DNA from: Bacteroidales bacterium UBA6408
Lineage (GTDB): Bacteria > Bacteroidota > Bacteroidia > Bacteroidales > UBA932
Reading direction: 5' to 3'
Assembly: GCA_002439805.1 (NCBI GenBank)
Contig: DJPQ01000002.1
Location: forward strand, 2,448 to 66,447
Length of the DNA stretch: 64,000 bases
Shown here: piece after piece, positions 1 through 64,000 of the stretch
How positions within the stretch are numbered: the first letter of the stretch is position 1
Layout of the letters: each line of letters begins with the position of its first letter
The notes under the pieces: model-generated
Databases searched by the model: none
Seen by the model: only the letters and a program-made list of their open reading frames with translations
Told to the model about the DNA's origin: nothing
Program-made: the position numbers and the translations under genes

Positions 1-57
1 ATATGCAGATGCCGCAGGACTGCACTCACCTGCTCAAACCGCATCGGAGGGGTAAAT

Positions 58-447
58 ATGAAATATGTCATACAGTTTCTGATTATTGCGGCATTCGCCT
101 TTGTCGGCGAACTGCTGCACCGGTTCATCCCGCTGCCGATTCCTGCAAGCATCTACGGGATAGTCCTGCTTTTCATCGCCCTTGAACTGAAATGGGTGAA
201 GGTCAGCGACATAAGGGAAGTAAGCTCTTTTCTCATCGCCGTCATGCCGATAATGTTCATTCCTGCGGCGGCCGGTCTGATGGAATCATGGGACGCCGTT
301 AAATCATCGATATGGGAATACGCCCTCATCACCGTCGTCAGCACATTCGTCGTAATGGGAGTCTCCGGCGCCGTCACGCAGTTTGTCATACGGTGCGGGA
401 AAAAGAAGGGAAAGAATCAGGGACACGAAGAAATGGAGGCCAGATAA
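58..447 (+). CDS. CidA/LrgA family holin-like membrane protein
   Basis: 129-aa ORF with about four hydrophobic helices and a basic tail (GKKKGKNQGH). An LrgB-type ORF follows after a 1-nt gap, the typical LrgA/LrgB pairing. Confidence 0.75.
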   Translation: MKYVIQFLIIAAFAFVGELLHRFIPLPIPASIYGIVLLFIALELKWVKVSDIREVSSFLIAVMPIMFIPAAAGLMESWDAVKSSIWEYALITVVSTFVVMGVSGAVTQFVIRCGKKKGKNQGHEEMEAR

Positions 448-448
448 T

Positions 449-1141
449 ATGTCACAGATATTTGAATCATCGGTATTCTTCGGAGTATTCATAAGCCTCT
501 CGTCCTACATTTTCGGCATCTGGCTAAAGAAAAAGACCGGCTGGGCACTCGCGAACCCGCTGCTGATTTCCATCATTCTGGTCATTGCGACGCTGTCCAT
601 GCTCGGAGTGAGCTATCAAAGCTACGCGAAGGGTGCGGACATCATCAGCTACCTCCTCACTCCTGCGACAATCTGTCTTGCAGTGCCTCTGTATCAGCAG
701 GTTGAACTTCTCAGGAAGAACTGGAAAGCCGTCGTCGCCGGCATCAGCGCAGGAGTCCTGTCCAGCCTTGTCTGCATCCTGCTGCTCGCCCTGCTGTTTC
801 ATCTCGACCATGCGGCATATGTCACATTCCTTCCTAAGTCAATCACCACGGCCATCGGGCTCGGTGTCTCCGAAGAACTCGGCGGCTACATTCCGGTGAC
901 AGTGGTTTCCATCATCATCACAGGAGTTCTGGGCAACATATTCGCTGAAAAATTCCTCCTTCTTCTCCGCATCAGCGAACCGATAGCCAAGGGCATAGCC
1001 ATCGGGACCGCCTCACACGCGGTAGGCACGGCAAAGGCGATGGAGATGGGAGCGGTGGAAGGTGCGATGAGCAGCCTCTCGATAGTCGTAAGCGGCATTC
1101 TCACCGTCGCCGGAGCATCTGTCTTCGCGATGTTTCTGTAG
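449..1141 (+). CDS. LrgB family membrane protein
   Basis: Polytopic membrane ORF, ending IAIGTASHAVGTAKAMEMGAVEGAMSSLSIV, typical of LrgB/CidB. Start moved from the track's 383 to the ATG at 449 (MSQIFESS), which avoids overlap with the upstream gene. Confidence 0.78.
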   Translation: MSQIFESSVFFGVFISLSSYIFGIWLKKKTGWALANPLLISIILVIATLSMLGVSYQSYAKGADIISYLLTPATICLAVPLYQQVELLRKNWKAVVAGISAGVLSSLVCILLLALLFHLDHAAYVTFLPKSITTAIGLGVSEELGGYIPVTVVSIIITGVLGNIFAEKFLLLLRISEPIAKGIAIGTASHAVGTAKAMEMGAVEGAMSSLSIVVSGILTVAGASVFAMFL

Positions 1142-1211
1142 ATAAATGCCGCAGCAGTCATAAACGACCGCAAACGAAACTGGACAGCATTGCCCCTGCA
1201 AGATTTTTCCG

Positions 1212-1219
1212 TATCTTTG
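1212..1219 (+). promoter_or_regulatory. Bacteroidetes-type -7 promoter box (TATCTTTG)
   Basis: Matches the established Bacteroides -7 consensus TAnnTTTG, 62 nt upstream of the helicase ATG at 1281. Confidence 0.45.
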
Positions 1220-1280
1220 TCACCGGCTTGGGATGTCACCGGAAGCCGTCGCCGGCGGCTTCGTAATTTTTTTTTGCAAC

Positions 1281-3038
1281 ATGGAAGATAGAAATTTTGA
1301 GGTTGAACTGGCGCGGTTTATCGTGGAGAAGACCCGCAGGAGCCTGTTTCTGACGGGAAAGGCCGGGACGGGAAAGACGACGTTTCTCAGGGACATCACA
1401 AGACACACGAAGAAAAAGCACATCGTGCTTGCCCCGACGGGCGTTGCGGCGGTCAATGCAGGGGCGATGACGATTCACTCCTTTTTCCAGTTCGGTCTCG
1501 GGGCCTATGTGCCCGGAGTCGTGGCTCCGCAGACGGGCTATTTCATCCGTAAGGCGAAGCTTGACCTGATACGCAGCCTCGACCTCATCATCATTGATGA
1601 GATTTCAATGGTCCGTGCCGACCTGCTCGACCACATCGACGCGGAACTCCGCAGGATACGGCGCAGCTACCTCCCCTTCGGAGGGGTGCAGCTTCTGATG
1701 ATCGGCGACCTCCAGCAGCTTCCGCCGATTGCGCACGGAGAGGAGGAAATGATTCTGAGGCAGCACTACAAGTCCCTGTATTTCTTTGACTGCAAGGCTC
1801 TTCAGAATCTGGAGTATTCCTGCATAGAGCTGAAGAACGTCTATCGTCAGAACGACTCTCATTTTGTCGGGATGCTCAACCGCGCACGGGTCGGCCGTCT
1901 CACGCAGGAGGACATCGACGAGCTGAACGCACGCTATCAACCGGGATTCGTTCCCCGTCCGGAAGACAACTACATCCGCCTTGTCACGCACAACCGCATG
2001 GTGCAGAGCGTGAACGAGGGGGAGATGACAAAGCTCGGCGGCGACGAATATGCCTTTGACGCAAAGGTCACCGGGACATTCCCCACGGAGTCTTTCCCGA
2101 CGGCGGAACGGCTTGTCCTGAAGAAGGGCGCTCAGGTGATGTTCATCAAGAACGACCCGGACAAGCGCTTCATAAACGGAACTCTGGGTGAGGTCTGCTA
2201 CCTGTGGAAGGACAAGATTAAGGTCCGGATTGCGGACACCGGTGTCACGATTGACGTCGAGCCGATGGAGTGGGAGAACATACGCTATCAGCTGGACGAG
2301 ACGGACAACAGCGTGAATTCCACCACAATAGGCAAGTTCAGGCAATATCCGGTGCGCCCGGCCTGGGCCATCACCATCCACAAGAGCCAGGGTCTGACAT
2401 TCGACCGCGCCATCATAGATGCCCGTGCGGCATTTTCGCCCGGCCAGGCATATGTCGCGCTCAGCCGCTGCCGCTCGCTCGAAGGAATCGTCCTCAGCTC
2501 CCCTCTCCGCGCCTCGGCGTTCATGACCGACACGACCATCGACGACTTTCTCCAAAGCCGTCTCGCCGATGCCAGGGAGCTTGCCTCCGAGGTCGCCTTC
2601 GTTCCGTTCGACTACGACCGCAGCAAGGACAGGCCGGAGCCGAAAATCGGCAACAAGGTCGCTTCGGGACCGTCAGTTACCATTCTTGACAAAGCGACGG
2701 CTCATGAAATATCCGAGGGCTTATCAAGTCCATGTTTCAGTAAAGAATCCGGTAAAACATCTGCGGGCAAGTCCGGAACCGGAGACGCAAATGCCGTCAG
2801 CGCCAAACTCATCGCCGCGTTAAAATCCTGGAGACTCGAAAAGGCGCATGAACTCAATGTTCCGGCATTCTACATCCTCAGCAACAAGGTTCTCGACAAC
2901 ATCGCGGCATATCTTCCTCACAATCAAGAAGAACTCCTAGAAGTACCGGGCATCGGCCCGGCAAAGGCCGAAGGCTACGGGGCGGCAATACTGAAGATAG
3001 TGCAGGAAAACAGCGACGGACTCGCCTCGCGACGGTAG
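1281..3038 (+). CDS. Pif1/RecD-like SF1 ATP-dependent DNA helicase with C-terminal HRDC domain
   Basis: Walker A LTGKAGTGKTTF and Walker B IIIDEISMV. Pif1/RecD-type C-terminal motifs AITIHKSQGLTF and YVALSRCRS. HRDC-like tail (LIAALKSWRLEKAHELNVPAFYILSNKVLDNIA...VPGIGPAKAEGYG). Start chosen at MEDRNFEV (1281). Confidence 0.82.
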   Translation: MEDRNFEVELARFIVEKTRRSLFLTGKAGTGKTTFLRDITRHTKKKHIVLAPTGVAAVNAGAMTIHSFFQFGLGAYVPGVVAPQTGYFIRKAKLDLIRSLDLIIIDEISMVRADLLDHIDAELRRIRRSYLPFGGVQLLMIGDLQQLPPIAHGEEEMILRQHYKSLYFFDCKALQNLEYSCIELKNVYRQNDSHFVGMLNRARVGRLTQEDIDELNARYQPGFVPRPEDNYIRLVTHNRMVQSVNEGEMTKLGGDEYAFDAKVTGTFPTESFPTAERLVLKKGAQVMFIKNDPDKRFINGTLGEVCYLWKDKIKVRIADTGVTIDVEPMEWENIRYQLDETDNSVNSTTIGKFRQYPVRPAWAITIHKSQGLTFDRAIIDARAAFSPGQAYVALSRCRSLEGIVLSSPLRASAFMTDTTIDDFLQSRLADARELASEVAFVPFDYDRSKDRPEPKIGNKVASGPSVTILDKATAHEISEGLSSPCFSKESGKTSAGKSGTGDANAVSAKLIAALKSWRLEKAHELNVPAFYILSNKVLDNIAAYLPHNQEELLEVPGIGPAKAEGYGAAILKIVQENSDGLASRR

Positions 3039-3043
3039 CGTAC

Positions 3044-4510
3044 CTATTTCCGGTCACGGCGGAGCTTCCAGAGGAAGAAGAGGGTGAGAGAGAGGAGGAA
3101 GGCGGCGGAGCCGATGGCACAGTTCCATGTGTTCGGGAGGTTGAAGCCTATCTTTGCTATGCAGAGGTAGGTGGTGCAGACGGCGGTCATGAAGGCTGCC
3201 GGGAAGAGCGTCAGGAGATAGGCCGCGGAGCCCTTCGGCTTGGACTTCACGAGATAGGCCGTGGCGGTCCAGAGCATGAAGACCGCAAGGGTCTGGTTCG
3301 CCCAGCCGAAATAGCGCCAGATGACGTTGAAACCGTCCTCGTCGGCGATGTTGTACCAGAGCAGCAGGCCGGCGACGGCAAAAAGCGGAATGCTGATTAT
3401 CAGACGGTTGCGGACGGGCTTCTGGTTCAGATGCAGGAAATCCGCGACAATCAGACGTGCGCTGCGGAAAGCCGTGTCGCCGCTCGTGATTGGAGCCGCC
3501 ACTACGCCGAGCACAGCGAGAATGCCGCCGAGCACTCCCAGCCAGCTCTTGGAAACATTCACGACAACTTCCGGAGCAGCCGCATGAAGCGTGGAGCCCA
3601 CGGCCTCGGCGCCTCCGTCAAAGAAGAACCAGGAAGAAACCGTTGCCCAGATGAGCGCCACGATGCCCTCGGTAATCATCGCCCCGTAGAACACCGGCCT
3701 TCCGAGCTTCTCGTCCGTGAGGCAGCGGGCCATCAGCGGAGACTGCGTCGCGTGGAAGCCGCTCACCGCGCCGCAGGCAATCGTGATGAACAGACACGGG
3801 AAAATCGGCTGGCCGCTCAGCAGTCCCTTCTCCTCGCCAAGGTTGCCCAGTCCGTCCCAGAGTTCCGGCAGTGACGGCCACTTGACAAAGAGGCAGGCCA
3901 TCAGCGCCACCGCCATAAAGATCAGGGCGAAGGCGAAAATCGGATAGATGCGCCCGATAATCTTATCGACGGGAAGAAGCGTGGCCAGAAGGTAGTAGAG
4001 GAATATGACGCCGACCCAAATCATGATGGCAATCTTGGACCCGTCGCCCGCGATGTCGCCGAGAATCAGCGCGGGGCTGAACACGAACACCGTGCCCACG
4101 AGCATCAGGACAATGATTGAGAATGCAAGGATGAACTTCTTTGTTCCGTTTCCGAGATATGTGCCCACAAGATCCGGGAGTCCCGCGCCGTCGTTGCGAA
4201 TGGAGAGCATCCCGGTGAAGAAATCATGAACGGCTCCGGCAAAGATGCAGCCTAAGACAATCCAGAGATAGGACGACGGGCCGAACTTCGCGCCCATAAT
4301 CGCTCCGAAGATAGGTCCGGTTCCCGCTATGTTCAGAAACTGGACCATATAGACCTTCCATGCCGGCATCGGCACATAGTCAACGCCGTCGGCCCTTGTG
4401 ACGGCCGGAGTTTTTCTTGCGGAGTCAATCCCGAAGACGCGCTCGACGAAGCGTCCATAGAGGAAATAGCCCAGAACGAGGGCGGCGAGGCTTATAAGAA
4501 ACGAGAACAT
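3044..4510 (-). CDS. cstA: carbon starvation protein A (peptide/pyruvate transporter family)
   Basis: 488-aa polytopic membrane protein with CstA-type N-terminus (LGYFLYGRFVERVFG...TPA...DGVDYVPMP..VYMVQFLNIAGTGPIFGAI). Confidence 0.85.
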   Translation of the reverse strand: MFSFLISLAALVLGYFLYGRFVERVFGIDSARKTPAVTRADGVDYVPMPAWKVYMVQFLNIAGTGPIFGAIMGAKFGPSSYLWIVLGCIFAGAVHDFFTGMLSIRNDGAGLPDLVGTYLGNGTKKFILAFSIIVLMLVGTVFVFSPALILGDIAGDGSKIAIMIWVGVIFLYYLLATLLPVDKIIGRIYPIFAFALIFMAVALMACLFVKWPSLPELWDGLGNLGEEKGLLSGQPIFPCLFITIACGAVSGFHATQSPLMARCLTDEKLGRPVFYGAMITEGIVALIWATVSSWFFFDGGAEAVGSTLHAAAPEVVVNVSKSWLGVLGGILAVLGVVAAPITSGDTAFRSARLIVADFLHLNQKPVRNRLIISIPLFAVAGLLLWYNIADEDGFNVIWRYFGWANQTLAVFMLWTATAYLVKSKPKGSAAYLLTLFPAAFMTAVCTTYLCIAKIGFNLPNTWNCAIGSAAFLLSLTLFFLWKLRRDRK

Positions 4511-4538
4511 TGCGATTGATGATTATTAAGAAACCTTC

Positions 4539-4570
4539 AAAAAAATGGGCCGCTGTTTTCAGCGACCCAT
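4539..4570 (-). terminator. hairpin plus T-tract terminator downstream of the H1-like gene
   Basis: Stem atgggccgctg / cagcgacccat (one mismatch) with a 4-nt loop. It is followed on the minus strand by TTTTTTT (forward A-run 4539-4545) and lies 19 nt past the stop at 4589. Confidence 0.55.
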
Positions 4571-4588
4571 TTCTTTGAGTTCCGAAAC

Positions 4589-4762
4589 TTATTTTGAAGC
4601 TTCAACAGAAACCTTGCGGAATTCCTTGAGGTCCTTCATAAGTTCGAGCGCATTCTTACGCGCACGCGCACCGGCAGCCTTGTTGCCCTTGACAACCTGC
4701 GCCTCAGCGTTTGCCTGAAATTCTGCAATTTCAGCATTGATTTTAGCTACGAGCTCTTTCAT
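4589..4762 (-). CDS. histone H1-like small basic DNA-binding protein (57 aa)
   Basis: My own translation: MKELVAKINAEIAEFQANAEAQVVKGNKAAGARARKNALELMKDLKEFRKVSVEASK. It is below the 60-aa track cutoff, Lys/Ala-rich, and matches the roughly 58-aa Bacteroidetes proteins usually annotated histone H1. Its own terminator hairpin follows. Confidence 0.75.
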   Translation of the reverse strand: MKELVAKINAEIAEFQANAEAQVVKGNKAAGARARKNALELMKDLKEFRKVSVEASK

Positions 4763-4933
4763 GATATTTAATTTTAAATTAGTAATTGAAAAATTCTTTC
4801 AAAACCGATGCAAGTTAGGCAGAAAAACATTAAGATGCAAATATTCAGGGCATTTTTTGCATTTTAGAGGCAAATTAGCGACATTTGCATAAACATTTAG
4901 CGCTATTCGCATAAACAAAAAAAACAATTATTC

Positions 4934-5236
4934 ATGAAAATTTCTCCAAAGTTCAAAGTACGCTCGATGGCCGGGCAGAACGTCATCATAATGCAGGGCA
5001 AATATGGCGGCGACATGACAAAGATCATATCCCTCAACGACACGTCACTTTTTCTGTGGAACACGTTTCACGGCAAGGAATTCACCGCATTCGACGTCAT
5101 CGAGGCGCTTCAGAAGGAATATGGCATCGACCATGAGACTGCCGCGACGGACGGTCAGGCGTGGTGCAGCAAGCTCGTCGAGTGCGGACTCATAGAGAAC
5201 GGATCCCAAGAAAAACTTTCCGATATAAAACAGTAG
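4934..5236 (+). CDS. PqqD family (RRE-type) peptide-binding protein
   Basis: 100-aa ORF with the PqqD-like pattern (VIIM...K.ISLNDTSLFLWN......F...DVIEALQKEYGIDHETAATDGQAWCSKLVECGLIE). Confidence 0.62.
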   Translation: MKISPKFKVRSMAGQNVIIMQGKYGGDMTKIISLNDTSLFLWNTFHGKEFTAFDVIEALQKEYGIDHETAATDGQAWCSKLVECGLIENGSQEKLSDIKQ

Positions 5237-5239
5237 GTC

Positions 5240-6124
5240 ATGCCGGTCACACTTTCAATCGCCGGCTTCAGGTTCAGATTCGACGGGCCTGATGTGACCG
5301 GATTCATCCACGCGATGCCTTTCTTCCGTCCGTTTCTTGTTCAGGAACAGGATGCCGCGGCGGATTTCCGTGTTTCGGAAGAACTTGACGAGGACAATGT
5401 GAGCAGACTGAAGGAAAGGTTCGGGAAAACTGACAGCTACTTTGACGTTGCGTTCGAGGACGTGGAATGCAGTTTCTACCGCGACGGGGACATGATTGTC
5501 TTCCATATGACGGAGGAACATTCGGGCAAGGAACTCTGGGAGACTTGGAACATAGGAGACACGACGGTGAGAACCTCTATTGTCCGGGCGACCGCGACGA
5601 TGTACAGATATGCGCTGTGGACAGCGGTGAATTTCCTGACCTGCCTTCGCGGATGCCTTGCCATCCACTGCTCCGCCAACGTGTTCGACGGCCGCACGGC
5701 CATTTTTCTAGGAGAATCCGGAACAGGAAAGAGCACGCACACGAGACTTCTGCGCGAAAGGTACCCGGAGTCGTTTCTGCTGAACGACGACAGTCCGTTC
5801 ATCAGGGTGATGCCGGACGGCAGGGTGATGGTATTCGGCTCGCCTTGGAGCGGCAAGACTCCTTGCTACAAGGCAGAGGCATATCCGCTCGCGGCGATAG
5901 TGCGTCTGAGCCAGGCTCCTTACAACAGGATTCACCGGCTGAACCCCGTACAGGCCATAGGGGCGCTGCTTCCTTCGGCTCCGCCCGCGCTGAACTATAC
6001 GGAAGAGACTTCCGACGCTGTCTGCAACTACATTTCTGATGTTCTGGCTGAAGTTCCGGCGTGGTCTCTTGAATGCCTCCCGAATACGGAAGCTGCGGAA
6101 CTTTCTCACGATACTGTTCTGTGA
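5240..6124 (+). CDS. HPr-kinase-C-terminal-like P-loop protein (HprK-related kinase)
   Basis: IHCSANVFDGRTAIFLGESGTGKSTHTRLL....FLLNDDSPFI resembles the HprK/P C-terminal fold (P-loop followed by the DD motif). It starts 3 nt after the PqqD-like ORF. Confidence 0.55.
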   Translation: MPVTLSIAGFRFRFDGPDVTGFIHAMPFFRPFLVQEQDAAADFRVSEELDEDNVSRLKERFGKTDSYFDVAFEDVECSFYRDGDMIVFHMTEEHSGKELWETWNIGDTTVRTSIVRATATMYRYALWTAVNFLTCLRGCLAIHCSANVFDGRTAIFLGESGTGKSTHTRLLRERYPESFLLNDDSPFIRVMPDGRVMVFGSPWSGKTPCYKAEAYPLAAIVRLSQAPYNRIHRLNPVQAIGALLPSAPPALNYTEETSDAVCNYISDVLAEVPAWSLECLPNTEAAELSHDTVL

Positions 6125-6196
6125 GCCAGCTATGGGAGTCGAACCCACGACCTTCGCGTTACGAATGCGATGCTCTACCAACTAAGCTAAACTGGC
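6124..6196 (-). tRNA. tRNA-Thr (anticodon CGU)
   Basis: Minus strand reads GCCAGTTTAGCTTAGTTGGTAGAGCATCGCATTCGTAACGCGAAGGTCGTGGGTTCGACTCCCATAGCTGGCT. Acceptor GCCAGTT/AGCTGGC, T-loop GGTTCGACTCC, anticodon loop TTCGTAA giving CGT. CCA is not encoded. The 3' base overlaps the stop codon of the convergent ORF ending at 6124. Confidence 0.85.
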
Positions 6197-6330
6197 TTTG
6201 GCCTCAGTCTGCGGACCGTTGTCCGAAGAAAGGACTGCAAAGATAGTAATTTTCTGAATAAATCTCACTCATTTGGACAAATTTTCTGCATTCGGGGATA
6301 TTTTTCTTCGTGCAGACGGAATAAATATAT

Positions 6331-7848
6331 ATGATACCGATGGAAAAGGAGAGATACAGCGACATTCTGATTATAGGAGGAGGCGCGGCGGGGCTCATGG
6401 CGGCCGTCGGAGCGGGCTCATGTCCAGTCTCCGTCCATGACTCCGGGGTCTCAGGAGAAATGAACGGGAAGGCGGAGGAAAACACTCGGGTGAAGGTCAC
6501 GGTGCTCGAAAAGATGCCGAGGGTCGGACGAAAGATCATGATCAGCGGAAAGGGACGCTGCAATTTCACGAATATGTCGGATTGGAACGAGTTTTCGCTG
6601 CATGTCCATCCCAAGGCCGACTTCCTCAAGCCGGCGTTCTTCGCCCTTCCGCCGGTGAAGATGATGGAAATGATTGAGGCTCACGGATGTCCTTGCGTCG
6701 TGGAGCGGGGAGGAAGGGTGTTCCCGGAATCGCACCGGGCGGCAGATGTGGTCGATGTTCTGCTGCGGATGGCTGAGGAGTCGGGAGCGGAGATTGTCAC
6801 GGGATGCGAGGTCAGCGACATCGGCCTCAATGAACGCGGGGAATTCGTCGTCGCCGCAAAGACGGGCAACTTCATATCCCGCAGCCTCATAATCACGACC
6901 GGGGGGCTCTCCTACCCAGCCACAGGTTCAACCGGAGACGGCTACAGGTGGGCAAGGGAGTTCGGTCACAGGGTCAGCGAGCGTTTCCCATCGCTCACTG
7001 CGATTGTGCCGGCGGGATACAAAATCAATAGAGCAACGGACAACAATGCGACAGCTTCAGAGAAAGCAGGCGGAGCACATTCAGCGGTATTTGAAGACGC
7101 AGGTGTGAGCGGCCGGGAAGAATACCGGGAACAAAAGGGACACATTGACCGCGTCGTGCCGCTGACCGAATGGGGACGGCAGCTCGCCGGGATTCAGCTC
7201 AGGAACGTGAGGCTAACGGTTGAGGCTGACGGAAGCACCCTGGACTCGGAGTTCGGGGACTTGGACTTCACGGACGGAGGCATCGAGGGACCGATTGGGT
7301 TCAGACTCAGCCGCAGAACCGTCAAGGCGCTCAGGAATGGTTTCAAGGTCACGGCTCACATAGACCTCAAGCCCGCCGTTGAGCCGGAGCAGCTGGAGCG
7401 CAGGATCGACGAACTATGGAAGGAAATCACCAATGATAAACGCAGCTACACCCTCGTCAGAGGAAGGCAGACTTTACGCCCCTACAAGGAACGCTTTGCC
7501 GTGCTGCTCACCAAGCTGCTGCCCAAGGAACTTATTCGGCCGTTCGCGGCATCGTTCCGGAGTCTTGACAGCCGCAATCTCGGGAAAGCACTGAAAGACT
7601 GGAAGATGCAGGTGACGGGATATGTCGGCTACGAGCGCTGCGTGGTCACAGCCGGCGGCGTGGCTCTTGACGAAATCAACAGAAAAGACCTGGAATCCAA
7701 ACTGGTTCCAGGCCTTCACTTTGCGGGCGAGGTGCTTGACCTTGACGGCGACACCGGCGGGTATAATCTGCAGATTGCCTTTTCTACCGGATTCCTTGCC
7801 GGGATGGGGGCGGGGCGAAAAACTATAGCAGGTCCATCACCTGATTGA
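6331..7848 (+). CDS. NAD(P)/FAD-dependent oxidoreductase, HI0933/YhiN (BaiN-like) family
   Basis: N-terminal dinucleotide fold DILIIGGGAAGLMAA, then GRKIMISGKGRCNFTN, and C-terminal GLHFAGEVLDLDGDTGGYNLQIAFSTG, typical of the HI0933-like family. Carries extra inserts (see findings). Confidence 0.75.
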   Translation: MIPMEKERYSDILIIGGGAAGLMAAVGAGSCPVSVHDSGVSGEMNGKAEENTRVKVTVLEKMPRVGRKIMISGKGRCNFTNMSDWNEFSLHVHPKADFLKPAFFALPPVKMMEMIEAHGCPCVVERGGRVFPESHRAADVVDVLLRMAEESGAEIVTGCEVSDIGLNERGEFVVAAKTGNFISRSLIITTGGLSYPATGSTGDGYRWAREFGHRVSERFPSLTAIVPAGYKINRATDNNATASEKAGGAHSAVFEDAGVSGREEYREQKGHIDRVVPLTEWGRQLAGIQLRNVRLTVEADGSTLDSEFGDLDFTDGGIEGPIGFRLSRRTVKALRNGFKVTAHIDLKPAVEPEQLERRIDELWKEITNDKRSYTLVRGRQTLRPYKERFAVLLTKLLPKELIRPFAASFRSLDSRNLGKALKDWKMQVTGYVGYERCVVTAGGVALDEINRKDLESKLVPGLHFAGEVLDLDGDTGGYNLQIAFSTGFLAGMGAGRKTIAGPSPD

Positions 7849-9856
7849 AGACATTTTCTGCGGTGAAGCCGAGCTTCTCGTCGAGCACCTTGTACGGAGC
7901 GGAGAAGCCGAAGCTTTCGAGCCCATAGACGGTGCCGTTCGAGCCGACGAGGCCCTGAAGGGTCACCGGAAGGCCGGCGGTGAGGCCGAAGACATTGGCT
8001 CCCGCAGGGATGACCTCGTCCTGATACTCCTCGCTCTGGCTGCGGAACAGCCCCTCGGAAGGAGCGGAGACGATGCGGCAGCGGATGCCCTTTTCGCGCA
8101 GAAGCGCCGCGCCGGCAACCAGCGTCGCCACCTCCGAGCCCGAAGCAACGAGAACGACCTCGTTTCCGCCGAGACCGTGGTCATGAAGCTTGTCCGAGCC
8201 GGCCACTATATATGCTCCCCTGGCAACCTGCGAGTAGTCGTTCTCCTCCGGAAGGCTCCTGATGTTCTGCCTTGACAGAATCAGGGCGGTCGGGGTCTTC
8301 ACGTTCTCCATAGCCAGTTTCCACGCCTGAGTCGTCTCCTCCGAATCGGCCGGGCGAAGCACAAGCATGGAATTTTCCCCGTGATGGTTCTTCAGTTTCT
8401 CCATCAGGCGGATTTGGGCCTCCTGTTCAACAGGCTCGTGGGTAGGTCCGTCCTCGCCGACACGGAATGCGTCATGCGACCAGATGAACTTCACCGGGAC
8501 CTCCATCAGTGCAGCCATCCTCACGGCCGGCTTCATGTAGTCCGAGAACACGAAGAACGTCGCGCAGGCCGCAATCACGCCACCGTGAAGCGCCATGCCG
8601 ATGCAGCAGCACGCCATAGTCAGTTCGGACACGCCCGCCTGGAAGAACGCTCCGGAGAAATCACCGGCAGTGAAAGCGTGTGTCTTCTTGAGAAACCCGT
8701 CAGTCTTGTCAGAGTTGGAAAGGTCGGCCGAAGCGACTATCATGTTCTCAACCTCAACCGCGAGAGTTCCGAGAACCGCAGCGGACGCGCCTCTTGTGGA
8801 ATCGTCCCGCTTCTGCTGAATCGCCTTCCAGTCAACCTCCGGAACATCTCCCGAGAACCATTGTGTCTTCTTTGCCGCAAGTTCCGGATTGGCGGCAGCC
8901 CACTTGGCCTCAGCGGCCTTGCGCTCCGCGACAATCTTAAGGAGTTCCTCGCGGCGCGCGGCATAGATAGCCTTAGTTTCCGGGAAAAGAACGAAAGGAT
9001 TCTCAGGGTCGCCGCCGAGAGCCTTAACGGTGTTTATGTAGGCCTCGCCGCCGAGAGGAGCGCCGTGGGTTGCACAGCAGTTCTCGTAGCTTGAGCCGTC
9101 GGCACGGAGGGCTCCCTTGCCCATCACGGTGTCGCCGATGATGAGGGTCGGCTTCCCGACAACCTTCAGAGCCTCGTCGAGGGCAGACCGAATCTGCTCG
9201 ACGTCATTCCCGTCAATTTCAATCACGTTCCAGTTCCATGCACGGTACTTTGCCGCGACATCCTCGTTATCGACAGCCGCTGTCTCCGTGGAGAGCTGGA
9301 TGCGGTTGGAGTCATAGAACATTATGAGGTTGTCCAGTCCGAGAGTGCCGGCTATGCGGCCGGAGCCCTGGGAGATTTCCTCCTGAATGCCTCCGTCCGA
9401 GATGTAGGCATAAATCCGCTGGCTCATCACCTCTCCCAGACGCGCCTTGAGGAACTTGGCGGCGATTGCGGCGCCCACAGCGAAGGTATGTCCCTGTCCG
9501 AGCGGTCCGGAGGTGTTCTCGATTCCGCGCTCCACGCAGCGCTCAGGATGTCCCGGAGTCGGGCTTCCCCACTGGCGGAACTGAGCGAGCTCGTCCATAG
9601 TAAACTTTCCGGTGAAGGCAAGCGTGGAGTAGAGCATCGTGCTCATGTGCCCCGGGTCGAGGAAGAAACGGTCACGTCCATCCCAGAAAGGGTTTTCCGG
9701 GTCATAGACCAGATATTCGGAGTAGAGCGTGTTTATGAAGTCGGCCCCGCCCATCGCGCCGCCCGGGTGTCCGGACTTGGCCTTTTCAACCATAGAAGCC
9801 GCCAACACACGGATGTTGTCGGCGGCTCTGTTCATATTCTTAACGTCATTCTTCAT
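7823..9856 (-). CDS. tkt: transketolase
   Basis: 677 aa with SGHPGGAMGGADF, GPLGQGH and GEDGPTHEPVEQ motifs of transketolase. Confidence 0.92.
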   Translation of the reverse strand: MKNDVKNMNRAADNIRVLAASMVEKAKSGHPGGAMGGADFINTLYSEYLVYDPENPFWDGRDRFFLDPGHMSTMLYSTLAFTGKFTMDELAQFRQWGSPTPGHPERCVERGIENTSGPLGQGHTFAVGAAIAAKFLKARLGEVMSQRIYAYISDGGIQEEISQGSGRIAGTLGLDNLIMFYDSNRIQLSTETAAVDNEDVAAKYRAWNWNVIEIDGNDVEQIRSALDEALKVVGKPTLIIGDTVMGKGALRADGSSYENCCATHGAPLGGEAYINTVKALGGDPENPFVLFPETKAIYAARREELLKIVAERKAAEAKWAAANPELAAKKTQWFSGDVPEVDWKAIQQKRDDSTRGASAAVLGTLAVEVENMIVASADLSNSDKTDGFLKKTHAFTAGDFSGAFFQAGVSELTMACCCIGMALHGGVIAACATFFVFSDYMKPAVRMAALMEVPVKFIWSHDAFRVGEDGPTHEPVEQEAQIRLMEKLKNHHGENSMLVLRPADSEETTQAWKLAMENVKTPTALILSRQNIRSLPEENDYSQVARGAYIVAGSDKLHDHGLGGNEVVLVASGSEVATLVAGAALLREKGIRCRIVSAPSEGLFRSQSEEYQDEVIPAGANVFGLTAGLPVTLQGLVGSNGTVYGLESFGFSAPYKVLDEKLGFTAENVFNQVMDLL

Positions 9857-9909
9857 AATGCAGAATTCTTGGAAGTGATGGGATGCCTAAAAGATGGGCG
9901 CCCATCACA

Positions 9910-10662
9910 TCAGAATGACTGAGCGATTGCAATGAAGTCATCAGCCTTGAGTGCCGCGCCTCCGATGAGACCGCCGTCTATGTCAGGCTGAGCGAAAAGT
10001 TCCTTGGCGTTTGAAGGCTTGCAGCTTCCGCCGTAGAGAATGGTGATTTCCTCGGCAAGCTCTCCGAACTTCTCCGCGAGCACCTTGCGCACGCAGGCGT
10101 GAATTTCTTCGGCCTGTTCAGCGGTCGCGGTCTTGCCTGTTCCGATTGCCCAAACCGGCTCGTACGCGACGACGACCTTGGCCATCTCCTCCGGAGTGAG
10201 AGTGTAGAGCACGTTCTTCACCTGCTCGGTTACAACATCAAAATGCTTACCGGCTTCGCGCTGCTCAAGGTTCTCCCCGATGCAGAAGATAGGAGAAAGT
10301 CCTGCGGCAAGGGCAAGGTGTATCTTGTCAACAAGCTTCGCGTCTGTCTCGCCATAGTACTGACGGCGCTCGGAATGTCCGAGTATGGTGTATTCGCAGC
10401 CTACGGAAGTCAGCATATTAACAGCCACCTCCCCGGTGTAGGCTCCCTTCTCCTTGTCGGCGCAGTTCTGTGCTGAAAGGCCGACTGCGGTGCCCTTGAC
10501 TACCTCATAGACCGGTGCAAGGTGCACGAACGGAGGCGCGATAATCAGTTTCACGTCAGAAGGAACCTCAGCCGACTTTGCGGCCACTGCCTTTGCGAGC
10601 TCTACGCCCTCAGGAACTGTAGTGTTCATCTTCCAGTTGCCTGCAACGATGTGTTTTCTCAT
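9910..10662 (-). CDS. tpiA: triose-phosphate isomerase
   Basis: 250 aa with AGNWKMN, ILGHSERR, AYEPVWAIGTG and GGSCKP motifs. Confidence 0.93.
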   Translation of the reverse strand: MRKHIVAGNWKMNTTVPEGVELAKAVAAKSAEVPSDVKLIIAPPFVHLAPVYEVVKGTAVGLSAQNCADKEKGAYTGEVAVNMLTSVGCEYTILGHSERRQYYGETDAKLVDKIHLALAAGLSPIFCIGENLEQREAGKHFDVVTEQVKNVLYTLTPEEMAKVVVAYEPVWAIGTGKTATAEQAEEIHACVRKVLAEKFGELAEEITILYGGSCKPSNAKELFAQPDIDGGLIGGAALKADDFIAIAQSF

Positions 10663-10732
10663 CTCAATGAATATTTAATTGTTATGTATTTCACAAACCG
10701 GCGCACGAAATCAGCGTGCCGCCAAAACCCTG

Positions 10733-10740
10733 CAAATTTA
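10733..10740 (-). promoter_or_regulatory. -7 promoter box (TAAATTTG on minus strand) for tpiA
   Basis: TAnnTTTG consensus, 71 nt upstream of the tpiA start at 10662. Confidence 0.45.
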
Positions 10741-10837
10741 CGAATCTGTTTTGAAAATATGAAAGGTTCTCCCCGAAGAAACCTTCAAAAAGAGAAAATG
10801 CCGTGATGCAGGTTGCGCAAAAGTAACGATTTTTTAC

Positions 10838-10845
10838 TACATTTG
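10838..10845 (+). promoter_or_regulatory. -7 promoter box (TACATTTG) for tyrS
   Basis: TAnnTTTG consensus, 64 nt upstream of the tyrS ATG at 10909. Confidence 0.45.
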
Positions 10846-10908
10846 CGGTTCGTGTCCGGAAAGGACGACTGTACATTTATTTAGTAGGAAAGGAAAACAA
10901 GTCATTCG

Positions 10909-12198
10909 ATGAAGAATTTTGTTGAGGAACTGAAATGGAGAGGCATGATTCAGGACATCATGCCGGGAACTGAGGAAAAACTTATGGAAGGGCCTACGGC
11001 AGCGTATGTCGGAATCGACCCGACGGCTGATTCTCTGCACATCGGGCACATGGTCAGCATCATGATTCTCAAGCATTTCCAGAACTGCGGGCACAAGCCC
11101 TTCGCGCTCGTAGGAGGCGCCACGGGAATGATAGGCGACCCTTCGATGAAGTCCCAGGAGCGCAACCTTCTCGACGAGAAGACCCTCGCGCACAACGTGG
11201 CCTGCATAAAGAGGCAGCTGTCCCGCTTCCTTGACTTTGATTCCGGGGCGGAGAACTGCGCCGAGCTCGTGAACAACTACGACTGGATGAAGGGATGGAG
11301 CTTCCTCGACTTCACCCGTGACATCGGAAAGCATATCACCGTGAACTACATGATGGCAAAGGACAGCGTGAAGAAGAGGCTCTCAAGCGAGTCCCGCGAG
11401 GGAATGTCCTTCACCGAGTTCACCTACCAGCTGCTTCAGGGCTACGACTTCCTCTACCTCTACGAGCACAAGGGCTGCACGCTCCAGATGGGCGGCGCCG
11501 ACCAGTGGGGCAACATCACCACCGGTTCGGAACTCATCCGCCGTATGCTCGGCAAGGAGGCCTACGCGCTCACCTGCCCTCTCATCACCAAGGCCGACGG
11601 AGGCAAGTTCGGAAAGACGGAGAAAGGCAACATCTGGCTCGACCCGGAGCGCACCTCGCCTTACCAGTTCTACCAGTTCTGGCTCAACGTGAGCGACGAG
11701 GACGCGGCAAAATATATAAAGATTTTCACCATGCTTGACAAGGAAACCATCGACGCCGCTATTGCCGCGCACGCGGAGAATCCGGGAGCGCGTTCGCTCC
11801 AGAAGCTGCTCGCGAAGGAAGTCACGGTCATGGTTCACGGGGAGAAGGAATATGAGAACGCCGTCGCCGCGTCCGGCATTCTCTTCGGCAACGCCACCTC
11901 CGACCAGCTGAAGGCCCTCGACGAGAAGACTTTCCTTCAGGTCTTCGACGGGGTGCAGACATTCGCCGTGTCCCCGGACAGGCTCCCGTGCAACATCATA
12001 GACCTCCTCTCAGTGGAGACCGCATTCTTCCCGTCAAAGGGCGAATGCCGCAAGATGATTCAGGGCAACGGGGTCAGCATCAACAAGGAAAAGGTCAGCG
12101 ACATCAACGCGCAGATAGGCTTTGAGTCAGTGCTTGACGGCAAGTACATCCTCGCCCAGAAAGGCAAGAAGAACTACTGCATCATCCGGGTGGAATAG
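10909..12198 (+). CDS. tyrS: tyrosine--tRNA ligase
   Basis: 429 aa with class I HIGH motif (SLHIGHMV), KFGKT (KMSKS-type) motif, and a C-terminal S4-like domain. Confidence 0.93.
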
Positions 12199-12225
12199 AC
12201 GGCACACTTCTCCGACCTGACATTG

Positions 12226-12262
12226 AAAATGCCTCCGAGACATGAGTTTCGGAGGCATTTTT
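12226..12262 (+). terminator. rho-independent terminator after tyrS
   Basis: Perfect 13-bp stem aaaatgcctccga / tcggaggcatttt with a 10-nt loop, running into a T-tract, 28 nt after the stop. Confidence 0.7.
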
Positions 12263-12314
12263 GGAAAAATGAATAATTTGTTCCGCCCGAAGTTGCACCT
12301 TAATCAAAAAAGCA

Positions 12315-12322
12315 TATATTTG
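12315..12322 (+). promoter_or_regulatory. -7 promoter box (TATATTTG)
   Basis: TAnnTTTG consensus, 19 nt upstream of the ATG at 12341. Confidence 0.4.
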
Positions 12323-12340
12323 CAGGCGGAATAAAAATTT

Positions 12341-13891
12341 ATGGAGATGCTGTACCCGATTGGAATTCAGAATTTCGAAGACATACGTGAGGGGAAGTTT
12401 GTCTATGTGGACAAGACAAGACTTGTCTTCAATCTCGCCACCGTCGGCAAATGCTACTTTCTCAGCCGGCCGCGCAGATTCGGCAAGAGCCTTCTTGTTT
12501 CGACGATGGAGTCCTATTTCCTCGGGAAAAAAGAACTGTTCGAGGGTCTTGAGATTTCGCGGCTTGAGAAAGACTGGACGGAATATCCTGTGCTGCATCT
12601 GGATTTCACGGGCAGCAAATATCTTCAGAAAGACGACCTGGACGTCACGTTAGACCAACACCTCAGCAATTGGGAGAAGCGATATGAGATTCTTCCGAGA
12701 TACGACAATCTCACGGCGAGGTTTAAGGATATCATCGATGCCACGAATGAAAAGACTGGGAAGCAAGTCGTCATTCTCATAGACGAATACGATAAGCCAA
12801 TCGTTGACAATCTAGGCAATGACGAACTGGCAGACTACTACAAGAGCGTGCTTCAGGGATTCTACAGCGTGATGAAGGCAAAGGACGGATTCATACGCTT
12901 CGGATTCATCACCGGAGTCTCAAAGATTGGCAAAATGAGCGTATTCAGCGGCATCAACAACCTGAAAGACATCTCGATGATGCCGGAATATGCAGACATC
13001 TGCGGAATAACGGAACATGAGCTTGTGGCATATTTTGATGCCGGCATTCAGGAAATGGCGGACGCGAACGGACTGTCGAAGCAGGAGTGCTACGACAAGC
13101 TGAGAAAGATGTATGACGGCTATCATTTCTGTCAGAATGCCATCGGGACATACAACCCGTTCAGCCTGCTTAACGCACTGATGGACAAAGATTTCAATGC
13201 ATACTGGTTTGAGACGGGCACGCCGACGCTTCTCGTAAATGTCGCGAAGCGGACGGAGTTCGACATTACGACACTCTCCGACAATGTCGTAGTGCCCGCA
13301 TCGGCTCTGAACGGAAATCTGGACATCGTCAACAATCCCGTCCCGCTGTTCTATCAGACCGGTTACCTTACAATCAAGGACTATGACAAAGAGTACAGGG
13401 AATACCGCCTCGGTTTCCCTAATGAGGAGGTCAAGGACGGCTTCCTCAACTTCATCTACAGCTACTATGTTCCTGTGAATCCGGCAAACGGCAACACGAG
13501 GATTTCAACGCTCTCCCGTTCTCTGAAAGCCGGGAAGCCGGAGGAGTTTATGAAAGCCCTGTCCTCACTTTTTGCCGACACCACCTATCAGATTCAGGGA
13601 GACGCGGAGAAGGATTTCCAATATGCGATGTACATCATTCTGGAACTCCTCGGCGAGCATGTGGAGGCGGAGCGGCACACAAGCGACGGCCGCATCGACC
13701 TGCTCATCAGGACGAAGGAGTTTATCTACATCATTGAAATCAAGACTGACAAATCCGCCGCTGAGGCACTCGCTCAGATTGACGACAAGGGCTATGCGCG
13801 CCCTTTCGCCGACGACCCGAGAAAGATTTTCAGAATCGGGGTGAACTTCTCCACTGCAAAGCGCTGCATTGATGACTGGAAAATCGCCTAA
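12341..13891 (+). CDS. AAA-ATPase-like plus PD-(D/E)XK nuclease family protein (DUF1703-type)
   Basis: N-terminus YPIGIQNFEDIREGKFVYVDKT....YFLSRPRRFGKSLLVSTMESYF is the predicted AAA-ATPase signature. The C-terminus has a PD-(D/E)XK-like ERHTSDGRIDLLIRTKEFIYIIEIK. Confidence 0.8.
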   Translation: MEMLYPIGIQNFEDIREGKFVYVDKTRLVFNLATVGKCYFLSRPRRFGKSLLVSTMESYFLGKKELFEGLEISRLEKDWTEYPVLHLDFTGSKYLQKDDLDVTLDQHLSNWEKRYEILPRYDNLTARFKDIIDATNEKTGKQVVILIDEYDKPIVDNLGNDELADYYKSVLQGFYSVMKAKDGFIRFGFITGVSKIGKMSVFSGINNLKDISMMPEYADICGITEHELVAYFDAGIQEMADANGLSKQECYDKLRKMYDGYHFCQNAIGTYNPFSLLNALMDKDFNAYWFETGTPTLLVNVAKRTEFDITTLSDNVVVPASALNGNLDIVNNPVPLFYQTGYLTIKDYDKEYREYRLGFPNEEVKDGFLNFIYSYYVPVNPANGNTRISTLSRSLKAGKPEEFMKALSSLFADTTYQIQGDAEKDFQYAMYIILELLGEHVEAERHTSDGRIDLLIRTKEFIYIIEIKTDKSAAEALAQIDDKGYARPFADDPRKIFRIGVNFSTAKRCIDDWKIA

Positions 13892-13911
13892 AAACGCCCG
13901 AAATGCTAAAA

Positions 13912-14919
13912 CTACGCTTCGCCGGTGAGAATGTTGAGCTGGCCGGGGAGGCGGGTTACTGTGATGGGGGTGCTGCAGATGACCTCCCCATCGACTTCGA
14001 CAAGTGCTCCCGGAGGTTCAAGCGGCTCTATGCGCAGAGACGAGCAGCGGACGGAGGTAAGCTCCGGGTTGGACGATAGAAACTTGCCGGAAAAGAGGGT
14101 CGGGACGGCGCGGATGATTTTGAAAAGAGGGAGAACCGGGATGACCGTGACGTCGAGCAGGCCGTCGTCCATGACGGCGTCGGGGACCTGCATCATCCCG
14201 CCGCCGGAATATTTCCCGACTCCCATGGCAATCGAAAGCGAGTCGCCCTCAAAGACGGGCTTTCCGTCGGCGACCACGCGGCAGCGGAAGGGCTTACAGT
14301 GCAGTACATTGGAAATCAAGACTTTGAGATACAGAATCTTTCCGCTCTTGCCGGAGTTCTTCTCGAAATTCACCCTATGACAGACATTCGCGTCAAAACC
14401 GACTCCACCGATGTTCGCCATATAGGAAACGACGTCAGTCGATGTCTCGTCGTCGCGTCCGGCTATTCGGAAGACATCCTGCTTTCCGAAATACTCCTTC
14501 TTGAGCAGCATAGCCAGCGCCGCGAAGTCCCTCGGAACTCCGAGCGCACGAATCCAGTCGTTGCCGGAGCCTACCGGAATCACCGCGAGCGTGAAGTCCG
14601 AAAGCGACGGCGCAGGTTTCCCCGGCTCAAAAGTCTCGGCAACCTCGGACATCCCGATGAAGCGGACTATGCCCTCAAGAACCTCATGCACGGTGCCGTC
14701 CCCACCGACGGCAAGAAAGCGTCTATAGCCCGCCTCGCAGGCCTTGACGGTGATTTCCACCGCCGCTCCCCTGCTCCATGTCGTCCGGTATTCATACTCC
14801 ACGCGGTTTTCCTTAAGGATAGCTTCAGCCTTAGGCCATGCCGTCATAGTCTTCCCGGAGCCCGCATTCGGGTTCACGACCGCATACCATATCTTGTCCA
14901 CATTGTCCTGAGATGCCAT
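13912..14919 (-). CDS. diacylglycerol/lipid kinase family protein (YegS/BmrU-like)
   Basis: AVVNPNAGSGK, LAVGGDGTVHEV and IPVGSGNDW motifs. Start trimmed to MASQDNV (14919), because the longer track ORF (to 15129) would overlap the parA start and its promoter. Confidence 0.8.
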   Translation of the reverse strand: MASQDNVDKIWYAVVNPNAGSGKTMTAWPKAEAILKENRVEYEYRTTWSRGAAVEITVKACEAGYRRFLAVGGDGTVHEVLEGIVRFIGMSEVAETFEPGKPAPSLSDFTLAVIPVGSGNDWIRALGVPRDFAALAMLLKKEYFGKQDVFRIAGRDDETSTDVVSYMANIGGVGFDANVCHRVNFEKNSGKSGKILYLKVLISNVLHCKPFRCRVVADGKPVFEGDSLSIAMGVGKYSGGGMMQVPDAVMDDGLLDVTVIPVLPLFKIIRAVPTLFSGKFLSSNPELTSVRCSSLRIEPLEPPGALVEVDGEVICSTPITVTRLPGQLNILTGEA

Positions 14920-15042
14920 ATTCCGTGTTCTCGCTCCGGCGACAAAAAATTTCGCAGGCGCATTTGAGCCGACAAAAATAGTAAATAAAAAATAAATTGC
15001 TTCAGAATCGTCTTTTATTTTCGGATATAGATTTCTTTTTCG

Positions 15043-15050
15043 TAATTTTG
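15043..15050 (+). promoter_or_regulatory. -7 promoter box (TAATTTTG) for parA
   Basis: TAnnTTTG consensus, 60 nt upstream of the ATG at 15110. Confidence 0.45.
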
Positions 15051-15109
15051 CAGAATGTGCGCGTTCCTGACCGACGTCGGAAAAGGTCCGCGCATAGGGA
15101 TAAATTTTT

Positions 15110-15892
15110 ATGGGAAAAGTCATAGCCATAGCGAATCAGAAGGGCGGCGTGGGCAAGACCACGACCGCCATCAACCTTGCGGCCTCTCTCGCCGTACTTG
15201 AGAAGAATGTCCTCATCATCGACGCCGACCCGCAGGCGAACACAACCTCCGGGCTCAACTTTTCTCCCGAAAACGAGGAGAAGAGGACGCTCTATGAACT
15301 CATGATTGGAGAGCGCTCTGTGGAGGACGTGCTGATACAGACGGAGATAGCGAGGCTTCAGATGATTCCGTCGAACATCAACCTCGTCGGAGCGGAAATC
15401 GAGATGCTCGGAACGGACGAGAGGGAATCCATTCTCAAGAAAGCCCTCGCGCCGGTGCGGGACGACTACGACTACATAATCATAGACTGCTCACCTTCCC
15501 TCGGCCTTATTACCGTGAACTGCCTCACTGCGGCCGACTCGGTGATGATTCCGGTGCAGCCGGAGTTCTTCGCGCTTGAGGGGCTCGGCAAGCTGCTTCA
15601 GACGATACGGCTAGTGCAGGGCGGGGTGAATCCGTCGCTGACCATCGAAGGCTTCGTCGTGACAATGTACGACGGCAGGACAAAGGTTCACAACCAGGTG
15701 GTTCAGGAACTCAAGGAGCATTTCAAGGATATGGTGTTCAACACCATAATACAGAGAAACATACGTCTCAGCGAGGCTCCGTCGCACGGCAAGCCGATCA
15801 TCCTTTACGACGTGATTTGCAACGGCACGACGAACTACCTCAACCTCGCGAAGGAGGTTCTTGAACGCAACGGAGACACGATGAATAAATAG
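15110..15892 (+). CDS. parA: ParA/Soj family chromosome-partitioning ATPase
   Basis: Deviant Walker A IANQKGGVGKTTTAINLA and IIIDCSPSLG; 260 aa. Confidence 0.9.
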   Translation: MGKVIAIANQKGGVGKTTTAINLAASLAVLEKNVLIIDADPQANTTSGLNFSPENEEKRTLYELMIGERSVEDVLIQTEIARLQMIPSNINLVGAEIEMLGTDERESILKKALAPVRDDYDYIIIDCSPSLGLITVNCLTAADSVMIPVQPEFFALEGLGKLLQTIRLVQGGVNPSLTIEGFVVTMYDGRTKVHNQVVQELKEHFKDMVFNTIIQRNIRLSEAPSHGKPIILYDVICNGTTNYLNLAKEVLERNGDTMNK

Positions 15893-15949
15893 GTGGGCCC
15901 GGTGAAAGAACTTACGAACGCATAAATTTGAATTACAACTGATTATAAT

Positions 15950-16900
15950 ATGGCATCTAAAACGCAGAGAGGATTGGGCAAGGGACTCGGGGCGCTGCTC
16001 GGGGAGGCGACGGATCTGGAAAACATCCGCAAGCCGGTCGGATATGTCAACAAGGTCGTCGTGAGCACCGAAACGGCCGAACAGCCGCGCAGTTCGGCGG
16101 ACATACTCATGATTCCGATTGACATGATTGAGCCCAACCCGTTCCAGCCGCGTATGACCTTCGATCAGGAGGCGCTTACCGAACTGGCGGAGTCCATCAG
16201 GACACTCGGCCTCATCCAGCCAATCACGGTGAGGAAGAAGTCTGCGGACAAATACCAGATTATCAGCGGAGAACGCCGTTTCAGGGCGTGCAGGCTCGCG
16301 GGGATGGAGATTATTCCGGCCTACATCCGCAACGCGGACGACCAGGGTATGCTGGAGATGGCCATCGTGGAGAATATCCAGAGGGAGAACCTCGACCCGA
16401 TAGAGGTGGCGATGAGCTACCAGAGGCTGATTGACGAATGTAACCTCACACAGGAACAGATGGCCATGAGAGTCGGCAAGAAGAGGGCTTCCGTGACGAA
16501 CTACCTCCGTCTGCTCAAGCTGCCGGCAAAGGTGCAGCACGACCTCAAGGTAGGGCAGGTCAGCGTGGGGCACGCCAAGGTTCTTCTCGGAGTGGAAGAC
16601 CCTGATGTTCAGGAAGTTCTCTGCGACCTCGTCGTAAAGGATGGACTTTCTGTGCGCCAGTTGGAGGAGAAGATTCACCGTCTCGCCAAGGAAGCGGAGA
16701 AAGGCGGAGAAGAAAAAGGGCAGGAAGCGCAGGAGCTGCCGGACGAATATTTCAAGGTTCTTGAAGTCTTCGGGAAGTATTTCGACAACAGCATAAGCCT
16801 GAAGCGTTCAGGCGCGGGCAAAGGCACGATCACGATTCATTTCTCGTCGGACGATGAGGTGAAGAAGTTCATCGACGCCCTCGAGAAGTCAAATCTTTAA
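15950..16900 (+). CDS. parB: ParB/Spo0J chromosome-partitioning protein
   Basis: IEPNPFQPR, GLIQPITVR and IISGERRFRA (ParB box) motifs, plus an HTH region. Confidence 0.9.
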   Translation: MASKTQRGLGKGLGALLGEATDLENIRKPVGYVNKVVVSTETAEQPRSSADILMIPIDMIEPNPFQPRMTFDQEALTELAESIRTLGLIQPITVRKKSADKYQIISGERRFRACRLAGMEIIPAYIRNADDQGMLEMAIVENIQRENLDPIEVAMSYQRLIDECNLTQEQMAMRVGKKRASVTNYLRLLKLPAKVQHDLKVGQVSVGHAKVLLGVEDPDVQEVLCDLVVKDGLSVRQLEEKIHRLAKEAEKGGEEKGQEAQELPDEYFKVLEVFGKYFDNSISLKRSGAGKGTITIHFSSDDEVKKFIDALEKSNL

Positions 16901-16903
16901 CGG

Positions 16904-17836
16904 TTGGGAATGGGACGGCTTCGTGTTTTCATAGCGGTTCTTCTGACAGGTCTTTGCCTTGGCGGCGTCAATGCGCGCGCCCAGTTCAAGGATCAGGCCT
17001 TTCAGCAGAATTACAATGACACCACGATGACGGAGAAGTCTGACACAACGGACAAACTGTTTTCGTTCAAGGAACTGTTCCAGGGTCTCGGACACAAGAA
17101 GGAAATCAAAATCGGGACTGTATTCGGCGGCTCGGTCATCCTTCCGGGAAGCGGACAGATTTACAACCGCGACTATTGGAAACTGCCCGTAGTCTATGGC
17201 GGAATCGCGGCCTGCGCCGGTGTGGGAGGCTACTACACAAGCCAATACAAGAAATCCGTCGCGGCAGGGACTCCGAACGAGTCCTACAGGACTACCGCCA
17301 CATGGCTCTATGTCGGAGCCGGTCTGGTCTATTGGGGTTCTCTGCTCGATGCGGCGGCGTTCTACCCCTCGGACGGGAAGCCGAACCCGGGACGCGCCGC
17401 AATATATTCTGCACTGCTGCCCGGACTCGGGCAGGCCTATAACGGAGAGTACTGGAAGATTCCCATCTATTACACGGGGCTTCTCACGGCGGGCTATTTC
17501 GTATGGAACAACAACCTCAACTACAACAGGTTCAGGAACATATACAAGGAGGCGACCAGCACGGAGACCACCTACACCGGGCCGATTACCGCAGAACAGG
17601 CTAAGTACTACCGGGACTCCTACCGGCGGCTGAGGGACTACTCCATCGTCGCGACGGCTCTCGTCTATGTGCTCCAGATAATCGATGCGAATGTGTTCGC
17701 GTTCATGTACGACTTCGAGGTGAGCGACGACATAACCATGAGCGTCGAGCCGGCGGTTCTCGCCCCGGACAACGCCTATGCAATGCGGACGCCGACAAAC
17801 GGTGCCGTCGGGATGAGGGTCGGATTCAGATTTTAA
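16904..17836 (+). CDS. DUF5683-like membrane protein (conserved partner downstream of parB in Bacteroidetes)
   Basis: Signal-like N-terminus. Repeated LPG(S/L)GQ(I/A)YN..YWK.P..Y motifs (ILPGSGQIYNRDYWKLPVVY and LLPGLGQAYNGEYWKIPIYY). Position immediately after parB. Confidence 0.6.
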   Translation: MGMGRLRVFIAVLLTGLCLGGVNARAQFKDQAFQQNYNDTTMTEKSDTTDKLFSFKELFQGLGHKKEIKIGTVFGGSVILPGSGQIYNRDYWKLPVVYGGIAACAGVGGYYTSQYKKSVAAGTPNESYRTTATWLYVGAGLVYWGSLLDAAAFYPSDGKPNPGRAAIYSALLPGLGQAYNGEYWKIPIYYTGLLTAGYFVWNNNLNYNRFRNIYKEATSTETTYTGPITAEQAKYYRDSYRRLRDYSIVATALVYVLQIIDANVFAFMYDFEVSDDITMSVEPAVLAPDNAYAMRTPTNGAVGMRVGFRF

Positions 17837-17885
17837 TCGCCTCGGCCGAGGCATATTTTTTTTTGAGGCATATTTTAGAGTACAG

Positions 17886-19217
17886 ATGAGAAAGGGATAT
17901 ATTTTTATGGCTGCGGCGACGGCCGCAGTGCTTTCTTTCGGAAATGAGGCCCGCGCCCAGTACTTCGACACGGACGAGATTGTTGAAGAGGCCGGCGACG
18001 TACAGCCGGCGGACAGCATCATATCCAAGGAAGACAGCATCGAGAATGTCTTCCGCGCTGACAGCATTCAGGGGCAGCACACGCTCGACAGTCTCCTGCT
18101 CGCTTTTTATGGGAAGAACCGGCAGCTGGAATTTGCCGCGCTGAACGATCTGGACACTGCGGCCGTGCGATACACATCTCAGGTTCCCGATTCGGTGTTC
18201 GTCCGCAGACTCAGCGACATCCAGTCATTCATCCCGCTGTCCTACAACGACATAGTCAAGAACTACATAATCCTCTATTCTGAAAGGATGCCGCAGCAGA
18301 TGGGAAGGGTCATCGGTTTGGGCAACTACTATTTTCCTATCTTTCAGGAGACATTCAACCACTACGACATCCCGGAGGAACTCCGTGCGATGGCCGTAAT
18401 CGAGTCGCTGCTCAAGTATGACGCGATGTCGCGGGTCGGGGCGCGCGGAATGTGGCAGTTCATGTACTACACTGCCAAGAAATACGGTCTGGTCATCAAC
18501 TCCTTTGTCGATGAGCGCCTCGACCCCGTGAAGGCCGTTGACGCTGCGGCGCGATACCTCAAGGACTCATACGAGATTTTCGGGGACTGGTCACTCGCAA
18601 TCGCGTCCTACAACTGCGGCCCGGGAAACGTGAACAAGGCGATCAAACGTTCAGGCAAAAGGGATTTCTGGGACATCTACCACTACCTCCCGCGCGAGAC
18701 AAGGGGATATGTGCCGGCGTTCACCGGTGCTCTCTATGCGCTCACCTACTATAAGGAATGCGGAATCACTCCGGAGGAAGTTAATATGCCGACGCAGATC
18801 GACACCTTCCACGTAAACAGGATGCTGCACTTCAAGCAGGTGAGCGAGCTTACAGGGGTTCCCATGGATGTGCTGAAGGTTCTGAATCCGCAATACACCC
18901 ACGAAATCATCCCCGGGAGCGCCGCCCGGACATGGATTCTGCGCCTGCCGGCCGACTACACGGGCAGTTTTATAGCCGTAGAGGGCAATGTTCACCTTCA
19001 CAAGGCCGACACGCTGCTGAATCCGGTGACAATCAAGAAGATAAAGGACGGAGGAGACGGTCAGAGAATCGCCTATAAGGTCAAGAAGGGCGACTATCTC
19101 GGAAAGATTGCGTCCAAGTACCATTGTTCTGTGAGGCAGATTCAGAAATGGAATCACCTGAAGGGAACAAACATCCGTGAGGGACAGACCCTGTATATAT
19201 ATCGCGGCGGGAGATAA
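17886..19217 (+). CDS. lytic murein transglycosylase (MltD-like) with C-terminal LysM domain
   Basis: SLT-type catalytic region (AVIESLLKYDAMSRVGARGMWQFMYYTAKKYGL; AIASYNCGPGNV). LysM at YKVKKGDYLGKIASKYHCSVRQIQKWNHL. Confidence 0.82.
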   Translation: MRKGYIFMAAATAAVLSFGNEARAQYFDTDEIVEEAGDVQPADSIISKEDSIENVFRADSIQGQHTLDSLLLAFYGKNRQLEFAALNDLDTAAVRYTSQVPDSVFVRRLSDIQSFIPLSYNDIVKNYIILYSERMPQQMGRVIGLGNYYFPIFQETFNHYDIPEELRAMAVIESLLKYDAMSRVGARGMWQFMYYTAKKYGLVINSFVDERLDPVKAVDAAARYLKDSYEIFGDWSLAIASYNCGPGNVNKAIKRSGKRDFWDIYHYLPRETRGYVPAFTGALYALTYYKECGITPEEVNMPTQIDTFHVNRMLHFKQVSELTGVPMDVLKVLNPQYTHEIIPGSAARTWILRLPADYTGSFIAVEGNVHLHKADTLLNPVTIKKIKDGGDGQRIAYKVKKGDYLGKIASKYHCSVRQIQKWNHLKGTNIREGQTLYIYRGGR

Positions 19218-19222
19218 CCCGC

Positions 19223-19254
19223 CACGACTTCCCCTATGATTAGGGGAAGTCGTG
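19223..19254. terminator. 13-bp perfect hairpin between convergent genes
   Basis: cacgacttcccct / aggggaagtcgtg with a 6-nt loop, 6 nt after the stop at 19217. No clear T-tract, so terminator function is inferred. Confidence 0.4.
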
Positions 19255-19409
19255 CTCCGTGCGCACCACCACACAATGCCCTCGCTTCGCTGTTCTCCGC
19301 ACGGCGCTCAAGCGCCTTTTCCCCTCAGATATATCATCCATAGAAGGCTTCCCGACCTCTCGAAACGCATCACCTGTCATCTCGAACGAAGTGAGAGATC
19401 TTTGCGCCG

Positions 19410-21116
19410 TTAAAACCTAATCGCCAGCATCATCCGAGCCTCAAGCCTGTCGGGCTTTCGGACGGAGGACAGCATGAATGGATAGGAGAAGTATGCAAGC
19501 CTGGCGGCAAGGCTGCCCCTGCGACAGAACTTCCATTGCACGAAAAAGGACCCCCACACTCCCCTGCCGTAAAATGCCGGTACATTGAACCGCCCGGGGA
19601 TGTCGTGTTCATAGACATAGAGCCTGCCCGCCCAGTCGTCAACGCTGAAAAGCCCCGCCCGGAGATATGTTGAGAGAATCCCGGAAATCCGGCAGCTCTC
19701 CTCAACGAAGGCCACCATCCCCCATTTGCCGCTGTGACTGAAGCTCACCGAAGCGGAGCTCGCCCAAATGCCGGCATAGCCTGCAGTCACCTCGCCCCGG
19801 CAGGTGAACACGCTGGCAGACAATCTGCTGATATTTATGTTTTCACGCAGACGCAGCGCGGCAAAAGACGATTCATTCCAGCGGAATTTGTAACGAGCAT
19901 CCACCCGCAGGTCATTCGTGCCTGACAGCCTGCCTCCCGCCGGCACAGCTTCACGGGACTTAGGGGCGACATGACGCAGCCGGAAGGACAGCGAGGCCGA
20001 ATGCCCGCTCCGGGCGGAGAACTCGGAAACAAGCAGGGCAATGTGCCGGGAAGGGCTGTAGCGCAACGAGACACCCGCCCTGAAATGTTCGGCAAGGCGC
20101 GGTGAAGTGGCCGACACGACCGCACGGAACGGCTGCCCTATGCCACCGGCAAGTTCCGAGGCAAGGTCGAAGCCGCTGAAACAGCCTCTGAAATCCACTG
20201 AAAAATCCGCCGTGCAGCGCCAAAGACCGCTTCCCTGCCGCCGGTTCTCCGCGTCGCCAATCCCCGACGACGGAACGCCCTCCACAACGGAGGTGAATCC
20301 GAACGAAAACCGCCGATGCCACCAGCTGCAGTTGAACAGCCCCTGAAGCCCGGCAATGTCCGTCTTTCCACGCGACGAGTTGATCTCCCCAATCAGCGCC
20401 TTTTTCATCCCCGGGACAACAGCCGCAACGGAAAATGTGACTGGTCCCGTGTCGAAGCTGCACCCGAGTCCCGTCTGCGCGTATTTCCCCGTCATCGAAC
20501 GCGAGGGCTTCATGCCGGTCGGACGGCGTATCAGCGAAGCGGCCGACGACGGGTCATCGAGGCTCATTGTGTTCCATGCCGCAAGTCCCTGCCCGAACCT
20601 CAGGTTGAAGTCCCCTACATATAGCCTCGCCTTTCTTCCGGGCAGCAGCAAGGCTGCCGAGAAAGACAGAGCGTCAAGCCTGCCTGTCCAGGTTCCGGCT
20701 CCGGCCGCCGATAGTTCAAATGTCTCGCCCTTTGAAATGCAGGAATGCAGCCCATAGACGGAAGTGCCGGCATAGAGCCTGCTTTCCAACGACCAATGCT
20801 CCCGAGGCGGCGAATTCCCGAATGTGACAAAGAATGCGAGAGCCTCGGCAATTTCGCGGTCGAAACCGTCAATCACGGAAAGTTCACTGCGGCTTAGCAC
20901 TGCCCCTGCGGAAGAAATGTAGTCCAGCAGCGACACTACCTGAAAATCCGAGAAAAGCCCGCTTTCGGTCAATGCACGCCGCGATGCGGAGTTGATATTC
21001 AGAGGGTGCCGGCTTCTCCATATGAGCCTCTCCATCTCGGAGTCCGTCACCTCCTCAGGGGAAACGGCTCCGACAATCAGCGCAATCGCCTCAATCAATG
21101 TCATCATCATATTCAT
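19410..21116 (-). CDS. helix-hairpin-helix domain protein with long beta-rich (outer-membrane-like) C-terminal region
   Basis: ComEA-like HhH segments (LNINSASRRALTESGLFSDFQVVSLLDY....LSRSELSVIDGF), then about 450 aa rich in alternating beta-strand-like sequence ending in F. Start set at MNMMMTLIEA (21116); 21203 is an alternative. Confidence 0.5.
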   Translation of the reverse strand: MNMMMTLIEAIALIVGAVSPEEVTDSEMERLIWRSRHPLNINSASRRALTESGLFSDFQVVSLLDYISSAGAVLSRSELSVIDGFDREIAEALAFFVTFGNSPPREHWSLESRLYAGTSVYGLHSCISKGETFELSAAGAGTWTGRLDALSFSAALLLPGRKARLYVGDFNLRFGQGLAAWNTMSLDDPSSAASLIRRPTGMKPSRSMTGKYAQTGLGCSFDTGPVTFSVAAVVPGMKKALIGEINSSRGKTDIAGLQGLFNCSWWHRRFSFGFTSVVEGVPSSGIGDAENRRQGSGLWRCTADFSVDFRGCFSGFDLASELAGGIGQPFRAVVSATSPRLAEHFRAGVSLRYSPSRHIALLVSEFSARSGHSASLSFRLRHVAPKSREAVPAGGRLSGTNDLRVDARYKFRWNESSFAALRLRENINISRLSASVFTCRGEVTAGYAGIWASSASVSFSHSGKWGMVAFVEESCRISGILSTYLRAGLFSVDDWAGRLYVYEHDIPGRFNVPAFYGRGVWGSFFVQWKFCRRGSLAARLAYFSYPFMLSSVRKPDRLEARMMLAIRF

Positions 21117-21260
21117 ATCCGTTCTCTGTCTCAACCGGACCCGGACAATCAATAGCCGGCGTTCGCGGTCGTCGGACGCAATGTTATGGATAATAGCCCG
21201 CAAATGTGTTGTATTTCAAAATTAAAACTCAAAATTTTTCTTTTTTTTAATGTTATTAAC

Positions 21261-21268
21261 TATTTTTG
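21261..21268 (+). promoter_or_regulatory. -7 promoter box (TATTTTTG) for hpt
   Basis: TAnnTTTG consensus, 19 nt upstream of the ATG at 21287. Confidence 0.4.
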
Positions 21269-21286
21269 CGGCTTGTTTTGAAATAT

Positions 21287-21829
21287 ATGAAAGAGGTTAA
21301 GGTTTGGGACAAGACTTTCGTCCCTTTCATCGGTCACGATGAACTTATGGGCTACATTGACAACGTCGCCGAAAAAATCAACAATGACTTTGAGGGAAGC
21401 ACAGACGTCCCGATTGTCCTCTGCATTCTGAACGGGGCCATTATGTTCACCGGGGAACTGATGCAGCGGCTGAACTTCCCCTGCCAGCTGGTTTCCACCA
21501 AGATGACTTCATACGTGGGGACATCCACGACCGGTGAGGTGCAGCAGACGATGCCGCTCACCGCATCGGTAAAGGGTCGCAGGGTCATCATCGCGGAGGA
21601 CATCATCGACACCGGTCTCACAATCAAGGCGATGAAGAAAATTCTTATCGGGGAAGGCGCAAAGGAGGTGAAAGTCTGCACCATGCTGTTCAAACCGGAG
21701 GCCTACCGCACTGGAGAGCCTATCGACTACATCGGCAAGGAGATTCCGAACCGCTTCATACTCGGTTTCGGCCTTGACTACAACGAGCTCGGCCGCAATC
21801 TCAGGGACATATATGTACTTGAAGACTAA
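21287..21829 (+). CDS. hpt: hypoxanthine phosphoribosyltransferase
   Basis: PRPP-binding motif VIIAEDIIDTGLT and LGFGLDYNELGRNL tail. Start at MKEVKVWDK (21287). Confidence 0.88.
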   Translation: MKEVKVWDKTFVPFIGHDELMGYIDNVAEKINNDFEGSTDVPIVLCILNGAIMFTGELMQRLNFPCQLVSTKMTSYVGTSTTGEVQQTMPLTASVKGRRVIIAEDIIDTGLTIKAMKKILIGEGAKEVKVCTMLFKPEAYRTGEPIDYIGKEIPNRFILGFGLDYNELGRNLRDIYVLED

Positions 21830-21884
21830 AAGCTTTTGTCCGCAGATTGCGACAACATACATATAATTAAAGGACACAAATATC

Positions 21885-22454
21885 ATGAAATACTATGTCT
21901 TGTTCGGTCCTCCGGGAGCCGGAAAGGGAACTCAGGCCAGCGCGATGGTAGAAAGATACAATCTGCATCACATCTCCACCGGGGCGCTTCTCCGGAAGGA
22001 AATTGCAGCCGGAACGGAGCTTGGCAAACAGGCCCGCGAAATCATAGACAGGGGGTGTCTGGTTCCCGACGAGGTGGTCGAGGCGATGATAGAATCGGAA
22101 TTCAACAATGTGAAGGGAGTCGACGGCTTCCTTCTCGACGGCTATCCGCGCACCCTCGAACAGGCCCGCTCGCTTGACAGACTGCTCGCCAAGAAAGGGG
22201 ACAAGCTCACGTCCGTGGTCTCAATCATGATTCCGGACGACATGATTTTCGACCGCATCCGCCATCGCGCCAAGATTGAAGGCCGCGAGGACGATGCCAG
22301 CGACGACATAATAGCCAACCGCATCTCCACTTACCACCAGAAGACCGAGCCCCTCGTCAACTTCTACAAGGATGCCGGCAAATACACCGAAATCGACGGC
22401 ACCGGCGCCATCGAGGATGTCCGCGCAAACATCTTCAGCGCCCTTGACATCTGA
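21885..22454 (+). CDS. adk: adenylate kinase
   Basis: P-loop LFGPPGAGKGTQ and GFLLDGYPRT; short LID type; 189 aa. Confidence 0.93.
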   Translation: MKYYVLFGPPGAGKGTQASAMVERYNLHHISTGALLRKEIAAGTELGKQAREIIDRGCLVPDEVVEAMIESEFNNVKGVDGFLLDGYPRTLEQARSLDRLLAKKGDKLTSVVSIMIPDDMIFDRIRHRAKIEGREDDASDDIIANRISTYHQKTEPLVNFYKDAGKYTEIDGTGAIEDVRANIFSALDI

Positions 22455-22469
22455 CACAATGCCACATGA

Positions 22470-22598
22470 GTCAGGCACTCCCAAGCAGGGTCGGTGGAAA
22501 ACACTCCCGTTGGTTCTCTTGACCTGTCCCGTTATCTCGGGACATGGTATGAAATCGCAAGGTTTGACCACTCAGAAGGGAGCCATTGTTCAATTTAA
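22470..22598 (+). pseudogene. bacterial lipocalin (Blc-like) gene fragment
   Basis: Open frame reads ..GSVENTPVGSLDLSRYLGTWYEIARFDHSEGSHCSI*. RYLGTWYEIARFDH is the hallmark first structurally conserved region of Blc-type lipocalins. There is no start or signal peptide, and the other roughly 130 aa are missing. Confidence 0.6.
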
Positions 22599-22610
22599 CA
22601 ATTTACGGCA

Positions 22611-22751
22611 ATGTCTTCTACAGAAGAAAAACTGACATTTGAGCAGATGCCACAAGCAGTATCTGAAATCAAGGCAGATACTGAAATCGACGGCTCTGGC
22701 ACAATCGACGAAGTTCGCGGCAATATATTCCGCACCCTCGACACGCACTGA
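22611..22751 (+). pseudogene. chimeric 46-codon ORF: excisionase/HTH-like N-terminal fragment fused to a diverged duplicate of the adk 3' end
   Basis: MSSTEEKLTFEQMPQAVSEIKADTEIDGSGTIDEVRGNIFRTLDTH*. The last 24 aa parallel the adk C-terminus (YTEIDGTGAIEDVRANIFSALDI*). The LTFEQMPQAVSEI pattern resembles N-termini of Bacteroides mobile-element HTH/excisionase proteins; that resemblance is from memory and untested. Confidence 0.5.
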
Positions 22752-22761
22752 CAAATATAGA

Positions 22762-22797
22762 CAAAACGGCAATAGAGATGGCTCTGTTGCCGTTTTG
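22762..22797. terminator. bidirectional hairpin terminator between the adk region and the convergent Sus-like operon
   Basis: Stem caaaacggcaa / ttgccgttttg, extendable through tagag/ctctg, followed by cattttt. Confidence 0.6.
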
Positions 22798-22814
22798 CAT
22801 TTTTAGTAGTTTCT

Positions 22815-24962
22815 TTACCTTGGGTTTAAATCTGCATTACAGACATAAACATCAGCATGTGTGTCCATTGAGGCCCTGTCTGTGATGCCGAACGGCTCCA
22901 AAGAGAGGGCGTTATAGGTCTTTGAGCCTACGCTCTGCCTCAAGTACGATGAGCCGGTGGCGTTCTCGGCGCTGAACAGCAGAAACTGGTAGCTGTTGAC
23001 AGCGGCGCTGGAGTAAGGACTTGGAGTCATGTGAATCACACCGTCGATGAAACCCAGGGAAATGCTGTTGGCGCCCCAGTAGATGGACAAGCCGTCCGAG
23101 AAACCGAGGGTGACATAGTTGCCTTTGTAGCGACCGAGTTTCTGCGGCTCAATTATGATCGAATGGCTTTCCGGATCGAAGTACGCTTTTACGTCAGGAG
23201 TAAAGTCGCTGGTGTTGGACAGGCCACTGATCGTGACATCGTTGCCACCGAGGCTGTAGATGTCCACTCGGAAGGACTCCTCTGATGACGAGGACGCACC
23301 GTCAACAGTTGCCGATGCCCTGAACGCTCCGATGAAATCCTCCACTGTCTTGCTCTGGTCGAAGTCCGCGGAAATGTACCCCTTTGTCGAGGCTGTCTTC
23401 CGGACAAATGTCGTGTCTCCAAACTCATTGACAACGCAGACGCACAAGGTGTATGCCGTGCCCTGCTTGAGGGTATTGAAGACAGTCGCAAAACCCTCGT
23501 CGGATCCGAGCTTCTGAACGAACTCCTCATTGACTTCATTGCCCCTTTCCCATGCAATCTCCGCCGCGCTCTGCCCAAGGTTCTTGACCATGTAGTCAAG
23601 ATAGTCAGCCCTCATGCAGAGGTACTTGAGAGACACTGCGTTGTCCGCCTGCATGTCCCAGAACAAGGTCGTGTAAGGGGAATGGAGAGCGTTGGACTCA
23701 TCCCTTCTCCATTCGAACTTGTTGACTTTCGGAAGGTACTTTCCGTCAGGATCACAAGTGAACCGCTGCATGTAAAGGACAGTGACGGTTGACGTGGAAT
23801 CGTAGGCGAGGGCCACGGCCGTGCAGTTCCCGGAGCCTACATTCCAGAGTTCGGAACTGTCATCGTACAAGGTGAGGACAGGAGTACTCCCCGATGTCTT
23901 GTCCTCAGAGAGCAGCCTCTTAATCTCTTCTTGGCGAGCAGGGTCATCGGTGATGTCACCGCTTACAACTGTCGCTTTGTAGAATTTGGCATATTCATTC
24001 TTGTAGAAAGATATCCTCGGCGCCTTGAATCCGGTCTCCGTAGTCTCGATGCCGTCGAAGGAGATTTCCACGACCGGAGTCTTGTCCTCGTTGCCGTCGA
24101 ACGTCAGGGTCTCATTGCCTTGGGCGAAATAGCCGGCGGAAACGTAGTAGATCAGGTAGAACGAGAATGTGCCTTCGCCGTCGTATGTGCATGGATAGGA
24201 GTTGTAGGCTGCCTTGCTGCCCGTGTACTCTGCCATGTCGGCGACTTTGACATATTCATTGTAGTTGGAGTTATAGTAGCCTATCGACTGTGCGGGCACG
24301 GTGCAGGAGTTGTCATCGTTGAGGATGAACTTGAAAGACACCCCGCTCGCCCAATCATTGACTCTGAATATGTTGGTCCCCACCGCTTTTTCGACTCCAA
24401 GTCCGGAGTCCCGTCCTGTGTAGAATGCGTTGTAGTGGTAGGTGGCGGTCTGCGGCACCTTGTCACCGCTCTCATCGGTTCTGTAGCAGGTCTCCCACTC
24501 AAGGGCATAGGAGACACTCAGCGTGATTTTGTCCGAGAACTGGGTGACGTACGCTCCGTTCCCGGTCTCCTCCTGACGGTCGGAGATGAGGATGGTGGCG
24601 TTCAGCGAGGAGCCGGCGAGAAGGCTTCCGAGGTTCACTTCGACGGGAACCTTCACCGAATAGCTTCCGTCAGGAATGGTGACGGTTTCCGGGACTGTGA
24701 AAGAGTCTTCGTTCTCTCCTTTCTTCCGGAGCCCAACGGACAGTTCTCCCTTGTCGCTCGGGCGAGCCAGATAAATCTCGATTGTGCCGGTCTCGGTTCC
24801 TTTCGGGAACTCCTTCGTCAGGGAAGACTGGATGAAATGGATTTCCTTGGCATCCTCGGAACCGGGACTATAGAGGATTCCGTTCTGCTCCTTGTCGCAA
24901 CCGGCCGCAAAAAACAGCAGCGAAGCGGCCGCCAGGCATGATATTTTTTTTGAATATTTCAT
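22815..24962 (-). CDS. PUL-associated surface lipoprotein, function unknown
   Basis: 715 aa with lipoprotein signal (LLFFAAGC-DKEQ) and acidic residues after the Cys. Last gene of the operon, directly downstream of the SusD-like gene. Confidence 0.6.
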   Translation of the reverse strand: MKYSKKISCLAAASLLFFAAGCDKEQNGILYSPGSEDAKEIHFIQSSLTKEFPKGTETGTIEIYLARPSDKGELSVGLRKKGENEDSFTVPETVTIPDGSYSVKVPVEVNLGSLLAGSSLNATILISDRQEETGNGAYVTQFSDKITLSVSYALEWETCYRTDESGDKVPQTATYHYNAFYTGRDSGLGVEKAVGTNIFRVNDWASGVSFKFILNDDNSCTVPAQSIGYYNSNYNEYVKVADMAEYTGSKAAYNSYPCTYDGEGTFSFYLIYYVSAGYFAQGNETLTFDGNEDKTPVVEISFDGIETTETGFKAPRISFYKNEYAKFYKATVVSGDITDDPARQEEIKRLLSEDKTSGSTPVLTLYDDSSELWNVGSGNCTAVALAYDSTSTVTVLYMQRFTCDPDGKYLPKVNKFEWRRDESNALHSPYTTLFWDMQADNAVSLKYLCMRADYLDYMVKNLGQSAAEIAWERGNEVNEEFVQKLGSDEGFATVFNTLKQGTAYTLCVCVVNEFGDTTFVRKTASTKGYISADFDQSKTVEDFIGAFRASATVDGASSSSEESFRVDIYSLGGNDVTISGLSNTSDFTPDVKAYFDPESHSIIIEPQKLGRYKGNYVTLGFSDGLSIYWGANSISLGFIDGVIHMTPSPYSSAAVNSYQFLLFSAENATGSSYLRQSVGSKTYNALSLEPFGITDRASMDTHADVYVCNADLNPR

Positions 24963-24977
24963 TTTTTCTAAATGCTA

Positions 24978-26534
24978 TCAAGGGTTCTGATCTTCTTCGT
25001 TGATGTTAGGATTGGCGTCGAGTTCGTCCTTAGGGATAGTCAGAACCCAATCGTAGGTGTCGGCATTGGTGAGGTTGATGCCGTTCCTCTTCATGGCAGA
25101 GATGCATTCCTCGGCGAATCCGTCTTCGGTGCGGCGGTCGATGCCCTGACCGGTGCGGCGCACATCAAAGACGCGGCCATACTCGCCCCAAAGTTCTACA
25201 CGCCTCTGAATCAAGATGTTCTCAAGCAAAGAACCGGTCCACGTCATTGTTGTCGCCCCGAGATGCGTGCCGGAATAGTTGTAGGCATTGTACTTCGGGT
25301 TCCTCTTGGCCATCACCTTGTTCATCAGGTCGCGTGCCTCGTCAGGATTCCCGAGCCTCAGCGCGGCCTCGGCGGCTGTGAAGTACATCTCCTCGACCCT
25401 CATGTAGATGTAATCACCGAGCCAAGACTGGACGTTGGAGAAAGCGAATTTCTTCGAGATGTATGGAGACTCCTTGTCGGTCGGATCCCACCATCCGAGT
25501 CGGATATCTCCTGAACCGATGTGGCTGTAAAGCTGCTTGTTGATCAGTTTGGGCGCGGACTTCGCATATGTACCGTCTATGTTGTCCATGTGCGTGAAGA
25601 ATCCGGCATAGGCTCCTGATTGCTCGGAAGTCTCGATTCCGGCCCCCCACATCACGTTTCCGTAACTGATGGAGTTCATGCCTCCCATAAGCTCGTTCTC
25701 GCCTCCAATTGTGTATGTCCCTTCATTAATGACACGGGACGCCGCCTTGTAGGCTCCATCCCAGTCACCTTCGGCCAGACAAGCGCGAGACTTGATGCCC
25801 AAAGCGACATATTCGTTGATGTGTGACTTGTTGCCTTTGTTCAGAGCTGAGGAGGCTCCCTTGGCAAGGCGCACGACGGCAGAATCAATGTCTGTGTCAA
25901 TCTGTTCGTAAACGGCCTCAAGCTTCTCCCTTGGCTTGCCTTCCGTGGCGATTGAGGTCGGCTCGGTATAAACCGGCACTCCCGGATCGCTCCAGCGGTA
26001 CCTGCCTGTCATCGGATTGTAGGGGGCTCTGGCGAACCATGTCACAAGGTTGAGATAGGAAAGTGCCCTGATGGCGTAAGCCTGTCCCACGACATATGAC
26101 ACATCTGCGGAGGAGCCGTTCATCGTTTCCTTTGCCGCGATGACACTGTTGGCGTTGGCGATCCACTTGTAGTTGGCGTACCAGACATCATAGGACCTGA
26201 ACGCCGAGGATGTGTACTGGTTCTTCATGTTATAGACATGATCGTACCAGAACCATCCGTTACCCTGGGACTGCATGATCAGGTCGTCCCCCATCACCTC
26301 CTGGGCGAGGTTGTAGGCGGCAATGCCGAAGCACTGGTGTGTGTTGCCGGTAGTTGACCATCCGGCCGTCCACATCGAACGGTAGATTCCGTTGATGGAG
26401 GTGATTGCTGTGGAGGCCTCCTTAAGAAGTTCCTCACCAGAGCCGGAATCCGTCGGGTTGAACTCAAGCATGTCGCTGTCGCAGGAAACGGCAGCGATGG
26501 CGAATGCCGCAAGAATATATAGTTTCTTTCTCAT
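24978..26534 (-). CDS. SusD/RagB family nutrient-binding outer-membrane lipoprotein
   Basis: 518 aa with lipobox AAVSC-DSD and TPR-like SusD features (YFTAAEAALRLGN, ENILIQRRVELWGEYGRVFDVRR). Located immediately downstream of the SusC-like gene. Confidence 0.9.
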   Translation of the reverse strand: MRKKLYILAAFAIAAVSCDSDMLEFNPTDSGSGEELLKEASTAITSINGIYRSMWTAGWSTTGNTHQCFGIAAYNLAQEVMGDDLIMQSQGNGWFWYDHVYNMKNQYTSSAFRSYDVWYANYKWIANANSVIAAKETMNGSSADVSYVVGQAYAIRALSYLNLVTWFARAPYNPMTGRYRWSDPGVPVYTEPTSIATEGKPREKLEAVYEQIDTDIDSAVVRLAKGASSALNKGNKSHINEYVALGIKSRACLAEGDWDGAYKAASRVINEGTYTIGGENELMGGMNSISYGNVMWGAGIETSEQSGAYAGFFTHMDNIDGTYAKSAPKLINKQLYSHIGSGDIRLGWWDPTDKESPYISKKFAFSNVQSWLGDYIYMRVEEMYFTAAEAALRLGNPDEARDLMNKVMAKRNPKYNAYNYSGTHLGATTMTWTGSLLENILIQRRVELWGEYGRVFDVRRTGQGIDRRTEDGFAEECISAMKRNGINLTNADTYDWVLTIPKDELDANPNINEEDQNP

Positions 26535-26545
26535 TGAATATCCTC

Positions 26546-29500
26546 CTAGAATTGAATGTCGATGCCTGCCACAATTGCTCTTGACGGGGCGTATGAATAT
26601 GACACGCTTCCGGTGAAGTTATATTGTGGATCCATACCGTCAAGATGATTGAACATGGCGATATTGTCGGCGGTGAGGAAGAGCCTCAGAGCGCTGATTC
26701 CCACCTTTGACAGCAAGTTCTTAGGGAATGTGTAGCCGAGAGTGATGTTCTTGATGGCGAAATATGACGCGTTGATGAGGGCAGAGTCATTCGCCGGGGC
26801 AGATCCACCGATCTCCACCATAGGAACATCGGTCACATCACCCGGCTGCCGCCATCTGCGCAGGACATTCTTGTGCCAGTTGTTCCCGGCGTACTGCACG
26901 TTCATGGCGCCTGAATAAAGTCCGTCATAGACCTTGCCTCCGATGGACCAGGTGGTCAGGAAGGAGAGGTCGATGTTCTTGAATATCACGAAACTCGATC
27001 CGAGGCTTCCTGACACGGACGGCTCTCGGCTTCCCATGTAGTACTTGCTCAGGGACGCAAGAGAGACGTTGTCAGTCACATATTCATCACACCTGACATT
27101 GCTGACTGCTCCCGACTCGTCCACTCCTCTTTTCCAATAGGCATAGTAGAGGCGCTTTCCGGTGGCCGGATCGACACCGGCGGTCTTTGAAAGGTAAAAG
27201 GTGTATATCGGCTTTCCGACCTCGATGACCGAGGCACCGGCGCTGATGAAGTCCTGTGATGAGGTGAGACTCGTGACCTTGTTGCGATTCAGCGAGGCCA
27301 TAGCGTTGACGTCCCACCTGAAGTTCGGTTTGTCGATGACGTTCACCCTCCCGGAGAACTCGAATCCCTGATTTCGCATCGAGCCGACATTGGCATCGTA
27401 GCCGGTGAAGCCGGTCGAGATAGCCAGAGGGTTCTCAAGCAGCATGTCACGGGTGTTGCGGTTGTAATATTCAGCGGTGAAAGTCACCTTCCCGCCGAAG
27501 ATGGAGGCTTCGATTCCGGCGTTGAGATTACCGTTCTTCTCCCATGTGATTGCCTTGTTCTCAAGTTTTGAGGCGAAGGCTCCCGCCTCGCTTCCGTTAG
27601 CCCACGTGTAGTCGTAAAGGCCTTGCCAAGCATAGTAAGTCCCGAGGTTGTCATTGCCCTGCACTCCGTAGGAGACCTTGACGGTCAGGTTGCCAAGCCA
27701 TGAGGAGAATCGCTCCATGAACTTTTCCTGCGACATTCTCCAGGACGCCCCGACCGACCAGAAGTTACCCCAACGGCCTGACTTGTGAAACCTTGAGGAA
27801 CCGTCCGTACGCCAACTGGCATCGAAGTAGTAGCGGTTCCTGAAGCCGTAGTTCAACCTTGTGAACCAGGATTCGATGGCGTAGTTATTTGAATAGCTGG
27901 AGTTGCCTGAGGTCGTGACGGCAGGATCCAGTTCATCGATTCCGTCCATGATTCCGGTTTTCTCTCCCATCGCGTAGTTGAACCTGTAGCGGTAATATTC
28001 ATGACCGAGCAGAACCTTGACATCGTGGTCGGAAAACATACGGTCGTAGTTAAGAATCTGATTGAAGGTGTAGCTGAGGGTGCGGGTGTTGGTCTTGCTC
28101 AGACGGCCTCCCTGATCGGCGGCGTTGCCGTGGTACTTGTCGTTCGTGATTGTGCGCTGGTAGTCGTTGAAGTCGGTTCCCAGGTTCACTGTCAGCCTCA
28201 AACCGTAGAGCAGGGCATCCTTTCTGACGGTTCCTAAAGTGATGTATGATCTGGCCGACAATGTGTTGCGGTAGTAGTACGCCTTATTGTTGTAGAGCTC
28301 GGCCCTGGAATTGAAGCCCTGGGCGACAGGACGGTTGGCGTAGCCGTTGTCATCCTCGTCACCATATTCATACTGAAGGTTTCCGGCTTCGTCAAGCACA
28401 TTGTTTCCTTCCATATCCTTGAGATATACCGGATAGACCGGAGCCATGAACTGTGCCGTGTACCAGACGTTAGAAGTCGTGGAGCCGGAGAAGTTCTGGT
28501 AGTCGGCTTTCGTGTGCGAGTAGTTCGCGCTCATTCCCACCTTCATCCATGAGTTCGCCTGTGAGTCCACATTGACCCTGCCCGTATAGCGGTTGAAGTC
28601 CGTGTTCTGGAGAATACCATTCTCCTTGTAATAACCCATCGAGACGAGGTAGTTGATCTTCTCTGTCGCTCCGTTCAGGGAGAAGATATGCTCCGTACGC
28701 AGGGCAGCGTTGTCACTGATCTCGTTCATCCAGTTCTCGTTCCAGGCGGCCTCAGCGTCTTCTTTGACCTTGCCGGTGTCCGGGTCGATGAGGGTTGACC
28801 AGGTGTAGTTCTTGTACGGGTTGTAATATTCGGGATTCTTCAGACCGCCGATAGCCTGGCCGAGGTTGGCTGCGGCGTATGCACTTGCGCCCTCGAAATC
28901 CATTCCGACGCCGTACTGTGCGCTGTTCCTTAGAGATTCGTAGGTCAGCTCCACGAAATCGTCCATTCCCACAAGGTCGTAACGCTTCAGGGAACGTGAG
29001 GCGACTCCAGCGCTGCCCTTATAGCTGACAACCGAACGTTCTCCGCTGCCTTTCTTGGTGGTGATGACGATGACACCGTTTGCACCTCGCGCGCCGTAGA
29101 GCGCGCCTGCGGAAGCGTCCTTAAGCACCGTCATGGACTCAACGTCAGCCGGATTGATGGCGCTGAGCGAGCCGTCGTAGGGTATTCCGTCCACAACGTA
29201 CAGAGGTGTCGAGACCGCGTTGATGGATCCGATGCCCCGGATCATTATCGAGGCGCCCTCGCCAGGCTGTCCGCCTCCTGACGTGACCTGAAGTCCCGCC
29301 ACTGTCCCCTCGATGGATTTGGTGATGTTGCCGGTCACCCTTTTCTGGAGTTCATCGCCTTTCACAACGGAGGCTGAACCGGTGAAACTGCTCTTCTTGG
29401 CGGTTCCGTATGCGACCACCATAACCTCTCCGATCTCGTCATCAATGACATCCTCCTGAAGTACCACATCAATCACGGATTTGCCCGCAACGTGGATCTC

Positions 29501-29764
29501 CCGGGTAACATAGCCGATGCTGGAGAATGTCAGGACGGCGTCTGAAGGAATCCCTGAGATCGCCCAGGTTCCGTCTGCGCCCGTGACCGTGCCGGTCGCG
29601 GTTCCCTCAATGAAGACTCCGACTCCTATCAGCGGGATATTTCCGCTGTCTGTAACCTTTCCTTTCACATTGATGTTCTGAGCATTGGCTGCCAGAACGC
29701 AGAGAAAGGCCAGCAGAACGGCGATGATTATTCTCTTTATGCTATTTCTCATAATTTGTTCCAA
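26546..29764 (-). CDS. SusC/RagA family TonB-linked outer-membrane transporter
   Basis: 1072 aa: signal peptide, carboxypeptidase-regulatory-like domain (INVKGKVTDSGNIPLIGVGVFIEG), plug (VVAYGTAKKSSFTGSASVV; GIGSIN..TPLYVVDGIPY), beta-barrel ending ...AGIDIQF. No STN domain, so no anti-sigma signalling head. Confidence 0.93.
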   Translation of the reverse strand: MEQIMRNSIKRIIIAVLLAFLCVLAANAQNINVKGKVTDSGNIPLIGVGVFIEGTATGTVTGADGTWAISGIPSDAVLTFSSIGYVTREIHVAGKSVIDVVLQEDVIDDEIGEVMVVAYGTAKKSSFTGSASVVKGDELQKRVTGNITKSIEGTVAGLQVTSGGGQPGEGASIMIRGIGSINAVSTPLYVVDGIPYDGSLSAINPADVESMTVLKDASAGALYGARGANGVIVITTKKGSGERSVVSYKGSAGVASRSLKRYDLVGMDDFVELTYESLRNSAQYGVGMDFEGASAYAAANLGQAIGGLKNPEYYNPYKNYTWSTLIDPDTGKVKEDAEAAWNENWMNEISDNAALRTEHIFSLNGATEKINYLVSMGYYKENGILQNTDFNRYTGRVNVDSQANSWMKVGMSANYSHTKADYQNFSGSTTSNVWYTAQFMAPVYPVYLKDMEGNNVLDEAGNLQYEYGDEDDNGYANRPVAQGFNSRAELYNNKAYYYRNTLSARSYITLGTVRKDALLYGLRLTVNLGTDFNDYQRTITNDKYHGNAADQGGRLSKTNTRTLSYTFNQILNYDRMFSDHDVKVLLGHEYYRYRFNYAMGEKTGIMDGIDELDPAVTTSGNSSYSNNYAIESWFTRLNYGFRNRYYFDASWRTDGSSRFHKSGRWGNFWSVGASWRMSQEKFMERFSSWLGNLTVKVSYGVQGNDNLGTYYAWQGLYDYTWANGSEAGAFASKLENKAITWEKNGNLNAGIEASIFGGKVTFTAEYYNRNTRDMLLENPLAISTGFTGYDANVGSMRNQGFEFSGRVNVIDKPNFRWDVNAMASLNRNKVTSLTSSQDFISAGASVIEVGKPIYTFYLSKTAGVDPATGKRLYYAYWKRGVDESGAVSNVRCDEYVTDNVSLASLSKYYMGSREPSVSGSLGSSFVIFKNIDLSFLTTWSIGGKVYDGLYSGAMNVQYAGNNWHKNVLRRWRQPGDVTDVPMVEIGGSAPANDSALINASYFAIKNITLGYTFPKNLLSKVGISALRLFLTADNIAMFNHLDGMDPQYNFTGSVSYSYAPSRAIVAGIDIQF

Positions 29765-31670
29765 ATATGTTCATATTATGGATGATTGTCCACAGGTCTT
29801 CGGTTGTGGCCGGAGCCTCGAAGACCGGAATGGCTTCCACGCCGTCAAGCCTCAGCCCGACAGGAGAAGCCTCGGCGTTTGCAGCCAGGTTCACAGAGGC
29901 CATCGCGGCCCTTGTCCTTGCCGCCTGCGTCTGAGCTGCCGCGGTGGTCACTGACGCATGCTTTGTGAGCTTGTCTCCCGCCTTGTTCACGACAGTGGCC
30001 ATCACTGTGTAGGATGTCTGCGGTTCCACGTCGACGACAAGGGCGAGTCCATTTCCGTTGATATACTCAAGGTATGACTCCTTAAGTTCTGTTCCTTTGT
30101 CCGCGATGAGAGCAGGGTAGGAAGACTCCGGAATGTCGGCAAGAGCTGATGTCTTGATGATGATCAGTTTGCCGGAAGCTATTCCGGCTCCTTTCAGAAC
30201 GCAGGCCATCTTGCTGGAGGTAGGACCGTATTTCTCATTGACCAGAGCGGCGATTGAGAACCAGGTGTAGGCCTCGCTTGTAGTCTTTGTCGTAATCGAG
30301 TTGACGGTCAGTTCTTCTTCGCCCGAGGCGGATGTCGCCAATGCTGACATTGTGTAGGAGACGCCGGAGTTGCATGGAGTCACTGAATTGTAGCCGTCTG
30401 ATGAGTTCACAAGCTCAAGATAGTTTTCCCCGACAGCGTAACTGTAGGACGGGTCTCTCAGGAAAGCCTTAACGGCCTCCTTGTCGTAAGGATCGCTGAA
30501 GACATCGTTGAAAGTCGAGGTCGGGAGAAGCCGGTAGCGGATACTTTGGACATCCTGCCCTTTCCAGGTGGTCCAGACGGAATTCGTCCATCCGTAGCCG
30601 GCAATTCCAAGATATGCGTTAGTGATGTAAAAATTCTGGCTGAACCAGCCGGATCCTCCGTAGTTCGGGCCGGAGGACCATCCGGTGGCTGTCGTGGTGA
30701 TCCTTTTTTTATATAGGACGGTAGTGACGTTGCCGTCGTAGTCCATGCCGAAGGCGATTATGTCGTAACTCATCTCGGAGGCAAGGCTTGACACACCTAT
30801 GGTGTTTGTTCCGACCTTAAGTACGGAAGCCATCGCGAGCTTAAGGCTGATGCCCTTGCTTTTCGCATACTCGATGATCGCGGCTCTATACCTTTCGATG
30901 ACAGTCGCTTCGTCAAACTGCATCAAAGTCGAGGATGACACCACATCGTAGTAATAGGTTGCGTCAGGTGTCGCATAGACATCGAAGACAACAGCGTCCG
31001 CAAGAACATTCTCAGGGACGATCATCAAGACCGGGACATCCTCGGACGATGTCGTAAAACTAGTCCGGGCGGATTCTGAGGCCGTGCTGCCGCTTTCCGA
31101 CGGGATGGCCCTGACAGTGAATATGTACTCGGTTCCCTTTGCAAGATTTGAGAGTGTGACACGATTCTCTGTCGTCGTTCCGCTGATTTCGCCGAGGGTA
31201 TATTCATAACTTCCTGCTCCCGGAATGACGCTCCAGCTTATGATTGTCTTGGATGCATATGTGCTCCCGACTGTAATCTCCGGCTTCTCAAGCTGGCCCA
31301 CGTCAGATGTGCGGACATGAATATAGACAGGCTCGGAGGATGTCTTTGAACTTTCTTTTGCCGGTTCCGCCTGAATCTTGACTACATATTCCCTGGAAGC
31401 TTCCAGTCCGTTGAATGTCAGGAACAAGGACGTGGTCGAACCCGTCTCTGCGCCGTCGAGGGCGTAGCTATAATTCTCAGCCCCATATACTTTGGCCCAA
31501 TCGACCCGGAAGCTTGAAACAGTCACTTCGCTGACTTTGACCGCAGGCGTTTTCAGAGTTTCGCTCAAAATCTCTTCCTTTGTCTCGGACACGCATCCGA
31601 CGAGCAGGAAGAGAACCGATGACGCAGCCATCACGAAGGCTGACTTTATCATTATTGAAGTATTCATCAT
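29742..31670 (-). CDS. surface lipoprotein with N-terminal fibronectin-type-III repeats
   Basis: Lipobox FLLVGC-VSETKEE. Two FN3-like modules (VSSFRVDWAKVYGAENYSYALDG...; TIISWSVIPGAGSYEYTL...YIFTVRA). The ATG overlaps the stop of the S8 peptidase gene. Confidence 0.6.
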   Translation of the reverse strand: MMNTSIMIKSAFVMAASSVLFLLVGCVSETKEEILSETLKTPAVKVSEVTVSSFRVDWAKVYGAENYSYALDGAETGSTTSLFLTFNGLEASREYVVKIQAEPAKESSKTSSEPVYIHVRTSDVGQLEKPEITVGSTYASKTIISWSVIPGAGSYEYTLGEISGTTTENRVTLSNLAKGTEYIFTVRAIPSESGSTASESARTSFTTSSEDVPVLMIVPENVLADAVVFDVYATPDATYYYDVVSSSTLMQFDEATVIERYRAAIIEYAKSKGISLKLAMASVLKVGTNTIGVSSLASEMSYDIIAFGMDYDGNVTTVLYKKRITTTATGWSSGPNYGGSGWFSQNFYITNAYLGIAGYGWTNSVWTTWKGQDVQSIRYRLLPTSTFNDVFSDPYDKEAVKAFLRDPSYSYAVGENYLELVNSSDGYNSVTPCNSGVSYTMSALATSASGEEELTVNSITTKTTSEAYTWFSIAALVNEKYGPTSSKMACVLKGAGIASGKLIIIKTSALADIPESSYPALIADKGTELKESYLEYINGNGLALVVDVEPQTSYTVMATVVNKAGDKLTKHASVTTAAAQTQAARTRAAMASVNLAANAEASPVGLRLDGVEAIPVFEAPATTEDLWTIIHNMNIFGTNYEK

Positions 31671-33568
31671 TCCACAGTCACATTTATGGTTCTGACGGAC
31701 TGGTTGCCGTCAGTAATCCTGATTACGGTCTTGCCCGTGGCCACGCCCTTGATTGTCAGGATACCGCCATTGAGTTTGACTTCCACTATTCCCTGTGCCG
31801 CCACTGAATATGTCAGCACGTCTGTCTTGTAGAAATAATCAGAAAGATTGACGTCCACCTCGCTTCCGCTGCTGACTGTGATGTCTGGAATCATGGCGAC
31901 TTTCTTCACGGCCAGAAGAAGCTGGTAGGTATCCAGTGAGCCTGCGCCCATATTCCCGAAATATGGAGCTTCGCAGAACGGATCAACCGGGGTGACACTG
32001 GAAAGCAGCGCTTCCTTCAGCATCTCGCCGGTCAGCCCTTTTTTCTTGTCGTCCCCGTAGTACCAGCTGACGGCGAGCGCACAGGCTCCGGAGACGTGCG
32101 GACAGGCCATTGATGTTCCGTTGATCCCCTCGTAGGCTGAGCCTCCGTCCTCGGCCACGCTTGTGCTGTAGACTCCGCCGTAGGTCGAGTTGAGAGAGAG
32201 GTCACCGCCCGGGGCGGAAAGGCTGACCCATTTGCCGTAGTTCGTGAAATAGGACGGCGTTCCGAGCCAGGAAGTGGCTGCAACACTGACCACAGCCTCG
32301 TCAGATGCAGGGTAGCAGAGCTCGTCAGAAGCGTCGTTGCCCGCCGCAAAGACCACGATTCCGCCGGCCATAGGTCCTTCCTGCTCCCCGTTCTCGTCCA
32401 GTCCCGCATACTTTATGAAGTAGCGGATGGCATCAGCGAGAGCCGAGTAATTTCCTCTGTTCCAGTCATTCTTTGACAACGTCCCGGCCGTATAGCCCCA
32501 GCTGTTCTGGCAAATCACCGCTCCGTTGTCGGCCGCATACTTGATCGCGCGCACCTGCGCACCGAGTCCGCCCCCTGAGTTTCCTGACTCAGACGCTCCG
32601 AGAGTCTCGCAGGACATAATCCTGACTCCGTCACCGTTGCCTGATCCTCCTGCTATTCCGTTGACACCGATCCCGTTGTTGTTGACTGCAGCGATGGTTC
32701 CGGCGACGTGCGTTCCGTGCATATTCTCGGAAGAGAAAGTCAGTTTGCCTTTGTTGTCGGTGAAGTTGAACCCATAGACATCATCGATGTAGCCGTTGCC
32801 GTCATCATCGATTCCGTTGTCCGGAATCTCGCCCTCGTTAATCCACATATTAGCCGCAAGATCCTCATGGTCGTATTTCACGCCCTGGTCCACGACGGCG
32901 ACGATCACATCCGGATTTCCGGTGCACAGCCGCCATGCTGCATAGACATCAGCATCCGCTCCCACAACTGTAGAGTTAGAATAGACATTGCCCGGATTGT
33001 TGTAGTGCCACTGCATCCTCTGCGAACGAAGGCTCTCATTGAACGGAAAAGGAACATTCCTTACCGAAGAATACGCCTTCGTGGCAACCGGCTCTTCAGA
33101 TTCGGCCGCCGCAGCCTTTGAAAATGACGCCGCAGCCGTAGGTATAGAATATTCAACGACTTCCACCCCGTCGCATCCCGAGAGCATTTCAGCAACTTCC
33201 CTGGCAGGGATGGTCTCATCGTACTTGGCGATGAACCATCTGTCCAGACCTTCCTTTTTCGTCCGTACCTCAAACCGTCCGCACGCAGGGAACAGGCGCT
33301 CGAAGCTGACCGAGCCGACAGTCATCAGAACCCTGTCGATCTGAGTATTGCCGGAGGTCAAGCCTCCTGCCCTTGTGATTGCCCCGGCTTCGGCTCCGGC
33401 TTTCATCTTCACTATGATTTCACCTTGAATCGCCGCGTCCGGTGAAAACACAACGATAGGCCCGCTGTCTTCCGATTCGGGCCTATTGTTTTCATTCCCA
33501 CCGATTCCGTTGCACCCCACCAGCATCACGAGCAGCGGAGTGATTGCCAAGAATCTGTTTTTCATCAT
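31667..33568 (-). CDS. S8 family (subtilisin-like) serine peptidase lipoprotein
   Basis: Catalytic triad contexts VAVVDQGVKYDHEDL (Asp), HGTHVAGTIAAVNNNG (His) and GTSMACPHVSGACALA (Ser). Lipobox MLVGC-NG. Ig-like C-terminal domain. Confidence 0.87.
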   Translation of the reverse strand: MMKNRFLAITPLLVMLVGCNGIGGNENNRPESEDSGPIVVFSPDAAIQGEIIVKMKAGAEAGAITRAGGLTSGNTQIDRVLMTVGSVSFERLFPACGRFEVRTKKEGLDRWFIAKYDETIPAREVAEMLSGCDGVEVVEYSIPTAAASFSKAAAAESEEPVATKAYSSVRNVPFPFNESLRSQRMQWHYNNPGNVYSNSTVVGADADVYAAWRLCTGNPDVIVAVVDQGVKYDHEDLAANMWINEGEIPDNGIDDDGNGYIDDVYGFNFTDNKGKLTFSSENMHGTHVAGTIAAVNNNGIGVNGIAGGSGNGDGVRIMSCETLGASESGNSGGGLGAQVRAIKYAADNGAVICQNSWGYTAGTLSKNDWNRGNYSALADAIRYFIKYAGLDENGEQEGPMAGGIVVFAAGNDASDELCYPASDEAVVSVAATSWLGTPSYFTNYGKWVSLSAPGGDLSLNSTYGGVYSTSVAEDGGSAYEGINGTSMACPHVSGACALAVSWYYGDDKKKGLTGEMLKEALLSSVTPVDPFCEAPYFGNMGAGSLDTYQLLLAVKKVAMIPDITVSSGSEVDVNLSDYFYKTDVLTYSVAAQGIVEVKLNGGILTIKGVATGKTVIRITDGNQSVRTINVTVE

Positions 33569-33581
33569 TGATTGTCAAAAT

Positions 33582-35165
33582 TTACTCCTTCACACATCTT
33601 ACCTGGCCTGAATAGACCTGCGCTCTTGTCTCGTAGTATGCCCAGTAACCGTTGAATGCAGCCACATAGTACTCGCAGCTCTGATTCTCCTTTTCGGAAT
33701 CATAAGTCTTTTCCTGACTTGTCAGGTAGAACGTCTGGCCGCTCGCATAGTTGTAAGGTGTTGTTCCTGCCGGGGAATATGCCAGCGGATAGATGTTTCC
33801 TGCCATTGGGTAGAAATCACCTGTCTGTCTCCATACGCGTCCACATCCGTTCTCCCTGTTCCACAGGAACTCGTTGTTTACCCCGGTCTCATCATAGTCA
33901 CCATGCTTGCCGCCGGTCTTGATGTTCTCATCGCCGACTGCCTTGCCCCACATATTCTTGCCCGGGACCTTATAGCCCGGAGGACATGGGTCGAAGATGG
34001 TCTTTTCCTCACCCCAAAGTCCCGGTTGTACGCTGTCCTCATCGCTTGAGTCGATGTACCACGAATAGCTTGTTGAAAAATAACCTACAAGAAATCTCAT
34101 CGGATGTTCTGATGCGAACGGGATATTGCCCGGGGCTGCGAATGAGGCCTTTGCCTTGAACTTTGTGTCCATTTCCCACTCTCCGGTGCCGTCACCGATC
34201 TCTTTGTTCGGCCTGTTCCATTCAGACTTGTTGGCGCAATAAATGCCTACTGCGCTGTCATAGTCCGTGATGCCACTGTAATCGGCATAAGGTGAACGAG
34301 ACGGGATGAACGGATCTTTCCTGCCCATCTGATAGATCATTCCCCTGTTGTCTATGTCCATCGGCGTGTTGTTGAGCGCGCCCAGATTCCGGTCCATGAT
34401 CTGAGCTATGACATTGCCTTCCGGGCCTATGTGGTCATGTACATTAAGGTCATTGTTCGTGACCCAGATGTGCCAGCTCCAGAGAACCTTGCCCTTGGCA
34501 TTCTTGACAGCGATCAGGGCATTGCCCTCGCTTCTTCCGGTAGAGAATGAAATGTAGCCTCTATTGTAGGAAGGAGTACCTTCGATAATTTCGTAGGACA
34601 TTGTGCGGTCTCCGTCGTTCCTGGCTTCCCAGAGGAGTTCCGCATAGGCGACATCCTTGATCTCAAGTCCCGCTGTCTCGATGTACTTGCTTTTTCCGTC
34701 CTTGCCACCATTGCCTTTGATGTCAGCGCGGAACTTGTAAGAGCCGCTGGTGTGTGCGATGTAACAGTTTGCCGTCCCGTCGACGCTGAGGTCTGCGGCG
34801 TCATCGCTTCTTTGGGTGATTTTAAGTGTGACCTCCTTTGTCTCATCGCCTCTGACGGCCGTAACCTTTATGTCATCGGTCTTCATGGAACCGCTGTTTA
34901 CCGGAGCCTCGACAACGAGGCAGTCGGCATCGTCACTGACTGCGAACCAATCTCCGGACTGGACCGTGTAGCTCCAACTCTCGGCGTTTGTCGCCATTGT
35001 GACGACAGCCTTGCCGCCTTCCTTGTCAAAGACAATCTTAGAGTCTGATGATTGAAGAAAAAGCGGGGCCTGATAGGTTTCTGGCTCAATCTTCTTTATC
35101 TCAGTGCATCCGGCTGCCGCAATGCCGGCTGCCAGAATCGATGTTATGATATATTTAAGTTTCAT
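33582..35165 (-). CDS. BACON-domain lipoprotein with C-terminal FISUMP/DUF1566-like (C-type-lectin-fold-like) domain
   Basis: Lipobox AAAGC-TEI and a BACON-like N-terminal module. The C-terminal part shares ordered motifs with the ORF at 61437..63401 (ANCYI..SGSYKF; NALIAVKNAKGKVLWSWHIW; MDRNLGA; GRKDPF; DPCPPGYKVP; VRCVKE). Confidence 0.62.
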   Translation of the reverse strand: MKLKYIITSILAAGIAAAGCTEIKKIEPETYQAPLFLQSSDSKIVFDKEGGKAVVTMATNAESWSYTVQSGDWFAVSDDADCLVVEAPVNSGSMKTDDIKVTAVRGDETKEVTLKITQRSDDAADLSVDGTANCYIAHTSGSYKFRADIKGNGGKDGKSKYIETAGLEIKDVAYAELLWEARNDGDRTMSYEIIEGTPSYNRGYISFSTGRSEGNALIAVKNAKGKVLWSWHIWVTNNDLNVHDHIGPEGNVIAQIMDRNLGALNNTPMDIDNRGMIYQMGRKDPFIPSRSPYADYSGITDYDSAVGIYCANKSEWNRPNKEIGDGTGEWEMDTKFKAKASFAAPGNIPFASEHPMRFLVGYFSTSYSWYIDSSDEDSVQPGLWGEEKTIFDPCPPGYKVPGKNMWGKAVGDENIKTGGKHGDYDETGVNNEFLWNRENGCGRVWRQTGDFYPMAGNIYPLAYSPAGTTPYNYASGQTFYLTSQEKTYDSEKENQSCEYYVAAFNGYWAYYETRAQVYSGQVRCVKE

Positions 35166-35186
35166 ATCGCTTGTCTTTTTTCCTGA

Positions 35187-38100
35187 TTAATTTGCCTTTG
35201 CAGGATCCGGAATCTGTGCATAGTCAGAGAGTTTCGTGCATCCCTGGAATGCCGCCTTCATGGTTTTAATTTCAGCGAATCCGGAAGCTGACGAGTTGTC
35301 GGCAGTCCTGTCGTACAGGTGGTATTTCACACCGTTCACAACCGTGTAAGGAGACTCTCCTTTCAGTGAGACACAACCGTCAAACAGGTAATTGATGCTG
35401 GTCACAGCCTTGAAATTGTCGAATATTCCGACAGGAACAGTCTCAAGAGCCGTACAATTTTGGAACAGACTGATGGCTGTCTTGACTTTCTCAGGGTTGA
35501 TGAAGACGTTCGCTCCTATCTCCTTAAGTGATGTGCATCCGGAGAAAATGTTGCTGATGGACGTGCTTCCGTATTTACAGTTGACGACTTCAGATCCAAT
35601 TTTCTCTATCCCGGTGCATCCGCTGAAGGCATAAGTGTAGGTGCTGATTTTCTCGTTGTTCTTGAACAGTCCGGACGGAACCTCTTTAAGACTTATGCAG
35701 TTCTGGAAGATTTTCGTCACCGTTCCCGATGCCGTATTGATTCCGCTGAACGCGTCAGGCGCAATCGTAGCCAGCGATGAACAGTCAGCGAACATCAAGG
35801 CCAAGGTCTTTGTCTTGGTGGTTTGACCGAAAAGTCCGGCAGGGACGGCCTGAAGCGCGGTACAGTTCTGGAAACAACTTTCTGTTGTTGTCGCGTCGGT
35901 GTTATTGACAAACAACTTCTCTGGAATCGTGGCGAGTGCGGTACATCCATAGAATGTCTTTTTGAATGAGTCAGCTCCCGTGAGCCCGTCAAAGAATCCG
36001 GCAGGAAGAGCCTTCAGCGATGTGCATCCCTCGAACGCTGAATCAAGCTTGAGTTTGCCGGTGGCGTTGGTTCCGAAAATATTGCCGACCGAAGCCAAAG
36101 CCGTGCATCCATTGAACGCGTTCACATAGGTTGACACCTTGCTGTTGTTTGCGAACAAACCGGCCGGAAGACTTGTCAGGGATACGCATCCGCTGAAGGC
36201 GCTTTCGAAAGATGTCACAGCCTTATTGTTGACAAACAGGTCGCCCGGAAGACTTGTCAGGGAGGTGCACCCGCTGAACACATTCTTGAATGTCGTGGTC
36301 AAGGTGTTGCCTGCGAACAATCCGGCCGGCACAGATTCGATTCCGGAGAAAGAGAATACATCGCTGGTAGTTTCTAGGTTGGTCATAGGTGCGAAGAGAC
36401 CCTCCGGGATTGTCTTGAGGCTTGCGCACCCGCTGAACAAACCGCTTATGTCCGTGACCTTTGCCGCTCCGGCGAAAGCGTTCTCTGAAACTTTGCTGAG
36501 TTTTGTGCATCCGTTGAACAGATTCGTGATTGATGTACAGGCGTCGCAACCCTCAAGGATGTTTTCTCCAACCTCCTCAATACTTGTGCAATCCTTGAAA
36601 ATGCCCGAGAAAGAGCTAAGTTTCGCCAGACCTTTAAACACACCGGAAGGGATGGACTTGAGTGAGGTGCAACCACTGAAGGCGTTACTGAATTTCGTCA
36701 CCTTTGTGGCGTCCTTGAACAATCCGGACGGGATGGTCTCCAAGGAGGAGCAGCCGTTGAAGATGCTCTCAATGTTCGTGATTTCCGTGAACCCGTCAAG
36801 AAGACCAGCGGGAATCTCCTTCAGGGAGGAGCATCCATTAAAGAGCATCCTCATTCCATTTCCTCTCTTTCCATAGACGACACTTTGCGATCCTGAATTC
36901 TTGAAAAGGTCTGCGGGTACGCTTTGAAGTTCCGAGCAGCCGCTGAAGCAGGACATGAAAGTGTCAACAGATTTGCACCCCTTGAAGATATCCGCCGGTA
37001 CACTCTTGATCTTTGTCCCGGAAAACGTTTGTTGAAAATTCTCGCATTTGGTGTTGTTTGCGAACAGTCCGTCCGGTATCTCGGTCAGGCCAGCTCCAGA
37101 GAAGGCCATCCTGAAAGTCGTGCATTCCGTCTGATTTCTGAAAATTCCGGCAGGGATTGACGTAAGGGCTTCATCGTAGGAGAACACCGCGTTAAACGTG
37201 GTGATTTTAGGGTTGTTGGCGAACAAGTCCTCGCCAACCGTCTTCAGCTTGGTCATTCCCGAAAATGCGGAGCTGCAGTCCGTCAGTTCCGGATTCTTTG
37301 AAAAGATGTCTTTGTCAATTTGCTCAACTGACTCGCAATTGGAGAAAACAGACCCTGCGTCAGAGAGTTTCGGACAGTTGAAGAAGAGAGAGGCTGGAAT
37401 AGTCTTAATGGAGCCACACGAGTAGAACATGTTGTTCACACTTTCTGTCTCGCTGGCATTGGCAAGCAACCCATCAGGGATGACTTTAAGCGAGTCGCAC
37501 TGGGCGAAGGCTGACTCAAATGTCGTGACTTTCGAGAATGCCTCAGTGTCGTCCTCTGGAATGTCAGTCAGGTAGCCGCATCCTTCAAACGCGTACTCCA
37601 TTGCCGTCAGTCCCAGCCTTCCCCAATTATAGACTTGCACGATCTGGTCTTTCTGGTCGTAAGACAGGGAGTTCACGCTGATTCCGCCAGCCTGTCCCCT
37701 AACCGAGACAACGAAGTAGCCCGTGTCAGCATATTCATGGGCAGGATTATCGGTTGTGACCTTTTCGGCATCAGTGCCGTCTCCCCAGTCAACCGTGATT
37801 TCCGTCACGTCTTCGACAGGCAGCATTGATTCGACAATCGCACCTTTAGCCTTCTGAACGTGAAGGCCAATGATAAAGGCATCCTTGTCAATTCCCGGCT
37901 GTGAGACAGTTATCTCTTTGGTGTCCGTATTTTCCTTACCGTCGCCTGTCTTGATTGTGATTTTTACAGTCCTGGTCTGGGCACCGGTGTTTGCAGTCGG
38001 GATAAATTTGAACCCCTTGTCGGTTCTTTCAACTGTAAGCCAGCCACTTTCGTTACCTGATACAGAATATTCCCAATCAAAGTTCGCCTTTACATCGACT

Positions 38101-38849
38101 TCCCTTGCCTCGTTTGAGAATGGCGTCACAGGAACAGTCGAGACGGATGGCTCGATTAGGGCGACCCTGTCCTGCAGCACATCGATAGTCTCAGTAACTT
38201 CCTTTTCTCCGACACCTGCCTTGAGGATGAATTTCACCTCCCTGTCGGTATATTCCTCGTTAGGGTAGGCGCTGATGTTGATGGTGTTTCCATCCCTTTT
38301 AACAAGCATCCATTCGCAGCCGGAGGTTTCGAACGTCCAGTCCGGGTCGGTCGATGTCACCTCGAAAGATGCCGCGAGCTCACCTACTGCCGCAAGGTGG
38401 AAATTATTCTCGGAAGCGACAATCTCAACGGTTCCGTAGGCGTTTTGAGTCGCGGTGACCGTCGCTGTCCTGCCCCCCCCAGCCTTGATTGTCACTGTGG
38501 CGGAAAGCTTTTTCTCGACCTTGTTCGGATCACAGGAGAGAGTAAGCCGGTTAGCTTCATCGTCTTTCGCTCCTTTAATGAAGGATTCTCCTGAAATCTC
38601 GTAGGTCCAGTCCGTGTTGGTGTCCACATCAAGGACAACCTTTCCGCCAAGGCTCTTGAAAGCGATGCTTGCATTGGTCTCGTCCTCAGACGTGAACAGT
38701 GTGTTGCGGGACGTGACCGCCAACGTGGCGTTCTTCACTGTCTCGTTCTCTCCCGGAACCGGATTTTGGTAGTTGATCGTCTCCTTGGTGCAGGCGCAGA
38801 AAGAAGCGGCCAACAACATTGAATATATTATCTTCTTCATGATCTGCAA
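35187..38849 (-). CDS. BspA-type leucine-rich-repeat (LRR_5) surface lipoprotein with N-terminal BACON modules and a PKD-like module
   Basis: 1220 aa with lipobox ASFCAC-TKE and three BACON-like modules. PKD-like ITVDWGDGTDAEKVTTDNPAHEYADTGYFVVSV. Then about 30 tandem 23-25-aa repeats of the form F.GC.SL..IP.GLF.N. Confidence 0.82.
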   Translation of the reverse strand: MQIMKKIIYSMLLAASFCACTKETINYQNPVPGENETVKNATLAVTSRNTLFTSEDETNASIAFKSLGGKVVLDVDTNTDWTYEISGESFIKGAKDDEANRLTLSCDPNKVEKKLSATVTIKAGGGRTATVTATQNAYGTVEIVASENNFHLAAVGELAASFEVTSTDPDWTFETSGCEWMLVKRDGNTINISAYPNEEYTDREVKFILKAGVGEKEVTETIDVLQDRVALIEPSVSTVPVTPFSNEAREVDVKANFDWEYSVSGNESGWLTVERTDKGFKFIPTANTGAQTRTVKITIKTGDGKENTDTKEITVSQPGIDKDAFIIGLHVQKAKGAIVESMLPVEDVTEITVDWGDGTDAEKVTTDNPAHEYADTGYFVVSVRGQAGGISVNSLSYDQKDQIVQVYNWGRLGLTAMEYAFEGCGYLTDIPEDDTEAFSKVTTFESAFAQCDSLKVIPDGLLANASETESVNNMFYSCGSIKTIPASLFFNCPKLSDAGSVFSNCESVEQIDKDIFSKNPELTDCSSAFSGMTKLKTVGEDLFANNPKITTFNAVFSYDEALTSIPAGIFRNQTECTTFRMAFSGAGLTEIPDGLFANNTKCENFQQTFSGTKIKSVPADIFKGCKSVDTFMSCFSGCSELQSVPADLFKNSGSQSVVYGKRGNGMRMLFNGCSSLKEIPAGLLDGFTEITNIESIFNGCSSLETIPSGLFKDATKVTKFSNAFSGCTSLKSIPSGVFKGLAKLSSFSGIFKDCTSIEEVGENILEGCDACTSITNLFNGCTKLSKVSENAFAGAAKVTDISGLFSGCASLKTIPEGLFAPMTNLETTSDVFSFSGIESVPAGLFAGNTLTTTFKNVFSGCTSLTSLPGDLFVNNKAVTSFESAFSGCVSLTSLPAGLFANNSKVSTYVNAFNGCTALASVGNIFGTNATGKLKLDSAFEGCTSLKALPAGFFDGLTGADSFKKTFYGCTALATIPEKLFVNNTDATTTESCFQNCTALQAVPAGLFGQTTKTKTLALMFADCSSLATIAPDAFSGINTASGTVTKIFQNCISLKEVPSGLFKNNEKISTYTYAFSGCTGIEKIGSEVVNCKYGSTSISNIFSGCTSLKEIGANVFINPEKVKTAISLFQNCTALETVPVGIFDNFKAVTSINYLFDGCVSLKGESPYTVVNGVKYHLYDRTADNSSASGFAEIKTMKAAFQGCTKLSDYAQIPDPAKAN
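35350..37600 (-). repeat. tandem LRR_5-coding repeat array inside the 1220-aa gene (approximate bounds)
   Basis: Periodic protein motif (AFSGCTSLKSIPSGVF / FNGCSSLETIPSGLF / FEGCTSLKALPAGFF ...) from about aa 419 to about aa 1165. Nucleotide copies are diverged. Confidence 0.7.
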
Positions 38850-38853
38850 TTGA

Positions 38854-39966
38854 TTATTCGCCCTTCTCGGCTCTTACAAAGTACATTTTCCCATCTGCGT
38901 AATACACATCGTTCAGCATGGCCATATCCTGGCTGGCTCCAATCCTGACAATGAGACCGAGAGAGCCGTAGGCCTCGTCGAAGCCATCCAGAAGAATGGC
39001 CTGACAATTTTCACTAGTCCCGTCAGTGGCGGTTCCGACTGTGCCGTAGAGGATTCCGGTCTCGAATTTCCTCTCCGTGATGTTAGGCTGAACCATATAA
39101 TAGTAGTCTGTATCCGATTGCTCGGATGTTTTAGTCAGACACAGTGAGCCAAGCGTCAGCACCATCTTCTGTGTGTCTTTGTCGTAGGACGCCTCATACT
39201 CAGTGCCTTCAACGAAAAGATCCCTAATGGTGAATGACTTGCCGTACTCTTTCTGCTCAATCGTGCAGTACGAGCCAATGCCTGGGACATCGACAGCGTT
39301 GCCTCCGTAGTACCAACGTTCCGCGTAAAGTCCAAAGCTGCCAAGCATCTGAAAGTAAGGATTCTCTTCGCGGGAGATCTGGGAAATCTTGATTTCCTTG
39401 CTCTCCGATTTTCCGCCCGCCGTCGCCGTGACGGTGACTGTGGCATCACGGTGCTCTTCGCTGTTAGCCTCTGCCGCGACATTGACAAGCGCCCCGTCTG
39501 AACTGGCTGTCAGCCACGTCGCGCTCGACTCAACTTTCCATTCTGCGGCTGTCTCAACCGAGAACATGAAACTGTCTCCTTCTGAGTCAAGTTCAATGCT
39601 TTCCGGAGCATTGACATTCAGCGACAATACCGTTCCGGACCAGGATTGCAAGACCTTGATCTCCTTTTGGGCGGTTGCGGATTCGAGGGTCACCAAAGCC
39701 TTTCTTGCGTCCCCGGTCTCGTTGGCTGTGACAGTGATCGTCACGTTGCCATCGCCCTCCGTGGCAGTGATCCATGACTGTTCAGGCACGGTGGCGTGCC
39801 ATTGTGACGGACATGCCACGGAGATTGTGGCCGTGCCTCCTGCCATCGGGAAGGCCACGTTGTCCTGAGAGATGAGGAGAACATCCGCGATTTCTTCCTT
39901 CGTTATCTCGCTGCAGGCCGAAAGGACAAGCAGCGGGACTGCGAACATTACAAGCAACTTTCTCAT
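38854..39966 (-). CDS. BACON-domain surface lipoprotein (first gene of the operon)
   Basis: Start trimmed to MRKLLVMFAVPLLVLSAC-SEITKEE (39966). Three BACON-like modules (e.g. WITATEGDGNVTITVTANETGDARKALVTL; WLTASSDGALVNVAAEANSEEHRDATVTVTA). Confidence 0.62.
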   Translation of the reverse strand: MRKLLVMFAVPLLVLSACSEITKEEIADVLLISQDNVAFPMAGGTATISVACPSQWHATVPEQSWITATEGDGNVTITVTANETGDARKALVTLESATAQKEIKVLQSWSGTVLSLNVNAPESIELDSEGDSFMFSVETAAEWKVESSATWLTASSDGALVNVAAEANSEEHRDATVTVTATAGGKSESKEIKISQISREENPYFQMLGSFGLYAERWYYGGNAVDVPGIGSYCTIEQKEYGKSFTIRDLFVEGTEYEASYDKDTQKMVLTLGSLCLTKTSEQSDTDYYYMVQPNITERKFETGILYGTVGTATDGTSENCQAILLDGFDEAYGSLGLIVRIGASQDMAMLNDVYYADGKMYFVRAEKGE

Positions 39967-40118
39967 TATGAAATAATTTTGATTGTGAAAAATATTATCG
40001 ATGAAACGCTTTAGAACGGTTTGGACGTAACCATTCTTGGAATACGCCGAACCGATCCCGACAGACAGTATGCAACGCGCTTTCATTCTGTAACCACTAA
40101 AATTCACTACAAACGCCC

Positions 40119-40126
40119 CAAAGTTA
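40119..40126 (-). promoter_or_regulatory. candidate -7 promoter box (TAACTTTG on minus strand) for the Sus-like operon
   Basis: TAnnTTTG consensus, 153 nt upstream of the ATG at 39966. It is the only such box I saw in the 39967-40355 intergenic region on that strand. Confidence 0.35.
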
Positions 40127-40327
40127 CAAAAATATGCTCAATTGAGCAAGTTTTTTTTGCTAAAAGAAATGAATTACTGCTCCAATGGGGTGACTAGTAT
40201 GATTATATTATGATACATATAACTCTTTGTCGGTTACAAACTGTAAGCAACAATCGTAAAGACCAATATAATTACACCACAAAATAGATTTCAAACCGCA
40301 CCTGGGATAAGTTAATCAAACTTTCGC

Positions 40328-40335
40328 TATCTTTG
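40328..40335 (+). promoter_or_regulatory. -7 promoter box (TATCTTTG) for obg
   Basis: TAnnTTTG consensus, 21 nt upstream of the ATG at 40356. Confidence 0.45.
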
Positions 40336-40355
40336 CACCTGCAAAGTAAAAGATT

Positions 40356-41348
40356 ATGGCAGACAGCAACTTTATAGACTACGTGAAGATTTTCTGCGCT
40401 TCGGGAAACGGGGGCGCGGGGTCGATGCATTTGAGGAGGGAGAAATATGTGCCCAAGGGCGGGCCGGACGGAGGGGACGGAGGACGCGGAGGAAACGTCA
40501 TTCTGCGGGCTAATCCTCAGTTCTGGACGCTCATTCACCTTAAGTATCAGAAACATATACGGGCAGGACATGGCGAGGCCGGGAGCGGGGCGCTTTGCAA
40601 CGGGAAGGCCGGAAAGGACGTCTATCTGGACGTGCCGCTCGGGACTGTCGCCAAGGATGCGGAGACGGGCGAGGTTCTGCACGAAATGATTGAGCCGGGA
40701 GAGGAATATGTGCTCGTCAAGGGCGGGCGCGGAGGTCTGGGCAATGCAAACTTCAAGAGCCCTACCAACCAGACGCCGCGTTATGCACAGCCGGGTGAAC
40801 CGGGGTCCGAGGGATGGTATATCCTTGAACTGAAGTTGCTTGCGGATGTGGGACTCGTCGGATTCCCGAATGCGGGGAAATCCACCCTGCTTTCGACGGT
40901 GTCGGCCGCGAAGCCGAAAATCGCGAACTATGCGTTCACGACACTGGAGCCGAGCGTCGGGGTGGTGCGCTACTATGACGACAAATCGTTCGTCATGGCC
41001 GACATCCCGGGAATCATCGAGGGGGCACACGACGGAAAGGGGCTGGGAATCAGGTTTCTCCGGCATATTGAAAGGAACTCGGTGCTGCTGTTTATGGTTT
41101 CCGCCGAAGAGGAGGACATAAAGAAGAGCTATGAAATCCTGCTGGATGAGCTGCGGGAATATAATCCGGAACTGCTCGTAAAGAACCGCGTGCTCGCCGT
41201 GACCAAGTCGGACATGCTGGACGAGCATCTGGAGGCCGAGATTGAACCTGCACTGCCGGAAGGAGTGCCGCACGTGTTCATTTCCTCGTTCACCGGAGAA
41301 GGCATACAGCGGCTGAAGGACCTCCTGTGGGAAAGCCTGCATAAATAA
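40356..41348 (+). CDS. obgE: GTPase ObgE/CgtA
   Basis: Glycine-rich Obg fold ([32 protein letters not shown]) and G-domain motifs [13 protein letters not shown] and TKSD. Confidence 0.93.
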
Positions 41349-41528
41349 CGGATGGGTGCCTAAAAGGCGGATTGCGGCTTTACTCGTCTTGACAGAATCC
41401 TCACAACCATAATGTTGCTGCGGCTCTGCCTTCACCGAGTGCCTTGCACTCCATCCTTTTGTGCATCCCCTCCAATACAGTATTTTTATTAAGAGACAAA
41501 TTGAACCGAATCAGCATAAGATTGAACT

Positions 41529-42200
41529 ATGATAAACTGCCTTACAACGACGCTCGAACAGCTTGAGATGCTGGACAAGGAAGCTACGCTGGCGATAAAC
41601 ACAAGCGGAGGGGCGTTCACTGACGCGGTCATGCCGGTGTTCTCCCATGTAAAGGTGTGGATTCCGCTCTATCTCGCGGTACTCGGGATTATCATCTACC
41701 GCATGGGCTGGAAGGCAGGGCTTATCGTGACGCTTGCCCTCGTGCTGAACGTCGTGTGTGCAGACCAGATTGCAAATCTCGTGAAGGACGGGGTCGCGAG
41801 GCTTCGCCCTTGTATGGATCCTTGGATGAAGGCTCATGGGGTCAGGGTACTTGAAGGCGGAGGCGGCTGCGGATTCTACTCCGGACACGCGGCGAACGTG
41901 TTCTCCTTCGCAATGTGCTCGATGCTCTGTCTTTCCTTCATCCGCAGCCGCAAAGGTGCGATGGGACGGGAAAACGGGAGAAGCAGGAAAATATTTCTCG
42001 GAATATACGGGAGCATAATTTTCCTCTGGGCGGCGGCCGTCAGCATAAGCCGCGTCTATTGCGGAAAGCACTTCCTCGGAGACATCACTGTAGGGGCGTT
42101 CGCCGGTCTCGTGACAGGAAGCCTGCTGGCGCTCGCGGCGATAATGGCCGTCAGACATATAAGGGCGATACGCGAGTCCATCCGTCCCGGAATTGCATAA
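41529..42200 (+). CDS. PAP2 superfamily phosphatase (membrane)
   Basis: PAP2 motifs KDGVARLRP, YSGHAAN and SRVYCGKHFLGDITVGA; multiple TM helices. Confidence 0.75.
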   Translation: MINCLTTTLEQLEMLDKEATLAINTSGGAFTDAVMPVFSHVKVWIPLYLAVLGIIIYRMGWKAGLIVTLALVLNVVCADQIANLVKDGVARLRPCMDPWMKAHGVRVLEGGGGCGFYSGHAANVFSFAMCSMLCLSFIRSRKGAMGRENGRSRKIFLGIYGSIIFLWAAAVSISRVYCGKHFLGDITVGAFAGLVTGSLLALAAIMAVRHIRAIRESIRPGIA

Positions 42201-42279
42201 GGAACGCCATATACAAAGCGACACAGGCTCCAAATGAATATGCTCAAGTCGGAGCCTGCATATTTTCTGCGACTCCACC

Positions 42280-43674
42280 CTACAGGACCGGAATTACCTT
42301 CTCCATCCTCGTGCCGCGTGAGCCTTTTATGAGTATCGCTGCGGAAGAAAACTCAGACTCATGAGAGGCGACGTAGGCGGCAAGCTCGTCCGACGTGCTG
42401 AAACAGCGCTCCGCCCCTGCCTTTCGGAACTCCTCGCCGACAAAGTAGCCTTCAAGTCCATATTCCGCAACCAGCCGAAGAACCTTGAGATGCTCCGCGA
42501 CCGATTCCCCGCCAAGTTCCAGCATATCCCCGAGCAGGACGATTTTCTTAGCCGCATCAAAGCCCGCGAAATTGTCCAGCGCCGCCTTCATACTCGACGG
42601 ATTGGCATTGTAGGCATCGACAATGAGGACATTGCGTCCCGTGCGCTGCATCTGGGAACGGTTGTTTGACGGGACATAAGACTCTATGGCCGCGACTGCG
42701 TCAGACTGAGGAACGCCGAAGAAACGCCCTATGCAGAGAGCGGCGAGAACATTGTCGGCATTGTAGGAACCCACCAGATTAGTGGAAACCGGCGTGCCGT
42801 CCGCAAGGCGAAGGCGAAGATAAGGATGCGCGGCATCGGCCTCCAGAACTGCCGAACCGGAATAGTGCAGACCGTAAGGAACCGCCACGAGCCCCACGGG
42901 AACCGGTCTTATGCGGTCACGGCCAAGGAAAGCTTCCATGTCGAAGACGGAGTCGTCCTGTGCAGTCCCGAAGCCCCTTGATGCAGCCATCTCGACCAGC
43001 AAAGGATTGTCCTGATTGACGAAGACCATCCCCGCACCCCCGACATTTCCGGCGATGAAGTCGTACATCTCTCCCTTCGTTGCCTTCACGCCCTCGAAAG
43101 AGCCGAATCCGAGGATATGAGCCCGCCCGACATTGGTGATGAGCCCGAAATCCGGAGCGGCTATATCGACAAGTTCCTTAATGTCGCCGGGATGGCTCGC
43201 GCCCATTTCAATGACGGCAATCTCCGTGTCAGGCGAAATGCCGAGAACAGTGAGCGGAACGCCTATATTGTTGTTGAGATTTCCGCTTGTCGCATGAGTG
43301 CGGAACCGCGTGGAAAGAACAGCGTTTATGAGTTCCTTAGTCGTCGTCTTTCCGTTCGTCCCGGTAAGACCGAGGACAGGGATGCTGAGCCTGTCGCGAT
43401 GGTGACGGGCAAGCGCCCAAAGAGCCCGTAGAGTGTCCGAAACCGGAATGAGACGAGACTCGCCCGCAGCCGCAGCGGCAGCCGGAGAGCTATCATCAAC
43501 AACGGCGTATGCAGCCCCCCTTTCAAGAGCCTGCAACGCATACTCATTCCCGTCAAAGTTCTCTCCTTTCAGCGCGAAGAACAGTTCGCCCCCGTTAATC
43601 TTCCGGCTGTCTGTCGTGACTTTGGCGCCGCAGGAGGTGAATATGCCATATAACTTGTTTATGTCCATATCCAT
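42280..43674 (-). CDS. murF: UDP-N-acetylmuramoyl-tripeptide--D-alanyl-D-alanine ligase
   Basis: TTDSRKINGGELFFALKGENFDGNEYA, P-loop GLTGTNGKTTTKE and DAYNANPSSM. Confidence 0.87.
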   Translation of the reverse strand: MDMDINKLYGIFTSCGAKVTTDSRKINGGELFFALKGENFDGNEYALQALERGAAYAVVDDSSPAAAAAAGESRLIPVSDTLRALWALARHHRDRLSIPVLGLTGTNGKTTTKELINAVLSTRFRTHATSGNLNNNIGVPLTVLGISPDTEIAVIEMGASHPGDIKELVDIAAPDFGLITNVGRAHILGFGSFEGVKATKGEMYDFIAGNVGGAGMVFVNQDNPLLVEMAASRGFGTAQDDSVFDMEAFLGRDRIRPVPVGLVAVPYGLHYSGSAVLEADAAHPYLRLRLADGTPVSTNLVGSYNADNVLAALCIGRFFGVPQSDAVAAIESYVPSNNRSQMQRTGRNVLIVDAYNANPSSMKAALDNFAGFDAAKKIVLLGDMLELGGESVAEHLKVLRLVAEYGLEGYFVGEEFRKAGAERCFSTSDELAAYVASHESEFSSAAILIKGSRGTRMEKVIPVL

Positions 43675-43754
43675 AAATCATTAAATACCGGTCCATAGCA
43701 TTACTTGTTGCGAACGGAATGAAAAATCCGTCCCCAATGGCACCGGAATGAATA

Positions 43755-44192
43755 TCAGCGCCCGGTTGAGCCAAGTCCGCCCTCGCCTCGGGCAGTGTCA
43801 TCGAGCTTCTCTACTTCTTCCCATTCGACGCGCTCGTAGCGGGCGACAATCATCTGGGCTATGCGCTCCCCCGGATTCACGACGAAATCCTTGTCTGAAA
43901 GATTGATGAGAATGGCGGCAATTTCACCGCGATAGTCCGCGTCTATGGTGCCCGGAGTGTTCAGAACCGTGATTCCGTGCTTCGCCGCAAGCCCGCTGCG
44001 AGGTCTGACCTGCGCCTCCGTGCCCTTGGGAAGAGCTATTCTGAGACCCGTCGGAACTATCACCCTCTGCATCGGGGCAATCGTAATCGGTTCGTCAATG
44101 TTTGCCTTCAAATCGACACCCGCCGAGTCCTCCGTAGCATAGGCCGGGGCATCCCAGCGCGAGCCGTTTATAATCCTTACCTTCATCGTCAC
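43755..44192 (-). CDS. dut: dUTP diphosphatase
   Basis: 145 aa with [25 protein letters not shown] and [10 protein letters not shown] motifs. Confidence 0.93.
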
Positions 44193-44502
44193 AATAAATT
44201 TAAATTTTCGCGACGCAAAGGTAGCAAGAATTAGGAACTGTTTTAAATTTTTAAAACAGTTTCTTACTCAGCATCCCGCAAAACGCGGCGCGAATCTGCT
44301 AAACAAATTCTACGGAACGGAGCTCCAGTCCGAGTTCGCTTACCATTGCGCTTACGCTCTCGTATGAATTGTCTGATGAAATGAAAGTGTTCATGAGACT
44401 GATGATTGAATCTGTACGCATATCTCTTGTATTTAAATGTTTTACATCCTCTTTTCAGAGCCGTCCAAAAGACCTTCCTCTGAATTACGATGCAAAATTA
44501 AG

Positions 44503-44541
44503 GCGAGCTTGTGCAAAACCACTGCACAAGCTCGCTTTTTT
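44503..44541. terminator. perfect 13-bp hairpin with flanking T/A tracts, likely terminator of the Na/Pi transporter gene
   Basis: gcgagcttgtgca / tgcacaagctcgc with a 7-nt loop. TTTTTT follows on the plus strand and AATTTTG on the minus strand. It lies about 115 nt past the minus-strand stop at 44650. Confidence 0.5.
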
Positions 44542-44649
44542 GTAAATTTTTCAAAAATTATTTCCGAACAAAGACTTCTCGGCTCCGCTCGAAGCGACGC
44601 GGTGGAGGACAAAAGCCATTTCCCTCGGCTCCGCCCAAAGGGACAGAAA

Positions 44650-46479
44650 CTAATTGCTTCCCTTCCCCGGCTTGAGATTGACAAGTGCCTCGACGACGTT
44701 CACGACATAATCCCCTATCTTCTCGCACTCGACAATCAGGTCCATATAGGCGGAACCCGTCGCGTACTCATATTTCCCTTCATTCAGGTCGATAATGTTC
44801 TGTTCCTTGAGGTTATTGCGCATCTCGTTGATATTCTGCTCCGTGTTGAGCGTCAGCTTGAGATCACCGATGTGCTGGCCGTTGTCCTTGAGAATCGCGG
44901 CCATCTGGTCGAACGCCGTGCGGACGAGGTCGAACATCGCCGCGAAATTCTCGTTCATTGACTGCGTGAACACGATATGGTTCTCGTTGCGGCGCTGGAG
45001 AATGCGGGCCATGTTGTAGTAGCTGTCGCCGATGCTCTCGATTTCCGAAATCTCGCGGAGCTTGGCCTGAATGGAGTGCTTTGACTCGTCGCTCAACCGA
45101 CCGTCGGCAACCCTGCTCAGGTAGGCGGCAATCTCGACCTCCATGTTGTCGCTTATGTTCTCATATTTCTGAACCCTGAGGAACAGCGACGAGAACTCGT
45201 CCTGATCCGTCTCCGAATACATCCGCTGAATCATCTCGTGCATCCTGTAGGTCCTGTCGCTCATGAGGACTATCTCCTTGTGAGCCTGAAGGATGGAAAG
45301 CTCTGAAGTTGACATGAGACCGCCGGATATGAATTCGAGATGGGACTTGCCGTCGTCTTCAAGACTTTTCTCCCTGCGTGACGGGACAAGAAAAGTCACC
45401 GCCTTGACATAGAAATTGGTGAACCATATCATCACACCTATATTTATAAGGTTGAAGACGGTATGGAACATCGAAAGACCGAAGGAGACATAGTACTGCA
45501 TTGACGCGAAATTCGCGATGAGCACGTCGTTCCCGCTGACAGACGGGTCGAGACGTCCGTCGGTGAGGGCGGCGACGGTCGAAGGGTCAGCGGAACTGGC
45601 ATAAGCATAGAGAGCGTTGGGGTCGCCGACACATCCGGTCGTTATCCATGAGATTAGCTTCATGTAGGGACGGTAGAGCGCAAGGGCCCACACGGCTCCG
45701 AGGAGGTTGAACATCAGATGCCCTGCGGCCGCGCGCTTCGCCATGACGTTTCCGGAAACTGAAGCTATGATAGGAGTGATGCAGGTCCCGATGTTTCCGC
45801 CGAGCACGAGAGCAGCGGCCAGATCGAAGGTTATCCATCCCTTGCTGCACATTATCAGCGCTATTGCGAATGTCGCGCTGGAAGCCTGCACAATCATCGT
45901 CAGCAGCATTCCCGCAAGCGCGAACACGAGCACCGACCGGAATCCCATGTCGGACCAGCGCCGAAGGGCGTCGAACACAGCCGGATTCGCCTGAAGGTCA
46001 GGCACGGAGCGGTTCAGATAGTCCAGTCCGAGGAAAAGGAGCGCGAATCCGATGAGGAACTCGCCCCAGTTCGTGTAGGCCGATTTTTTCATAAAAAGAA
46101 GCGGCGCCCCGAACGCGAAAAGCGGTACGGCGAATGTCACTATATCTACCTTAAATCCGAAAAGTGAAATGATCCAGGCCGTAAAGGTTGTTCCAACGTT
46201 GGCTCCGAAGATTACGGCCATCGACTGCTGGAGCGAGATGAGACCGGCATTGACGAAAGAGACAATCATCGTTGTCGTTGCCGACGAGGACTGGACGAGC
46301 GCAGTGATGAAGATACCGGTCAGAGCTCCGAGGAACTTGTTGTTGGTCATCAGTGCCAATATGTCTCTCAACTTGTTTCCGGCCGCCTTCTGCAGCCCCT
46401 CACTCATGAGCTTCATCCCATACAGGAACATCCCGACGGAGCCTATAAGGGTAAGAATTTCCAAAAATCCGAAATTCAT
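44650..46479 (-). CDS. Na/Pi cotransporter family protein with C-terminal PhoU-like domain
   Basis: N-terminal duplicated Na_Pi_cotrans repeats (ALVQSSSATTTMIV; MIVQASSATFAIAL) and a helical PhoU-like tail; 609 aa. Confidence 0.85.
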   Translation of the reverse strand: MNFGFLEILTLIGSVGMFLYGMKLMSEGLQKAAGNKLRDILALMTNNKFLGALTGIFITALVQSSSATTTMIVSFVNAGLISLQQSMAVIFGANVGTTFTAWIISLFGFKVDIVTFAVPLFAFGAPLLFMKKSAYTNWGEFLIGFALLFLGLDYLNRSVPDLQANPAVFDALRRWSDMGFRSVLVFALAGMLLTMIVQASSATFAIALIMCSKGWITFDLAAALVLGGNIGTCITPIIASVSGNVMAKRAAAGHLMFNLLGAVWALALYRPYMKLISWITTGCVGDPNALYAYASSADPSTVAALTDGRLDPSVSGNDVLIANFASMQYYVSFGLSMFHTVFNLINIGVMIWFTNFYVKAVTFLVPSRREKSLEDDGKSHLEFISGGLMSTSELSILQAHKEIVLMSDRTYRMHEMIQRMYSETDQDEFSSLFLRVQKYENISDNMEVEIAAYLSRVADGRLSDESKHSIQAKLREISEIESIGDSYYNMARILQRRNENHIVFTQSMNENFAAMFDLVRTAFDQMAAILKDNGQHIGDLKLTLNTEQNINEMRNNLKEQNIIDLNEGKYEYATGSAYMDLIVECEKIGDYVVNVVEALVNLKPGKGSN

Positions 46480-46689
46480 ATTTTAACTTTTAATTTCTCT
46501 TGCTTTCCCCGGATAGACGAAGGTCGTACAAGAAGTTTTAGACCGCGAATTTACAATCTGATTGTCAAATAGGCAATGCCTGACGGACATTATATGGCAA
46601 AAAATGAAAATTTTATAAAAATTTCGATATTTCTGCGAGAAAAATGAATCATGAAACGAAATATTTTTGTAAAAAAGCGAAAGCAATCC

Positions 46690-46697
46690 TAAATTTG
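46690..46697 (+). promoter_or_regulatory. -7 promoter box (TAAATTTG) for prfA
   Basis: TAnnTTTG consensus, 68 nt upstream of the ATG at 46765. Confidence 0.45.
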
Positions 46698-46764
46698 CAG
46701 GATTTTACGGGGATATACATTTATATACGGATATCCGAAGACATAAATTTACATTTACAGACAG

Positions 46765-47856
46765 ATGGCAGAAAACAACTCATTGCTTGCGAAAGTCCTC
46801 GGACTCAGGGAAAAATACGAGTCGCTCCAGACCCAGCTTTCGGATCCGGACGTGATTTCCGACATGAAGAAATATGTCCAGCTCAACAAGGAATACAAGG
46901 AGCTGTCGCCAATCATAAAGGCCGGCGAGGAGTACAGGAAGCTCGTCGAATCCTATGAGATGGCCAAGGAAATCATCGCGGAGGAAAAGGACGAGGAGCT
47001 CAGGGAGATGGCAAAGGAGGAGATAGCGGAGATTGAGCCGCAGCTTCCCGAGATGGAGCAGAAAATCAAGCTCCTGCTCATCCCGGCCGACCCTCAGGAC
47101 AGCAAGAACGCCATTCTGGAAATCCGGGGAGGAGCCGGCGGCGACGAGGCGGCCATCTTTGCCGGAGACCTGTTCAGGATGTACAGCAAGTATTTCGAGC
47201 GCCGCGGCTGGAAGATGGAAATCAACAGCCAGTCGGAGGGCGCGGCCGGCGGATTCAAGGAAATCGTCGTGAAGGTCATCGGAGAGGGAGTCTATGGGGT
47301 GCTGAAATACGAGTCCGGAGTTCACCGCGTGCAGCGGGTGCCGCAGACCGAGACGCAGGGCAGGGTCCACACCTCGGCGGCTTCGGTGGCGGTGCTTCCG
47401 GAGGCGGACGAGTTCGACATCGAGCTGAACATGAACGACATCCGCAAGGACACATTCTGCTCTTCAGGCCCGGGAGGCCAGTCCGTCAACACGACCTACT
47501 CGGCAATCCGCCTCACCCACATCCCCTCCGGAATCGTGGTGCAGTGCCAGGACGAGAAGTCGCAGCTCAAGAACTTCGACAAGGCTCTCGCCGAACTCCG
47601 AACGAGGCTCTATAATATGGAGTACGAGAAATATCTGAACGAGATTTCCGCCAAGAGAAAGACCATGGTCTCCACCGGCGACCGCTCGGCGAAAATCCGC
47701 ACCTACAACTACCCGCAGTCCCGCGTGACCGACCACCGAATCAACTATACTATGTATAACCTTCCGGTCTTTATGGACGGCGACATCCAGGAGCTGCTTG
47801 ACCAGCTGCAGATTGCCGAGAACGCCGAACGACTAAAAGCCGCAGGCGAAGAGTGA
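46765..47856 (+). CDS. prfA: peptide chain release factor 1
   Basis: GGQ motif ([12 protein letters not shown]). RF1-type tripeptide region [18 protein letters not shown], i.e. PxT rather than the SPF of RF2. Confidence 0.92.
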
Positions 47857-47928
47857 CGGCGGGGCGCATAACTTGGAACTTTCTTCAGAATGAGTTGAAG
47901 TAAAGTTTGGTTTAGAAGTGAGCACATC

Positions 47929-47965
47929 AAAATGTCCGATTTTCTTTAAGAATTTCGGACATTTT
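47929..47965 (+). terminator. hairpin plus T-tract at the left island edge (probable prfA terminator)
   Basis: Perfect 11-bp stem aaaatgtccga / tcggacatttt with a 15-nt loop, running into attttatt. Confidence 0.5.
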
Positions 47966-48022
47966 ATTGCTGTGTCAAGAAGAAAATCGTATCTTCGCAC
48001 TACGAATCATTTTATCACAAAG

Positions 48023-48607
48023 ATGATACTAACAAAGGAAATACGGAATATAATAAGTAGTAACGAACCGAATAAGCTTTATATGGTGAGTGATTTTTCC
48101 CATCTGAATAATGACGGGTTGGTTACTCGCGCCCTTTCTCGTCTGGAAAAGGAAGGTGTTCTTATACGCCTCTCGCAAGGCATATATTTATATCCGTCAC
48201 GAAATAAGTTCGGAATACTTCGACCCTCTATAGAGGAAATCGCTTATGCTGTTGCTGAAAAGGATAAGGCACGCATTATTCCCAGTGGGCTGACTGCATT
48301 GAACAAATTGGGACTTTCCACACAGGTTACGATGAATGCGGTCTATTTGACAGATGCGGCTGCACGGGAACTTACTATCGGAAACCGTAAAATCACATTC
48401 AAACGCAGTGCTCCCCGCAATTTTGCTTATAAGACAGACTTGTTTCCGCTTATAGTCGCAGCAATGAAAGAATTAGGTAAAGACGGAGTAACCGATGAAC
48501 AAGTTGCCATCATAAAACAAGCCATTGAAAAACAGGGCGGCTCTGATGAAATCAGATACGATTACAGCATCGCTCCGCAATGGATTAAACAAAGACTTGC
48601 ATTATGA
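48023..48607 (+). CDS. AbiEi-type (DUF6088-like) antitoxin of a type IV TA / abortive infection pair
   Basis: 194 aa from MILTKEIRNII. Pattern ...ALSRLEKEGVLIRLSQGIYLYP....P...EIAYAVAEKDKARIIPSGLTALNKLGLSTQV....YLTD is typical of AbiEi-like transcriptional antitoxins. The stop overlaps the AbiEii ATG (ATGA). Confidence 0.7.
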   Translation: MILTKEIRNIISSNEPNKLYMVSDFSHLNNDGLVTRALSRLEKEGVLIRLSQGIYLYPSRNKFGILRPSIEEIAYAVAEKDKARIIPSGLTALNKLGLSTQVTMNAVYLTDAAARELTIGNRKITFKRSAPRNFAYKTDLFPLIVAAMKELGKDGVTDEQVAIIKQAIEKQGGSDEIRYDYSIAPQWIKQRLAL

Positions 48608-49392
48608 ACTTCACTAAACTTACAAAAGAAGAACAACTCACCATTTTGGCTAATGTCGCCGAAAATAAAGGGATTGTGGACAATGCCGTAGAGAAGGACT
48701 ATTGGGTCAGTATGGTATTACGTGCCATATTTTCTTTGCCGTATGCTACAGCTTTTGTATTCAAAGGAGGGACAAGCCTTAGCAAAGGATGGGGACTGAT
48801 AGAACGGTTCTCAGAAGATATTGACCTTGCAATAGATCCAAAACATCTCGGTTTCACAGACATTGCGACTAAAAGCCAACGGACTAAATTACGGAAAGAC
48901 TCCAAGAAGTTCATAGACAGTACTTTTGCGCTCGACATTAAGAATAGGCTAAAAGAGTTTGGGGTACTGGAATGTTGCGATGTCATAGTCCCAGAAACGT
49001 CTGTCAGCGACCTCGACCCTGTAGTCCTGTTTGTCGAATATGATTCGGTGCTGCAAACAAAAATGCAATATATACCGGAACGTGTCAAAGTTGAGATAAG
49101 CTGTCGTTCACTCATGGAACCGTCGGAAAAAGTAGAGATTCGTTCGATGATTGAAGATGCTTATCCCGACGAAGATTTCTCTCAGCCGACATTTATAGTC
49201 CCCACAGTAGTGCCCGGAAAGACATTCTTGGAAAAGGTTTTTCTCTTGCACGAAGAGTTTAATCGTCCCAATGGCTGCACGCATATTGAACGTATCACAC
49301 GACACATGTACGACATTGTAAAGATGATGGATAAACCGTTTGCGATGGAAGCGATGCAGAATGCACAATTATACGAGGACATAGTGGTATGA
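48604..49392 (+). CDS. AbiEii/AbiGii family nucleotidyltransferase toxin
   Basis: FKGGTSLSKGWGLIERFSEDIDLAID is the NTase signature of the AbiEii family; 262 aa. The stop overlaps the next ATG (ATGA at 49389). Confidence 0.8.
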   Translation: MNFTKLTKEEQLTILANVAENKGIVDNAVEKDYWVSMVLRAIFSLPYATAFVFKGGTSLSKGWGLIERFSEDIDLAIDPKHLGFTDIATKSQRTKLRKDSKKFIDSTFALDIKNRLKEFGVLECCDVIVPETSVSDLDPVVLFVEYDSVLQTKMQYIPERVKVEISCRSLMEPSEKVEIRSMIEDAYPDEDFSQPTFIVPTVVPGKTFLEKVFLLHEEFNRPNGCTHIERITRHMYDIVKMMDKPFAMEAMQNAQLYEDIVV

Positions 49393-50387
49393 CAGAAATT
49401 CATGTTGATATAAACGAAACGGAGATTTTCAAACTTTATCCCGAAGTATTGGAACTTTTACTCAAAGACCACACGACAGGACGGAATATCTTTTGGGCGA
49501 CGGATTCGTATGCACATAGGGGCGGTGGCTTTCAATATAGCGACGCCATAACAGCGGAACATATCATTGGGGAAAACGGGATGGTGATACGACCGCGTTC
49601 ATTAAAGAGCAAAGGAGAACAGACAGAACGCACAAAGGGAATGGCAGAGGTGTTTACACCGTCATGGGTCTGTAACGTTCAGAACAATCTTGTGGACGAG
49701 GCTTGGTTCGGAAGAAAAGATGTATTCAATACCGTTGACGACACTCAACATACTTGGATAGCCAATCCTGACAGAATTGTTTTCCCGGACAAAAAGACAT
49801 GGAAGTCATATATCCGGGCGACAAGAATGGAAATCACCTGCGGCGAAGCCCCTTACCTTGCCAGCCGTTATGATACGACAACCGGGGCTCCGATAGAATT
49901 GGGACAACGCATCGGAATGCTTGACAGAAAACTGCGTGTGGTCAGCGAAAACACAAAGACGAGCGGTGAATGGCTTAACATGGCGCAGGATGCCTATAAA
50001 AATATATATGCCTACGAATGGCAGGGAGACAATCTGCTTTTAGCACGAGAAGCGCTATTGGTCTCTTTTGCGGAATACTATTATGCGAAATTCGGGAAAA
50101 TGCCGTTGGCAAAATCTCTACAATATATAGCCTATATCATTTCTTGGAACGTCTGGCAAATGGACGGGCTTAAGGGAGTTGTGCCCGGCAGCTGCAAGAA
50201 TGGGGTTAAAGTCACCACACAAAGTTTATTCGGGACTACAGAGAGTATCGAGCATTGTTCTGGTTGTCGCAATGGTAATTTGAAAGAACACAATGGCATT
50301 TATTGCCTGATAAGGGATTGGGGATTAAAAGACCCAAAAACGGGAGAGAATAACAGAAAAATAAGGTTCATAGACATGATAAAATAA
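49389..50387 (+). CDS. hypothetical protein with N6-adenine-MTase-like N-terminal lobe motifs but no (D/N)PPY
   Basis: 332 aa with a motif-X-like MAEVFTPSWVCNVQNN and a motif-I-like RMEITCGEAPYLASRYD. No NPPY/DPPY anywhere. C-terminal HCSGC. The TP.W.V.N...N pattern recurs in the downstream giant protein (ETVLTPWRVVNMHIN). Confidence 0.5.
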   Translation: MTEIHVDINETEIFKLYPEVLELLLKDHTTGRNIFWATDSYAHRGGGFQYSDAITAEHIIGENGMVIRPRSLKSKGEQTERTKGMAEVFTPSWVCNVQNNLVDEAWFGRKDVFNTVDDTQHTWIANPDRIVFPDKKTWKSYIRATRMEITCGEAPYLASRYDTTTGAPIELGQRIGMLDRKLRVVSENTKTSGEWLNMAQDAYKNIYAYEWQGDNLLLAREALLVSFAEYYYAKFGKMPLAKSLQYIAYIISWNVWQMDGLKGVVPGSCKNGVKVTTQSLFGTTESIEHCSGCRNGNLKEHNGIYCLIRDWGLKDPKTGENNRKIRFIDMIK

Positions 50388-50399
50388 AAGTTGTATGAT

Positions 50400-53300
50400 A
50401 TGGCAACATTTGAGACCAGCTTAAAATCCAGACTGATATATGTCTTTGCTATCCCAGATGAATGGCATAAAGACTGTCTGAAAGTGGGCGAAACGACATT
50501 GGAGGAGGATGACGGAAACTTTCCTTTGCCCAATAGTGAGGTGCTTAACAAAGCGGCGCATAATCGTATAGACCAATATACAAAGACGGCAGGTATTGCC
50601 TATAACCTGCTTCATACGGAAATGACTGTGTTTTTCAAAGGTGGAACAATCAGCTCCTTCAACGATAAGCAGGTACACAGCGTATTGGAGCGTTCAGGTG
50701 TGAAGAAAAAGACGTTTGATACGGTAAAAGGGGCGAACGAATGGTTTTGCTGCGACCTTGAGACAGTCAAGAAAGCGATTCAGGCGATTAAGAACGGGAA
50801 AGACAGTCTGAATGCAAGTGAAATCAGTCATACTCAAACTCCTATAGTCTTCCGCCCAGAACAGCAGGCAGCTATTGACAAGACAAAGAAGCAGTTCAAG
50901 AAAGGCTCACAAATGCTTTGGAATGCAAAAATGCGTTTCGGCAAGACCTTATGCGCCCTGCGTGTGGCAAGGGATTTAGATATGCGACGCACCATTATCC
51001 TTACCCACCGTCCCGTAGTTGACGAGGGATGGTTTGAGGATTTCGGTAAGATATTCTATGACCGCCAAGACTATCATTACGGCTCGCGCACTAAAGGTGA
51101 AAGTTTCGCTTCCCTTGAACGGATGGCAGAAAGAGGTGACAAGTACGTCTATTTTGCTTCCATGCAAGATATGCGTGGAGCTCAACTGGTTGGAGGAAAG
51201 TTTGATAAAAATGATGATGTGTTCTCCACCGAATGGGATTTTCTGATTGTGGATGAAGCCCACGAAGGAACACGTACAGAACTTGGAGAGACCGTTATCA
51301 AGGAGTTGACCAAAACAAACACGAAAGTGCTTAAACTTTCAGGGACACCATTCAATCTGCTTGATGATTACACAGAAGAGGAAACGTACACTTGGGATTA
51401 CACCATGGAGCAGCGTGCCAAGACTGAATGGGACTTGTTGCACATGGGCGACCCCAATCCGTATGTTTCTCTACCTGCCATCAATATCTGCACCTACGAT
51501 CTCGGAGCGTTGATGAATGATTATTCCGATGATGAAAAGGCTTTCAATTTCCGTGAGTTCTTCCGCACAAAGGAAGACGGGACTTTCATTCACGAAAATG
51601 ATGTGGATAACTTCTTATCGCTACTGTGCAAGGATGACAAGGAAAGCCTTTATCCTTATTCCAACGACCTGTATCGTGGCATATTCCGCCATACGCTTTG
51701 GGTGCTTCCGGGTGTCAAGGCCGCCCGTGCATTGAGTGCGAAACTGAAAGAACATCCTATATTCGGCTGCTTCGAGATTGTCAATGTAGCCGGAAACGGT
51801 GATGAAGACGAGGAAAATGCAGACGCATTGCAAATGGTAAACACAGCCATAGGCAATAATCCTGATGAGACATTCACCATTACCCTGTCCTGCGGACGAC
51901 TGACAACAGGAGTGAGCATAAAGCCATGGACAGCTGTATTCATGATGGCAGGGTCTTTCAGTACATCTGCAGCAGGTTATATGCAGACCATATTCCGTGT
52001 ACAGACACCTTTTACCTGCAAGGGACGAATGAAGGAACAATGCTATGCTTTCGACTTTGCGCCAGACCGTACCTTGCGAATGTTGGCTGAGGTTGCTAAA
52101 GTCTCGGCTAAGGCCGGAAAGTCAACGGAAGAAGACCGCAAGATTTTAGGCGATTTTCTGAATTTCTGCCCTATCATATCCATTGAAGGCTCACAAATGA
52201 AGCCATACGATGTAAACAAAATGATGGGAGAGCTCAAGAAAGCCCAGATAGAAAAGGTTGTACAATGCGGTTTCGAAGACGGGGCATTGTACAATGATGA
52301 GCTGCTCAAACTTACGGATGTGGACCTTGCAGATTTCAAGAACCTGAAAGGCATCATCGGCAAGACAAAGGCCATGCCCAAGTCAGGTGATATTGATGTC
52401 AATAATCAAGGATTTACAAACGAGGAGTACGCGGAAAAAGAAAAACTTGAAAAGAAGCCCAAACGGGAGCGCACTCCAGAGGAGCAGGCTCGGTTAGACG
52501 AATTGAAGAAGCGTCATAACCAACGTAAAGATGCAATTTCAATACTGCGTGGTATCTCCATCCGTATGCCGCTGCTTATTTTCGGAGCGGAACTGAAAAA
52601 TGAAGCTGAAGAGATAACCATAGACAACTTTGCAAACCTTGTGGACGACACCTCTTGGACAGAGTTCATGCCTCAAGACGTCACTAAAGAAGTTTTTGCC
52701 AAGTTCAAACGCTTCTACGAGCCCGACGTATTCCGTGAAGCAGGCAAGCGTATCCGCGCTATGACTCGTGCTGCCGACAAGTTCAGCATAGAGCAGCGCA
52801 TCGAACGTATTGTCGGCATATTCAATACATTCCGCAATCCCGACAAAGAAACGGTCTTGACACCATGGCGTGTTGTCAATATGCACATCAACGATTGCTT
52901 GGGTGGATGGTGCTTTATGGATGAAGAGTTTAAGATTCCGTTGGAAACGCCGCGCTTTGTGGACAAGGGCGAGGTAACGCATTCCGTATTCAGAACGGAC
53001 AGCCTGATTATGGACATCAACTCGAAGAGCGGTCTTTATCCATTGCTCGCCGCTTATAACATTTACCGTAACCGTTTGGAGGCAGCCAAAGAAAAATATG
53101 GAGAATTCAGCAATGCCTTTTCAATGCAGCTATGGGATTTGACCATTGAACAGAATATCCTCGTGGTATGCAAGACCCCAATGGCGCGCAGCATTACACG
53201 TCGTACACTCGTCGGCTTCCGCGACACGGAAGTACATGCCGAATATTATAAGAACTTAATTGAAAACATATCCCAGAATCCTGACCTTGTGGTAAATACA

Positions 53301-54380
53301 CTTCGTGACGGCAAGTATTTCTGGGGCATAAACAGCAATGAATATATGACTATAGACGCCATTATAGGAAACCCTCCGTATCAGGAGGAGGGTATAAGTA
53401 CTCGTAAAGCACCTATCTATCACTTGTTTTACGACATTTCTTTCCGTTTGTCAGATAGAGTATCATTGATAACACCCGGGCGTTTTTTGTTCAAGGCGGG
53501 ACAAACGCCCAAAGAATGGATGGATAGGATTTTGGAAGACCGACATTTTAAGGTGGTGGATTACTTCCAAAAGTCAACGGACATATTCCCGTCTGTCGAT
53601 ATAAAAGGCGGCGTTGTAATCACTTGTCGTGATGCCAAGGCTGAATTTGAGCCAATCGGATTCTTTTCTGAATATGATGAATTAAAGAGTATTCTGCAAA
53701 AGGTGTTATCACATAAAGACTTTGTCAAGAACGAATTTAGCAATCTCGTATCTTCTCAAGGCCTTTATAAATTTTCAGAGGCGGCATTTAATGAACATCC
53801 TGAAATTTACGCAGTCCAAGGGAATGGAACTGCTGCAAAAATAACCTCAAATACGTTTGAACGCCTTCCTCATGTATTCCAAACGGAAGTGCCGGATAAT
53901 CCCGATGCTTTCATACGTATTTTGGGCCGGTCTCAAAATAAACGTGTCTATAAATGGATTGAGAAACGATATGTTTTACCAACTGACGGCTACTGTGAAT
54001 CTTTCAATGTTCTTGTCCCGGAAGCCAATGGAACGGGGTCAATCGGTGAAGTGCTCAGCACGCCGGTAATCGGCGTGCCGGTAATCGGGCACACCGACAC
54101 CTTCCTGAGCATCGGCAAGTTTACCGATGCCCAGCAAGCTGATCGGTGTCTCAAATACGTCAAGACAAAATTTGCCAGATGCATGTTGGGAACATTGAAA
54201 GCCACACAGCACAACCCACGTGAAACTTGGGCAAATGTGCCGATGCAGGATTTCACCTCTGAGAGTGATATAAATTGGAACACTCCTATGTCTGAAATAG
54301 ACAAGCAATTATACACCAAATACCGGCTCTCGAACGAGGAAATTCGGTTTATTGAACAGAATATCAAGCCGATGGAGTAA
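50400..54380 (+). CDS. fused GIY-YIG/T5orf172-like nuclease + SF2 (ResIII/DEAH) helicase + gamma-class N6-adenine MTase-like + TRD protein (Type ISP-like R-M enzyme)
   Basis: N-terminus LIYVFAI....CLKVGET....HNRI....ANEWF is GIY-YIG-like. Helicase motifs: I AKMRFGKT, II LIVDEAHEG, III LSGTPFN, VI YMQTIFRVQTP. MTase-like motifs: X VLTPWRVVNM, degenerate I LIMDINSKSGLYPL, IV IIGNPPYQ, then Eco57I-type SLITPGRFLFKAG...DIFPSVDIKGGVVI. Start set at ATG 50400; the track used TTG 50391. Confidence 0.8.
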   Translation: MATFETSLKSRLIYVFAIPDEWHKDCLKVGETTLEEDDGNFPLPNSEVLNKAAHNRIDQYTKTAGIAYNLLHTEMTVFFKGGTISSFNDKQVHSVLERSGVKKKTFDTVKGANEWFCCDLETVKKAIQAIKNGKDSLNASEISHTQTPIVFRPEQQAAIDKTKKQFKKGSQMLWNAKMRFGKTLCALRVARDLDMRRTIILTHRPVVDEGWFEDFGKIFYDRQDYHYGSRTKGESFASLERMAERGDKYVYFASMQDMRGAQLVGGKFDKNDDVFSTEWDFLIVDEAHEGTRTELGETVIKELTKTNTKVLKLSGTPFNLLDDYTEEETYTWDYTMEQRAKTEWDLLHMGDPNPYVSLPAINICTYDLGALMNDYSDDEKAFNFREFFRTKEDGTFIHENDVDNFLSLLCKDDKESLYPYSNDLYRGIFRHTLWVLPGVKAARALSAKLKEHPIFGCFEIVNVAGNGDEDEENADALQMVNTAIGNNPDETFTITLSCGRLTTGVSIKPWTAVFMMAGSFSTSAAGYMQTIFRVQTPFTCKGRMKEQCYAFDFAPDRTLRMLAEVAKVSAKAGKSTEEDRKILGDFLNFCPIISIEGSQMKPYDVNKMMGELKKAQIEKVVQCGFEDGALYNDELLKLTDVDLADFKNLKGIIGKTKAMPKSGDIDVNNQGFTNEEYAEKEKLEKKPKRERTPEEQARLDELKKRHNQRKDAISILRGISIRMPLLIFGAELKNEAEEITIDNFANLVDDTSWTEFMPQDVTKEVFAKFKRFYEPDVFREAGKRIRAMTRAADKFSIEQRIERIVGIFNTFRNPDKETVLTPWRVVNMHINDCLGGWCFMDEEFKIPLETPRFVDKGEVTHSVFRTDSLIMDINSKSGLYPLLAAYNIYRNRLEAAKEKYGEFSNAFSMQLWDLTIEQNILVVCKTPMARSITRRTLVGFRDTEVHAEYYKNLIENISQNPDLVVNTLRDGKYFWGINSNEYMTIDAIIGNPPYQEEGISTRKAPIYHLFYDISFRLSDRVSLITPGRFLFKAGQTPKEWMDRILEDRHFKVVDYFQKSTDIFPSVDIKGGVVITCRDAKAEFEPIGFFSEYDELKSILQKVLSHKDFVKNEFSNLVSSQGLYKFSEAAFNEHPEIYAVQGNGTAAKITSNTFERLPHVFQTEVPDNPDAFIRILGRSQNKRVYKWIEKRYVLPTDGYCESFNVLVPEANGTGSIGEVLSTPVIGVPVIGHTDTFLSIGKFTDAQQADRCLKYVKTKFARCMLGTLKATQHNPRETWANVPMQDFTSESDINWNTPMSEIDKQLYTKYRLSNEEIRFIEQNIKPME
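53350..53383 (+). repeat. inverted repeat, left copy (inside the expressed gene, on the IDAIIGNPPYQ codons)
   Basis: ctatagacgccattataggaaaccctccgtatca. Its reverse complement occurs at 55454..55487 with one mismatch (T/G). Confidence 0.9.
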
Positions 54381-54383
54381 ATG

Positions 54384-54422
54384 TTTGGCGTAATAAGTGA
54401 AAGTTCAACATATTACGCCAAA
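54384..54422. terminator. symmetric hairpin between the two convergent cassettes
   Basis: tttggcgtaata / tattacgccaaa perfect 12-bp stem with a 15-nt loop. It sits 4 nt after the stop at 54380 and 14 nt after the minus-strand stop at 54436, so it can serve either orientation. Confidence 0.6.
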
Positions 54423-54435
54423 TTCATTATTACTA

Positions 54436-55518
54436 CTAGTTCCCTTGTTTTTCCATAAGCACATCCTTGATAAGACTCTGTTCTTCTGTATTAATGTCAA
54501 ATAGAGAATAAAGTTGATAATCAATATCTTTCTTGAAATCCAAAATGCCATTGTCGTTCGTATAGTCCAATATATCAGGAACTAATTTGGCAAGGGAAGT
54601 CAATGCTTCGTCAGTTAGTAAAAAAGCGTAGCGAATAAGTTTGCTGTTGCAATAATCGAAAAAATTTAGGGCCTCTTGCTCCGTGAAAAATGTTTTAAGA
54701 GCAACTCTTGAACGCCCAAATGCACTACGGTTGTCCATCACCGCTATTTGATTGCTACGTTTCTGCCCACCGGCATTGGCACTTGACACAACTACTTTCC
54801 ACCGTGCTAATTGTTCTTTTCCTGTGGTTATGACATTCTTACTCGCCACATACCATTTTGCTCTACCGCTTTTGCCGGCCTTGTCGTTGGTAAACAACTT
54901 AATCTCATCATCTGACAGTGGTTCGCCTTCTTGATATTCACGCACCAATGTAGGGTTAGTTTCAACGAAATCACTTTCAATGGAAAATAATTTTTGAGAT
55001 AGAATAGAATCGTGTAAAAACGCAAATCGTTCTGATACACCCCGTTTAATCTTGGCGGCGATGCTAATATCCAATGGATTAAGAGGCATAAGGTCGTCTC
55101 TGGGGTTCGCTGCCTGTATTTGATGGGAGACTCCAGATTTTGAATAGATATAGGTAAATCCATCATTCTTTTTACTCATATCCTTGAAAACAATGGAAAT
55201 ACCATCTGCGATAGCGACGTCTTTGAAAATATCGGCCGAGTTCGGGAAATAATGCAGTTGTATTAAATGAGGGTCATTTATCTGTTCTAATCCAAATTGT
55301 TCCATGCCTTTCCCTGAACGATGAATCCATCGTCCTCCAGGGTAAATCAAAGCTGTGTATCTTGCAAGTCTATCACTGATAGTTTGAAAATGTTGAAAAA
55401 TACTTGAACTCCTTTTTTGTCCATTATCCGTATCAGCCTTTGCAACAGTTACTTGATACGGCGGGTTTCCTATAATGGCGTCTATAGGAACTACTCTGCC
55501 TATATTAGCATAGGCAAT
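54436..55518 (-). CDS. silent alternative C-terminal cassette (MTase motif IV to TRD), with no start codon or promoter of its own
   Basis: The minus frame is open from the in-frame TAA at 55519-55521 and reads IAYANIGRVVPIDAIIGNPPYQVTVAKADTDNGQKRSSSIFQHFQTISDRLARYTALIYPGGRWIHRSGKG...DIFKDVAIADGISIVFKD.... It is collinear with aa about 985-1326 of the big protein but strongly diverged after NPPYQ. No ATG lies upstream of the NPPY region; the track's M at 55350 is a TTG. Confidence 0.75.
   Translation of the reverse strand: MAYANIGRVVPIDAIIGNPPYQVTVAKADTDNGQKRSSSIFQHFQTISDRLARYTALIYPGGRWIHRSGKGMEQFGLEQINDPHLIQLHYFPNSADIFKDVAIADGISIVFKDMSKKNDGFTYIYSKSGVSHQIQAANPRDDLMPLNPLDISIAAKIKRGVSERFAFLHDSILSQKLFSIESDFVETNPTLVREYQEGEPLSDDEIKLFTNDKAGKSGRAKWYVASKNVITTGKEQLARWKVVVSSANAGGQKRSNQIAVMDNRSAFGRSRVALKTFFTEQEALNFFDYCNSKLIRYAFLLTDEALTSLAKLVPDILDYTNDNGILDFKKDIDYQLYSLFDINTEEQSLIKDVLMEKQGN
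55454..55487 (-). repeat. inverted repeat, right copy (on the IDAIIGNPPYQ codons of the silent cassette)
   Basis: Forward tgatacggcgggtttcctataatggcgtctatag is the reverse complement of the left copy, except for one base. Confidence 0.9.
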
Positions 55519-55547
55519 TTATATTTTACCCATTAACTAGAACAGAT

Positions 55548-56354
55548 ATGGACACAAGTGAATTTGAAGCATTCCTGAAGCAGGAAAATCTAGCTAAGAA
55601 CACCATTACAGCCTACATATATGCTGTGAAAGATTATTTTGTTCATTACAAGGGACTGAATAAATGCAATCTCATTGCCTACAAAAATCTCCTGACAGAT
55701 AATTTCAAGCCCAAGACTGTAAACCTCCGGATATTGGGTTTGAACAAGTATCTGGGATATATCGGCAAATCTAAGTTACATTTGAAAACCATAAAAGAGC
55801 AACAGTGCACTTATCTGGAAAATATCATCAGTAATGCCGATTACGAGTTTATGAAAAAACGTCTGAAGATGGAGAAAAACCAGACATGGTACTTTGCCGT
55901 GCGATTTCTTGCCGCTACCGGAGCAAGAATAAGTGAACTGATTCACTTGAAGGCAGAGCATATCTCAACTGGATATTTCGATATCTACTCCAAAGGCGGT
56001 AAAGTGCGCCGCATCTACATTCCAAAGCAGTTGTGTACTGAAAGTAATGCGTGGCTATCAGGCCAGAGACGCTCCGATGGTTATATTTTCTTGAATCAAT
56101 ACGGCCAGCGACTCACAACAAGAGGCATTGCACAACAGCTGAAGAAGTATGCCGTAAAATATGGTTTGAATGAGAAAGTTGTTTATCCTCATTCTTTTCG
56201 ACATCGTTTTGCAAAGAATTTCTTAGAAAAGTTCAATGATATATCCTTACTTGCCGACCTCATGGGACACGAAAGTATTGAAACCACTCGCATCTACCTA
56301 CGCCGCAGCAGCACTGAACAGCAACAGATAGTCGACAAGGTGATAACCTGGTAA
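55548..56354 (+). CDS. tyrosine site-specific recombinase (shufflon/invertase-type, XerC/D-like)
   Basis: 268 aa with an N-terminal SAM-like core-binding domain. Catalytic signature ATGARISEL (Arg), HSFRHRFA (His-x-x-Arg), GHESIETTRIYL (His...Tyr). Confidence 0.87.
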   Translation: MDTSEFEAFLKQENLAKNTITAYIYAVKDYFVHYKGLNKCNLIAYKNLLTDNFKPKTVNLRILGLNKYLGYIGKSKLHLKTIKEQQCTYLENIISNADYEFMKKRLKMEKNQTWYFAVRFLAATGARISELIHLKAEHISTGYFDIYSKGGKVRRIYIPKQLCTESNAWLSGQRRSDGYIFLNQYGQRLTTRGIAQQLKKYAVKYGLNEKVVYPHSFRHRFAKNFLEKFNDISLLADLMGHESIETTRIYLRRSSTEQQQIVDKVITW

Positions 56355-56470
56355 AATACGCCCTTTTATCCCTGCGGCATTGGCATAGATGTCAAGTCAA
56401 TAAGTACGAGTGCAGTATTGAATAGTCCAAGACATTTTTTGATTAGCACATAAGTCTGCACACATAAAAA

Positions 56471-56500
56471 TGTCCCGTTTTTTGCGTAAAAAATGGGACA
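56471..56500. terminator. hairpin at the right island edge, between the recombinase and the convergent patB-like gene
   Basis: tgtcccgtttttt / aaaaaatgggaca, a 13-bp stem with one G-T pair and a 4-nt loop. Confidence 0.4.
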
Positions 56501-56563
56501 AGACGGTGAGCAAAAAACTTTGTCACCATCTTGTTCGTTGTCCTTGAATTTACACCACTTTTG

Positions 56564-57745
56564 CTACAATGCCCGACTCAGCCGCTCAAGGCCGGCGAGG
56601 AGGAGGGAGCGGGGACAGGCGATGTTGAGGCGGATGAAGTTCTCGCCGCCGGGACCGTACATGGAGCCGGAATTGACCATTAGTTTCTGCTCGTCAAGCA
56701 GGAGCGCCGTGACCTCGTCGGCGTTCAGCCCCGTCGCGCTGATGTCAATCCAGACGAGATAGGTGCCTTCGAGTTCCGTGACGGGACACTGAGGGATGTG
56801 CTCGGAGAAAAAGACCTTGACCGTCATATAGTTGTCATAGAGGTAGCCGCGCAGCTCATCCAGCCAGTCGGCTCCCTCCGGAGAGTATGCAGCGAGGGTC
56901 GCCTCTACTCCGAACGGGTTCACGTCACAGACCTCGTTGATGTTGATTGCACGGTCTATGCGGGAGAGGATTTCGCAATCCTCCGCGATTATGTTCGCAA
57001 TCTGAAGTCCGGCGATGTTGAATGCCTTGCTCGGTGAGATGCAGGTGGCGGAGCCGAGCCTGAAAGCCTTGCCGAGAGAGGCGAAGGGAGTGTAGTCGTG
57101 TCCGGGGTAGGTCAGCTCGCAGTGAATCTCGTCGGAAATTACGAACACATTGTTCCTCAGACATATTTCCCCGACTCCGCGCAGTTCCTCCTCAGTCCAC
57201 ACCCGCCCGACGGGATTGTGGGGATTGCACAGAATCATAACCTTCGCCTTCTGGTCGGAGGCCTTCGCCTCAAGGTCGTCGAAGTCCATTCTCCACGAAA
57301 GTCCGTCGCGGAGAAGCCGGTTCGGGAGCATCTCGCATCCGTTGTTGCGGATGGACGAGAAGAAGCAGTTATAGACCGGAGGCTGCACTATGACCTTGTC
57401 TCCCGGGCGGGTCAGCGCCTTGATAATCGCTGAAATTGCAGGTACCACGCCGCTCGTGCAGATGAACCGGTCGCGCTCGAAGCGCACGCCGTGACGCTCT
57501 CTGAACCAGTCGATTACGGCATCATAGTAGGACTGCGGAACCTTGACATAGCCGAAAATCCCATGCTCTACCCTGCGGCGCAGCGCTTCAGTCACGCAGG
57601 GCGCCGTCCTGAAGTCCATGTCCGCGACCCACATCGGCAGCACGCCTTCCGCCGGGGTGTCCCATTTGTAGGAATTTGTCCCGCGCCTCGGAACTATCTC
57701 ATCAAAATTGTATTTTCCCATTTTCTCTAACATTTTACCCGCCAT
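56564..57745 (-). CDS. MalY/PatB family PLP-dependent cystathionine beta-lyase / aminotransferase
   Basis: N-terminus KYNFDEIVPRRGTNSYKWD and MWVADMDF. PLP-lysine context ISPSKAFNIAG. The start may be one of the nearby Met codons (57745, 57733, 57721). Confidence 0.85.
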   Translation of the reverse strand: MAGKMLEKMGKYNFDEIVPRRGTNSYKWDTPAEGVLPMWVADMDFRTAPCVTEALRRRVEHGIFGYVKVPQSYYDAVIDWFRERHGVRFERDRFICTSGVVPAISAIIKALTRPGDKVIVQPPVYNCFFSSIRNNGCEMLPNRLLRDGLSWRMDFDDLEAKASDQKAKVMILCNPHNPVGRVWTEEELRGVGEICLRNNVFVISDEIHCELTYPGHDYTPFASLGKAFRLGSATCISPSKAFNIAGLQIANIIAEDCEILSRIDRAININEVCDVNPFGVEATLAAYSPEGADWLDELRGYLYDNYMTVKVFFSEHIPQCPVTELEGTYLVWIDISATGLNADEVTALLLDEQKLMVNSGSMYGPGGENFIRLNIACPRSLLLAGLERLSRAL

Positions 57746-57793
57746 GGAGGCGAAGAAACCTGCCCGAAAGTCCCGACGGAACCGTCTCCCGTC

Positions 57794-58648
57794 CTATCTT
57801 CTTCCGCCCCGCACCTCAATCACGCAGTCCGCCGGAGCCTTGATGTTCTTGTCGATGATTATTTCCCCGATTTCATCCGCCACAATGCTTCCCGTCCGAG
57901 GGTTCTTGACGCTGCGGATGCCCCCATTGATGGTTGCCTGCACGCTGCTGTACTCGAACGCGAGGTCGCAGTCCTCGGCGAATGTGCAGTTCTCAAGCAC
58001 GAGATTCTCAGCATAGCAGAGCGGCTGAGTGCCGGAAATACGGCAGTTCACGAGTCTGAGGTTCCGGGAATGCCAGCCGAGGTATTCCCCGCTGAGTTCG
58101 GAATCATAGACCGTCACGTTCTCGCTTTCCCAGAGCGCGTCTTTCGTCGTGATTTTCGCATTTCGCAGCTCAAGGTTGCGGACATACTGGAACACATACT
58201 TGCTGTCGCTGACAAGGCCGTCGATTTTCAAGTCATTGCTGAACATGAAAGGGTAGGTGCCTCCGTGCAATTTCAAGTCCTTTACATTCACGCGGCTGCA
58301 TCTCCAGAAGACCTCGTCCGCGTCAGTCATCTCCACCCTCTCGATTTCGATGTCGCTCATCTCACGGAACATCTTAGGCGCGGCAATCACGGTGTCCCTC
58401 ATAGTAAGATGATCCGAATACCACAGCGCCGAACGCCCCCCGACATCGAAGAAGCAGCGCTCGATGAGAAACCCGTGCACGTGCCAGAAGGGATAGTTTC
58501 CCTCGAACCTGCAATCGACGGCCTCGATGTCGCTGCATTCCTTTATCGCCGACTCGCCCTCGTGTATGACGACATTCTCAAGCCGCAGCCCATGTGATTC
58601 AAACAGAGGGCGTTCGCCTCCGAATTCCGCATTCCGTATCGTTTTCAT
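57794..58648 (-). CDS. DUF3737-like parallel beta-helix protein
   Basis: 284 aa. N-terminus IRNAEFGGERPLFESHGLRLENVVIHEGESAIKE and repeated roughly 22-aa beta-helix-like units match my memory of the DUF3737 family. Confidence 0.65.
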   Translation of the reverse strand: MKTIRNAEFGGERPLFESHGLRLENVVIHEGESAIKECSDIEAVDCRFEGNYPFWHVHGFLIERCFFDVGGRSALWYSDHLTMRDTVIAAPKMFREMSDIEIERVEMTDADEVFWRCSRVNVKDLKLHGGTYPFMFSNDLKIDGLVSDSKYVFQYVRNLELRNAKITTKDALWESENVTVYDSELSGEYLGWHSRNLRLVNCRISGTQPLCYAENLVLENCTFAEDCDLAFEYSSVQATINGGIRSVKNPRTGSIVADEIGEIIIDKNIKAPADCVIEVRGGRR

Positions 58649-58720
58649 ATATTCTCAAATTTCGCGTATTCGTCTTTTTCGTATCCGCCGATGAGACGGC
58701 GCTTCTTCCGATTTGCGATG

Positions 58721-58728
58721 CAAAATTA
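58721..58728 (-). promoter_or_regulatory. -7 promoter box (TAATTTTG on minus strand)
   Basis: TAnnTTTG consensus, 73 nt upstream of the ATG at 58648. Confidence 0.4.
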
Positions 58729-58795
58729 AGTATAAAAATGCTTTTACGAAACATCCATATCTCCGATGCTCCTACCGATTTCAATGAATTTTGGG

Positions 58796-58803
58796 TATCT
58801 TTG
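58796..58803 (+). promoter_or_regulatory. -7 promoter box (TATCTTTG) for pnuC
   Basis: TAnnTTTG consensus, 20 nt upstream of the ATG at 58823. Confidence 0.45.
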
Positions 58804-58822
58804 CAGCGGATTTGAAATAAAT

Positions 58823-59488
58823 ATGGAATTTGACTTTCTCGGAATATTCACGCTCGTCACGGGTGTCCTGTTCCTGGTTCTCGAAATCAGGCAGAACAAC
58901 TGGATGTGGGTCTTTCAGCTGCTCTCGGCTGCCGCAGCCATGATTTCGTTCTTCATAGGCGGGCTGTACGCCTCGTCCGCGCTGAACCTCTACTATGTCG
59001 TGATGGCATTCGTAGGCTTCGTCCAGTGGAGGAGGGATGACAGGCTGAAAGATTTCTCGGATGTGCCCGAAATGACAAAGGGAAACGCCAAGATGGCAAG
59101 CGAAGGCTCAAAAGTGACGGCCGACAATGTCGAGAATGTCGCAGCGATTCACCTGCGGCACCTGTCCCCGAGGACGACCCTCATCAGCGCTCTGATACTT
59201 GTTGCCGGCACGGCGGCGCTGTATTTCATCCTCCGGGAGCTTGACGACCCGAAATCCGTGGGAGACGCCGGCGCGACGGTCCTGAGCTGCATCGCGACAT
59301 GGTGGCTCGCGAAGTCATATCCCCAGCAGTGGATTCTCTGGATCTTCGCAGACGCCGCCTCCGCATGGATTTGTCATACCCAAGGAATGCCGGCCATGTC
59401 ACTCCTATATATAATATACGCCCTTTCCGCGATATACGGATATATCCATTGGATGAGGAGAGGAAAATATATCGACGAAATCGGATGA
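58823..59488 (+). CDS. pnuC: nicotinamide riboside transporter PnuC
   Basis: Start at MEFDFLGIF. PnuC-type helices (LEIRQNNWMW, YVVMAFVGFVQW, WILWIFADAASAWIC, YGYIHW). Has a hydrophilic central insert. Confidence 0.8.
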   Translation: MEFDFLGIFTLVTGVLFLVLEIRQNNWMWVFQLLSAAAAMISFFIGGLYASSALNLYYVVMAFVGFVQWRRDDRLKDFSDVPEMTKGNAKMASEGSKVTADNVENVAAIHLRHLSPRTTLISALILVAGTAALYFILRELDDPKSVGDAGATVLSCIATWWLAKSYPQQWILWIFADAASAWICHTQGMPAMSLLYIIYALSAIYGYIHWMRRGKYIDEIG

Positions 59489-59546
59489 AACGGAGGCTCA
59501 TTTCAATGGAATCATATCTCAATAAACAGAAAATAAAGAACAAACG

Positions 59547-60365
59547 ATGAATACGAGAGAACAGAAACTTGAGGCGTTCGGGCGGCTGCTCGACATTTTG
59601 GACGAACTGAGGGTGAAATGCCCGTGGGACCGGAAACAGACGAACGAGAGCCTGCGGCCGCAGACGATTGAGGAGGTGTATGAACTGAGCGACGCGATTC
59701 TGAAGGATGAGCATGGGGAGATTTGCAAGGAGCTCGGCGACCTGCTGCTCCATGTCGTGTTCTATGCGAAGATGGGCGACGAAAAGGGGGAATTTGACAT
59801 TGCCGACGTATGCAATCATCTGTGCGACAAACTGATATATCGCCACCCTCATGTATTCGGAGAGACTGAGGCAGCCTCGGCGGAGGATGTGGTGCGCAAC
59901 TGGGAGATGCTCAAGACCAGAGAGAAGGACGGCAACAAGAGGGTTCTGAGCGGGGTGCCGGAGTCGCTTCCGTCGATGATTAAGGCCTACAGGATTCAGG
60001 ACAAGGCCCGCGGGGTCGGCTTCGACTGGGAAAAGAAGGAGGATGTCTGGGCGAAGGTCAAGGAGGAGGAAGGAGAACTGGAAACTGAGCTGAAGGCCAT
60101 TGACGCCGCCGTCTCGGACGAGGAAAAGGCCGCGGCGAAGGACCGTGCCGAAGAGGAGCTCGGAGACATGATTTTCGCTCTCGTGAACGCCGGCCGCCTC
60201 TACAAACTCAACCCGGACACTGCCCTGGAGCGCACCTGTGCCAAGTTCCGCCGCCGCTTCACCTACCTCGAAGAGCACACCATCCGCGAGGGCCGCGACC
60301 TCCACGACATGACTCTCGCCGAAATGGACGCCATCTGGGACGAGGCCAAAGGAAAGGGGTTGTAA
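59547..60365 (+). CDS. mazG: nucleoside triphosphate pyrophosphohydrolase MazG
   Basis: Tandem MazG domains: CPWDRKQT..SL...IEEVYELSDAI and ELGDLLLHVVFYA; second EELGDMIFALVN. Confidence 0.88.
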   Translation: MNTREQKLEAFGRLLDILDELRVKCPWDRKQTNESLRPQTIEEVYELSDAILKDEHGEICKELGDLLLHVVFYAKMGDEKGEFDIADVCNHLCDKLIYRHPHVFGETEAASAEDVVRNWEMLKTREKDGNKRVLSGVPESLPSMIKAYRIQDKARGVGFDWEKKEDVWAKVKEEEGELETELKAIDAAVSDEEKAAAKDRAEEELGDMIFALVNAGRLYKLNPDTALERTCAKFRRRFTYLEEHTIREGRDLHDMTLAEMDAIWDEAKGKGL

Positions 60366-60425
60366 ATCTGCACGAGCCGGATTGTTCTTTCAGCCATATT
60401 ATAATTTCTAAACAATTAGAACATA

Positions 60426-60686
60426 TCAGGAAACATTAGCGCCGAAAAGTGCGTTGAAAGATGCAGAGACGGCGGCGATGCGGTAGGGATTTTCCTCTTC
60501 CGTCAGGACATCGAGAAGATGGGCACGGGCACGGCGGAAAGTCTGCGGATGCACATGGCGGGAGTAAGGTTTGAGGACCGTGCCGAGAAATCGCACGCCC
60601 TTGATGGCGGTTGTAAGGTGAACCTTGCGAAGATGGAGTCGCAGGCCAAGTTCACGAGAAAGAATGCAAAAGTATTTGTCGAAATC
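60426..60686 (-). pseudogene. reverse-transcriptase C-terminal fragment (post-YxDD region), start-less and out of frame with the upstream ORF
   Basis: My own translation of the alternative minus frame: DFDKYFCILSRELGLRLHLRKVHLTTAIKGVRFLGTVLKPYSRHVHPQTFRRARAHLLDVL...*. It has 86 codons, no Met and no stops. The L.LH..K..L.....GV.FLG...KP pattern matches the RT domain 6/7 region of DGR/retron-type RTs. Confidence 0.45.
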
Positions 60687-61342
60687 TCCCTGAGGTCTTT
60701 GAGGATCTGAAGAATGAACTTGATTTCCGAGGCGAGCGCAAGGGCGGAGTCTATGTGCGCTTCTCGACCCGGAACGTCATAGAGCATCCGCACGGCATAT
60801 GCCAGAGAGTAGCAGCTTTCCTTGAGCCGAAGCCCTACCGGGTTCGCGACATTCTTGGAGATGTTCACCGAGAATGAATACACCTGAACGAGAAGGTCGT
60901 AGGTAGCCTTATAGACAGGGGTCTTTTCAATCACGGCTGTGTTCGGAGTGAATCGGTCTCCTGCGTTCACGCTCACCGCCTCCTTCCAGTTGTGAAACTC
61001 CACCTCGTCGAACTGTTTCCGCGTGCGGCAACATATCAGTCCGTCCTGCACGTACTCATACACATAGCCGTTCAGCCATTTGGGAACAGTCTGCTCCGGA
61101 AAGCCGAGCGATATGACATCCATATTGACAGTCTTGACATAGCGACGGGAGAGTTTGAACTCATGGATGAGGGTGTGCGCGAAATATGCCGAACGCTCAT
61201 ACGCCTTCATGAACATCCCCTCACGGTAGAGCCAGATGCTGTCGTTGTTCTGTTCTTCTCTTGATATGATTTCGCGGAATGTCATTTCTTCCTTATAAAT
61301 TCGGGTGCTTCGCGCCGATATTACTTCGTCGCCATCCTTCAC
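60503..61342 (-). CDS. MutS-domain-I-like plus Avd-like four-helix-bundle protein (candidate DGR accessory gene), 3' end probably frameshifted
   Basis: N-terminal half IWLYREGMFMKAYERSAYFAHTLIHEFKL....VKTVNMDVISLGFPEQTVPKWL resembles the MutS mismatch-binding domain pattern. Middle TPVYKATYDLLVQVYSFSVNISKNV...LRLKESCYSLAYAVRMLYD....IDSALALASEIKFILQILKDLREIS is four-helix-bundle/Avd-like. The last roughly 60 aa (TNTFAFFLVNLACDSIFARFTLQPPSRACDF...) look non-coding. Alternative start at 61285. Confidence 0.5.
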   Translation of the reverse strand: MKDGDEVISARSTRIYKEEMTFREIISREEQNNDSIWLYREGMFMKAYERSAYFAHTLIHEFKLSRRYVKTVNMDVISLGFPEQTVPKWLNGYVYEYVQDGLICCRTRKQFDEVEFHNWKEAVSVNAGDRFTPNTAVIEKTPVYKATYDLLVQVYSFSVNISKNVANPVGLRLKESCYSLAYAVRMLYDVPGREAHIDSALALASEIKFILQILKDLREISTNTFAFFLVNLACDSIFARFTLQPPSRACDFSARSSNLTPAMCIRRLSAVPVPIFSMS

Positions 61343-61385
61343 ATGAAGCCTCGCGCCGGGCGCGAGGAGAAATACTCAAAGCGCA

Positions 61386-61424
61386 GGTTCGCGGTTTTCC
61401 GCTCGCGCAGGAAAACCGCGAACC
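61386..61424 (-). terminator. perfect 15-bp hairpin 12 nt downstream of the 654-aa gene
   Basis: ggttcgcggttttcc / ggaaaaccgcgaacc with a 9-nt loop and no strong T-tract. Either a terminator or a DGR target-site-type structure (see findings). Confidence 0.5.
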
Positions 61425-61436
61425 GCTCATCAAAAA

Positions 61437-63401
61437 TTATTTTTCTTGGAGACAACGGACGGCCCGCCCGCTTGAACGATCGCTGCTGTTCGCCGGACTG
61501 ACACCGCCGTTGTTGTAGAAGCTGAGGTACCACGCGTAGCTGAGATTGGAGTACGGGGAGCAGGACCAGTAGAAGCCGTAGTAGCCGACATTGCTCAGCG
61601 CCCCCGAATCGTTGCGCCGATAACCCGACGCGGCGTACCAAATCGTCTCTGAATCGCCCAATTTTCCCGAGAAATTAAAGCCCCTCTTGCTGTCGAACGA
61701 TGTTGAGAAACTGTCCTTGGAACCGAACGCCTTTGCCCAGACTCCGTCTGCTCCGCCGTCAGGAACTCGCCAGCCGACCGGACAAGGGTCGTAGGCCGTT
61801 TTTTGAGACTGCCAGCTGTAATCCGGAAGCCAAAGCGATTTGTAGAAAGTCATCGGATTTTCTTCAGCCTTAATCGTTGAGCCATTGGAATTTACATTCC
61901 AAGTTCCCGTAGAGGCAGCGACCTTGGACTCCAAGATTGACGACGAGCCGAGGAACGGGTCCTTCCTGCCCCACTGGTAGAGGAGGCCGAGAGCTCCGAC
62001 GTCGCCCGGGGTGGCGCTCGTCGCGCCGAGGTTGCGGTCCATCATCGTGCCGGCGTTGTTGTAGTACTCCTGCTCCTGCCAGCCCTCCTCCGAGCACCAG
62101 ATGTGCCATGACCAGAGAATCACGCCCTTGGAGTTCTTTGCAGCTATCACGGCGTTGCCCCGGGCGAAGGTCTCCGGGGTTTTGAAGCGGACGTAGCCGT
62201 CCCTGTAGGATGCGGAGGCGATGAGGTCGCCGACATTCGGGGTGATGTCCGTGCCGAAGGACTCCCAGAGAACCTCGACGCTCCTGACGTTGCCAACGGT
62301 GCCGTCGGTGTTGCCCTGGACAGCCCTGAACTTGTAGTTCCCGGCTCCGGTGATGAGGTAGCAGTTGGCGGTGCCCTCCGCTGAGAGGTCGGTGTAAACG
62401 ATGCCGTCGTCGTCCCCGGGGTCTCCGCCCGGCTCTGTTCCGCCGCCGGTGCCCGTGCCGCTGCCGCCCGTGCTGTTCCAGTCGTCTATCTCGCAGCCGA
62501 TGTCAACGCGGATGGCAGTGGTAGAGGCGTTGAGCGTGGCGGTGTAGGTGTAGGACACGCCCGGACGGAAGCTGAACGAGTCCTCCAGCAGGTAGGACAC
62601 GCTCTTGGAGTTGATTTCTATCAGGGGCACGCTCGTCTCGAGCATCTGCGGGACGACTATCGCCTCGTAGGTCACCGCATCGACCCCGCCGGCGCTGATG
62701 ATGCCGAGGTTCCTCATCCGGATTGACTTCGCGCCGCCGTATTGGTCCTTCTCGACTGAGCCCTTCTCAATGTCTATCCTCGCGTCGGTGACGGTGCTGT
62801 GCAGGAGGACGGTCGCGTCCTCCGGAAGGGAGCCTACATACTTGTCGCCGGCGACTATCCGCACGACGAGACGGCTCATGACGTGACGCATCGCGAGGCT
62901 CACAGCGCCGTCAGTACGGATCACTCCCTTGGCCTTGGCCCAGAGGAAGTCGGAGGTCTCGTAGGCGGTTGGAGTGCCGTCCTTCGCCTCTGCGCTCTGG
63001 TCAGTGGCGACGGAGAAGCTCTGGCTGTTTATATCGCTGAGGTCTTCGATGCGCGGGAAGGTGGCATAGATGTCGGACTTCCCCGCGCCCCAATAGACCG
63101 GCCTTTCTGAAGTCCAGCTCTGTCCGTCGAATGTCGCCGCGACGTTGGTCGCGCGGTTGCCCGAAATCTGGAGGGGCATCGGGGTCTGTTCGTCGGCGTA
63201 GTCGGTGACGAATATGCCGATTTTGTCGCCCGTCTCGAATGTGCTGCCGGAGACCTTTGTCTGAGCGCCCGGAGACAGGACGCTGAAGCTCATCTCGCGG
63301 GGAGACTCGGCGATGCTCCCCGTCGGGCTGTCCTTCTGACAGGCGGAGATGAACGCCGCTGCCAGAAGAACCGTTCCCAATGATATGGTTGTTCGTTTCA
63401 T
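61437..63401 (-). CDS. surface lipoprotein: fimbrillin (Mfa-like) N-terminal domain plus Gly/Thr linker plus C-terminal FISUMP/DUF1566-like lectin-fold domain
   Basis: Lipobox AFISAC-QKD. Fimbrillin-like FETGDKIGIFV...RPVYWGAGKSDIYATFP. Linker GGSGTGTGGGTEPGGDPGDDDG. C-terminal motifs ANCYLITGAGNYKF, NAVIAAKNSKGVILWSWHIW, MDRNLGA, LYQWGRKDPF, DPCPVGWRVP, YWSCSP and GRAVRCL. Confidence 0.7.
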   Translation of the reverse strand: MKRTTISLGTVLLAAAFISACQKDSPTGSIAESPREMSFSVLSPGAQTKVSGSTFETGDKIGIFVTDYADEQTPMPLQISGNRATNVAATFDGQSWTSERPVYWGAGKSDIYATFPRIEDLSDINSQSFSVATDQSAEAKDGTPTAYETSDFLWAKAKGVIRTDGAVSLAMRHVMSRLVVRIVAGDKYVGSLPEDATVLLHSTVTDARIDIEKGSVEKDQYGGAKSIRMRNLGIISAGGVDAVTYEAIVVPQMLETSVPLIEINSKSVSYLLEDSFSFRPGVSYTYTATLNASTTAIRVDIGCEIDDWNSTGGSGTGTGGGTEPGGDPGDDDGIVYTDLSAEGTANCYLITGAGNYKFRAVQGNTDGTVGNVRSVEVLWESFGTDITPNVGDLIASASYRDGYVRFKTPETFARGNAVIAAKNSKGVILWSWHIWCSEEGWQEQEYYNNAGTMMDRNLGATSATPGDVGALGLLYQWGRKDPFLGSSSILESKVAASTGTWNVNSNGSTIKAEENPMTFYKSLWLPDYSWQSQKTAYDPCPVGWRVPDGGADGVWAKAFGSKDSFSTSFDSKRGFNFSGKLGDSETIWYAASGYRRNDSGALSNVGYYGFYWSCSPYSNLSYAWYLSFYNNGGVSPANSSDRSSGRAVRCLQEK

Positions 63402-63613
63402 AATTTTGTCTTTTATATATCGTAAGGTCAGAAACTTAGAAGCTGTTTGAATTTTTTGTTCAGTTATTTTGAGATGTATTTTTGAGACAGATTTTTCTGT
63501 TTTGAGAGGAGTTTAGCGGTGCTAAATGACGAACAAAATGGGAAAATATGACCAAAAAGACACCAAAAGAACGAACATATAAAAATAAATGTGAGAAAAA
63601 TTAAAACAGCTTC

Positions 63614-64000
63614 TTATCTTTTCACATTTATCGGTTTTTTCCTGAATGACGGCCTCTCGCCCATGAACTTAGGCGGCATCTGGTTGTAGCCGGACGACGA
63701 CGCTCCGCCGTTCAGGCCGTACTCGAACGGCTGCGGCTTCCCGGCTGACTTGGTCGCGGACGACGGCAGGGACTCCTTGTCGTTGGCCTTGAAGTCGTCG
63801 AACGAGTAGTCTTCCCCTGCGTAGGACATGATGCGCTTAACGATGGCCTCGCGGGAGATGGCGCTGTAGTAAGGGATGTTGTTGTGCATGCAGCTCGTCG
63901 GCTCGCTGCGGAACACGCCGCGGGTGTGGAAGAACGCGCCCTCATAGACATCTACCGTGGCGGAGTACTGCTGGTCGTAGATGAGGTGCGACCACGGGAC
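63614..64000 (-). CDS. partial CDS (5' end outside window): M64 (IgA-peptidase-like) metallopeptidase C-terminal region
   Basis: The frame is open to the window edge: VPWSHLIYDQQYSATVDVYEGAFFHTRGVFRSEPTSCMHNNIPYYSAISREAIVKRIM. This parallels the M64 C-terminal pattern YEGG.Y...G.YRP...C.M......FC.VC..AI...I. Followed by a basic tail. Confidence 0.45.
   Translation of the reverse strand, partial: VPWSHLIYDQQYSATVDVYEGAFFHTRGVFRSEPTSCMHNNIPYYSAISREAIVKRIMSYAGEDYSFDDFKANDKESLPSSATKSAGKPQPFEYGLNGGASSSGYNQMPPKFMGERPSFRKKPINVKR

What the first reader, a model, noticed from the sequence alone, without database searches (positions are those of the whole stretch)
50400..54380. Type ISP-like single-chain enzyme with a GIY-YIG/T5orf172-type nuclease head and a degenerate SAM-binding motif
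Domain order read from the sequence is as follows. First a GIY-YIG-like domain: LIYVF...LKVGET...HNRI...ANEWF. Then an SF2 helicase: AKMRFGKT, DEAH, SGTP, QTIFRVQ. Then a region of about 400 aa containing MTase motif X (VLTPWRVVNM) and a motif-I position that reads IMDINSKSGLY instead of the usual DPxCGSGxF. Then NPPY and Eco57I-type motifs, followed by the TRD. Characterised Type ISP enzymes (LlaGI/LlaBIII) use an Mrr/PD-(D/E)xK nuclease head, so a GIY-YIG head is an unusual substitution. The poor glycine loop raises the question of whether this module still methylates. If not, self-protection must come from elsewhere, possibly the 332-aa upstream ORF.
Basis: partly seen in the sequence, partly recalled or inferred. 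Interest (0 to 1): 0.75.

Follow-up and report, generated by a model that had tools for sequence, protein, structure and literature searches.

The report
Specificity-switching GIY-YIG helicase restriction-methylase

Summary

- **Nuclease head:** the N-terminal 140 aa belong to the T5orf172 branch of the GIY-YIG clan.
- **Motor:** an SF2 ResIII-type domain follows.
- **Methylase:** the C-terminal 630 aa fold with high confidence as a gamma-class adenine methylase plus TRD (CamA, BrxX, LlaBIII, LlaGI).

- **'Degenerate' motif I:** INSKSGLY is an invariant family signature. It also occurs in a stand-alone methylase of a split version of the system, so it is not decay.
- **Upstream 332-aa ORF:** it is a near-obligate partner (60 of 63 species loci), but it has no NPPY and no TRD. 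It is an unlikely protective methylase.

Two features were missed.

- **Inverted repeat:** a 34-nt repeat (33/34) encodes IDAIIGNPPYQ at 53350-53383 and 55454-55487.
- **Silent cassette and recombinase:** an in-frame silent 349-codon cassette lies at 55485-54436 (-), next to a tyrosine recombinase (55548-56354).

Together these form a specificity shufflon. Both orientations occur in a Bacteroides graminisolvens homologue.

The pieces are individually known: split MTase-helicase-GIY-YIG systems and inversions in Eco57I-type genes. The family is large and catalogued. Verdict: an uncharacterised variant of a known kind, of moderate interest.

The parts
49389..50387 (+). Conserved 332-aa partner gene of unknown function. 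It has a methylase-like partial fold and invariant Cys/His residues suggesting a zinc site.
   Evidence: More than 8,000 relatives. It lies directly upstream of the main gene in 57 of 63 species loci, and within 1.2 kb in 3 more. PADLOC MTase_II 4e-115. No Pfam, NCBIfam or PDB hit. AF2 pLDDT 79.8, pTM 0.81. Foldseek against PDB gave nothing below E 0.8. Foldseek against BFVD gave a 173-aa 'N-6 DNA methylase' fragment at 8.7e-11. Invariant C269, C290, C293, H301, C306.
50400..54380 (+). Main gene: 1,326-aa single-chain nuclease-motor-methylase-TRD enzyme in its currently expressed configuration.
   Evidence: ORF. Start set by homologues. Pfam ResIII + Eco57I.
50400..50819 (+). N-terminal T5orf172 / GIY-YIG-clan nuclease domain (aa 1-140).
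   Evidence: T5orf172 20.1 bits against cut-off 20. 27 of 33 family members hit it, best 1.4e-8; 8 hit MUG113. Invariant Y14, K28, G30, E114, W115 and near-invariant R56, H93.
50856..52280 (+). SF2 helicase-like motor (aa ~153-627): Walker A AKMRFGKT, DEAH, SGTP, LSCGRLTTGVS, QTIFRVQ.
   Evidence: Pfam ResIII 153-321, 1.9e-14. The motifs are near-invariant in alignment A2. Positions. The C-terminal boundary is my inference.
52488..53383 (+). Helical coupler and the fixed N-terminal half of the methylase (motif X VLTPWRVVNM, motif I variant IMDINSKSGLY, motif II region NILVVCKTPMA, up to NPPY).
   Evidence: AF2 model pLDDT 90.3 with strands beta1-beta4. Family conservation. Foldseek matches to CamA, BrxX, LlaBIII.
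53350..53383 (.). Left inverted repeat (IR-L), encoding IDAIIGNPPYQ (methylase motif IV). Proposed recombination site.
   Evidence: 34 nt, 33/34 complementary to 55454-55487, with unrelated sequence on both sides. The same site carries the only IR of at least 20 nt in the P. gulae and P. melaninogenica loci.
53384..54380 (+). Active C-terminal cassette: methylase motifs after IV, plus TRD and C-terminal helices (aa 996-1326).
   Evidence: Eco57I profile runs through to aa 1066. AF2 and Foldseek. C-termini diverge far more than heads among relatives.
54384..54422 (.). Hairpin between the two convergent cassettes. Likely a shared terminator for whichever cassette is expressed.
   Evidence: Inverted repeat 54384-54398 / 54408-54422, 15 nt, 93%. 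The terminator role is my inference.
54436..55485 (-). Silent alternative C-terminal cassette (349 codons). It is in frame with the repeat and has no upstream homology to the head.
   Evidence: Translation. Eco57I profile positions 76-171, 1.6e-11. Only 23-31% identical to the expressed-position C-termini of family members retrieved in the earlier searches. The same cassette type is fused in frame to family heads in relatives P0393, P0402, P0409, P0461. In-silico inversion gives an intact 1,333-aa ORF.
55454..55487 (.). Right inverted repeat (IR-R).
55548..56354 (+). Tyrosine recombinase (268 aa), the presumed invertase.
   Evidence: Pfam Phage_integrase 4.4e-27. NCBIfam Xer-like, with weak hits to tyrosine-type DNA invertases. 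A ~267-aa homologue sits in the same position in P. gulae, P. melaninogenica, B. graminisolvens, L017, L028 and L069.

Best explanation
The locus encodes a two-gene, ATP-dependent restriction-modification system built like a Type ISP enzyme but with different parts.

**The main protein.** One polypeptide carries four modules:
- a T5orf172/GIY-YIG nuclease;
- an SF2 translocase;
- a helical coupler;
- a gamma-class N6-adenine methylase with its TRD.

**Proposed mechanism.** The TRD and methylase read an asymmetric site and methylate it on host DNA. On unmodified DNA the motor translocates and the GIY-YIG head cuts. These steps are inferred from the architecture, not shown.

**The switch.** A tyrosine recombinase inverts the 2.07-kb segment between two 34-bp repeats that encode IDAIIGNPPYQ. 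This replaces everything from methylase motif IV to the stop codon with a promoterless alternative cassette. Because the TRD serves both activities, methylation and restriction specificity change together, as in Type I hsdS shufflons.

**The partner.** The 332-aa upstream protein is a conserved accessory subunit whose role is unknown. It is not the protective methylase.

**What is shown and what is inferred.** Shown: domain identities, repeat geometry, reading-frame compatibility, conservation of the module, and natural occurrence of both orientations in a homologous locus. Inferred: enzymatic activities, actual inversion in this strain, and what the partner does.
For: **Domain identities**
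- ResIII and Eco57I.
- T5orf172 at family level, with conserved Y/K-G/R/E catalytic-type residues.
- Methylase-TRD model at pLDDT 90.3, matching CamA 5.8e-12, BrxX 2.7e-10, LlaBIII 4.3e-9, LlaGI 1.2e-7, DrdV and MmeI.

**Purifying selection**
- Walker A, DEAH, NSK(S/T)G and GNPPYQ are near-invariant in members from several phyla.

**Shufflon in the window**
- A 33/34 inverted repeat lies exactly at NPPY and is sharply bounded.
- The silent cassette is in frame, is intact, and matches the C-terminal half of the Eco57I profile.
- In-silico inversion gives 1,333 aa.
- The recombinase is adjacent.

**Shufflon elsewhere**
- The same four-part module, with an IR at the same codons, occurs in P. gulae, P. 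melaninogenica, L017, L028 and L069.
- In B. graminisolvens a 3,265-bp segment is inverted at 100% identity between assemblies L013 and L015.
- The silent-type cassette is found fused to family heads elsewhere.

**Literature**
- Split MmeI-like methylase + DEAD helicase + GIY-YIG clusters are proposed to act together (PMC2731913). Deleting the methylase (dnmA) or helicase (yeeB) homologue in Vibrio crassostreae increased phage sensitivity, as cited in PMC9973331.

**Partner linkage**
- 60 of 63 loci carry the partner gene.
Against: - No biochemical or methylome data exist for any member that I could find.
- All eight assemblies of this exact locus (the window plus L001-L007) show the same orientation. 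Inversion in this strain is therefore unproven.
- The methylase lacks the first glycine of motif I. At the position I aligned by eye with the motif II ribose-binding acid there is no acidic residue.
- The window's own T5orf172 score sits on the threshold, and the fold of the head was not modelled.
- A family HMM does not detect LlaGI/LlaBIII at sequence level. The mechanistic analogy rests on architecture and on the fold of the methylase-TRD half only.
- The related split system in B. subtilis showed no restriction or anti-phage activity (PMC9973331).
- Only 3 of 58 species loci with enough downstream sequence carry the shufflon. It is an add-on, not a family trait.
Confidence: 0.7

Rival explanations
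1. The methylase module of the large protein has lost SAM binding and serves only as a DNA-recognition scaffold. Host protection comes from the 332-aa upstream protein acting as the methylase.
For: - Motif I has Lys where the first Gly normally sits. No acidic residue is seen at the usual motif II position.
- The partner hits a PADLOC 'MTase_II' model at 4e-115, and some sources name it 'restriction endonuclease subunit M'.
- Its predicted fold weakly resembles adenine methylases.
- It is almost always present.
Against: - GNPPYQ is invariant. The motif I variant is itself invariant and is shared with a stand-alone methylase of the split system.
- The modelled methylase core has all seven strands at pLDDT above 90.
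- The partner has no NPPY/DPPY-type motif and no variable region to match the highly variable TRDs.
- It is outside the invertible segment, so a specificity switch would be lethal if it were the only protector.
- It has no Pfam methylase hit, and hhalign finds no relation to the main family.
- M.TaqI, an active gamma-class enzyme, also has a one-glycine motif I (my own knowledge, not tested here).
Confidence: 0.07
2. The system is mainly a phase-variable epigenetic regulator (a 'phasevarion'), or a relic in which only the methylase matters. The nuclease and motor no longer restrict foreign DNA.
For: - The split DnmA-YeeB-YeeC cluster of B. subtilis methylates but shows no restriction or phage protection (PMC9973331).
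- Inversion-driven specificity switching of methylases is a known way to vary gene expression (PMC7672463, PMC9881135).
- Some relatives are visibly damaged: the P. gulae L009 gene is split 1,212 + 91 aa, and an IS sits in the P. melaninogenica cassette.
Against: - Nuclease and helicase motifs are near-invariant across phyla in full-length 1,300-1,380-aa proteins. This argues for selection on both activities.
- The locus lies in a low-GC island next to an AbiE abortive-infection pair.
- Deleting the methylase or helicase homologue of the split system in Vibrio increased phage sensitivity (cited in PMC9973331).
- The two roles are not mutually exclusive.
Confidence: 0.13
3. There is no programmed switch. 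The reverse-strand cassette is a decaying remnant of a duplicated or recombined gene, and the tyrosine recombinase is the integrase of the 8.5-kb island.
For: - Only one orientation is seen in eight assemblies of this locus.
- The island has lower GC, 43% against 54-55%, and a 21-nt imperfect direct repeat at its edges.
- The recombinase's best NCBIfam matches are Xer-like rather than invertase models.
Against: - The cassette is an intact 349-codon frame that starts exactly at the repeat.
- The repeat keeps 33/34 nt, synonymous sites included, while the flanks are unrelated.
- The same arrangement recurs at different chromosomal sites in at least six other species.
- An exact inversion between such repeats is observed in B. 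graminisolvens.
- Hundreds of ~350-aa ORFs in the database begin right at 'AIIGNPPYQ'.
Confidence: 0.05

Closest known systems
Type ISP restriction-modification enzymes LlaGI / LlaBIII (PDB 5FFJ, 4XQK)
   Same: Both are single polypeptides with the order nuclease - SF2 motor - coupler - gamma-class adenine methylase - TRD. The methylase-TRD half is structurally similar (Foldseek 4.3e-9 and 1.2e-7).
   Different: - The head is T5orf172/GIY-YIG instead of Mrr/PD-(D/E)xK.
- There is no detectable sequence homology with a family HMM.
- A near-obligate 332-aa partner gene is present.
- Motif I is a variant.
- This locus adds an inversion switch.
- Translocation-collision cleavage is untested.
Split MmeI-like methylase + DEAD helicase + GIY-YIG/T5orf172 clusters (B. 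subtilis DnmA-YeeB-YeeC; Vibrio crassostreae homologues)
   Same: The same three activities are combined (PMC2731913, PMC9973331). A split version of this very family exists in L016: a 913-aa T5orf172-helicase plus a 500-aa Eco57I methylase plus the partner.
   Different: Here all three are fused in one chain in the order nuclease-helicase-methylase. The methylase is of the Eco57I/CamA-like type rather than MmeI-like. Homology of the window protein to YeeB/YeeC themselves was not tested.
Programmed inversions in Type II/IIG RM, PglX and DrmMI genes (Milman et al. 2023, PMC9881135) and Type I hsdS shufflons (PMC7672463)
   Same: Inverted repeats inside the coding sequence, a shorter promoterless partial copy in the opposite orientation, and a neighbouring recombinase. 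The outcome is switching of DNA specificity. 'Eco57I ... domain-containing protein' is one of the annotations most enriched among predicted inversion targets in that study.
   Different: - The crossover site is the catalytic NPPY motif itself, so half of the methylase catalytic domain is swapped along with the TRD.
- The target is a helicase-nuclease fusion.
- This family is not singled out in that paper: no mention of T5orf172, Prevotella or Porphyromonas, and only one unrelated mention of GIY-YIG, in a Type I locus.
CamA (C. difficile orphan adenine methylase) and BrxX/PglX
   Same: These are the best structural matches to the C-terminal 630 aa (5.8e-12; 2.7e-10).
   Different: CamA has no nuclease or motor. 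BrxX works within a multi-gene BREX system. Sequence identity is only 9-13%.

Membership tests
GIY-YIG clan, T5orf172 family (Pfam PF10544) | Profile-HMM match at or above the curated threshold. | tested here: met
   The window domain scores 20.1 bits against cut-off 20.0 as a 140-aa slice and 19.7 as a 152-aa slice, so it is borderline. 27 of 33 diverse homologous domains match, best 1.4e-8, and 8 also hit MUG113. T5orf172 was not listed in the full-length scan at E <= 0.1.
GIY-YIG clan, T5orf172 family (Pfam PF10544) | Conserved catalytic-type residues: Tyr of 'GIY', Gly of 'YIG', Arg, Glu. | tested here: met
   Y14, K28-x-G30 and E114 are invariant. R56 and H93 are at least 90% conserved in alignment A1. 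'YIG' reads K(I/V)G; that this is usual for T5orf172 is my own knowledge.
GIY-YIG clan, T5orf172 family (Pfam PF10544) | GIY-YIG alpha/beta fold. | not tested
The profile search against PDB sequences found nothing.
Type ISP restriction-modification enzymes | Single polypeptide with nuclease, SF2 helicase-like motor, methylase and TRD in that order. | tested here: met
Type ISP restriction-modification enzymes | Mrr-type PD-(D/E)xK nuclease head, as in the characterised members. | tested here: not met
   The head is T5orf172/GIY-YIG-like. LlaGI/LlaBIII heads are Mrr-type (PMC2790908, PMC3553950).
Type ISP restriction-modification enzymes | Homology to LlaGI/LlaBIII. | tested here: inconclusive
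   Neither the single sequence nor the family HMM hits them among PDB sequences at the E-value limits used (0.01 and 1). The methylase-TRD half matches their structures at 4.3e-9 and 1.2e-7, but CamA and BrxX match better. The motor half was not modelled.
Type ISP restriction-modification enzymes | ATP-driven translocation from an asymmetric site, cleavage on head-on collision, one-strand methylation. | not testable with these tools
   This needs biochemistry.
Type IIG (combined R-M in one chain, REBASE/PADLOC sense) | Match to a catalogued Type IIG model. | tested here: inconclusive
   PADLOC REase_MTase_IIG PDLC03626 scores 2.3e-39, but the best stretch covers only aa 954-1328 and the total is 133 bits. 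This is a related C-terminus, not the same family. A helicase motor is not a Type IIG feature.
Gamma-class N6-adenine DNA methylases (Eco57I Pfam PF07669) | Motif order X-I-II-...-IV with (N/D)PP(Y/F), and the seven-stranded Rossmann-like fold. | tested here: met
   Eco57I 2e-25. GNPPYQ is invariant. The model shows seven strands that I assign to beta1-beta7, at high pLDDT. Foldseek matches adenine methylases.
Gamma-class N6-adenine DNA methylases (Eco57I Pfam PF07669) | Canonical SAM-binding residues: glycine-rich motif I and the acidic residue of motif II. | tested here: not met
   Motif I is NSK(S/T)G with one Gly. I found no acidic residue at the end of beta2 ('VxCKT'). Both variants are conserved, so the test speaks to the canonical motif, not to activity.
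Programmed-inversion specificity shufflons | Inverted repeats within the coding sequence, an oppositely oriented in-frame partial copy, and an adjacent recombinase. | tested here: met
Programmed-inversion specificity shufflons | Both orientations present in natural populations. | tested here: inconclusive
   For this locus only one orientation is seen in eight assemblies. For the homologous B. graminisolvens locus both are seen, at 100% identity over 3,265 bp.
DNA methyltransferase (as claimed for the 332-aa partner) | A recognised methylase profile, a catalytic motif IV, and a complete Rossmann-like fold. | tested here: not met
   - No Pfam or NCBIfam hit.
- I found no (D/N/S)PP(Y/F/W) motif in the sequence or in the family alignment.
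- No PDB fold match below E 0.8.
- Only a 173-aa viral fragment labelled 'N-6 DNA methylase' (8.7e-11) and weak methylase-enriched hits.
- The PADLOC label 'MTase_II' is a catalogue name, not a test.

The most novel reading that the evidence does not exclude
The 332-aa partner is a methylase-derived, catalytically inactive subunit that the large enzyme needs. It would gate or complete cofactor (SAM) binding by the non-canonical methylase domain, or couple methylation status to licensing of the nuclease and motor. It would then be comparable in logic to METTL14 for METTL3, or Trm112 for NPPY methylases.

On this reading the family would be a distinct, widespread, two-subunit class of ATP-dependent restriction-modification enzymes with a GIY-YIG nuclease, not a Type ISP look-alike. 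In a subset of Bacteroidales it would be combined with a shufflon that recombines within the catalytic motif.
Probability: 0.15. Interest if true: 0.8.

Novelty: new variant of a known kind. Interest (0 to 1): 0.55.

Why it matters
If the model is right, this is a very common but unstudied kind of motor-driven restriction enzyme in human oral and gut Bacteroidales and in many other phyla. It differs from the two characterised Type ISP enzymes in three ways:

- **Nuclease chemistry:** GIY-YIG instead of PD-(D/E)xK.
- **Subunit composition:** a conserved partner of unknown role.
- **Switchability (this lineage only):** specificity can be changed by DNA inversion.

A switch that recombines inside the NPPY catalytic motif shows that half a methylase catalytic domain can be exchanged as a module, which is useful for engineering specificity. 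Switching would also change the methylome, and hence phage and plasmid susceptibility, of clonal populations. That bears on phage therapy and on genetic tractability of Prevotella and Porphyromonas.

The partner protein is a well-defined target: highly conserved, a confident predicted fold, and no known function.

Tried and rejected
1. **PDB sequence searches.** I searched with the full protein, the N-terminal profile, the full family profile, the partner (single sequence and profile) and the split-system methylase. Nothing significant was found.
2. **PHROGs.** No hit for the head domain or the partner.
3. **Partner as a paralogue of the methylase N-half.** By eye I saw 'AEVFTPSWVCN' against 'ETVLTPWRVVN', 'EITCGEAPYL' as motif I, and 'IISWNVWQ' as a dead motif IV. 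hhalign found no relation, and the AF2 model puts 'IAYIISWN' in a helix, not a strand. I dropped the dead-motif-IV reading. Only a weak methylase-like resemblance remains.
4. **Reading the partner as a C5-methylase from 'TCGE...SENT' spacing.** Rejected, because no motif I sits at the required position.
5. **Looking for the inverted state of this exact locus.** The silent cassette was searched against the 5.8-billion-protein set and its contigs were fetched. The two closest hits (100% and 93% identical) are short silent ORFs, and all seven contigs carrying the identical cassette have the window's orientation.
6. **Is the shufflon a general property of the family?** No. It is present in 3 of 58 species loci with enough downstream sequence.
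7. **Promoter and terminator scans.** Counts were at or below shuffled expectation, so they are not used as evidence.
8. **Island edges.** The 21-nt direct repeat was not followed up as an att site.

Full report
**1. What is in the sequence**

The region lies in an 8.5-kb stretch of 43% G+C. The flanks are 54-55%. The stretch sits between prfA (46765-47856) and an aminotransferase gene (56564-57745, minus strand). From left to right it holds:

- an AbiEi/AbiEii pair (47918-48607 and 48604-49392);
- a 332-aa ORF (49389-50387);
- a long ORF (50391/50400-54380);
- a reverse-strand ORF (54436-55350 as listed);
- a tyrosine recombinase gene (55548-56354).

Homologues of 1,320-1,326 aa, including one 100% identical, fix the start of the long ORF at the ATG at 50400.

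**2. Domain identities of the 1,326-aa protein**

- **Whole protein.** Pfam gives ResIII (aa 153-321, 1.9e-14) and Eco57I (921-1066, 2e-25).
- **N-terminal 140-150 aa scanned alone.** These sit on the T5orf172 threshold: 20.1 or 19.7 bits against a cut-off of 20. They also hit MUG113 weakly. Both are families I know to belong to the GIY-YIG clan.
- **Independent support for the head.** I searched this domain against 1.84 billion representative proteins. It found 382 clusters, nearly all either fragments or 1,3xx-aa proteins of the same architecture.
- **Diverse copies of the head.** In an alignment of 33 copies, Y14, K28, G30, E114 and W115 are invariant, and R56 and H93 nearly so. 27 of the 33 copies hit T5orf172, best 1.4e-8. 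The GIY-YIG assignment stands at family level. The fold itself was not modelled.
- **C-terminal 630 aa (697-1326).** The model has mean pLDDT 90.3 and seven strands that I assign to beta1-beta7 of a methylase core.
- **Fold matches for the C-terminal half.** It matches adenine methylase-TRD structures: CamA 5.8e-12, BrxX 2.7e-10, LlaBIII 4.3e-9, LlaGI 1.2e-7, then DrdV, M.BseCI and MmeI.
- **Limit of the ISP comparison.** At sequence level, neither the protein nor a family HMM detects LlaGI/LlaBIII or anything else in the PDB.

**3. The 'degenerate' SAM motif**

Across members that are 30-60% identical, the stretch reads '(L/M)(E/D)(I/L)NSK(S/T)GLYPL' almost without change. So do 'FRNPDKETVLTPWRVVN' (motif X), 'NIFVxCKTPMA..IT.RTL' and 'GNPPYQ'.

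A split version of the system (L016) has a stand-alone 500-aa Eco57I-type methylase with 'FLDPFTKSGVFL' and 'VFGIACTEL'. The Lys-for-Gly change, and the lack of the usual acidic residue after beta2, are therefore subfamily signatures under selection, not decay. Whether they alter cofactor binding cannot be told from sequence.

**4. The missed feature: an inversion switch**

- **The repeat.** The only long inverted repeat in 47000-57000 is 34 nt, 33/34 matched, at 53350-53383 and 55454-55487. Both arms encode IDAIIGNPPYQ. Sequence on either side of the arms is unrelated.
- **The silent cassette.** Read on the minus strand from 55485, the frame stays open for 349 codons to 54436. This product matches positions 76-171 of the Eco57I profile (1.6e-11). 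It is only 23-31% identical to the expressed-position C-termini of family members retrieved in the earlier searches.
- **In-silico inversion.** Inverting 53384-55453 gives an intact 1,333-aa ORF and leaves the present C-terminus as an in-frame silent cassette of 342 codons.
- **Shared hairpin.** A hairpin at 54384-54422 lies between the two convergent cassettes.

**5. Is the switch real?**

- **Same module elsewhere.** Partner, ~1,320-aa gene, inverted ~350-aa cassette and ~267-aa recombinase occur together at unrelated chromosomal sites in Porphyromonas gulae and Prevotella melaninogenica. In each, the only inverted repeat of at least 20 nt lies on the same codons. The module also occurs in L017, L028 and L069; the last has two cassettes.
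- **Silent cassettes are common.** Searching the silent cassette returns hundreds of ~350-aa ORFs that begin just before 'AIIGNPPYQ', which are silent cassettes elsewhere. It also returns fragments in which this cassette type is fused in frame to the family head (P0393, P0402, P0409, P0461).
- **Both orientations in nature.** In Bacteroides graminisolvens, assemblies L013/L014 and L015 differ by an exact inversion of 3,265 bp. Identity is 100% and 99.6%, and the segment is bounded by ~160-bp imperfect inverted repeats.
- **Not yet shown for this locus.** All eight assemblies of the window's own locus have one orientation, so inversion here is inferred.
- **A minority trait.** The shufflon is present in only 3 of 58 species-representative loci with enough downstream sequence.

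**6. The 332-aa partner**

- **Linkage.** It has more than 8,000 relatives. It lies directly upstream in 57 of 63 species loci, and within 1.2 kb in three more. Only three Lactobacillales loci lack it. It also accompanies the split system, overlapping the start of the methylase gene.
- **No recognised family.** It has no Pfam, NCBIfam, PHROG or PDB-sequence match. Its only catalogue match is a PADLOC 'MTase_II' model (4e-115).
- **Fold.** The model is confident (pLDDT 79.8, pTM 0.81) but matches no solved structure below E 0.8. The weak top hits are BrxX, PglX and DrdV. Among viral models it matches a 173-aa fragment labelled 'N-6 DNA methylase' (8.7e-11). Several of the top 25 weaker hits are adenine methylases.
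- **Sequence features.** It has no (D/N/S)PP(Y/F) motif and no variable segment. It has invariant Cys/His residues that suggest a zinc site. hhalign sees no relation to the main family.
- **Conclusion.** It is a core subunit with a methylase-like partial fold and unknown role. It is not a plausible sequence-specific protector for an enzyme whose TRD varies and, in this locus, can be switched.

**7. Mechanism proposed**

See the best explanation. The key logical point is that the swapped segment runs from motif IV through the TRD. One event therefore changes the specificity of methylation and of restriction together. That is safe for the host only if the same polypeptide performs both.

**8. 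Comparison with what is known**

- **Characterised Type ISP enzymes.** They have an Mrr head (PMC2790908, PMC3553950). The 2012/2013 LlaBIII paper already remarks that related helicase-linked RM enzymes 'utilize different endonuclease families (e.g. GIY-YIG)'.
- **Split systems.** MmeI-like methylase + DEAD helicase + GIY-YIG clusters were described in 2009 (PMC2731913). They were studied as DnmA-YeeB-YeeC, which is inactive in B. subtilis. Deleting the methylase or helicase homologue in Vibrio increased phage sensitivity (PMC9973331).
[quoted passage not shown] That paper does not single out this family. The 2006 GIY-YIG survey does not list this fusion either.
- **Gap.** In the searchable library I found no experimental work on any member of the fused family.

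**9. Verdict**

- **Observation:** confirmed.
- **Interpretation:** partly supported. The architecture and the GIY-YIG head are right. The 'degenerate' methylase and the protective role proposed for the upstream ORF are not supported.
- **The family:** it is large, spans many phyla and is already catalogued under generic names.
the NPPY-site shufflon and the near-obligate partner.
- **Classification:** a new variant of a known kind. Interest 0.55.

Noticed in passing
window 47918-49392: An AbiEi/AbiEii abortive-infection (type IV toxin-antitoxin) pair lies directly upstream. AbiEii is 262 aa and matches only positions 5-234 of a 309-position PADLOC profile. Its stop overlaps the partner gene's start by 4 nt, so the toxin may be C-terminally truncated by, or fused in an operon with, the RM module.
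   Followed up: partly
window 47929-47965: A near-perfect palindrome (AAAATGTCCGATTTTCTT / AAGAATTTCGGACATTTT) sits just upstream of, or at the start of, abiEi. It may be an AbiEi operator.
   Followed up: no
window 47923-47943 and 56461-56481: A 21-nt imperfect direct repeat (86%) lies at both edges of the 43% G+C island, and each copy sits within a hairpin-forming sequence. The copies may be remnants of an insertion site. Not tested against genomes that lack the island.
   Followed up: no
L013/L014 14188-14985; L015 13965-14762: The invertible segment of the B. graminisolvens homologue carries an extra 265-aa ORF with no Pfam hit between the two cassettes. It flips with the segment.
   Followed up: no
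L016 9001-15185: A split version of the system: 342-aa partner, 500-aa Eco57I methylase, a 226-aa 23S_rRNA_IVP-like protein, and a 913-aa T5orf172-helicase protein. The last is 27% identical to aa 23-837 of the window enzyme (E 6e-82).
   Followed up: partly
L058, L082, L086 (Limosilactobacillus, Granulicatella, Lactobacillaceae): These are the only full-length family members found without the partner gene. Their stop-to-stop frames are longer (1,455-1,474 codons), so the N-terminus may differ.
   Followed up: no
L009 11148-15097; L011 12003-14563: Signs of decay in relatives. The P. gulae strain in L009 has the main gene split into 1,212 + 91 aa. P. melaninogenica has a DDE transposase inserted in the silent cassette.
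   Followed up: no
window 54436-55350 (-); PADLOC PDLC03375: A 348-position PADLOC 'MTase_II' model aligns with the silent cassette (aa 6-298 of the 304-aa ORF, E 1.7e-4) and with the C-terminus of the main protein (E 1.3e-27). Catalogues may therefore hold such promoterless cassettes as if they were stand-alone methylases.
   Followed up: no

What the first reader, a model, noticed from the sequence alone, without database searches (positions are those of the whole stretch)
53350..55487. Recombinase-driven shufflon that swaps the MTase-motif-IV-to-TRD half of a helicase-nuclease-methyltransferase fusion
A 34-bp sequence (ctatagacgccattataggaaaccc[t/g]ccgtatca) occurs twice in inverted orientation, at 53350-53383 and 55454-55487. 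Both copies lie on the codons I-D-A-I-I-G-N-P-P-Y-Q and in the same phase. The left copy is inside the expressed roughly 1326-aa gene. The right copy heads a convergent 360-codon open frame that has no ATG or promoter, with an in-frame TAA 10 codons upstream of the repeat. After NPPYQ the two C-terminal modules are collinear homologues: ITPGRFLFKAG vs IYPGGRWIHRSG, DIFPSVDIKGGVVI vs DIFKDVAIADGISI, and IDKQLY vs IDYQLY near the end. They are otherwise highly diverged, as expected for alternative target-recognition domains. A symmetric hairpin sits between them, and a tyrosine recombinase gene starts 60 nt outside the right repeat. Inversion between the repeats would make an in-frame fusion of the constant N-terminal 985 aa to the alternative module. 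This is the logic of hsdS shufflons in Type I systems, here applied to a single-polypeptide helicase-containing enzyme, with crossover at the catalytic NPPY codons. I am not aware of that arrangement having been described.
Basis: partly seen in the sequence, partly recalled or inferred. Interest (0 to 1): 0.9.

Follow-up and report, generated by a model that had tools for sequence, protein, structure and literature searches.

The report
Invertible specificity switch in restriction enzyme
A small recombinase-linked DNA segment can probably flip to give a large single-protein restriction-modification enzyme a different DNA-recognition tail; the flip is seen directly in close relatives, and this kind of switch is already known for related enzymes.

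Summary
A 34-nt inverted repeat (33/34) lies on the IDAIIGNPPYQ codons of a 1326-aa gene and of a promoterless, start-less convergent 349-codon cassette. A tyrosine recombinase gene starts 60 nt outside the right arm.

The inversion reading is strongly supported, though not for this exact copy. In two sister elements (N-terminal part 94% identical) public assemblies hold both orientations in the same flanks, with the segment between the arms 99.95-100% identical only when reverse-complemented. Arms evolve in concert, silent cassettes are under purifying selection (dN/dS 0.05-0.11), and recombinase and cassette always co-occur. Three related contigs end inside the repeat. The window's own element was seen twice, both times in one orientation.

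The enzyme has a weak GIY-YIG-like N-terminus, an SF2 helicase, a gamma-class adenine methyltransferase and a target-recognition domain. Its best structural match is to Type ISP enzymes (LlaBIII/LlaGI).

The novelty claim is overstated. Programmed inversions that swap the C-terminal specificity part of single-polypeptide restriction-modification enzymes, helicase fusions included, were reported in 2023 and 2025. I rate this a well-documented new member of a known kind.

The parts
49389..50387 (+). Conserved 332-aa partner gene (M332). It is annotated elsewhere as 'restriction endonuclease subunit M' or 'Type II methyltransferase'. It has motif X-like and motif I-like sequences but no NPPY (IISWNVWQ instead). 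Its role is unresolved.
   Evidence: PADLOC MTase_II 4e-115 with no Pfam hit. Database names. Immediately upstream of the large gene in 79 of the 80 related loci, in the same orientation in 78; divergently oriented in L072 and about 1 kb upstream in L090. AF2 pLDDT 86 with no significant PDB fold match; the weak top hits are BrxX/PglX, DrdV and LlaBIII.
50400..53349 (+). Constant part of the large restriction-modification gene (residues 1-983). It holds a weak GIY-YIG/T5orf172-like N-terminus, an SF2 helicase (GKT, DEAH), a helical coupler region, and the first half of the gamma-class adenine methyltransferase (motif X, motif I).
   Evidence: Pfam ResIII 1.9e-14 and Eco57I 2e-25. T5orf172 0.0015, below cut-off. 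Foldseek top hits are Type ISP LlaBIII 4xqk (8e-16) and LlaGI 5ffj. Hundreds of invariant columns.
53350..53383 (+). Left arm of the inverted repeat, on the codons T-I-D-A-I-I-G-N-P-P-Y-Q (methyltransferase motif IV). Proposed crossover site.
53384..54380 (+). Currently expressed variable module A (class alpha). It holds the rest of the methyltransferase core (motifs V-VIII), the target-recognition domain and the C-terminal helix, then the stop codon.
   Evidence: Translation. C-terminal modules are 19-32% identical between classes while the N-terminal parts are 64-96% identical. Very few invariant columns after NPPYQ.
54384..54422 (.). Symmetric hairpin between the two convergent modules. Likely a bidirectional terminator that serves whichever module is expressed.
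   Evidence: 15-nt arms, 93% complementary. -19 kcal/mol on both strands, z about -5. Not present in all relatives (L003 has only 6 nt between cassettes).
54436..55453 (-). Silent alternative module B (class beta). It is intact and collinear with A, and has no start codon or promoter of its own.
   Evidence: Translation. Pfam Eco57I positions 76-171, 1.4e-11. 59-74% identical to the C-termini of full-length homologues elsewhere. Silent cassettes have dN/dS 0.05-0.11.
55454..55487 (-). Right arm of the inverted repeat, heading the silent module in the same codon phase.
55548..56354 (+). Tyrosine recombinase (268 aa), the presumed invertase. The R, K, HxxR, H and Y catalytic residues are visible in the sequence.
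   Evidence: Pfam Phage_integrase 4.4e-27. NCBIfam XerA/XerC/XerD-like, below cut-offs. In related loci it is present 60-80 nt outside the right arm wherever a second inverted NPPY copy exists, and only there.

Best explanation
**What it is.** This is a two-state programmed DNA inversion switch (a minimal shufflon) in a single-polypeptide, ATP-dependent restriction-modification enzyme with Type ISP-like architecture.

**How it works.**
- The tyrosine recombinase encoded just outside the right arm synapses the two 34-bp arms, which lie on the motif IV (IIGNPPYQ) codons.
- It inverts the 2.07-kb segment between them.
- Because both arms are in the same codon phase, either orientation gives a full-length protein. 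The constant 984-residue part (nuclease, helicase, first half of the methyltransferase) is joined to module A (now expressed, 1326 aa) or module B (now silent, 1333-aa fusion).
- Each module supplies the second half of the methyltransferase core plus a very different ~210-residue target-recognition domain.
- The flip should therefore change the DNA sequence that the enzyme both methylates and restricts. A clonal population would then hold two phage-defence specificities, and possibly two methylomes.

**Shown:** the anatomy; inversion at this exact site in two sister elements; concerted evolution of the arms; selection on silent cassettes; recombinase linkage.

**Inferred:** that this particular copy still flips; that the adjacent recombinase is the catalyst; that the modules set DNA specificity.
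For: - **Anatomy and in-frame fusion.**
- **Both orientations in nature for relatives whose constant part is 94% identical.** L003 vs L009: flanks 99.96% identical (9950 and 2616 nt), and the 1982-nt middle is 99.95% identical inverted versus 28.8% direct. L008 vs L012: 5085 nt is 99.8% direct and 2048 nt is 100% inverted. The arm sequences stay in place, so the crossover lies inside the identical core.
- **Both protein isoforms are abundant.** The clusters have 430 and 534 members.
- **Concerted evolution.** Arms differ by 0.67 nt within a locus and by 3.65 nt of 29 between loci, at synonymous sites. Permutation p = 2e-5.
- **Silent cassettes are intact in all 9 distinct loci** and have dN/dS 0.05-0.11, like expressed ones.
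- **Linkage.** Recombinase and inverted cassette co-occur perfectly among 91 loci.
- **Assembly breaks.** Three related contigs (L032, L062, L064) end inside or at the end of the repeat.
- **Mosaic pattern.** Close relatives with 92-96% identical constant parts carry C-terminal modules only 25-52% identical.
- **Fold.** Best match is the Type ISP enzymes LlaBIII/LlaGI over ~1350 columns, then CamA, BrxX and DrdV (methyltransferase plus target-recognition domain).
Against: - The inverted form of this exact element is not in the 5.8-billion-cluster protein collection. The best full-coverage hit to the predicted fusion is 77% identical.
- The exact B-junction 43-mer is not in the JGI metagenomes.
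- The only other sighting (L001, 99.69% identical) has the same orientation. That is just two observations.
- The window's arms carry one mismatch (T/G).
- No activity of enzyme or recombinase has been measured.
- The N-terminal nuclease assignment is below Pfam's threshold.
- Motif I of the methyltransferase is atypical (INSKSGLYPL).
- How the constant partner protein M332 fits with a switching specificity is unexplained.
Confidence: 0.8

Rival explanations
1. The architecture is a genuine shufflon, but this copy is locked or decaying. It was inherited with the defence island and no longer flips at an appreciable rate in this host.
For: - Both sightings of this element have the same orientation.
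- There is one mismatch between the arms in the window.
- The island here lacks the Thoeris and mobilisation genes that follow the recombinase in relatives, so it has been trimmed.
Against: - The recombinase ORF is full length with catalytic residues.
- The silent module is an intact 349-codon frame.
- The sister strain L001 has perfectly identical arms.
- A single mismatch is also seen in L072.
- Two observations cannot establish locking.
Confidence: 0.12
2. Inversion happens, but by general homologous recombination across the 30-34-bp identity. The neighbouring tyrosine recombinase is instead the integrase of the mobile island.
For: - Relatives sit on mobilisable elements (Mob_Pre, DUF3987, HTH_17) inserted at different chromosomal sites.
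- For pneumococcal hsdS, inversion independent of known site-specific recombinases has been reported (title of PMC6620402).
Against: - The recombinase is found only where the inverted cassette exists, always 60-80 nt from the right arm. This holds down to 58% recombinase identity and in an isolate genome of another family (Capnocytophaga, L072).
- It persists in the window, where no mobilisation genes remain.
- It is a small 268-aa Xer-like enzyme without an arm-binding domain.
- 30-34 bp is a poor substrate for RecA-mediated exchange (general knowledge).
Confidence: 0.05
3. There is no programmed inversion. The repeat merely reflects protein-level conservation of motif IV between a gene and a truncated paralogue or pseudogene remnant.
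For: The repeat lies on the most conserved peptide of the family: GNPPYQ is invariant in 50 homologues.
Against: - Arms match at synonymous positions that vary freely between loci.
- Identity stops abruptly at both ends.
- Orientation isomers exist in identical flanks.
- Silent cassettes show strong purifying selection and no disruptions.
Confidence: 0.03

Closest known systems
Programmed inversions in single-polypeptide Type II/IIG restriction-modification enzymes: DISARM DrmMI-like enzymes including an SNF2-helicase fusion, Cj0031 homologues, and BREX PglX (Milman, Yelin and Kishony 2023, PMC9881135); and two Bacteroides fragilis Type IIG enzymes (PMC13064476, 2025)
   Same: - Inverted repeats inside the coding sequence of a fused methyltransferase/specificity protein.
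- A silent partial copy in opposite orientation.
- A nearby recombinase.
- Inversion replaces the specificity-bearing part while keeping the N-terminus.
[quoted passage not shown]
   Different: - None of the eleven long-read-confirmed loci is described as a GIY-YIG-like/ResIII-helicase/Eco57I protein with the 332-aa partner.
- The placement of the crossover on the NPPY codons, so that half of the catalytic core is swapped, is not discussed there.
- PglX in L. rhamnosus swaps a middle part by nested inversions. Here a single inversion swaps the whole C-terminus.
Type I hsdS shufflons (S. pneumoniae SpnD39III, B. fragilis, Mycoplasma)
   Same: Tyrosine-recombinase-linked inversion between expressed and silent specificity cassettes, giving alternative restriction and methylation specificities in a clonal population.
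   Different: - There only target-recognition domains of a separate S subunit are exchanged. The repeats lie in the conserved spacer regions of hsdS, and several cassettes give 4-8 or more states.
- Here the specificity domain is part of the enzyme itself. The catalytic motifs IV-VIII travel with it, and there are two states.
Type ISP restriction-modification enzymes LlaGI / LlaBIII
   Same: - Single polypeptide with the order nuclease, SF2 ATPase, coupler, gamma-class adenine methyltransferase, target-recognition domain.
- Best structural match (4xqk 8e-16, 5ffj 6e-10, ~1350 aligned columns).
   Different: - No sequence-level match to them.
- The N-terminal nuclease looks GIY-YIG/T5orf172-like rather than Mrr/PD-(D/E)xK.
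- About 250 residues shorter.
- Always accompanied by the 332-aa partner gene.
- I found no paper in the searchable library that links Type ISP enzymes to inversion switching.

Membership tests
Gene-altering programmed inversion (shufflon-type switch) | Inverted repeats, one inside the expressed gene and one heading a silent partial copy in the same reading phase | tested here: met
   34-nt arms, same phase, in-frame 1333-aa fusion after in-silico inversion.
Gene-altering programmed inversion (shufflon-type switch) | Both orientations exist in otherwise identical genomic context | tested here: inconclusive
   Met for two sister elements. Not observed for the window's own element, which has only two sightings, both in the same orientation.
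Gene-altering programmed inversion (shufflon-type switch) | Dedicated site-specific recombinase linked to the invertible segment | tested here: met
   A Phage_integrase-family ORF lies 60 nt from the right arm. It co-occurs perfectly with the inverted cassette across 91 loci. Catalysis itself was not tested.
Gene-altering programmed inversion (shufflon-type switch) | Within-population coexistence of variants in a clonal culture | not testable with these tools
   Needs read-level data. Contigs ending inside the repeat are only suggestive.
Type ISP restriction-modification enzyme | Single polypeptide with SF2 ATPase, coupler, gamma-class N6-adenine methyltransferase and C-terminal target-recognition domain, in that order | tested here: met
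   Pfam ResIII and Eco57I. Full-length structural alignment to LlaBIII/LlaGI. NPPY motif present.
Type ISP restriction-modification enzyme | N-terminal Mrr-like PD-(D/E)xK nuclease | tested here: not met
   The N-terminal 160 residues give only weak T5orf172/MUG113 (GIY-YIG superfamily) hits, E 0.0015-0.009, below cut-off. This region was not in the structure model.
Type ISP restriction-modification enzyme | One-strand methylation of an asymmetric site, and ATP-driven translocation with cleavage on head-to-head collision | not testable with these tools
   Biochemical properties.
Type IIG restriction-modification enzyme (database label) | Nuclease and methyltransferase in one chain with shared target-recognition domain | tested here: inconclusive
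   PADLOC REase_MTase_IIG 2.3e-39, but over the C-terminal 375 residues only. The helicase domain is not typical of Type IIG. Nuclease activity is unproven.

The most novel reading that the evidence does not exclude
This would be the first documented specificity switch in a translocating, Type ISP-like single-chain restriction enzyme, and the flip may change more than the recognition sequence.
- The two cassettes always belong to different deep classes (alpha, beta or gamma), only 19-32% identical even in the catalytic half.
- So the two states could differ in methylation geometry, in target strand, or in how they cooperate with the constant methyltransferase-like partner M332, which lacks a recognition domain.
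- M332 would then have to work with either module. That would be a modular 'one engine, two heads, one helper' design not described for any restriction-modification class.
Probability: 0.2. Interest if true: 0.6.

Novelty: new member of a known kind. Interest (0 to 1): 0.45.

Why it matters
- **Scope of specificity switching.** Inversion-based switching would extend beyond Type I S subunits, BREX PglX and Type IIG enzymes to a large, widespread family of helicase-containing single-chain enzymes. At least 355 species-level genomes, mostly Bacteroidales, encode a relative.
- **Experimental handle.** The natural A/B, C/D and A'/C module pairs on a constant scaffold would let one map which residues set DNA specificity in an uncharacterised enzyme family.
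- **Gut and rumen biology.** It is another source of within-strain heterogeneity in phage defence, and possibly of epigenetic phase variation.
- **Annotation.** Stand-alone ~300-350-aa 'Eco57I/methyltransferase' ORFs next to such genes are probably silent cassettes, not genes.

Tried and rejected
- **Inverted form of this exact element, protein level.** I queried the 5.8-billion-cluster protein collection with the predicted 1333-aa fusion. No hit combined a highly identical N-terminal part with a highly identical module B.
- **Inverted form, DNA level.** An exact 43-nt search for the B-side junction in JGI metagenomes found 0 matches.
- **Solved structures by sequence.** The PDB search found no relative of the large protein or of M332.
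- **Family libraries.** NCBIfam has no family for the large protein, the cassette or M332. Pfam finds nothing in residues 330-930, in either target-recognition domain, or in M332.
- **M332 fold.** Foldseek found nothing significant. The best E was 0.2, to the BrxX/PglX methyltransferase, so its methyltransferase label stays unverified.
- **Promoter and terminator scan of 54.2-55.7 kb.** Counts were no higher than in shuffled sequence. This does not show the absence of a promoter, because Bacteroidales promoters are not sigma-70 type.
- **Milman et al. supplement.** I wanted to check whether this family is among their predicted loci, but the supplement is not held. Goldfarb et al. 2015 (BREX) is not held either.
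- **Integrase rival.** I did not find the mobile element's own integrase within the stored flanks, so I could not rule this rival out that way.
- **Rejected: internal dyad CTATA-N8-TATAG as recombinase core site.** It sits in the window's left arm but is not conserved in the right arms of relatives.
Full report

Yes. The best inverted repeat in 49-58 kb has arms at 53350-53383 and 55454-55487. It is 34 nt long with 33/34 matching, and 2070 nt lie between the arms. A 29-nt core of it occurs exactly twice in the 64-kb window at up to three mismatches, where shuffles give none. When the two arms are laid side by side in coding orientation, identity is complete inside the repeat apart from one T/G. 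It drops to random levels at once on both sides.

The left arm lies in a 1326-codon gene (ATG 50400, stop 54380) on the codons T-I-D-A-I-I-G-N-P-P-Y-Q. The right arm, on the other strand, lies on P-I-D-A-I-I-G-N-P-P-Y-Q in the same phase. It heads a frame that stays open for 349 codons to a stop at 54436-54438. Upstream of it there is an in-frame TAA and no ATG, GTG or TTG before the repeat.

Inverting 53350-55487 in silico gives an uninterrupted 1333-residue protein. A 268-residue tyrosine recombinase gene (Pfam Phage_integrase, 4e-27) starts 60 nt outside the right arm. The hairpin between the two convergent modules (54384-54422) folds at -19 kcal/mol on either strand, z about -5.

**2. What is the gene?**

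- **Domains by sequence.** Pfam finds a ResIII/DEAD helicase domain (residues 153-321) and an Eco57I-type gamma-class adenine methyltransferase domain (921-1066). PADLOC calls the C-terminal 375 residues 'Type IIG REase-MTase'. The first 160 residues give only sub-threshold T5orf172/MUG113 hits, which belong to the GIY-YIG nuclease superfamily.
- **Fold.** An AlphaFold model of residues 130-1326 (mean pLDDT 73; the methyltransferase region scores 80-95) matches best the Type ISP enzymes LlaBIII (4xqk, E 8e-16) and LlaGI (5ffj) over about 1350 aligned columns. The next matches are methyltransferase-plus-recognition-domain proteins: CamA, BrxX/PglX and DrdV. There is no sequence-level match to any solved structure.
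- **Conclusion.** The protein has the Type ISP domain order (nuclease, SF2 motor, coupler, methyltransferase, target-recognition domain) but a different nuclease head. I treat 'works like Type ISP' as likely and 'is a Type ISP enzyme' as not established.
- **Where the repeat sits in the fold.** It lies at strand beta-4 and motif IV. The swapped module therefore carries motifs V-VIII plus the whole recognition domain.
- **The two modules.** A and B are 36% identical over the first ~100 residues, unrelated over the middle ~210, and weakly similar in the last ~25.

**3. Does it invert?**

The family gives direct evidence.

- **Search with the predicted fusion.** This returned thousands of ~1330-residue homologues, mostly from Bacteroidales. 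Splitting the comparison into the constant part, module A and module B shows a mosaic. Relatives whose constant part is 92-96% identical to the window's carry C-terminal modules only 25-52% identical. B-like modules (59-74% identical) are the normal C-termini of other full-length proteins.
- **Gene order.** The contigs that encode two such relatives (P0015, P0022; constant part 94% identical to the window's) have the same order as the window: AbiEi, AbiEii, a 332-residue gene, the large gene, a reverse partial Eco57I ORF, and the recombinase.
- **First isomer pair.** L003 and L009 lie in the same chromosomal site. Their left 9950 nt and right 2616 nt are 99.96% identical. The 1982 nt between their repeat arms is 28.8% identical as written and 99.95% identical after reverse complementation. 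Six loci have one orientation and three the other.
- **Second isomer pair.** L008 versus L012 behaves the same way: 5085 nt is 99.8% direct and 2048 nt is 100% inverted.
- **Crossover position.** The slightly different outer ends of the two arms stay in place in both isomers. The exchange therefore happens inside the 30-nt identical core.

**4. Indirect evidence that the site is maintained for recombination**

- **Concerted evolution.** Across nine distinct loci the two arms of one locus share the same synonymous codon choices (GGA/GGC, AAC/AAT, CCT/CCG/CCA, CCG/CCA/CCT, GAC/GAT). These choices differ between loci. Arms differ by 0.67 nt within a locus and by 3.65 of 29 nt between loci, permutation p = 2e-5. 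The loci are not phylogenetically independent. However, the modules attached to the arms are anciently diverged, so shared descent cannot explain the identity.
- **Selection on silent cassettes.** Every silent cassette is an intact frame of 333-344 codons. Silent cassettes compared between loci have dN/dS 0.05-0.11, the same as expressed ones.
- **Linkage.** The scan of one representative genome per species found 355 stretches in genome contigs that encode a relative. Of the 80 stored loci, only a minority carry a second, inverted NPPY copy. Exactly those loci have the recombinase 60-80 nt beyond the right arm. This holds down to 58% recombinase identity and in a Capnocytophaga isolate genome.
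- **Assembly breaks.** Three related contigs end inside or exactly at the distal end of the repeat (L032, L062, L064). This is what assemblers produce when both orientations are present.

**5. What is not shown**

The window's own element has been seen only twice: in the window and in L001 (99.69% identical over 14.85 kb). Both are in the same orientation. No protein in the collection combines this constant part with module B, and the B-junction 43-mer is absent from the JGI metagenomes. Activity of this copy is therefore an inference from its intact parts. No enzymatic property has been measured for any family member that I could find.

**6. Surroundings**

The segment from about 47.9 to 56.4 kb has 39-46% G+C, against 51-57% in the flanks. 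It lies between a release-factor gene and an aminotransferase gene, so it is an acquired defence island.

In relatives the same block continues with Thoeris genes (ThsB TIR, ThsA Macro), Mob_Pre, DUF6371, DUF3987 and HTH_17, and sits at different chromosomal sites. That makes it a mobilisable element. Those genes are missing in the window.

The 332-residue gene upstream of the large gene is present in all 80 related loci, immediately adjacent in 79 of them (in L090 it lies about 1 kb upstream; in L072 it is divergently oriented). Databases call it 'restriction endonuclease subunit M'. It has motif X-like (EVFTPSWV) and motif I-like (EITCGEAPYL) sequences, an invariant SWNxWQxDG where NPPY would be expected, and a conserved Cys/His cluster. 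It has no significant structural match. Its role next to an enzyme whose specificity switches is unexplained.

**7. Comparison with what is known**

- **Single-chain enzymes, 2023.** The step to single-chain enzymes has been made in the literature. [quoted passage not shown] That is the NCBI name of this family. With long reads they confirmed eleven inversions in single-polypeptide Type II RM enzymes, including one fused to an SNF2 helicase, and in BREX PglX.
- **Bacteroides fragilis, 2025.** A study observed inversions of the recognition-domain coding sequence in two Type IIG enzymes (PMC13064476).
- **What appears not to be described.** This particular family, its Type ISP-like build, and the crossover on the NPPY codons appear undescribed in the searchable library. 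I could not check the supplementary tables of the 2023 study.

**8. Verdict**

- **Observation:** confirmed.
- **Mechanism:** supported at family level by direct orientation isomers, and likely for this copy (about 0.8).
- **Novelty:** a new, well-documented member of a known kind of switch, not a new principle.
- **Interest:** moderate. It rests on the natural module pairs on a constant scaffold in an uncharacterised, widespread enzyme family, and on the unexplained constant partner protein.

Noticed in passing
window 47900-56400: The whole block (AbiEi, AbiEii, 332-aa gene, large RM gene, silent cassette, recombinase) has 39-46% G+C against 51-57% in the flanks. It is an acquired defence island inserted between a peptide-chain release factor gene (46765-47856) and an aminotransferase gene (56564-57745).
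   Followed up: partly
window 49389-50387: The 332-aa partner gene lies upstream of the large gene in all 80 related loci, immediately adjacent in 79 of them. It is labelled a methyltransferase in databases but has no NPPY motif (invariant SWNxWQxDG instead). It has a conserved Cys/His cluster (C269, C290, C293, H301, C306), no Pfam family and no significant structural match. How a constant partner works with a switching specificity module is unexplained.
   Followed up: partly
L002-L011 (e.g. L002 12914-17969); L008 8031-12576: In close relatives the recombinase is followed by Thoeris genes (ThsB TIR, ThsA Macro) and by Mob_Pre, DUF6371, DUF3987 and HTH_17. The block sits at several different chromosomal sites, so it is a mobilisable defence element. 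The window's copy lacks all of these.
   Followed up: no
module comparison across WIN, L003, L008, L014, L015, L017, L019, L020, L072: C-terminal modules fall into three deep classes, 19-32% identical between classes. In every locus with a switch the two cassettes belong to different classes (alpha/beta or gamma/alpha). The same module (99% identical) is expressed in one element (L003) and silent in another with a different partner (L008), so cassettes are also exchanged between elements.
   Followed up: partly
window 54436-55512 (-); PADLOC model PDLC03375: A 348-position PADLOC 'Type II methyltransferase' model aligns end to end with the silent cassette. Gene callers annotate such cassettes as stand-alone 289-352-aa proteins. 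These database entries are probably silent shufflon cassettes rather than independent methyltransferases.
   Followed up: no
L072 9936-10976 (Capnocytophaga bilenii isolate): Here the invertible segment is 3.1 kb and holds an extra 346-aa ORF between the expressed gene's end and the silent cassette. The 332-aa partner gene is in the opposite orientation.
   Followed up: no
L032, L062, L064 contig ends: Three MAG contigs stop inside or exactly at the end of the NPPY-codon repeat. This suggests mixed orientations in those samples.
   Followed up: partly
window 55497-55516: A small hairpin (TGCCTAT-ATTAGC-ATAGGCA, -8.7 kcal/mol, z -1.8) followed by a T-rich run lies between the right arm and the recombinase start. 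It is not significant on its own. It may insulate the recombinase gene or be part of its control region.
   Followed up: partly
window 53375 vs L001 7864: The sister strain L001 has G where the window has T in the left arm, which makes its two arms identical. This is one of only 46 differences in 14.85 kb. It could be a trace of gene conversion during an earlier inversion.
   Followed up: partly
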